Of a stretch of 64,000 bases of DNA, positions 1 through 64,000 are shown one piece after another. Origin of the DNA: Tubulanus polymorphus (taxonomy: Eukaryota; Animalia; Nemertea); NCBI RefSeq assembly GCF_964204645.1, contig NC_134034.1, positions 1,984,072-2,048,071 on the forward strand. The letters run 5' to 3'. A program made the translations under genes and the position numbers. Numbering within the stretch: the stretch's first letter is position 1; every line of letters begins with the position of its first letter. A model generated the notes under the pieces. It worked only from the letters and a program-made list of their open reading frames with translations, had not been told where the DNA came from and did no database searches.

Positions 1-27
1 CAAATTACATGATGTGGAATCGGTAGT

Positions 28-222
28 TTATCCAGTTCTGCGTGGTCCGAAGTTGTATTTTGGAGGTTTAGCTACATGGTAGTCGAATCTAATACGACGG
101 CGAGCGAGATCATGAGCGAGTTCTTCTTCGCTTGAATCATCAATCGCGTCTTTAGCGTTCACCAACGACCACAAACAGATCACTAACAGCATGAACGGAA
201 GTAAACTTCTCAACATTTTCAT
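28..222 (-). CDS. Small secreted pre-pro-peptide (signal peptide, acidic spacer, RRR cleavage site, basic mature peptide ending in Gly)
   Basis: 64-aa ORF MKMLRSLLPFMLLVICLWSLVNA-KDAIDDSSEEELAHDLA-RRR-IRFDYHVAKPPKYNFGPRRT-G. A splice acceptor lies at 234-235 just upstream of the ATG, a GTAAGT donor at 640-645 marks a candidate 5' UTR exon, and TATAAA lies on the minus strand at 697-702. Confidence 0.7.
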   Translation of the reverse strand: MKMLRSLLPFMLLVICLWSLVNAKDAIDDSSEEELAHDLARRRIRFDYHVAKPPKYNFGPRRTG

Positions 223-696
223 CAGCGTTGACGCTACAAATTGAAAATTTATGTTTTAATATTATCATCGTTATAATTATCTAACTTTGCCGATAGAGAG
301 AATCCTGATTTCATTTGTGCAATTAATTTTAAGAGTCTACAGTTTAATCATGATTAAAACTCACCCATCATTTTAATAGTTGTTTTGGTGACAAATCACA
401 GATTTATACGAGCGATTTATAAACCTAAAATAAAGACAAATACATCGGTGATATTTTGGACTGATTTTTAGCAGTCATCACCGAATATTCAATACATCTC
501 TAATTGATCGTCAAGAACCTACATCTGATTCTAGTTAAACTTAACAGAAATAAACGCATTCAATTTCTACAATTAGAATCGAGTTTTGATGATTTAATCT
601 GATCAATGTTGACTCGATGATTCAACAGCATCAAAATGAACTTACCTTCGAATACGAACGATTCCAAGTTGATGAAATGTTGATGAAACTGATTGG

Positions 697-702
697 TTTA
701 TA
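697..702 (-). promoter_or_regulatory. Putative TATA box of the secreted-peptide gene
   Basis: TATAAA on the minus strand about 50 bp upstream of the GTAAGT donor at 640-645, consistent with a short non-coding first exon. Confidence 0.4.
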
Positions 703-791
703 TTGACTGCGTCTGCGCCACCTGCCTCTCATCTCACACTGTCAATCATTGTCAGAAATTGACAAACCAGAAATTGACAATTGATTCAATA

Positions 792-1054
792 GTTGGCAAA
801 TCTGGTTTATGATTTCAAATTCAAACTCTGCAGGAAATTTTGGATGCGTGCGAAAAATTCATTCAACCAAAAATAGAAATAAAAGATTTCTCGATCTACA
901 ATCTTTAGACCCTGCCCCCCCTCGTCTGTCCCCTCACAGACACCGCCATACTCTCAGGCCTCTATTCGTTCTGTTTACAGTCGAATGGATTTTTTGCACG
1001 CATCCAAAATTTCCTGCAGAGTTTGAATTTGAAATCATAAACCAGATTTGCCAA
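792..1054. mobile_element. Foldback/MITE with ~70-bp near-perfect terminal inverted repeats
   Basis: gttggcaaatctggtttatgatttcaaattcaaactctgcaggaaattttggatgcgtgc at 792 is the reverse complement of the sequence ending at 1054. Confidence 0.75.
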
Positions 1055-1325
1055 CATCTGACATTTCTGGTGGGCTATGTCTGTGCGAATCTGACATTTC
1101 TGGCTGTCTGGCGGGCTATGTCTGTGCGAATTTGACATTTCGGGCTCTCTGGCGGGCTACGTCTGTGCGAATTTGACATTTCCGGCTGTCTGGCGGGCTA
1201 TTTCTGTGCGAATTTGACATTTCGGGCTGTCTGGCGGGCTATTTCTGTGCGAATCTGACATTTCGGGCTGTCTGGTGGGCTATTTCTGTGCGAATCTGAC
1301 ATTTCTGGCTGTCTGGCGGGCTATG
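1055..1325. repeat. ~38-bp tandem minisatellite
   Basis: Unit tctgacatttcgggctgtctggcgggctatttctgtgcgaa repeated about 7 times. Confidence 0.9.
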
Positions 1326-2824
1326 GCGAGACGAATCTGAGCGTCTCATCTCTAGTTTTAATGCTTTAAATTCCGAAACTCCTGTGTTTTATTCCTGCAA
1401 TCTTTTTTTCAACCGAAAAAAAAACAATCCCACCAACTGGTCTGTCGACAAGCTTAGATGCGATTATATCAACAGCACAAAACCATACGTTCCGACACTG
1501 GGCCCGTTGACGGTTGTTGACGCTCAACTCGCAACTGGCAACTACTAAACTGTTTTTAAATAATCCATTTAGCAGGGTATCTAATTGTTGTGTAAGAATA
1601 AAACGACAAACATGTTCGTCATGTAAAAACTTTTCAATTGTTTAATTACGTGTATTGCAACTATATGTATTTTCACTGTGGTGCTCATCAATGGTTCATG
1701 AAATACTATTTTCATTAAGGCCCTTATATGGATTAAAGTTTACAATTCTTTGTGTATTTTTGTCAATTTCCTATTGATGCAAATTGTATAAATCAGCTGT
1801 ATTGGAAATGTATCGTAGATAAAGACTTCGAAATACCTTACATGTTACGAGTTTTACTAAAACAAAGCACTGCTAAAAACGAAGACTATATGCACCCGAG
1901 AAAACCAACCAACGCTTCACTGGCATACGTGAAAGAGCTAAATCTTTCGAAACTAAATGTAAATAACTAAATTGATAAATAAGGGACGCATTCCGATGAA
2001 TTTCAATAGGGTTCGAGATTTTATTACTGCATTGAATGTTTTGAAAGTTCTGAAGAGAAAGCTTCGTTCGGAAGTTACTTTGTACCAAAGGCAGAAAGTT
2101 TCATATGCGATAGCAAAATGGACTTCACTAAAGCGAAAGTCCGTAAAAAATAAAGCTTGTTCTTTGTCGTTTGTTTTGAATCAGTGCTAGTAACGGCCAT
2201 ATTGGGGCAGTTGCCGCCCCCCTCGGTAGAATGCAATACCATAGCTGCATTAAAACAAATGCCCCACATTTCAGCCCATGCCAAGGTCCTGTTGTAGGGC
2301 GTGCTGGTCCTCGATGGAGTTTATCTCTCTAAACAACAGGCAGTCATCTGCGAAAATTCTTGGCAGATCAGTCTCAAACGAACGGGTTCGAACCCGGGAC
2401 TCGCGGAGCACAGAAATAAAACGAAAAAACGAAGCTTCAATTATATTTTCTAACAGTAGAGATTTTTATTCAGCGTTTTTTGAAGATTTGCACATTAATA
2501 AATCCAGATTCATACAACCAGCGAGTATAATAATAGAGTTTATAATCAATGACTCTTAGTGTATTACAGCACACGCACTACATAGAAATTTACCCATTAA
2601 ACATTTCTACTTACTTTAAAGCAAGGTGAACGCGATATTTTACACAAACGTGCGTCGCAAATGTGTTTAAATTTATAGGATGAAAGTAGAATTTACCATT
2701 TTTCCGCCGCAATCGCAATATTGCATTCAATCTCTTATTCTCGAATACTTCTTACTGACCCTCTAATTACATGTCATATACTATATAAACTAGACCATTT
2801 CTGAACCGTAGATATCGCAGGCTG

Positions 2825-3080
2825 CCTCCTTAATCCCCCTATGACATCATCGAATTACTAATTTGATCTACAGACTCTTCTAGAAAAGATGGCCGCCTCC
2901 ATGAAGTCCCCGATGACATCATCGAATCAACTGGCTATTTTCGCTATAAGCACCTCCAGAGAAGATGTCTTCCTCCATAAATCCCCCTATGACATCATCA
3001 AATTGATCACTAGCAATTTGATCTATAGGCACTTCCAAAGATGTCTGCCTCCATAAATCCACCTATGACATCATCAAATT
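2825..3080. repeat. Dispersed ~78-bp satellite family (aaatccccctatgacatcatcaaatt...aagatgtctgcctccat)
   Basis: Three to four degenerate units. The same family recurs throughout the window. Confidence 0.8.
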
Positions 3081-3775
3081 GGGCGATTTTCGGAGGTAGC
3101 CTTATTTCTACAGTCTTCAGATACGGCCCGGTTTGGAAGTGATTATTTCACCTATAAGTAGAGAAAGCCTTGATACGTGTGGGTGAATGAGGAATGAGCC
3201 CGGGAACAATTCAATAGATATCTTCGGCCTGGATTTAAAGACCGCGTATCGAAATCCCAGGATTGAAATTCTAACCAAAGCCCATAGATCATACATCATA
3301 CAAATTACATATGTTGGATATATATTAATATAAATATTAATATTAATTACGGTGCAGGAGCGACATTTTTCTGGGTCCCGAATTTCAAACGAACTATAAA
3401 AAGCACCGAATCATCGAATAGGTCGATTATTTCTCTAAAAACGCAGCCATGAAAATAACCTAAGAGAGGTGTTCGATTAAGAAGCGGGGAAAAAACCCGG
3501 CGATATCCGAAAAATTATTGTGAATTAAGTTAGCGAAAAATAAGAAAACATACCGGTCATTTTACTGGCAGTTTTAAACCCTTTCGTACGCGCGATCGCA
3601 CAGTTTGCGCGGTGAGCAGACGCATATTTCGCGGCGAAGAAAATGTGAGAAAAAATGCGTTAAAAAAAAAAACAAACCTCTGAGAAAAAAAGGTCATTCA
3701 TTTGTTACGTACGCATAAGGTGAGGGAGGGGGGGGGGGTAAGTGCGTACTATAACGCTTAGACTAAATAGTAACA

Positions 3776-3956
3776 ATACCTTGCTTCTCCTAACCGGCCG
3801 ATCGAAGATTTTGTAAACTGCAATGAAATTTGTCATCAGTTCATTCCTTTGACCGTCGGGTCTGTAATTGTAAGCTTGATCGTGATTGTACCGGGTAGAG
3901 ATAGGCGGCCGGCCGGGTCAACTTTTAAGCTCAGCAGAAATAAGTAACAAGGTATC
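3776..3956. mobile_element. MITE with ATACCTTG...CAAGGTAT termini; inverted copy at 30421-30610
   Basis: Both copies share the core aagttgacccggccggccgcctatctacc and the inverted termini. Confidence 0.65.
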
Positions 3957-4201
3957 GATTTTTTTCTGGCCTCGAGTATAGTATCGGGAAAAATGGCCGA
4001 TTTGGCGAATAAGGCGTCGAGAAATCGAGATTTCACGCGTACGCAACAAAATGAACGATCTGAAATTAATAAACATATCCTTCACGCATAGAACACACCA
4101 TACATATATACGAACAACCGAACACCGATGTAGTAGACTTAACTACTAAAACCCAGACTTACTTAAAACCGAAATTATACACAAAATATTCAATGATATT
4201 A

Positions 4202-4239
<38 letters not shown>

Positions 4240-4540
4240 TAATTATCGATATCTATATATATCTATATATTACAAAAGCATTCTTCAGCGACAAACAATT
4301 CATGCTAATTTCTCGGATTCTACGGTTTGACACACGTAAAGCAGTTTTCGTTTTTATTATTAAATATTTAAATATTTTTTTCGAATATAATGAAATGACG
4401 TTTAATTGTCTCTATTTACACGAACGCGAGTTGAGAAACGAGAGAAAACAAAAAAAAACAAAAACATGTCAAGCGAAAAAATGACGATCGCTTCGCGAAA
4501 TTGAAAAACTTGCTGCCGAAATCAGTTCCGATTTTACGGT

Positions 4541-4780
4541 TTAACCCTATCAGTGCGTCTGCACCGCAGTGCGGTGTATGAATCGCTGATGGATTTTGCT
4601 AGTACACAGCACTACGGTGTATTGACGTCATTAGTAATTCATTTTTATCTCTATTGAAAGACGGCAGCACCTGTCAAACATAGTGAAATATTAGTGACTA
4701 ACGATACACCGCACTGCGGTGTAGACGCATTATAGTGGTATTCCCGTTATTCAACACACTAGGGTGGAATTTTTTAAAAT
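4541..4780 (+). mobile_element. Truncated copy of the piggyBac-like TTAA-CCCTTTCAGTGC MITE
   Basis: Starts ttaaccctatcagtgcgtct; internal sequence matches the copies at 38920 and 39530. Confidence 0.7.
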
Positions 4781-5906
4781 TTCTTTTTTGCGCAACCAAG
4801 TTCAATCTTCGAGCAGAATATTGACTAAATGACTAGGATTTCAAACTGAAGAACATCCTTTACCCATCATCGAAAGTTAAATACGGCTAAGGACTACACG
4901 AGCCCTTGCTCCTAAAAAGGAAAATATCCAAAATATTAATTCATATCAATGAAATATGGATTAACAGCGCACCGCCTACCTCTAATCTATAAACAACACA
5001 ATGGACAGAATATAATGTTATCACGGTTTGACCCCACTGGAAATTAAAACCTCTAAGTCAAAACTATCATCATCCCTCAAAAAGTTTAACGTTTAAGATC
5101 GGGGGCCCAGTGCGTACCGCCCACGACTTAGATTTAAGACCGGTCTCAGCTCAAGTTCTGTTTCTAAAGCCGATCTAACACAACTTTAGACTGGCCAAAA
5201 CTTATATTCGTTTGTATAGGCAATCTAACAACTTTAGACCAGTCTAAGCTCAATGGCAGTTCTATCACCGATCTAAGCAGTTGAAACCGACTTTATTTCA
5301 AGTTCGGGTTAAGTCTCGACTGGGCCCTAGTTCCGCGTAGATACGGTAGAATTTCGATGAACAGAAAGTTCACAGTTACGAATTTTTCGCGGCATTTTTT
5401 TTTTAGTCGGTATTTCTAGATTTAAAGCGCCCCCTCGTCGGAAACGTGAAAGCATTTCTACAACAGTTCCCCTCAGCCCGTAAGCCGCCCACCCCTATAT
5501 ACCCATCTGTACAGTCGAAAGAGCTTTCAAATCGAAAATCCTTTTTTCCAAACGAGAAGACCTTGAAATCTACCTTAAGTTAGGAATATGGTGTGGGGAA
5601 TTTATAAGCCTAGTTAAAAAGTTTTCCTTCGAACCCCTAGTACTTCATCATCGCGCCGGTATTACAAATAATATCCAAACTACAGGGATTATATTACCAG
5701 GAAAGATGGCCGCCTCCATAAATCCCTCGATGACACCACTAACAACTATCGCAGTGACATTTATGTAATGAATCAAATCACTTTCTTCGACAATTCGATG
5801 ATGTCATAGGGGGATTTACGGAGGCAGTTATCTAAGGTATCGCTATAAAATGTCACATAGCAAGCGAGAATTCTTGAAAAGTATTTTTTGTGGAGTTACA
5901 CTCGAA

Positions 5907-6420
5907 CCCAGTTCCACAGCTGCAAGTTGAGAGTTAGCTCAAATGGTAAAAGTGAGTTTTCAATACATAATTCTACAGTCAAAATCAGTTCATTTCAATT
6001 GACTTTAATTCTACATTCAAAATCAGTTCATTTCAATTGATTTTAACTCTACATTTAAAATCAGTTCATTTCAATTGATTTTAACTCTACATTTAAAATC
6101 AGTTCATTTCAATTGATTTTAACTCTACAGTCAAAATCAGTTCATTTTCAATGATTCTAACTCTACATTTAAAATCAGTTCATTTTCGATGATTTTAACT
6201 CTACAGTCAAAATCAGTTCATTTTCGATGATTTTAACTCTACATTCAAAATCAATTCATTCAATTGACTTTAACTCTACAGTTAAAATCAATTCATTCAA
6301 TTGACTTTAACTCTACAGTCAAAATCAGTTCATTTTCAATGATTTCAACTCTACATTCAAAATCAGTTCATTGTCTTTACTTGAAGGAGTCCAAAGCCTT
6401 AACCCGCAGCTGTGGAACTG
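5907..6420. mobile_element. MITE-like element with CAGTTCCACAGCTG inverted termini and an internal ~38-bp tandem array
   Basis: cccagttccacagctg at 5907 pairs with cagctgtggaactg ending at 6420. The internal unit aaaatcagttcatttcaattgattttaactctacattt is repeated about 10 times. Confidence 0.7.
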
Positions 6421-7379
6421 CGTCCTGGATATCTGCATTTATACACGATATATAATAGATATGTGAATTGTTCCCACGGTGTAAAAGCATTCACTACATA
6501 ATACATCATACATAGAACATTATAACGAATATTATTGAAATCATTACAAACTTTTTATCGACATTTTTCGTTTCGATTCTCGATTTCTAGCTAAGTGCGA
6601 AAGATTGCCATTAATCAGCTGTGGACCCGGTTCCGCAGTACGGAGATTGACTCTAAAACGGCTAAAAAGATTAGTTCATTCGGTAAACATCGAATTTAAG
6701 AGTCGTATCTACTGAACGGCTGTAGAAATGACTCTAGGAGTCAGTTTCGGTCAAGTTTCACTCGTAAATGCACAGTTGTAGGATAAATTTGACCGCAGAG
6801 TTAAAATCAGTTCATGTTTATCGATGCTTTTTACTAAAAATCAGTTCACGTTGTTTTTTACCGGACAATCAAAATCTAACGGAGAATCACAGAGTTTCGT
6901 GTTAATTATGAGTTAAAATCAGTTCATGTTTATTGATGTTTTTTTACTAAAAATCAGTTCACGTTGTTTTTTACCGGATAATCAAAATCTAACAGAATCA
7001 CAGAGTTTCATGTTAATTATGAGTTAAAATCAGTTCATTTTCAACGTTTTAAGTCCATAGAGTCAAATTCGAGCAGGGAACTTAAGATTCGGGTCCGCAT
7101 TTTCGGTTTAACGTTAAATTCTCTAATTCTAGAATTAAAATAAGCCCATTAGAAATCATTTTAACCGCTTAAGAGTCAAATTCTAGCTGGGAACTGCGGA
7201 ACTAGGTCCACGGAACACATTTAAGGTTTGACGATTGAAAGTGATTCTGTTTAGGATATGATGTTCGTCTATCTTACGATAATTATCCATTACATCGTTG
7301 ATATTATAAGTAATGTTTTTTTTGTATTCTATAATGTTAACACCAGGGGGCGTCGTCGTCGTCGTGTGTGACCGTTGCG

Positions 7380-7451
7380 TCACGTGACCGGAGGATTTGA
7401 CTCGCCTTGACGCGATTGCGCGCGCGGTCCAAACTCAAAACGGCGGCTCAG
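7380..7451 (-). CDS. Candidate terminal exon of extended kinesin heavy chain tail isoforms
   Basis: Strong acceptor cttgtattttcag. Reads LSRRFEFGPRAQSRQGESNPPVT* in phase 0 or (A)EPPF* in phase 1. It is a GC-rich island in AT-rich surroundings. Confidence 0.5.
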   Translation of the reverse strand: MSRRFEFGPRAQSRQGESNPPVT

Positions 7452-8102
7452 CTGAAAATACAAGAAAACAAACGAAACTTCAGAACATTTACATGAGATT
7501 TTTGAGTAAAAAGTTATTTAGATAATAAAAATACATAGTCATGGTTTTTATCTAAGATCAGTCCAGACCAATTTATTAGTACTATACCTGATCTAACAAT
7601 CTAAGACGAGTCGTAAGATTTAAACCACTTCCGGGCTATAGTTTCGACTGTGGAACTGACCCCAGTTGCATAGCCAAGGCTTAGATCTAAGCTCATTTGG
7701 TCGTAGACAATCTTGCTTCCGAACGTATCCATGATTTTAGATGATTTCTGGACATGCGACCAGGCCCAAATTTCACAAGATACTAGCTAAACCTTTTCAA
7801 AAGGTTTCTAAATGCGTTAATTGAATTCATGAGCCTTCTCAGTAAATGCAACCAATCGCATATACATCAATACTTTACCTTCGATATATGACAAAAATTC
7901 ATAAAATCTAATTTTTCTTACCTATTCCAAAGCCTTTGGAATTAAAAGAATAATTTCATGAAAATTAATTTTTGACTCTTTTTTTAATTTACCTCTAACG
8001 ACTCTACTAGTTTTCAATTGTTTAGCACGTGCTCTCATCCCTACCAGTTCGGGGTCGGGTGACGACTGGCCTAGAAATTGGAAAATCGAAATTAATACCT
8101 AC

Positions 8103-8164
8103 CGAATCGGCTGTGAGGGGGTGTTTGGGGCGGAGGGGGTCGTCCTGGTCACCGTCGTGCGACT
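8103..8164 (-). CDS. Candidate 62-nt kinesin tail exon
   Basis: Acceptor tttatcag and donor GTAGGT. Open as (E)SHDGDQDDPLRPKHPLTADS when joined after the 9631-9749 exon. Confidence 0.45.
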
Positions 8165-9630
8165 CTGATAAACTAACAACTACTCAGAAATAGAAAAACT
8201 AAACTTAATACGACTAGGCATATCTAGAATATATATATACAATACAAAGGGTCATTCGTAAAGTATGCGTTCTACTCCGAAAGGAAGGGGTTAAAATATA
8301 ATGTCTATTTCAACTATGCTTGAGAGGACGTCAGGTGACCTAGCTCAGTCAGTTTTCATAGTACACGCCCGATAAAGGTCTTAAAACGACCAGCACAGAT
8401 AACGGAATGACTTCTCTATATTCAACCGCTTTAAATAACGACTTTTCGGCAAACTTTCAATACAATGGATTGAATATAGATGTTTCAGTTCAACTGTCCG
8501 TCTGCCTCTGTGCTGGTACTCTTCGGGTATGTATTACCAAAACTGACCGAGCTAGGTTACCGGATGTGTGCTCTCGAGCTAAGTTGGAATAGACGTTTAG
8601 CAAAATTCGCTTGAAGATTCTGATTTAGGATACAGTTGAAAAGGAAGGGGTAATATCTAGGAAATCTCGCATACGGATGGTAAGGACTAAAAATACAGCG
8701 AAATCCACTTGAATCGAGACGAATAATACGCTATCGTTTTAGTAGTTTCATTCGTTAATTCTAATCGAGTTATCACAAACTACGCGACAAGCGACGATTC
8801 CACAGCGGAACAGCGGTTCCACAGTGGAACATCATCCATCGCTTTTTAAAATCACCATGTTTTCGAAAATTAAAACTCATAAAATTATCGAGGTTAAAAT
8901 CAAATTTCGAGGTTTGGTAAGAATTTCGAGCTTTATAAATTCGTTCATTTTTTTCATTTCGTTAGGACAGACACCGGCATCATTGCCTTATGTTTCACGA
9001 GTTTAGGGTAAGTAATGTTATTTTTCATCAAATAAACTGATTAATTGATTTTTAGTCGTTTCTATTTTTCACCGCTTACTTGAAGGCCGAATCACCCGGA
9101 ATTTCGTAATCAACTGCAACCGATTCAATAAAAAATTCTCATTAACTTAATTAGAATAGCGCAAATCCCCCTATGACATCATCAAATTTGCTCCTATCGA
9201 CCGAACACAGACTAGCATACGTAAAGACAATAATAATAACCGTACATTGAAAGACTATATAAATCAGGGCTTTCAGAAAACATGGCTACCTCCTCCATGA
9301 AATCCCCCTATGACATCATTGAAGTAACACCTATTCTATCGCTAGTTCTATATTCGAGCGATTCATAACAGCAATTTCAATGATGTCATGCGTAGATTTA
9401 TGGAGGCAGCCATTTTTTCCCAGGAAAAGTCTAAAACTTATAACGGTACATGTATGCATCTTGCTACAGACAAGCATTTGAAGACATTGATGAAAAGTAT
9501 AAGACAGATATAAGCAAAATGGCTTTAATGAACAATCATAAGGGCTTAACACAAACGTTCATACCCCTTCCCCTCCCCTCCCCTTTCCCTCCCCATCCCC
9601 TCCCCTCCCAGTCATTAATTCAGGGCTCAC

Positions 9631-9749
9631 CTCTCGGGATGTAGTTACCCGTCGTCGTTCGTTCGATGCTATGGTTGTTGTTGCTACGGTTACCGGTAAC
9701 GGCAGACGGAGTGGAGGTCGCCGGCAGGTTGAGGTCGTTGAGGAACATG
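9631..9749 (-). CDS. Candidate 119-nt kinesin tail exon
   Basis: Preceded by a (CT)n pyrimidine tract and cag, with donor GTGAGC. Open in phase 2 as MFLNDLNLPATSTPSAVTGNRSNNNHSIERTTTGNYIPR. Confidence 0.55.
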
Positions 9750-10297
9750 CTGGTTCGGAAGAGTGAGAGAGAGAGAGAGAGAGGACAGAGTGAAACATAC
9801 AACGAGAAAGCAACAAGCATTCAGAAAAAATAAAAACATTTACCAGAAAGATGGACATTCCCAATAGACTTAGTACACCCGGAGCCATCCTTGATCGTCA
9901 CCCCCACATCATGATTTGAATATTTCCGGAGCAACCCTTTAATGTCACATTATAAATTATAAATACTCAAGCTACCATAACAACTAGACTAGAGAAAAGA
10001 ATATCCGAATGCCCTGATTTGGATATTCTCGGAGCCACCCCTAACCCTATTAGACTGTGAGACAATTTTCAAACGCTCTTACTATTTTTACCTCTAAAAC
10101 GTGGCTCCGAATCAAAACCGACAAACGATGTGATCACGATAGATGGACTTAGTCTTCGAGGAACGTCCATCAAAAATAAAATAATCCCGACCACAAGCAA
10201 AAAGAAATGAAGCACATATCTCCTAACTATCCTTTTGCAGTGGTTTTACCACAAAGACTACTCACTTCAAAGCATTCAAAGCACAATTCAACTTGTA

Positions 10298-10657
10298 AAG
10301 CCTAGCGCACATCGACACTGCGATTGGAGACAACTAGTTGCAAGGCAGTTTTCAGCGCATGAGATGAACTGGCTGGATACAATCAGTTGCTTGAATGTGT
10401 CGATGTGAGCGAGCTTACGATTGGTAAGCGTCGATCTATCTCCAGTTCCAGCCAGTTGCCCATGTTCTACTTTTGAGCAACTGGTTGTACTCAATCGCAG
10501 TCATATCCGTCGATGTGCGCGCTCTGGATCTCGACGATCGATACGCGCCATGCAGTTGCTGCAACTGATCGGTTGTAACTAGATTTCGATGTGCGCGGGG
10601 TAATCGTTCGGTAGCGACTAGTTGTCTCCAATCGCAGTGTCGATGTGCGCTAGGCTT
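10298..10657. mobile_element. Palindromic MITE with ~40-bp perfect inverted termini
   Basis: aagcctagcgcacatcgacactgcgattggagacaactagt at the left end is the reverse complement of the right end. Confidence 0.8.
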
Positions 10658-11127
10658 AAAAGCCCACAATTGTTAATAAAACTAAAAAGTTTATCTAAAT
10701 TACTAGAAATAAAGAAAGCTCAACATTTCAGTCTAATATGATAACATCGTCATCATTGACATCATCTATTAACTGTGTATTAACAGGCCTGTAATGCTGA
10801 GCTCGCTGTATTGAGAATGATATGCCAAATAAATACAAGGCGCGTTTATAAATTTAAAAGAATTAACTTTTTTGTCGGATTTAGTCGATTGTGGGGTTTT
10901 ACATTTATTGTTTATTGCCAGTGTTTTAATCTACTGATTCTACTGAAGTTTATTTCAGCGAATTCGAAGTCGACGGCAGACGCGTCAATCATGGCCGCCG
11001 CCGTCTGCCTCCGTAAATTCCTCTATGACGCCATCAAATCGTCTACTAGCTCGATTCATTGAAATTCATTCGTAATAATTGATGACGTCGTAGTGGGTTA
11101 TGAAGGCAGCCACCTTTTTAAGTCCTT

Positions 11128-11237
11128 GGCCCGGTTTTATAGACTGATATTACCTTTAACCCGGAGGCTAACTCAATTCGTTATCAATTAAGTTAGCCCC
11201 CGGGTTAAAGGTAATACCTGTCTATAAAACCGGGCCC
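11128..11237. mobile_element. Short palindromic MITE (GGCCCGGTTTTATAGAC termini); related copy at about 43925-44020
   Basis: Near-perfect hairpin over about 110 bp. Confidence 0.7.
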
Positions 11238-11704
11238 TTTACTCTGGCAAAAACAGCTCAAGCAAAACAAAAACAAGATGCCGCAATTTTTCATCCTTTA
11301 GATTCAGAAAAGAATGAGAATGAAAAATATTTCAAAATTACAAAATTCAAAGTATTTTCATCAGTTGATTTCAGTAGCCAAAAACAAGTTGTTTTTCTTT
11401 TTAGAAAAATATTAGCTTATTGTGTATGACAGCGAGGAGCCACACATTGCGAGCGAAACCAGGAACTTAGTCCTTAGCTTGATTAATTTCACGCGACAAA
11501 ATCTTTATTATTAGTTTCATTAGAATGAAGCACACGTTTTGCTTGTACCTTATGTCTGGCGCGAGACCCCTAAAAATAACAACTCGATTACATCAATATA
11601 AGAACTAATAATAAGCTGTCTGCCCGGAAAGACGGGCAAAGAGCCGGAAATTTGTGTTCGAATATTCGGTCTTGTTTTGAGATCAGGGATAAAAACAGCC
11701 TATA

Positions 11705-11968
11705 GTCTTTAAGAGTCTATGGCCCAAAAACTTGGAATGCCTTGCCTAGTCATCTTAAATCCAGTACGTCTATTGAGTGTTTTAAAAAGAATTTAAAAGC
11801 ACATTATTTTAGAATTGCCTTCAATTGAAATTGTCTTACTGAATGTTCACTGTTTTTTAAATTCAATATTGTAATGTTTTTATCACCATATTTTATTGTA
11901 CGTCGTATTTCTTTATTTGTAAGTGCTCTGGAGCAGTTTCATTAATCTGGACAGGGCACTAAAACATG

Positions 11969-12013
<45 letters not shown>
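11705..12013 (+). mobile_element. 5'-truncated L2/CR1-type LINE 3' end with (TAA)n tail
   Basis: Translates RVYGPKTWNALPSHLKSSTSIECFKKNLKAHYFRIAFN*, the typical WNxLP...FK end of L2/CR1 ORF2. A 3' UTR and a TAA microsatellite follow. Confidence 0.75.
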
Positions 12014-12014
<1 letters not shown>

Positions 12015-12824
12015 GCCCATATTGAAAAAGTCGGAAAATATTTTCAAAAAAAAAGAATTTTTTTTTGGGAACAAAAATCAGTAACTTTTTAGCCAAAAAT
12101 CTTACTTCCTTTTGGTCAAAATGTTAATAGTTTGGGCCTGAATTAGAACCGCTTTTTGAATGAGACGCCATATCGGTTTCTCCGACTTCACAGTTGTGCT
12201 AACAACTGCCGAAAACCGTCCTAAGGAGCACTCTTAACTACGGAGCGCTCCGATGTGACGCCCGCGATTGAGGTGATTAAAGCGATTGAGGTGATTTACA
12301 CTATTCTCAGGAATAAAGAAAATGTTAGAAAAGGTCGGAAATCCGTCTATGGTCGGAAGATTTTCATCCCTGTGAGATAAACTACATTAATAAAAATTGT
12401 TTGAAAAATGTGTTATTCAGATTATTAGTTCAGGTTTTACAGTTGTGAGCTCGAGACGAACGTGCACAGCGCATGGAAACACAGAAACAAGGATCAAAAC
12501 ATGTTCGATCTAGGAAACATCGTTTCCCAAAACCGAGTTTCTTGAATTTCGCATAAACGCAGACAAAACAAAAACAAAGCACGGAAACATGTTTCTGTCT
12601 CTTGTTTCCATGTTTCCTTGCATTGTATCGAATTTTAGGTGTAACTCTTCAGGGTCGAAATAGTTCCTTTTTTGTTAAATCTACCTCACGCAACCGTTGA
12701 GCCGAGTTTGGTTCGACAGTTACGGATTCAACTGCAGAACGTGCAGCGAAAGATTAGATATGAAAAACGTTAAGGTTTCCACCGTGTTAATTTTTGTTAA
12801 GTGCGATATTTTTTTCCCACTTAC

Positions 12825-12872
12825 TCCAACATCGGGCTCTCGAAGACAGCCGCATGAAACGACGTCGGACTT
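12825..12872 (-). CDS. Candidate 48-nt symmetric (phase 2-2) kinesin tail micro-exon
   Basis: Acceptor attttcag and donor GTAAGT. Encodes SPTSFHAAVFESPML in frame with the tail. Confidence 0.5.
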
Positions 12873-13346
12873 CTGAAAATATTATCAAATTTTCTGACGA
12901 GTTATCGATACGTTTTTTTTTCCCACAACCGTTTTTCGCGTATCATCATTAAAATTCAGGTGAATGTTCTTAAGGTCAGGGACATTTAGATTTTCAAGGT
13001 CGCCACCTCGAGGTCATATAGGAAGTAGATCTCATGAGACGAAACATTTTTTAAATTTCAGATGCAAAAATAACATGCACATAGCGGAAAAAAAACAGCC
13101 ATTGAAATAAAAATTTTACAGACCACTCCAGACAAGATGGCCGCTTCCTTAAATCCCCTATGACAACATCCCTGACAACGAAGCTCAATTTATGACCTAG
13201 TTATGAATAAATCGAACGACCTCGATGATTTGATGATGTCGTAGGTTGATATAAGGCGTCGGCCTGCCTTGTTTTTTGGAAATAACAACAAACGAAAGAA
13301 CTATTCCACCACATATAAACACTGAAGGGGAGGATTGATTCCTTAC

Positions 13347-13391
13347 CGCTCAACCGGGGGTAGCGAGGACGCGATGACCTTCACCTTACCT
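13347..13391 (-). CDS. Candidate 45-nt symmetric (phase 2-2) kinesin tail micro-exon
   Basis: Acceptor taatag and donor GTAAGG. Encodes GKVKVIASSLPPVER in frame. Confidence 0.45.
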
Positions 13392-13607
13392 CTATTACGC
13401 GTGCAGCAACAATGCGATCGATGCGTTACCCATGACGACGACAACAATTGAACACAAATTCTGGCCTACATTTTTTTTTAACCCGGAAACTCTGATTGTA
13501 ATTGTTTCGTCCGAAACTAAGAAGCCCTCGGCTAATCTACTTTCTTTCCGAAATGAAGAATTTTCCTTCCAACCCTGACCCCCCGGACTTTAGAATATTC
13601 GATGATC

Positions 13608-36395
<22,788 letters not shown>

Positions 36396-37342
36396 GATCG
36401 TGTGTGTGTGTGTGTGTTTTGAAATTATCCTCTCCGCGAAAGAAGATTTATTTATTTATCGCGCGTCGTTTGTCGTCAATCCGGTTCGCGTAAAATCCTA
36501 ATTCGAGACACGAAAAGAGAGTTCTTAAAAAAATGCTAATTTCAAGGCATGAACACAAACAAACATAATCAGGTAGGGCATGATGGCTGCTGGCTGATGG
36601 CCTGCTGGCTGCTTACAGCGTGCAGTCAACACTTCAAAGGCCGTGGCCAGTCGTGAGGTTCAAGACAAAGTCCGAAAAGGTTAGTTTTGAGAAACCACGT
36701 GGAAACATAAACAAACAGACAGGCTTTGGTGGTATTCAACTGTGAACGGATCATATTGTGTTGTAATTAGGGTTGTATATTTTACCAAATTCACCTGCGG
36801 TACCAAAATTTACAAATATTTCGTTTGCAGCAAAATAATTATACCCTTTCTCGGTTTTTTCTTCAGACAGAATCAGAAAGAGTAATTTAATTATGCATGC
36901 AATTTGATTTTTAGCTGCAATTTCTGGAGGCCTACTTTACTTACCTTTTTCCAGCGTTGCAATCAGTCAAATGGCTGGGTGAGGGACTAAGGTAACGACG
37001 GTCCGATTCCACGAAGAAGAAGTTACAAATCGAAAACAAATTTGTGCTTCAAATTATCGTCAATTTGAGATGTGAAGAAGTACAGACACGAGCGAAATCG
37101 GAACAGACTAAAAACCAACGATGTGTCAAACTCTGAACCAGGAAGTAAAATAATTTTAGAGTCGCTTCGATTTCGACGGGATAGCGCTAAGGCACTAGCG
37201 ATTTAGGCTCGCGAATGCCAAAATCGGGTTCCTGGCTAGAGATCGGCGGAATTTCGGACGTTTTCGGCGACCGAAATGCGTAATTTGATCGAAAAATGGA
37301 GAAAAATTACTCACCGAAAATTTATTCAGCGGCCATATTTAT

Positions 37343-37360
37343 CCGCAGTGCACTGTGGGA
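37343..37360 (-). promoter_or_regulatory. Staf/ZNF143-like binding site in the Khc-GLB1 bidirectional promoter
   Basis: TCCCACAGTGCACTGCGG on the minus strand resembles the SBS consensus YCCCAnnATGCAYYRCR. It is adjacent to a candidate Khc non-coding exon whose GTGAGT donor is at 37309-37314. Confidence 0.5.
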
Positions 37361-37808
37361 TTAACGGCGCGTTGGATAATGGGACTACGTCATAGTTTTT
37401 TTAAATAAAATACTATTTATTTTCATCTTCATTTGAAATTTATTGTTATATCATTTTCTAACCATTTCATTGTTCAAAATCTGAAATATAATGTTCTAAA
37501 GTTAGGTACGGATCAATAAAGATAACGATTGAATCGGCAGTCGCGGGTTGTTTCCGGGATTCGATTTCAACGTGAAAATTGAAAATTTAGATTCATTCAG
37601 CAAAAGTACAACATATGAATTCAACATATGAATTTAAAAAGAAAATAAAACGTCGATGACCGCGATTAAATCGGGATTCGAAACCAAGCAGATGAATATC
37701 CTGACTAGACTGGTTGCCGGTGTGAAGATAGAGACCGGTAACCAGTCTGGGAGCGCACATGTGACATACATGCGGACATGTCACGAGTTCCAGTCACATG
37801 ATTCTAAA

Positions 37809-40800
37809 ATGGCGGATGCACGGAATGAAAATATTTTGACATCTAGTTTGAAAGTTTTGTTGATTTTGGTCGTGACAGCTTATCAAGTAAGTTGTAAACT
37901 GTTCTAAATGTTGCGTTTCATTAATTGAAGCCTTAAAGATTAGAATTAGGGTTTGCTTTTAAACATGTTTTAAGAGAAGTTTAATATTGGTCTAGTCAGT
38001 AACCTGTCTGTGGTAGTTTCACGATCGGATATTTTCACAAGCCCATCCGATAATAAAAAGCTTACCACCAACGATTAGGTAACTAACTCTGATTGGTCTA
38101 ACTGCAGTTTGGGTCACCTATCCACTGGGTGGCGCTAGTGTTAGGGGATGAATTAGATGCTAATTTTGTGTTTAGTTTTTTTCAGTTTAGAATAGGATCC
38201 CTCCTATTACCTGTACATAGATTTTCTAATCTCCATCTACCTAGAAACGAAAGAATGTGCCCAATCTGCAATGTTTTTGGGGATGAATTACATTTTCTCT
38301 TTGATTGTAAGATTCTTACCAAACTTCGCAATTCCATTCCGAATTTAGAAACATTTAGAAACTTTGATACATTAAAAACTCCAAATTTTCAATAAGCACA
38401 ATTTATAAAGGATGGTTTAGATGTATATAGATCCCTCCTGTAGTCTGTCAATTGTAAATAGTACACTGTATTTGTATATATTGTAAATACCCTTGTTATG
38501 TTTTTAAAATATTTTTTATTTTTCGATATGTAAATACTTGTAAACAAAATCATATTTTTTCCTCCATCTTATCTTATCTTATCTTTATAGTGTTATGGTA
38601 AGGTTAGGTACCTAACCACTAGGGACACCTAAACTGCAGTCGTTCCCAATGATTTATCATTTCGTCTTAATTTCCAGGTATCGGCCGCATCCAATGAACG
38701 ATCATTCACAATCGACTACGAGAAAGAGACGTTCGTTAAAGATGGCGTTCCTTTCCGTTATGTATCTGGAAGCCTCCACTACGCTCGCGTTCCGAGTTAT
38801 TACTGGCGGGATCGGTTAACCAAAATGTTCGCTGCCGGACTCGACGCGGTTCAAACGTAAGTCTGACCAGGCGATTATTTAGGTAGAGGGTCATCTGACG
38901 GGAGGAATCTGATATAGTGTTAACCCTTTCAGTTCTGATTGGATACCGAAATGTAGATGATTTGAAATTTCAGTGCGTATACACCGCAGTGCGGTGTACG
39001 AATCGGTGATGGATTTTGCTAGTACACCGCGCTGCGGTGTATTGGTATAATTAGTAATTAGTTTTAATCCCTATTGAAAGATGGCAGCAGCTGTCAAACC
39101 TAGTGAAATATTAGTAACTAACGATACACCGCGCCGCGGTGTAGACGCACTACAGTGCTATTCCCCTTATTCAACACACTAGGGTGGAATTTTTCAAAAT
39201 TTTCAAATTATCTCCAGCACTATAGGGTATCAATTAGTCAGCACTGAAAGGGTTAATGGGCATGCTTGCATCTTTTTAAATTCATTATTATTATTTTTAT
39301 GATTATGATTATTTTGTAGGTATGTACCGTGGAACTTCCATGAAACATTCCCGGGCGAGTATAACTTCCAAGGCGATCATGATTTGATCCAGTTCGTGCG
39401 AACGGCTCAGGACGTCGGTTTGCTGGTGATATTGCGCGCCGGTCCCTACATCTGTGGAGAATGGGAATTCGTGAGTATTCAGGAAGAGCTAATTTCAGGA
39501 TTTGTAGGATGAGTTCCAGGGGCAGACTTTTAACCCTTTCAGTGCGTCTACACCGCAGTGCGGTGAACGAATCAGTGATGGATTTTGCTAGTACACTGTT
39601 GTTGCTGTGTATTGATTTAATTAGTAATTACTAATTATCTCTCTTGAAAGATGGCAGCACCTGTCAAACATAGTGAAATAGTAGTTACTAACGATACACC
39701 GCGCCGCGGTGTAGACGCACTTTCGTGGTATTCCTGTTATTCAACACACTAAGGTGGAATTTTTCAGAATTTTCAAATTATCTTCAGCACTATAGGGTAT
39801 TAATTAGCCAGCACTGAAAGGGTTAATGGAATAAAGAAATATGAAATATGAATAGCAAGGACGTACAGTTAAAAAGCCTGCATGCAAAGCCAAAGCAGAA
39901 GTCTGGATAAGTTAGAAATTCCAGTGCATTGTCATACAATATCCAGGCACATGAGGGACATTATAGAGAATAAGCTGAATTTTGCGCTGTGTACTGCTGT
40001 TAATTGTGGGTTGATAAAGTGCCATCATATTTTCAAGAGGTACAGTAGAATTGCGACAGGAGCACGTGCTTCTTAGGCTGCTGTCTGGATCTGCCCCCAA
40101 TTTATGAACATTTTTTGAAACGATGACCGAAAATGAAAAATGAAAGTGTTAATGGTTCAGTAAAACACTCTGATAACGTAGTGAATTCTATCATAGGTTT
40201 TTACTCCCCTCAAAGTGAACATTTCATTGTCAAAATGTATTCTGAATTGTGAAGATATATTCACATGATTTCTGATTCTTAATTTTATGTTTTTTTCTAT
40301 TTCAGGGCGGCTTTCCCGGCTGGTTGTTGAAACATAATTCATCGATGGTTTTGCGAACAATGGACCCGGGTAAATCGAAATTGAAACCGAGTCCGAATTC
40401 GTCATTTCCTGGATGATCTTAGAAATACGTTTTTCCGAATTCTGTTTTCTAGGATATCTCGCGCCGGTCGGTCGTTGGCTGAGCGTACTATTGCCGAAAA
40501 TCCGTCCACATTTGTATTCGAACGGAGGACCGATCATTATGGTTCAGGTATAGTTTATTCGACTAAAACTCGCAAAAAAATCACATGTTGGGCCTGATTT
40601 CAAGGACTAAGTTTTCCCTAGGGATAGATCGCAAATCGGGGCCAGGGTTTATGGACTAGGTGTTGTGCCCCCTTGAAATAAATGCTTAACCTGGGCCTGG
40701 TTTTAGAAACTGGGTAGTAAAGTTATCCCTAGTGAAAAATCCTCAAGCTGGGCCCAGTTTCACAAAAAAGTTTAACTCAAATTGTTGGTGTAATTGCCAT

Positions 40801-43800
40801 TGGACACTTTATATTTTCAATGAGGAAAAGAATTCAAACTTAACTGATTTAAGCTTAAACTTTTTCGTGAAACTGGGCCCAGGACCTGGTTTTATAGACT
40901 GCCTGGGTATCAAGGTTATAGACTAAGTTATCTCTTGGGATAGATCCTCAATCTGGACCAGGTTTTATAGTCAAAGTTATTCCTAGGGATCAAAGTTATT
41001 CCTAGAGACAAATCTATAACTTATCAACAATCAGATGACAAACCATGGAAATAACTGAAAGATTCTGAAATATTTCAAGGGAAAACACTTTTATTTTTGC
41101 TGTAGCCCGAGAATGAATACGGAAGCTGGTACGCTTGCGATCACCGTTACATGCAATATCTCTACGACACGTTCTCGCTTTATCTGAAAAACGAGGTCGT
41201 TCTCATGACGACCGACGGCTGTATCGACCTTGACCTTAAATGCGGCGGCGTCAAGGGCAAGATGTACGCGACGATCGACTTCGGTCCAAGTAAGAGTTTG
41301 TGACGTGATTTGCTGCACTTCTGCACCAGGAAACTGGAAACTGAGCTATCTTTTTGACAATTGACCTAACATTATAACCGAGCTTTACAAATGACAAACG
41401 GCCGTTTCAAGGGCTATCTTGGGCTCGTGTCCTATTGGGTCGCTGGGCTTTTGGGGTTATTCTAAATGGTGCAGGGTTGGTACCATTTTACATATCTTCT
41501 GATTGTTCCACTTTTGGTAATCTACATGGTCCACAAAGGGAGATTTGACTTGAGCGGAGTCTACTGCACCATCCGACTCAAATATCTCTCTCAAGTCAAA
41601 AGATCTGACATGAGTGGAGTCTGTACCATCCAACTCAGATATCACTCTCAAATCAAAAGATCAGACTTGAGCGGAGTCTACTGTACCATCCAACTCAGAT
41701 ATCACTCTCAAAGTCAAAAGATCAGACTTGAGTGGAGTCTACTGTAACCATCCAACTCAGATATCACTCTCAAGTCAAAACATGTGGCTTGAGCGGAGTC
41801 TACTGTACCATCCAACTCAGATATCACTCTCAAAGTCAAAAGATCAGACTTGAGTGGAGTCTACTGTAACCATCCAACTCAGATATCACTCTCAAATCAA
41901 AAGATCTGGCTTGAGCGGAGTCTACTGTACCATCCAACTCAGATATCACTCTCAAGTCAAAAGATCAGACTTGAGCGGAGTCTACTGTATCATCCAACTC
42001 AGATATCACTCTCAAGTCAAAAGATCAGACATGAGTGGAGTCTGTACCATCCAACTCAGATATCACTGTCAAGTCAAAAGATCAGACTTGAGCGGAGTCT
42101 ACTGTACCATCCAACTCAGATATCACTGTCAAGTCAAAAGATCAGACTTGAGCGGAGTCTACTGTACCATCCAACTCAGATATCACTCTCAAATCAAAAG
42201 ATCCGACTTGAGCGGAGTCTACTGTACCATCCAACTCAGATATCACTCTCAAATCAAAAGATCTGGCTTGAGCGGAGTCTACTGTATCATCCAACTCAGA
42301 TATCACTCTCAAGTCAAAAGATCCGACTTGAGCGGAGTCTACTGTACCATCCAACTCAGATATCACTCTCAAGTCAAAAGATCCGACTTGAGCGGAGTCT
42401 ACTGTACCATCCAACTCAGATATCACTCTCAAATCAAAAGATCTGGCTTGAGCGGAGTCTACCTTACCATATAACTCGGATATCACTCTCAAGTCAAAAG
42501 ATCAGACTTGAGCGGAGTCTACTGTACCATCCAACTCAGATATCACTCTCAAAGTCAAAACATCTGACTTGAGCGGAGTCTGCTGTACCATCCAACTCAA
42601 ATATCACTCTCAAAGTCAAAAGATCAGACTTGAGCGGAGTCTACTGTATCATCCAACTCAGATATCACTCTCAGATCAAAAGATCTGACATGAGTGGAGT
42701 CTGTACCATCCAACTCAGATATCACTCTCAAATCAAAAGATCTGGCTTGAGCGGAGTCTACTGTACCATCCAACTCAGATATCACTCTCAAATCAAAAGA
42801 TCCGACTTGAGCGGAGTCTACTGTACCATCCAACTCAGATATCACTCTCAAAGTCAAAACATCTGACTTGAGCGGAGTCTGCTGTACCATCCAACTCAAA
42901 TATCACTCTCAAAGTCAAAAGATCAGACTTGAGCGGAGTCTACTGTATCATCCAACTCAGATATCACTCTCAGATCAAAAGATCTGACATGAGTGGAGTC
43001 TGTACCATCCAACTCAGATATCACTCTCAAATCAAAAGATCTGGCTTGAGCGGAGTCTACTGTACCATCCAACTCAGATATCACTCTCAAAGTCAAAACA
43101 TCTGACTTGAGCGGAGTCTACTGTACCATCCAACTCAAATATCACTCTCAAAGTCAAAAGATCAGACTTGAGCGGAGTCTACTGTAACCATCCAACTAAG
43201 ATATCACTCTCAGATCAAAAGATCTGACATGAGTGGAGTCTGTACCATCCAACTCAGATATCACTCTCAAAGTCAAATATCTGACTTGAGCGGAGTCTAC
43301 TGTAGTTAATTCCATGGTTTTCATTATTTATAAAAACTACTAAATAAGGACCCAACGGGTTGATTTCTACCATTATCAGGATTCAAATCGAATTCGACCG
43401 AAAAATTGGTTCAAAAGCAGAAATATTATTTTAGCCGGAAAATGAATACGGAAGTTGGTTTGCGTGCGACCACGAGTACATGCGATATCTGCACGATTCG
43501 TTCAAACTGTATCTCCATGACGACGTATTGTTGTACACGACGGACGGTTGCAGCGCGCGTGATATGAAATGCGGAGGTCTCGCCGGGCAGATGTACGCGA
43601 CTGTCGATTTTGGCCCGGGTCGTAAGTAACGCCTCGCCCAGGGTGGCGCCACTGTCCTGGAAAGCCTGCAAAATGCATTTAATATTAAGATGAATTTGGA
43701 AAAATCAGGGAAACCTTAGAAAATAAGTCAAATTTTACCGAAAACCGTTACTTTACCATTACGCGATTCATAAAAAATTAATTAATTTCAACCCTAGAAA

Positions 43801-46800
43801 TTTCTGCCATCGAATAAGAAAAATTTGATTCACTCGAGACCCTTCCATCCCTGCCCCTAAATAAGAGAAATTTGATTTCGTCTGGACACCCATACCCTCG
43901 TCCTGTTAGTGCACATAATATCCAGGGCCACGTTTTATAGACTGGTATTACCTTTAACCCATAGGCTAACTGAATTCATTATCAATTGAGTTAGCCCTAG
44001 TTAAAGATAATACCAGTCTCATCAGATTAGAAATTAACCAATTAACACTGCACCTTCAAACAAATTGATCCATCAAATATCAATTCATTTCATGTAAAAT
44101 GTATTTTATCTCTCTTTCTATGCGATGAAACAGCTCATAGCACAAAGAACTGTTTCGATATACAGATGAATTTCAATAGAGGACCTAAGGTAAATAAATC
44201 AACGTTACTGTTAGAAATTGAGGTTGTCGTAGGGGGATTTATGGAGGCAGCCATCTTTTCTAGTAGGGTTCATACATTAAATCAATAGTAGGTTGCTCAA
44301 TGATGTCATAGAGGGATTTATGGAGGCAGCCATCTTTTCTAGAAGGGTTCATACATTAAACCACTAGTAGGTTACTTGATGATGTCATATGGGGATTCAT
44401 GGAGGCAGCCATCTTTTCTAGAAGGGTTCATACATTAAATCACTAGTAGGTTACTTGATGATGTCATATGGGGATTTATGGAGGCAGCCATCTTTTCTAG
44501 AAGCGTTCATAGATTAGATCACTAGTAGGTAACTTGATGATGTCATAGGGTGATTTATGGAAGCAGTCATCTTTTCTAGAAGGGTCTATAGATCAAATCA
44601 CTTGTAGGTAATTTGATAATGTCATAGGGGGATTATTGAGATATCCACCATTTCTGCAATGTCTACGGTCTATAGATGAATTGATAAGTAGGCAATTTGA
44701 TGATGATGTTATAGAGTGATTCGTGGAGGCTGCCATCTTTTCCGCTACTGATGTTTGTTTTTTTGTGCGTGGTTATTTTCAGGTGAATTCCGAGTTTTAT
44801 ACCGGATGGTTGGATCTATGGGGTAAAGCTCATTCTCACACCGATAGTTCAGTTATTGCTAATTATCTCGATCAAATGCTCAAATACGCCAATAATACTA
44901 ACGTAAACATGTAAGTACATCCGAGCGATCGGTCAGGCAGGTTTTGATTCAAGTTTAGGGGCGAACTCTTTAATCGGATCGGAGAATCCATTTTCCTCAA
45001 ATTGTACTCTATTATTGGTCACGAGACTTTTTGGAGTCTCCAGAACCTCCTGACGAGGTGGTGTGATTCGGATTTTGTATGGAGCCAACCGGAGATTTCA
45101 GACGGAGACTTCGGAGGTCAGAGTACGCCCTAGGTCTTCAAGGATTAGCAATTCCAGATTACTAATATTCTACGGGTCGCTCTATCAAGTTTACAGAGTT
45201 TAATCATTATGCTATTCCTGATTAGTAAGCTGGGCATATTCTGATTGAAACAAACGCGATAGAAGAAAATTCCGGATGTGTTAGAGACCAATCAATAAGA
45301 ATGATGAATTCTGGAATTGGTACCGGTATTGGCCAATCAAAACCTGCTTTGATAAAACATAGATAACCTACCAGAATGAACTTCCGTAATGGTTCATCTT
45401 TCTGATTATAGGTACATGTTTGAAGGCGGTACTAATTTCGGTTATTGGAACGGAGCTGAAATGAGACCCTACGTTCCTCAGGTCACTAGTTACGACTACG
45501 ACAGTCCACTCTCAGAAGCCGGTGACCTCACAACGAAATACTTCGCCGTACAGAAAACTATATCTAAGGTATCAGGAATTAACGCAGTTGTGTGGGTTTA
45601 ATTGGACTCTGGATCCAGTTCCACAGTTGTGTGGGTTTAATTGGACTCTGGATCTAGTTCCACAGTTGTGTGGGTTTAATTGGACTCTGGATCCAGTTCC
45701 ACAGTTGTGTGGGTTTAATTGGACTCTGGATCCAGTTCCACAGTTATGTGGGTTTAATTGGACTCTGGATCCAGTTCTACAGTTGTGTGGGTTTAATTCG
45801 TCTCTGGATCCAGTTCCGCAGTTGTGTGGGTTTGATTTGTGTCTGGATCCAGTTCCATAGTTGTGTGGGTTTAATTTAACTCTGAATCCAGTTCCACAGT
45901 TGTGTGGGTTTAATTTGACTCTGAATCCAGTTCCACAGTTGTGTGGGTTTATTTGACTCTGAACCCAGTTCCACAGTTCTGTGGGTTAATTCAATTTGAC
46001 CTCGGATCCAGTTCCACAGTTGTGTGGGTTTAATTTGACTCTGGATCTAGTTCTACATTTTTGCGGGTTTGAATTCATTCGAGATCCAGATCTAATGAGC
46101 TGTTTTACTTTCTCGTATTTCAGTATAAAAGATTGCCGTCTGTTCCGATGCCTAAAAACACTACGAAATACGCGTACGGAAAAGTTCAACTGCGTCTGAA
46201 GTCGACCGTATTAAACATGCTTTCAACTTTATCTCCGAAACCTCCGGTCCTCTCCAAATATCCGTTAACCATGGAACAAATTGATCACGTAAGTTTTGAT
46301 ATAACATAACTAAACTTATATACAAATGTCTCCTTTGAAGCGAAAGAAATATTTTGAATTGAAAAATTCATACTAATTGTAAAATGCACCTGCACATGTA
46401 CTATGAACGTCTGCTTGTCTTACATGCACATGTAACATGTCCTCTGATCGTCTGACATGCACGTGTAACACGTTCTCTAATCAGATGTCAATCTCATGTA
46501 CATGTAAAATCTCTTCCGACTGTTTACCAGTCTTACATATGCATGTAACATGTCCTCTGCTAGGTATCTGTCGGTTTCACATGCACATGTTACATGTCCT
46601 CCCTATGGATCATCCAATGTCTTCTGAAACTGTTGCCTGTCACGCACGTGTAACATGTCGTCCGATCTCTACCTATTTTCTAGTATTACGGTTTCGTGGT
46701 TTATCGACACATTTTGAAGAAAAGTTACACGAAAGCAACATTGAATATTTCTGGTATCAGAGATCGTGGATACGTCCTCGTCAACAGTGTAAGTTACTGA

Positions 46801-48890
46801 TACATCTATAGATCTCTTGATGATGTCATAGGGGGATTTATGGAGGCAGACATCTTTTCTAGAAGTGTCTATAGATAAAATCACTAGGTTGTTTGATGAT
46901 GTCATTGGCTGACTTATGGAGGCAGACATCTTTTCTAAAATCGTCTTTAGATGATATCACTAGGTTGTTTGATGATGTCATAGGGAAATTTATAGAGGCA
47001 GACATCTTTTCTAGAAGTGTTTATAGATCAGATCACTAGTAGGTATAAATTTGATGATGACATTAGTGTTTGAGGCAGTTGCCATCTTTATAGGGATGAG
47101 TTATAGGGAAAATTAAATAGGTTAGATTATTAGACATTTACGTGGTAAATGATTAGATCTATGGAGGCAGCTTTGTTTTATTGATTTTGTCTTGTTACAG
47201 GTGTCTGCCGGGATGGTGGTGCGTGAACACAATCGCGTAATAACCGGCATTACCGTGAAGACCAACGACATCCTGGATATAATCGTCGAAAATCAAGGTC
47301 GAATTGGATTCGCGATCGAAATGCTCGGAGAAATTAAGGTTAGTCGGGTCTAAATTTTTCAAAAACTTTTAGATCAGGTTCCGGTTAAACAGTTCTCTGA
47401 TTAAAACGGCAGAAATGAGCTTATCTAATATCCTTTAGAGTTGAAATTATCTGTGTCTTGATTTGAAGGAAGTCATGAGTCGAGGTTCTTCTTTATGCCT
47501 TGATTCGTGTTTTTTTTTTCAGGGAATCATCTCGAATGTGACGATGAATAAAGATGTACTCACGGATTGGAAAATCTATCCGCTTACGATCGAAAACGCA
47601 GCCCACGACAAAAACCTGCGTTTCGAACCAAAACGGTAACAATTTCGAAGGCAGAATCTGTCAAACATAGTGAAATATTAGTAACTAACGATACACCGTG
47701 TCGCGGTGTAGACGCACTAAAGCGGTCAGCCAGTTATTCAACACACTAAGGTGGAATTTTTCAAAATTCTCAAATGATCTCCAGCACTATAGGGTATTAA
47801 CTAGTCAGCACTGGAAGGGGTAACTCGAACCATTTCTCCTATGAAACCATTGTCAGGTCTGAGTTGTAATGCAGTTCTAATGAATTTTAATCGTTTCAAT
47901 ATTTCCTGAGTAAAAAATATCATAATCTGACTTGAAAGATCCAGTAAACTGCATATTTCGAGATATAACATTTTTTTGAATATGTTTAGGTTTGATGAGA
48001 CAGTGAGGAACACAGTTAAGACGAGTATACTGCTGACACCTGCTTTGTTCGAAGGCACAATTCCAGCAGCTCGCGACGGCAAAAACTATGACACATTCTT
48101 AAAAATGGGTCCTTCTTGGATAAAGGTAATCAACATTAGTCATTCATCCAATAAATTTCATCATTATAATGTCTGGAGTTTGTAGTTCGTTTTCAATTAG
48201 AAATATCTCGGGTGAAGTTCTGAACACATGTGAAAGGTGGACGATCAGTTTTTGAAAGTGTGCTGATAAAATGTCTAATATCTGGTGTTTGTAGCTCATT
48301 TTCAATTAAAAATGTCTCAGATGAAGCACTGAACACATGTGAAGTGTGGACGATCAGTTTTTGAAAGTGTGCTGATAAAATGTCTAATGTCTGGTGTTTG
48401 TAGTTCATTTTCAATTAGAAATGTCTCAGGTGAAGCACTGGACACATGTGAAGTGTGGACGATCAGTTTTTGAAAGTGTGATGATAAACTGTCTAATATC
48501 TGGTGTTTATAGTTCTTTTTCAAATAAAAATATCTGAATTTTTTTCAGGGACAAGTTTTCATCAACGGGTTCAACGTCGGGCGTTACTGGCCGGCGAAAG
48601 GTCCACAGGTCACTCTATATGTTCCAGCTCACATCCTGAAACCGGCTCCCGCGAAAAACTCCGTTTTGATTCTGGAGTTGGAGAGCGCTCCGTGTTCGTC
48701 GTTTCGTCCGCAACCGGAGTGTTCGTTGGAGTTTATCGACTATCCGATCTTGTCGAAACCGAAAGGAACAGCGGCCGGCCGACCTCGACCACATCACAGA
48801 TATCAGCTTCCCGTTACGCGGCGCCGATCTGCGGAATCTTCCGAACCGTGGCGACTTCTCCAAAAATCTGTTCCTCGCAATAAACTCTAG
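37809..48890 (+). CDS. GLB1: Beta-galactosidase, glycoside hydrolase family 35 (GLB1-like), 696/697 aa
   Basis: Exons: 37809-37886, 38678-38856, 39320-39470, 40306-40369, 40453-40547, [41106-41289 or 43435-43621], 44134-44189, 44783-44910, 45412-45568, 46124-46288, 46684-46788, 47201-47338, 47523-47635, 47990-48125, 48549-48890. Features include a signal peptide, [42 protein letters not shown] (acid/base), NSEFYTGW (nucleophile), [19 protein letters not shown] and [14 protein letters not shown]. Confidence 0.95.
38180..38585 (+). mobile_element. 3' fragment of a non-LTR retrotransposon (C-terminal CCHC zinc knuckle) in GLB1 intron 1
   Basis: [13 protein letters not shown]...[20 protein letters not shown], followed by an AT-rich 3' UTR and an (atctt)n tail. 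Confidence 0.7.
38920..39256 (+). mobile_element. piggyBac-like MITE in GLB1 intron 2
   Basis: TTAA-CCCTTTCAG...CTGAAAGGG-TTAA ends with internal acaccgcagtgcggtgt palindromes. Confidence 0.85.
39530..39826 (+). mobile_element. piggyBac-like MITE in GLB1 intron 3
   Basis: Perfect termini TTAA-CCCTTTCAGTGC...GCACTGAAAGGG-TTAA. Confidence 0.85.
40749..40881. mobile_element. ~130-bp MITE (GGGCCCAGTTTCAC termini); second copy at 63390-63522
   Basis: Inverted termini and a shared internal sequence. Confidence 0.75.
41106..41289 (+). CDS. GLB1: GLB1 exon 6a (alternative catalytic acid/base exon, 184 nt)
   Basis: tgtag|CCC...CCA A|gtaaga; encodes [61 protein letters not shown]. Confidence 0.88.
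41540..43305. repeat. ~60-bp tandem satellite (~29 copies) between GLB1 exons 6a and 6b
   Basis: Unit agatcagacttgagcggagtctactgtaccatccaactcagatatcactctcaagtcaaa. Confidence 0.95.
43435..43621 (+). CDS. GLB1: GLB1 exon 6b (alternative catalytic acid/base exon, 187 nt)
   Basis: ttttag|CCG...GGT C|gtaagt; encodes [62 protein letters not shown]. Confidence 0.88.
44225..44745. repeat. ~78-bp satellite array in GLB1 intron 7
   Basis: About 6 tandem units. A further array lies at 46815-47065. Confidence 0.85.
45585..46065. repeat. 39-bp tandem repeat
   Basis: Unit cagttgtgtgggtttaattggactctggatccagttcca repeated about 12 times. Confidence 0.9.
48165..48530. repeat. ~109-bp tandem repeat (about 3 copies) in the last GLB1 intron
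   Basis: Repeated ttttcaattagaaat...gaacacatgtgaag...ggacgatcagtttttgaaagtgtgctgataaaatgtctaat. Confidence 0.8.
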
Positions 48891-49750
48891 ACGTTAGAAA
48901 TCGGTATTTTTTTAAATTTAAACGAGGTATGTAATTAGTAACAGCTGATCTGGGGTCCAGTTGCACCGTCAACATCAAGTCCAAATGTGGTCTAGAATAT
49001 TATGACTTGTCTAAAATGATACTGAATTAAGATTGTCTTGGACTGATCTATATATAAGCTGACTGTCAAAGTTAACCCCCCCCCTCCCCCGACGAAAACG
49101 GATTTTTTCGAATGGTCACACTAAACATAGAACTGAGGACTATGCACTAAATAAGTTCCGGAAAGGATGGCTGCCTCTCTAAGTCCACTATGACGTCTTC
49201 AAAATGCCAACCATTATTACGATAGGTTATGATCTCCAGATAATTTGATGATGTTATAGGGAGGTTTTTGTAGGCAGTCGTCTTTTCTAGAAAGGACGTA
49301 ATGATCAAATTAGGTTTTCTTGAAGGGTCTATAGATCAAATCACTACTTATTCTCAGGTAATCTGGCGATATCAATCGATGATGTCATAGGGGGATTTTC
49401 GGTACAAAATTAATTTTCCTTAAAGGCGTGAGTTAATTATTTGTTTGAATGCAATCTCGGGAAATTTTGGTTCAGAACTATTTTCTATGAAGGTCTAATG
49501 GATTTGATTACTCAGCCGATGTCATAGAGGCTTAATCGCGCAGTTAATCCGCGAGGTTACTACTTTAAGTATGAGTTCAATAACGATCAGGTAAAATAAT
49601 GTATGATTCAAGACAAAAAACAATCATGTATTTTTATTCTGGATGAGAATGTAAGTTGTATGTTGGAGTAATCATTCAATGAATTACCCCTCCTCCACGG
49701 TTGTAGCGTTTTCTACTCATGTTTTCTAAATGCATGTAAATTAAATTTCT

Positions 49751-49951
49751 AAAGTCCAGTTTAATGAGAGAGAAAATCCTCCATTTTGTCAAATTTCTTG
49801 GATTTGAACATTGTTACCATGCCTACGCCACCCTGATTTAGTTGTTGAGACCCCACAAGAAAAATAACTTCATTTCGTAGGCATGGTGACAATGTAAAAA
49901 TTCAAGAAATTTCACAAAATGGAGGATTTTCTCTCTCATTCAATTGGACTT
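49751..49951. mobile_element. Foldback MITE; a related larger hairpin element lies at 60121-60409
   Basis: The left arm aagtccagtttaatgagagagaaaatcctccattttgtcaaatttcttg...catgcctacg pairs with the right arm. Confidence 0.7.
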
Positions 49952-50125
49952 AAGGAGTCTTTTTGCCAATCCATCTAATTGGTACAGAACTGGAAATATA
50001 TCGGATATTCAGTTGTTGTCCGCGACTTTTGGCATTCTGTTAAGACATAAATGAGGTATGTATCCCAAAAAGTAAGCAAAATATCCCAGAAAAACAGGTC
50101 TCATCAATTAATAAATAGACATTAG
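49896..50125 (+). repeat. Direct repeat copy 1 (~230 bp) flanking the GRL101-like gene
   Basis: Near-identical to 58426-58655. Confidence 0.9.
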
Positions 50126-50350
50126 ATGAATAAATATATAACATTCCTTTACAACGATCTTGTTTTCTTCGTTGTTCAGTCTTACATAGTCTTACCAAAC
50201 ATGTGTGACGTGTTTTTTTTTTAACCCAAGCTGCAGTACTTTACTTCGTGAGTCCGACGCCATTAGCCAATAAGTGATTTGCATGAACGGTTCATAGATT
50301 TCAACTAAAACGTGGGATACGTTGTAGTACGGTTTCGAATAAAGACGCGC

Positions 50351-53300
50351 TCAACGATTAACGCACTGTTTCAGTTTAGCGACGACATCCATGGAGGAGA
50401 AGGTGTACAAGACCGGGTTGACCGCCGAATTTATCGGTAAGATTATAATAGCGATCGTGGCCGACCACAAATTGGGTATAGCCACCCCTGTTATAGCGGC
50501 TATACTGAGACTTATGACAGGAGCCCAACAGGCCACGTGGACCAGAAATATGGGCATTAGTCTTCGGGCGGTTAGTAGTTCAGTATGACAACTGCGCCCG
50601 GATTCGATACGCGAGCGTCTGACCTGCAGATACAGCGCCGCGTAGGCGACAAGAATCAACAACAAACCGAAACCGTTCAAGCAGACGAACACGCCAAACG
50701 AGAATCCCCAGGTCTGGACGTTCTGCGCGCGCAACGTCAACGGCAAGCAGACGCCGTTCTGACCGTAGACGTTCGCGAGCCCGAGCGTCAACGGAATCGT
50801 GGCTACAAGGATAAACATCGCCCAAACCGCGCCCGAGATCGCCACCGATATTCGTCTGGAGCGGATTTGTTTTCCGGTCCAGATGGTCACGGCGCGTTCA
50901 ATGGCGATTATCAAAACGAAAGCGAGAGAACATTCGGAGGAGATCAAAACTAGGAACCCGCAGAACGTACAAAGACTGCTGTTCTCCCAGGTTTGCGCGT
51001 ACGCGTTAAAGACACCGAGATAGTAGTAGTCACTAGCGGCTATGATGAGTAAATAAGCGCCCATGATGGTGTCCGAGATGGCGAGGTTCACCGTGAAAAC
51101 GACCGTGGCCGTGAATTTGACATTTTTATCCGTAATACGCCAGCCGATGACGAAAGCGTTGCCGAATAGGGCAAAGAAGCCGGTGATCCACACCGCGATT
51201 CGGAGAATATCGGAGGCGATCAGCTCGTCGCATGAGGAGAATTCGTCCGGGGCTGGGGTGCAGGTCTTAACGCTCGGGGCCAGGCAACAAAGACGATAGG
51301 AATCAGTGAACAGGCTGTCGAGATTCGGAGTCCGACTGAAACTGGTCTGCGAGATCTCCGCGATTCCGTTCGAACGAAGGTCCAACCGACCAATCAGCGG
51401 CAAGTCGTCGAAAACGGCCGTTTGGACGGTTGAAATACCGTTACCGCTTAAATTCAAATTCAGCAACGCGTTCAAACCCCTGAAAACCCCGGTTTTAAGA
51501 GTTCTGATCGATAAGGCGCTCAGGTCCAAACGCGTCATACGCGCTAGCCCGACAAAAGTGCCCGGTTCGATGCTCGAAATTGGATTACCTCGTAAAAGAA
51601 GGTAGCGCAGATTTTTCAGACTGGCGAACACTCCGCGCGTTAACCTGGACAATGCGTTATTCCGCAGGTCCAACTCGTAAAGGTTGACCAACTTGTCCAG
51701 TACCGCGGGCGCAAGCTCGGTGATATTGTTAGCAGATAAATCAAGTCGGCCTAGTAACAGAAATCGGGTGAAGTCGAATCGTTCCGGCACGCTGATACCG
51801 CATCCACTCAACAACAGTGCTCTGATCGAGCCGGGTAGTTTAAACGGGATCGCGTCCGTCCCAATCGAGCCCACACCCGAACAATCCACGCCGTAACCAA
51901 TACACCGACAACCGTTCGGGCACTTTCCAACCATATCGCAGAACAACTCATCATCCCCGGTTACGGGGCAGTGGAATTTCCCGTCGCATAGATCCGCCGT
52001 CTGCGCGACCGTGGCTGAGCTGCGCCTGCACCGCAGACGACCGGCCGATTCGTAAACTTCATCGCAGTTTATTTCGTCGAAACCGCCGTCGCAGTCCCAA
52101 ACACCGTTACAGACTTTATACCCCGGTACGCAATACGACCGTGGGCACTTTAACGTCCCGACCGGGCAGACGAACTTCTCGCAGTTGTGCAAATGTTCCA
52201 TTCTGGTGCAGACGGTTTTGTTGAATTCGTCAAGTTCGTAAATGCACCTGTGTTTGAGCGAGTAACAATGGGCAGATGAGTCAGAGCAGCGATAACTACG
52301 ACCGGGATCTGCCTTACAGACGGCGTGCCCGGTTCCACCGCGTTCGGGCGTTTCATCTTGAACGGCCCCGGGGCAATCATCTACGTCATCGTTGACTAAC
52401 TCATTACTGATACACGCCCCGCTGTAGCACTGAAAACCCCGACATTCACTAGTACAGCTCACCTCGTCAGACCCGTCCAGACAATCTGGACGTCCGTCGC
52501 ACCATAGATGGCGCTGTAAGCATTGTCCGTTCGCGCAGACGGTTTGGTGATTTTTGCAGCTCGGGTAAACGCAGGCGGACTCGTCGCTGCCATCCGCGCA
52601 GTCGGAAACAAAGTCGCAATAAGAAGAAATCGATATACAATTTCCATCTTTACGACATTTGAAGTGATTTTGGCCGCAGGTGCAGTTGTGTTCGTCCTCG
52701 CCTGCCGCAGACCGACAATCATTCGTACCATCGCATACACGATGACCGTGCAGACATGAACCGTCATTACACCGGAACTGCCCTGACAAACAGGTCCGCG
52801 ATTCCGGGGCGTCGATACGACAAAGTACCCCACCCCAGTTATGAATGGCTGAGTCGTAGTCGCAAGCGCTAGACTGGACCCCGACTGTGTGGCGATCTAC
52901 TCGGTAACAATGGCCCGGTTTTGAACCGAAAACAACGCGTGATACAGCTGCGAATTGGACCGTACGCCGTATGAATTCGGCTACACTTTCGGCCGAAGTC
53001 GGCGTCGGAACTGTGACCAGGACGCCACCTCGCGGCCGACAGATGTCACCAGCGGCAAGTAGGTTCTGGCGATATTTCGCCGGGCGACAAACGCACGTGC
53101 AAATATTACCGAAGACCGCGCACGCGCGTGGGCACTTCGGAACTAATCGGATACGTTCGGGCCGTGTTCGTAAGGTCGATCGAAGCTCGCAGAAAAATAG
53201 GCTGCGGTATTTCAGTTGACAGGGAAATCGGGCCCAGTTAGCTTTCCCGTAAGGGCTGCTAAACAGCATGATCGTGCACAACATGTTCGGGTCTGGTAAT

Positions 53301-56300
53301 GGCTGCTTGCGGTTCAATGGTACGAACATCTGGATCGTATTGTGTATGGTAGAATCATTCTGGCTTCTGGAATACCATTCGGTGAAAGTCATCGGGCTGC
53401 CGTCTGACCAGTGATACCGTCGAGTCTGTGTAAAAAGTAGAATACAAAATACAAATGAGAAATAAACACTTTAAATCAATATAGCCGCAAAACAGCGATA
53501 ACGGGTTTTCTGCACAGCCGCGTTATGCTAACGAAAAATGAGAAGAGAAGAATGAATATAGCCGCAAAGCAGCGATAACGGGTTTTCAGCCTAGCAGCAT
53601 CATTAACGTGCAAATCTTTGGAAATTAGAAATAGAAAATATAGCCGCAAAGCAACGATAACGGGTTTTCTGCCTAGCAGCATCATTAATATGCAAATCTT
53701 TGGAAATTATGAAATAGAAAATATAGCCGCAAAGCAGCGATAACTGGTTTTCAGCCTAGCAGCATCATTGATATAAAACCTTTGGGACAACACTATCGGT
53801 TTGCTATATACTTTGATAAGAATGCCGACGAGCAATGACCAAATATTATATAAAGACATTAATTTTTGCCATTGACTATACACAACACTGACTATACACA
53901 ACACTCAGGCTATAATCCAAGCTTATTTCATTTTGAACTCTGTGTAGACATTTCAATTGTACAATTGCCCAGACTTCATTCTATATTGGCTAATATCATA
54001 TGGATGGTGCCAGACAGCAGATACCCGCATTTGTATTTATCCAAACCCCTTGAAAAAAGGCCCAGTATCAAAAACTCAAACTTACTGTAACATTGTAAAC
54101 CAGTCCGATATAAATGGCGACAGGAACACGACTATAGACCTCATTCAACCATCTAAATCTTATAATCCGTTTCAAACGCTCGGATTCCGTGTTCGAGTCG
54201 ATACCGATCAGGTGTCCTCCGTACCCCAGACAAACTTCTTCGGCCTCGAACCACGATATCGGTTCCTGTCGTCTTACGACCAGTCGTATACACGAATCGT
54301 CTCCGAAAGCTACGAATTCGCCTGTACATCCGTCGTTTTTAACCGTCGAATTCGACTGGTAAACTTCGGTCAGCGTCCGGTAGCGGATCCGCAGTTCGTC
54401 CGCGTATAAAACCGCCAGGAATGACACTTTCACGGATACGGACGTCGCCACGGCGTGTCTGACCGTCCCCGATCTCCAGCTACCGCAGAACCTATGCACG
54501 AACCGATCGTCGTTAGCGACGCCAGCGCCACCTAGTCCATCGGTCATTTCGACTTTAATTCGCTGATCGCATTCAACGTGGAAAAGTTCGAAAACCAATA
54601 GAAAGTGGTCGTGGGTATTTTTAGTCGAGGGGGTATTCCCGTGAAGTTGGTAAGTGATGCAGGTCGCTAGCAACCGGTCATTTCGACCAACGGGCCAGGC
54701 GTTGACGCTGACTATCAATCCGCAGCCTAAACCGTCTGATATTTTCGGAATCGCAGTTCCGATTGAACTTTTGCATTTCTGAAAGAACAATTCGCTTGCT
54801 TACAATATGATTTCCGTAGAATAGTGATTTTCTGAGGGATGTTCTTTTTCGTCGTCGGCTCCCAGATAGAAAATCATGATTTACTGCTTATAATTGATTC
54901 GATTTAATTTTTTGAAAATAATGAAGAAAAATAGATAACACATTCATCGTCTTGTCTTCCAAACTTACAAGGAAGACCCGCAATAGAGCAAAAGTAGTTT
55001 TTTTAGAAATTCATTTTCTTAGTCAAGAATTTTACTTTCAAATTTTCGATCATACGGAAAACGTTCTTATTCTAAAGGTTTTGAATTCATTGAGAAAATA
55101 ACGAAATTTTCCCTGGATCTAAAATGTCTACTGTCTGTTTAATTTACCTGAACTTTAGCGCACGGTGCAACGATTTTGACGAGCCAACCACCTCGCTGAA
55201 ACATACATCCGGCGGGCAGTTCGAAATACCAAATATGGGCACGAGCAACGGTTGATGACGTCGTCGTCGTCGTATTTACAAACGGACAGTAGAGGGCGTT
55301 GTAGTTTGTCTCGCAATCTACATACTGCGGAGTAAGATTCCTGCAGCCGATCATGGAACGGCTTCCGATGTCGTCCGTTATTCGATTCTGGTGCGTTTTC
55401 CTAATCGTTTCGATGTGGAAATCGTAGCGCCCGCGACCGCGCATGACAAGTTTCGTGTTCGGGTCGGCTCGTACCACGCGCCGGTCTTCTGGCAGACGAT
55501 CGAAATATTTCGGTTGTTGGATCACCAGGCAACCACGATGGGCTAGCGAATCGATATTTATGTCGTAACGGGAGGCCGGAAAAGACGGCAGAATCAGCCC
55601 GCGGCAAGTGGTTCTTTCCGCCTCCATCGCGAACATCACGTTCGGAAATCCATAACCGTAGAACAGGAAACTAAGCGTGTGATCCCCGGATGTGAAATCG
55701 AGCGCCGGCCAGCCAATCAGATCCGCGCTATGGCAGATCGGACCAATCAGACGCGAGCGCATCGTATCAACGCCATCTATGAGGTACATACCGGCCGCGT
55801 CACAAGGGGACACGTCGACGCGTTCGAAGTTTTTCGTGTACCTGAACGAATGCAAACGCAAAAACTCGCCTTCGTTCAACGGGACATAAAACCGGCAGAT
55901 TCCGACCGGGACCGCGAACGAGCAGTGGAACTGTACTGTGTTAGTGATTGTCACGTAAAACCTGTCTTGATATGCCGACCTACATCGGCAGTTGTCGTTG
56001 CCGCTCGAACGCGCTTCGGTTGTGAATTCTCCGGACAATATCTCCGACACAGCGCCACCTACGCTATCGTCTGCGGCCGTCAAGAATTCCCGTTTGGATA
56101 TTTTCAAAACGACCAACAATCGAAATCCAATTGTCGCGTAAGTTCCGCCATCGACCGAATCACCACCACCGTTTGATTCGTGACTCCGAAGCAGGTGCGT
56201 AGTAATATCGGTTTCGATTTCGTCAAAGAAGAAAGTAGCGCTGGATTTTTTCCCACCAATCGACGAGCGCCATTTAAATCTGATTACATAACGCGCATCA

Positions 56301-57878
56301 ACTTTGACCAGGAATCCGTAAATGAAGTCAACGTCGGTCTCGATATTGGGAACCTTCCGCGGAAATGATACCCGAGCAGCAGGCGGAGTACCGTTGTGCC
56401 ACCTATTGCCAGGAGGATGCAGAACACGTGTTTCCAGTCGGGAAATCATGCGCCATTTTTGTGTCAGTTGGCTGGTCACGTGAGCGTGCATGTATAGAAT
56501 ACTCGGTGGGCGACAGAGGGCGTTCACGGAGAAATGCAGTCGAATTTCGGCCGCTACGAAGTTGCGTTGTACGACCACACCCGACAGGCTGGCTAACAGG
56601 TGCCCGTCCGCGTCGGACACGTTCAGATACGCGTCGACACCGGGGCTGGCTACAGTCGGGCACAATCTCAGTTCAGAGATCGATACGTTCAGCGAATCAG
56701 ACGACATCGCGTTTACCGGGGAGAGAAGCAGACGAAATCTCAACCGAACAAACATATTCTCCGTACGGTTCAAGTGAACGCGGATGAAATTTGAGCCGAG
56801 TTCGATCTGGTCCCACAGCGAAATACCACCATCAACGCCATCTGGCGACTCATTATTTGACGAATTATCAGCACCAACTGCGCCCTCTGGCGACTCTTTC
56901 AGCGAATTGATTGCACCAGCTTGTGGCTCGGTTTTCATTGGAAAATAAGCACCTGCAGCGCCCCCTGATGACTCATTTATCAACGAATTATCAGCCCTAG
57001 GGATGCCATCTAGTAACCCGTTGCGTAGTGATTTACCAAAATCAGTAGCGCCCTCTGGCGACGCTTTAACGCGGTAAGTGACGGTCTGGTATTCGACGAT
57101 GATGTTGAAATAGCGCGTTCGCGACGATACTATGTAGATATCGCTACGCGTGAAGTATTCCGAGTCGGATTTCCAGACGCGAATATCGCTGTCGGGGTCC
57201 ATCCACGGTATAGGTGGCGCTCGACGCAGCCTGACTACGTTGTCAGCCGCAGATATATTACGGTTATTTCGGTAATACGCTACCGGGGCGTTTCCGGTGA
57301 AGAATTGAATCCAGGTCGCCTTGTCGGGTACCGCTTTTACCAACCAACAGCACGATTCGGTGTCGGGTTTCAGGGAAATGGAGCTATCCCGCCCTAAAAC
57401 TATCACCTTCCCGAGACAAGTGTCTTCAGTATCGAAAAGTTCGCCGGCCGCTCGAGAAACCGTAGCGACCGAGACAGCAATGGCGAGGAAGCATACGAGC
57501 TTTTGCCTAGAAATCGGAAAGGAAATAGTAGTATAAAAACGAAACTACTTTCTCGAAACAACCCTATTTCAGCTCAAATTACGAAGGGGGGGGGCGTACC
57601 GAAATCGGTTTGCGACAAAAGAAAGTTATAAACTTCAAATTGGGGGTTTTTCTCACTTTTAACGCAAGCACGTATTCAACAGTCGCCAGAAAGCCCTAAA
57701 TTAACCCGATTTCATATTGAATTATCTGCGTTCGATTTAACGCTGTTGATAACTATAGAGTCCGCCCATAGTGTTGCATTATATATACGTTAAACACAAA
57801 ACGACAAAAAAAAGATCTTTCGTTTCTTGTCAATACTACTTACCTGAGAGCAGTTTGAATTCTTTGCGTCGGTTTCAT
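50351..57878 (-). CDS. GRL101-like / LGR type C2 GPCR with CUB, C-type lectin, LDLa and LRR ectodomain (~2053 aa, 4 exons)
   Basis: Exons 57844-57878, 55148-57506, 54086-54778 and 50351-53425 are phase-compatible. Signal peptide MKPTQRIQTALRQKLVCFLAIAVSVATVSRA. CUB-like segment (FCGS...VSVKVSF...LRIRY), C-type lectin (WFEAEEVCLGYGGHL...YIGL...WSDGSPMTFTEW), multiple LDLa repeats (CDFVSDCADGSDE, CDGRPDCLDGSDE), LRRNT plus LRRs, hinge YRLCC...DEFSSCDEL, and a class A 7TM (GNAFV, NLAISD, IERA, CWAP, NPVLY). Confidence 0.9.
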
Positions 57879-58425
57879 TTCGCATTACTGGCAGACGATT
57901 TTCACGTGTTTGCACGCGGTCAGAACGTCTAGCGCAAGAATGGACGACGCAGACGTTATTTCAGGATTGTCGGTCGTCTGCTCGACGCAACCACACCTTA
58001 AACATTGCGTGTTCAATCAGTCACGATCTTGATCAGATACTTTTTTTCCAATTTCGTGAAGTATCTCTAATATCTTATTAGATTGAGAGAATTGGTTCGA
58101 TGTTCATCTAGAATGTGATCACCATCGCTTGCCAGGATTTGATTGCCTCCCGCCGCATCTTCACACGACAAGGGATTCGAACCCACTAAAGCCGTTCCCC
58201 GCTGGTGGAAGCGAGTTCGGGAGTGATACCGGACCCCTGGCAAGCGAGGATGGATTTATCCGCGCATACACGTAGAGGCAAAAGGTAGAAAGTTTCTAAT
58301 GTCCGATCGACAGTACCGGTAGCGCCGCTACAATAATAAGAACTAATGTTATTGACGATGTTTTGTTAAGTGGAAAGACGCCGAGTACATATATCCGATA
58401 GGTACGAATCCCCAATTTCTTCGGG

Positions 58426-58655
58426 AAAAAATCCAAGAAATTTGACAAAATGGAGGATTTCCCTCTCATTCAACTGGACTTAAGGAGTCTTTTTGCCAAT
58501 CCATCTAATTGGTACAGAACTGGAAATATATCGGATATTCAGTTGTTGTCCGCGACTTTTGGCATTCTGTTAAGACATAAATGAGGTATGTACCCCAAAA
58601 AGTAAGCAAAATATCCCAGAAAAACAGGTCTCATCAATTAATAAATAGACATTAG
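58426..58655 (+). repeat. Direct repeat copy 2 (~230 bp) flanking the GRL101-like gene
   Basis: Near-identical to 49896-50125. Confidence 0.9.
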
Positions 58656-61535
58656 TTCCAATTATCTCATGTAAGCATAACATTTATTTTGAAAATCTCA
58701 ACCATACATCAAAACATTAAAGCCTTCTATATCAAATGCAAACTTTTGCTAACATAAACAATAGACAAATGGCCATATCTCTATCATATTAATTATATCA
58801 CGAATGCTAAATATTGCGATATTAATTGAAATCGTTCAACCAACAAATGAATTTAGTTAACATAATATCATCACAAACCATTCATATCCTTGGCAAAGGA
58901 CTTATAGGCTTTTAGAATATCCAAACAGGAAAACTTTAGTCTCATTTCTATGCGAGTAGAAATACATTATCATTATAACATCCATATCTTTGCATTATAT
59001 ATAACATCCATATCTGTGCATTATATATATGTTTATAATGTCATATCTCTTAATAATAATCAATCCAATAATTAAATTAATAATACTAATTTATTTATAA
59101 ATGAATAATTGATAACTCTGCTATAATTGATTTACACATGAGGTAAAAAAATTATGACATAAAAACTCCTGTCAGAGTAATAGAAGTAACTGTCTAATAC
59201 ATGAAATGACACATTTTATACAATGAACTGAGCTCTGAATCTGATGAAAATATTCAATCTGAGATCTTACGAATGATGTTATTTTAGCCCTCTACTTCTG
59301 AAAACTGAATAGCGCGCTGTGAACTTCAACTACAAAACAAATTTGTTGAACAGCAGTGTATCGAAAAACTGTACGTACAGTGTACCGCGAACTGAACTAA
59401 GTCTTCTCACTTAAAAAATTATCGACTTGACAGATTAGTTCGATTTTCGACCGCGGCGGCGCTATACGACATTGGACATTAATGCGCAACCGTTAAACGG
59501 AGACTTTACGGTAGGTATAATCTCACTTTGTGTTTGTTTGTTTGTTTGTTGTTTTGTTTGTTTGTTTGGCTCTACTCGGTACTCCGCTGCTATGTGGTAT
59601 TTATTGATCTGCGCATGTATGAAAAGCGCGCGTAGTAGTTAAAATAGCCATTCAACTACTGACTGCCACGCCCACGGTTTGTCGCGGGCGCTGTGAAAAG
59701 CAGTGAATTTTATAGTCGGGCACTGAAATTGGGAAAGGGGAAGTGATACTTAGAAATTGTTCAATCTACGAAAATAAATTGTTTAACAAACTTTGTACAC
59801 TACAGTGTATGAAATAAGTGAAATCGCACACGTGCCTATTGAGTCAGTGGGGAAAACCCACCACCAATACCATGTATTCATGATGAATCATGCAGTTGTG
59901 TGATGGAGATCTACGAAAGAGAATTGCGGCCACATGAAAATTTTTATTCCATATTTCGACTTATTATGCCTTACATGCCTATCTACATGTACAAGAATGT
60001 ATTATGACTGCACAGTTCGATATTATGAATAAATAAAGCATCGATGTTTTAGCAAAAATAATATACATGTAAACGTTTAATCGAGCAGTTAAGTTGGAGT
60101 TTAAGTTAAGTTTCAACCTAGGTCAGTGGACCTAAAATATCGTTTTTTAATCCAATTTAAACTGCATTGAAGGATATCCAAAAACTCTGCATTGAGAGGG
60201 GTTCCTAGCTAGGAGAAAAGAGACTCCATGATTTGAAATTTTAACGTCTCCATGCCTACCAACTGAAGTTTGGTAGGCATGGAGACATATTGTTAAAATT
60301 TCAAATCAGAGTCACTTCTCTTCATTTAACCCCTTTCAATGAAGACTTTTTGGATATCCTTCAATACAGTTTCAAATGGATTAAAAAATGATGATTTAGG
60401 TCGACTGCCTGTCCTTTCTGGCCCTAATAAGACTTTTATCAGGTAGGCCTATGTACTACCAAAACTGACTGAGCTAGGTCACCCGGAATGCTCTCTTGTC
60501 ACGTTGAAATAGACATTAGTCTTGGAGCCTGACACATCGCAGGCAAATTCCCAAGCTACTCGATAATCTGAATAATAAAATCGTCTACGTTTATTGCTGA
60601 AAACTACTAGTAGCTTTTCTCATCCTTGCATAACTCAGGATTATCGTTGCTCCTGGAGCTTCCCCGAAAAACGATTGAGGACATTTGTTTTGTTAAAATA
60701 TGACCGATATAAAGCGTTACCTTCTGAAATTGATGGACCGGCTGTCGAGCGAGCTAATTCAGCCGACTTTATGAGTCAAAATTTGAGTTTCAAAGTCGAA
60801 ATTTCGCGATTGAGCATTGCGGGCGCATGAAATTTTCTTTTTTAAATTTCGACTTCATCTCGAAACTTTGCACCCATTCGACAAATTGTCCGGTTACTTA
60901 GAACGACGTTATCGTGCTCGATAAGGCAGTATCGTATTTCGGCATTAGCTTGAAGAGAGATCGGCGAAACTGATTTCGTTGTGCCTTAGTGTGAATTTTA
61001 CGACGACATGTGTTAAAAAGTCGCAATTTCGAGTTTAAAAATATTTTAAAAATTGTTCGCATGTGGCCACTAATGCTCTTCAGAGATCGTGTCAATGTAC
61101 AGATTTTGATAAAAACTTCTTGCAATCAAAAGGGACATCTTAGGCTTTTGATTACTTCGAGCGCGGATTCTCTGGAATTCTGCCAAAAACTTCATGCCGA
61201 AGATAGTTATGCGTTTCCATTCATAGTTTTAAAAAAATTCGACCTAATTATCCTGTACTAAGCCAGTTTTCTCCCATCATTTGAATTCAATCCAATAGAG
61301 TTTCACTCTGGTTCACTTGTTCTGCTTAATCTCTAGAGTACCAATGTTTAATGTTGATGCTGGATTAAACATACACTCATGTAAATTAAGGAAAGTCCAC
61401 ACATTAAGAACTTCGTTTCTTGTTGAACTATATGGCTTCAAATATTTATTTTCGAAAAGTGTTACAATGGCTGTGAAATTTGTGTATGCGCAGTTAAAAA
61501 ACATGAACTTGAGGGTTTACTCTGACAGTGCTTGT

Positions 61536-61905
61536 AGTGTCGTTCTACGCATCCTCCCTCTGCAGGGACTCGAACCTGATGGCATCGCTACACTCAGCCA
61601 CGGCACGAACCCCTGCATCAGTAGACCGGGTGCGCAGGTACATGCGCAGCTTTCCGAAAGAAAACTGGCGGCACCAATCAGATTGCTCGTTGTATAATCG
61701 TTGAGGCAAATTTCAAGGAAGAACTATAAACGGGAAAACCCGGTCTAAAATAAAACGGGATTTCTGATTGGCTCAAAATCACATCATCTGACCTGCGCAT
61801 GTATCTGCGCGCACGGTCGATTATGGCAGGGTTTCGTGCCGTGGCTATCTCGATGCCATCAGGTTGGTTCGAATCCCTGCCGGGGGAGGATGCGTTCTAC
61901 GACAC
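61536..61905. mobile_element. Foldback element with ~110-bp imperfect inverted arms upstream of the BAF-like coding exon
   Basis: The arm gtgtcgt..acgcatcctccc..gcagggactcgaacctgatggcatcg..agccacggcacgaa..catgcgcag pairs with 61794-61905. Confidence 0.7.
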
Positions 61906-61966
61906 ACCATCATTAGTAGCCCGACTTCTGATTCATGTGCAATAAATGTCTATGTAAAAATTTCAG

Positions 61967-62872
61967 ATGAGTAATACCACTGCCAAATGTAAAGATTTCC
62001 TAAAGGAACCAATGGGAAACAAGCCTGTTACAGCAGTGCCGGGTATCGGGCCAGTTGGTGGTGAGCGATTAAGAAATCAAGGGATAAAATATGTACGTAT
62101 CTGTATAAGCGTTTTCAAAATTTGAATTAGCTGTTATTCCTATAAAAAAAAAACTCTATACGTTCGACTGTCGTAGTGAGGATCTACCAGGTGTCGCTAC
62201 CAGACAATCTTTCCATTCTCTGAATTTTAATCACTTCAGTGTTGTTTTGTAAATATTTGTATATACACGTGTAATAGTTTTCCTCCATTTTCTGTTTTCT
62301 TGTTTTTAAGTTTTGTAAATTATAAATTTTATTGTACAAATTCTAATAACCTCTATGTACCAATGTTTGGTTAGAGCGAAATGAACCATTCTATATTCTA
62401 TTCTATTCTAGTCTATTCTATTCTAGTCTATTCTATTCTAGTCTATTCTGCATGTATTCTTTCCTATTCTATTCTAGTCTAGTCTAGTCTAGTCTAGTCT
62501 AGTCTATTCTAGTCTACATGTATTCTATTCTGACAAATGAAATTTTCTATATGTGGGGCATTTCAAATCACTTCCCAAGTAGACGTGGTGTCGTTGGATT
62601 CCTAGTTTTAAAGGTTGCCTAATCCAAGAAAATAAGATTAGAACTAACCATTTTGAATGTTTATTCGGATTAAATCATCTACATTTTCGAAATGATTTTA
62701 TTCGCAATATGTTTTTTATCTCTTTCAGGCCCCTCAAATGTTCGGTCAGTATCTAAGGGTAGGAAATGATACCGAATTTACTGGGTGGGTAAAAGACACT
62801 TGCAGAACAGGAACAGGTCCCGCGAACGCCTGCAAAGATGGTATGAAAGCCTACTACGAAAACTTCATGTAA
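61967..62872 (+). CDS. Barrier-to-autointegration factor (BAF/BANF) family protein, divergent, 89 aa, 2 coding exons
   Basis: Exons 61967-62092 and 62729-62872 (phase 0, GT-AG) give MSNTTAKCKDFLKEPMGNKPVTAVPGIGPVGGERLRNQGIKY|APQMFGQYLRVGNDTEFTGWVKDTCRTGTGPANACKDGMKAYYENFM*. This matches the BAF pattern F..EPMG.KPV...GIG...G..L...G...A....GQ.L......F..W.KDTC. The gene is absent from the ORF track. Confidence 0.88.
62390..62530. repeat. (CTATT)n/(CTAGT)n microsatellite in the BAF-like intron
   Basis: Pentanucleotide runs. Confidence 0.85.
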
Positions 62873-64000
62873 GAGATCAACTTTATCACCTGCATATAAA
62901 TAAAAGGATAATGTTCTCATTGTAACTACTTGGTTCGAATCCCTGCCTCCGATTGATTGTGCCAAGATGATTTGAATCTTTTATCATTTTATTTGTATGT
63001 TTTAAAACTGATATATTTGTGCGAATAAAAAGATCATTAAAAAGTTTGCATTTGCAAAAGATAGTTAGCTTTTGAATCGTGGTCATGTCAATGAAACTAC
63101 ACGGATGTCTGATAATTTTATCGTTTATGCATAAAGATTTGTTTTCTATCTTACATGTATTTATGCAATAACGAATAGAATTCAAATTCGAAAGCAGGGA
63201 AGAAAGAACACAATAAGTGCGTGGTCTTGGTTTGTTTCGTATCCCGGCACCGGTCACAATGTAAATCTATTTGTCACCTACACTGACACTTATCTATGTT
63301 CGTCTGAAGGTCAAAATGAACCACCAGCGAAATAGAGGATTTTGAAGTCAAGAAGTTTGAAATCTCCATGAAAATGCATATGTACCTCCTGGATCCAGTT
63401 TCACGAAAAAGTTTAACTCAATTTTTTAGTGTAATCGCCATTGGTTACTTCGTGTTTTCAATGAGGACAATAATTCAAACTTAACTAATTTAAGCTTAAA
63501 CTTTTTCATGAAACCGGACCCAGGGCTTCATTTTTTCGAAACGTCCTAGTAAAAAACCTATGCCTGATCTGATCTGACCAATGTGATGTTGGACACTGCT
63601 CCCCTTTTCTCAGCGTTCAAGAAAAAAGTTAATTGCTGCTGAATACCATGGTTTCTTCATGTTATCAATGACTTTTGAGGCAAATAATTTGAACTAGATC
63701 GTAACTTTTCGCGATGAAACCGGATTTCTATTTGTTGTCTATGCAGATAGATCAACAAAATTCGAATAGTTCAATAGTTATTCAATTCGTTACCCGGTAC
63801 TTCCAAAATTCGACCAGATTTTTTGGACAAATTTCAAAATTTTTCTGCAATTATTAATCTTTGGGAATATTTTCAAAATAAATCCCACTGAAAAAATTGT
63901 TTGCCCATCGAAAAGGCCAGGGGCAGATCAAAATCTAGATAGAAGTACTTTTCGGGGAGGACCTTTTTCTACGTCGTAAGTCAACAAATGTGAAATCAAT

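Follow-up and report, generated by a model that had tools for sequence, protein, structure and literature searches.

The sixth coding exon of a GLB1-type beta-galactosidase gene of the ribbon worm Tubulanus polymorphus is present in two tandem copies, 6a and 6b, both encoding the catalytic acid/base glutamate, and the reading frame stays open only when one of the two is included. Taken as a whole, the explanation held to be quite likely is that of an old tandem duplication leading to a true pair of mutually exclusive exons, the swap of which would shift the surface of the enzyme more than its catalysis. The use of both copies is predicted on the basis of the RefSeq models X1 and X2 and of selection. 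A word search with exon 6a in a 5.8-billion protein set gave no match among short public proteins, and T. polymorphus was not represented among the Logan-derived full-length proteins.

The GLB1 locus and its two copies of exon 6

The gene lies in the window, the 64,000-nucleotide stretch of T. polymorphus DNA that was analysed, where it is complete and extends over 37809..48890 on the plus strand, with 15 coding exons and GT-AG introns. Exons 1-4 (37809-37886, 38678-38856, 39320-39470 and 40306-40369) are followed by a constant exon 5 of 95 nt (40453-40547), which ends in phase 0 at position 40547, encodes a helix and a strand leading into the catalytic loop, and is found in one copy within the window. 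Exon 6a (41106-41289, 184 nt) and exon 6b (43435-43621, 187 nt) come next. The constant exon 7 (44134-44189, 56 nt) is entered in phase 1, and the constant exon 8 (44783-44910) encodes an NSEFY motif, the Glu of which aligns with the nucleophile of human GLB1. The coding sequence is completed by exons at 45412-45568, 46124-46288, 46684-46788 and 47201-47338, and then at 47523-47635, 47990-48125 and 48549-48890, all on the plus strand.

In order to compare this model with the annotated proteins, the GT-AG exons of the window were joined by a local script and the products were compared with the RefSeq entries; full-length searches were made with the database proteins. The 15-exon chain reproduces exactly both isoform X1 (XP_074659673.1, 697 aa), which carries 6b, and the "beta-galactosidase-like isoform X2" (XP_074659674.1, 696 aa), which carries 6a, with junctions at 40547, 41106/41289, 43435/43621 and 44134. 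The exon 6 segment is the sole difference between the two proteins, which fall within one 90% cluster, X2 having been found by profile search.

The protein matches the human GLB1 structures (3THC, 3WEZ) over residues 32-654 with an E value of 3e-205. The Glyco_hydro_35 profile PF01301 scores up to 71.5 bits on the exons of the window, its positions 147-206 being matched by each of 6a and 6b, and the precomputed domains of XP_074659674.1 are PF01301, PF21317 and PF21467. The ENEY motif, with the acid/base Glu in NEY, is present in both copies. An AlphaFold model of X1 (pTM 0.83) shows an alternation of strands and helices, followed by beta-rich domains. As judged from its sequence, the locus is a standard gene for a GLB1-type GH35 enzyme, with predicted activity. 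Another contig carries a second GH35 gene, a GLB1L-like paralogue that is divergent (about 40% identity) and has an ENEFG motif.

Two other genes of the window were noted on either side of the locus. Upstream, the first coding exon of a kinesin, encoding the N-terminus of the motor, is found on the minus strand at 36183-36395, head to head with GLB1. This arrangement suggests a conserved kinesin-GLB1 pair, because a minus-strand kinesin gene also lies directly upstream of GLB1 in the annelid Owenia (L016:1-457). Downstream, a single open frame of 1013 aa (50351-53392, minus strand) encodes a receptor with LDLa repeats, leucine-rich repeats and seven helices, similar to relaxin/glycoprotein-hormone receptors, in a region of raised G+C content (0.47-0.50).

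The two copies of exon 6 share 42 of 61 aligned residues (69%) and 69% of their nucleotides; a stretch of 20 residues and the motif MYAT.DFGP are common to both. Each copy is open, is bounded by an AG acceptor and a GT donor, and runs from phase 0 to phase 1. The 268-Mb genome contains no further copy of exon 6. The two are separated by an intron of 2145 nt, which consists mostly of a satellite (41541-43304, no strand assigned), made of about 29.5 copies of a partly palindromic 60-bp unit. Openness by itself is weak evidence for the coding nature of the copies, because about 9% of random 183-nt frames taken from the gene region are also open.

The lengths of 184 and 187 nt both leave a remainder of 1 after division by 3; therefore either joint use or joint skipping shifts the frame into an early stop. 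When the exons are joined in the order 5-6a-6b-7, a TGA is encountered three codons into 6b, and when exon 5 is joined directly to exon 7 a stop is read within exon 7. The orders 5-6a-7-8 and 5-6b-7-8 keep the frame open. These results bear out the first-pass annotation of this DNA: its coordinates, lengths, phases, splice sites, residue identity and motifs for the two copies were all reproduced, only one-of-two inclusion gives a full enzyme, as it had held, and the two products that it had proposed for a single gene correspond to the two RefSeq proteins.

Under the preferred explanation, exon 6 would have been duplicated in tandem, long ago, within a single GLB1-type gene, and each mRNA would include one copy. 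Transcripts with both copies, or with neither, would not be productive, and nonsense-mediated decay would probably remove them. The outcome would be two full-length enzymes of 696 and 697 aa, identical outside the exon-6 module.

The introns were also searched for long-range complementarity of the docking/selector type, and none was found. The search returned only local hairpins at 40748-40882 and 43939-44019, besides the palindromic satellite unit. Since no signal of competing structures was found, frame incompatibility is the simplest mechanism by which the choice could be enforced. The first of these hairpins, in intron 5, is an inverted repeat with 28-nt arms, 96% complementary and 79 nt apart, possibly the remnant of a small transposon.

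Predicted structural consequences of the swap

The swapped module consists of 61 or 62 residues, which correspond to the catalytic loop with the acid/base Glu, an outer helix, strand 5, a short helix or loop, and strand 6. In the AlphaFold model of X1 the catalytic loop spans residues 190-201, the helix 202-216, strand 5 residues 222-226, the short helix 230-236 and strand 6 residues 243-246. The 19 differences between 6a and 6b are found mostly in the helix and the turn that follows it, in the connection between strands 5 and 6, and at residue 218 (human numbering is used here and below).

Conservation was evaluated at two levels. Eighteen exon-6 residues are invariant in 40 metazoan GLB1 proteins, and all 18 are kept in 6a as well as in 6b; the set includes the NE of the acid/base motif, a Cys pair (human C195 and C230), TDG and D.F. 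Both products are probably active enzymes, because all these residues are retained. The variable positions were then compared by aligning the copies to human GLB1 and computing column frequencies over 368 members of the family. At position 198, where D, N or E occur in 82% of the sequences, 6b has E and 6a has R, a residue seen once. Position 201 is R in 6b and Q in 6a (67% and 2% of the sequences, respectively). At position 208, 6b has K and 6a has S, R being found in 78% of the family and S in 1%. Position 218 is Y in 6b and M in 6a; F or Y account for 98% of the column, and M rounds to 0%. On these frequencies 6b is the conservative, consensus-like copy and 6a the more derived one.

Part of this module has a known role in mammals. 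In the cryo-EM structure of the mouse lysosomal multienzyme complex, GLB1 contacts cathepsin A through two helices and a loop within residues 198-260, and the core salt bridges are R201-E34, D198-R48 and E259-K43 (PMC8115914). The mutations R201C/H abolish the complex and D198Y weakens it (PMC8115914). The differences between 6a and 6b cluster on the outer helix and on the strand 5-6 connection, that is, on the surface at which cathepsin A docks in mammals; for this reason the leading reading, suggested by the data, is that the swap would act chiefly on partner binding, on the formation of the complex or on stability, and less on the chemistry of catalysis.

Several observations weaken this surface reading. 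The best cathepsin-A-like N-terminal exon of the T. polymorphus genome (L022:1253-1402), the best PDB match of which is the human protective protein, encodes R at the position of E34, P at that of K43 and R at that of R48, so that two of the three partner residues known from mammals are replaced in this putative orthologue, one of at least 10 S10 loci of the genome. The gene for the cathepsin-A-like protein lies around G000:C3:27146013. In oysters, which also have two copies of exon 6 (see below), R201 is already absent from both. In the ribbon worm Lineus a comparable swap affects the preceding helix, outside the mapped cathepsin A interface. In the T. polymorphus genome, three of the serine carboxypeptidase (S10) copies were seen in tandem, about 6.3 kb apart (G000:C4:25823137-25837369).

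The principal alternative, proposed in the first-pass annotation as a tuning of substrate or pH preference, is that the isoforms differ mainly in catalysis, in their substrate range, pH optimum or kinetics, which is considered possible at a probability well short of even. In the form put forward, and with the same restrained confidence, the loop between strands 5 and 6 (IDLDL versus SARDM) and residue 218 (M versus Y) would reshape the rim of the active site. The acid/base Glu does sit in the swapped exon, the loop after TTDGC leaves, in the model, the catalytic face of strand 5, and residue 218 is M in 6a in spite of the almost complete prevalence of F/Y in the family. Weighing against a catalytic effect, the invariant exon-6 residues are all identical in 6a and 6b, and a helix shields the active site from the outer surface, the one facing cathepsin A in the mouse complex (PMC8115914).

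A more specific version of the surface reading, to which a rather low probability is assigned, describes the exon pair as a modular switch: one version of the enzyme would enter the lysosomal cathepsin A complex, and the other would be freed for another compartment or partner. The freed version could, by an equally speculative extension, take on a secreted or digestive role. The Tubulanus switch would then, with the same low probability, operate at positions 198, 201 and 208, where mutations known from human GM1-gangliosidosis disrupt the complex.

Selection, age and recurrence in relatives

Between 6a and 6b, dN is about 0.20-0.23 and dS is saturated, with omega values of 0.01-0.09 depending on the method. 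Mismatches are found at 23 of 122 first and second codon positions and at 33 of 61 third positions (Fisher p = 2.6e-6), the remaining 28 third positions being matched. This codon-position pattern is strong evidence for both copies being coding exons. The saturation of dS, together with a dN of about 0.2, indicates that purifying selection has long acted on both copies; neutral drift since so old a duplication could not leave a dN this low. The dN/dS comparison that the first-pass annotation had proposed as a check, with values near 1 as the adverse outcome, thus gave values far from 1.

A second alternative has to be weighed at this point, namely that one copy is used in practice and the other is a relic, its RefSeq isoform being a by-product of gene modelling. 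Such a relic could be 6a, which has evolved about twice as fast as 6b (tree branches of 0.47 and 0.23) and is off consensus at several conserved sites. A neutral copy, however, would show a dN close to the saturated dS, and the total dN is only about 0.2; moreover, neither copy has lost its open frame, its splice sites or any of the invariant residues. This alternative is regarded as improbable. A third one, an artefact of assembly or haplotypes or two overlapping genes, is given a practically negligible probability: repeats such as the satellite between the copies can mislead assemblers, but the copies are only 69% identical in DNA, the introns flanking them have nothing in common save the 60-bp satellite within the 6a-6b intron, which rules out an assembly or haplotype duplicate, and the other 14 exons are present as a single set around 6a and 6b.

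Relatives of the pair were sought by comparing a profile of 6a and 6b with 1.84 billion representative proteins. The best relatives found are at most 64% identical to either copy, and the two copies are therefore closer to each other (69%) than to any protein found. The distant ribbon worm Lineus longissimus has one exon 6, of 184 nt, and a single copy is also found in the scallop Mizuhopecten and in the abalone Haliotis. In Mizuhopecten yessoensis no intron separates exons 5 and 6, the sequences of which run on in a single open frame (L015:4630-4908). Since Lineus has a single exon 6, the 6a/6b pair is lineage-specific.

Two tandem copies were found in the oyster Magallana gigas (OY970754.1), at L017:5131-5320 (190 nt) and L017:6071-6254 (184 nt). 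RefSeq isoforms swap the corresponding versions, A and B, in five oyster species of three genera, Magallana gigas, M. angulata, Ostrea edulis, Saccostrea echinata and S. cucullata; the module thus tolerates swapping, and the pair is retained. One UniRef oyster model, A0A8W8MEV2, erroneously joins both exon-6 copies in a single protein that also has a fused AMPK-gamma-like tail.

The exon peptides were placed in a maximum-likelihood tree, the resolution of which is limited by its 59 columns. There, 6a and 6b group together in one clade (support 100/97), and oyster A and B in another (82/91). A shared origin of the Tubulanus and oyster pairs was considered and rejected: trees constrained to join a Tubulanus copy with oyster A were excluded by the AU test (p = 0.0015 and 0.003). 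The separate clades and this rejection lead to the conclusion that exon 6 was duplicated independently in the ribbon worm and in oysters. The first-pass annotation had suggested looking for the same pair in related genomes: a pair does occur in oysters, where it is of independent origin, and Lineus, the scallop and Haliotis each have one copy.

In Lineus longissimus (OU343007.1) it is exon 5 that is found in two tandem copies, both of 95 nt (L014:7491-7585 and L014:8367-8461). The peptides encoded by 5a and 5b are about 35% identical and are swapped between the RefSeq isoforms X1 and X2. Counting Tubulanus, oysters and Lineus, either/or designs have arisen three separate times, in three spiralian lineages, within two neighbouring exons of GLB1.

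A different arrangement was seen in the annelid Owenia fusiformis, where one full exon 6 is preceded by ten tandem partial copies of 87 bp, directly upstream (L016:15782-16655). Each unit includes the acceptor and the first ~59 nt of exon 6, with stops in some of them, and the last one continues into the real exon 6. These units may either represent a raw stage in the duplication of an exon or supply decoy splice sites.

Comparison with known systems

The either/or pair is already present in RefSeq for T. polymorphus and for oysters, and its mechanism is a textbook one. The suggestion, made on first inspection, that the design might be new does not hold for public annotation: both Tubulanus isoforms are annotated, and the oyster models XP_011445269 and XP_011445271 show the same swap. 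No article on either/or exons in GLB1, in GH35 enzymes or in oyster beta-galactosidase turned up in full-text literature searches, and the literature on GLB1 splicing that was found deals only with the human skipping isoform.

The closest parallel is provided by oyster GLB1. There, the orthologous exon is duplicated in tandem, after exons of 64 and 95 nt and before one of 56 nt, both copies have lengths that leave a remainder of 1 when divided by 3, and RefSeq isoforms swap them. The oyster pair differs from that of Tubulanus in its independent origin, and in that both of its copies have D198 and A201, with their differences located elsewhere. The 5a/5b pair of Lineus belongs to the same gene, again in a ribbon worm, and its tandem copies are likewise swapped between isoforms; unlike in Tubulanus, it involves the preceding exon, whose helix and strand lead up to the catalytic loop, and its copies are much more divergent.

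In humans the homologous exon 6 is also alternative: its skipping in the elastin-binding protein (EBP), mentioned in the first-pass annotation, agrees with PMC2631023. Nearly all of the cathepsin A interface lies in the part that is missing from human EBP (PMC8115914). EBP arises by skipping of exons 3, 4 and 6 with a change of frame, and is a catalytically inactive protein. In Tubulanus, in contrast, each predicted product retains one of the two homologous exons, and the catalytic residues are present in both products.

The modules exchanged by either/or exons are usually regulatory or binding ones. In T. polymorphus the exchanged module comprises the catalytic acid/base residue together with the surface that, in mammals, binds the protective protein, to which the human disease mutations R201C/H and D198Y map. 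Beyond the standard mechanism, interest attaches to the fact that such pairs recur independently in oysters and Lineus, and to the overlap with a docking surface linked to human disease. Because oysters evolved the same swap independently, the oyster and Tubulanus pairs are natural sets of matched GLB1 variants, which could show what role this surface has outside mammals, and whether the formation of the cathepsin A complex is ancient.

Exons 9/10 of PKM and exons IIIb/IIIc of FGFR2 are the classic frame-enforced mutually exclusive exons derived from tandem duplication. As in Tubulanus, the exons of each pair are homologous neighbours, one is used per mRNA, and a single structural module is swapped; for the Tubulanus pair no regulator and no docking or selector RNA structure was found, and it differs from both in that the swapped module includes a catalytic residue of a glycosidase.
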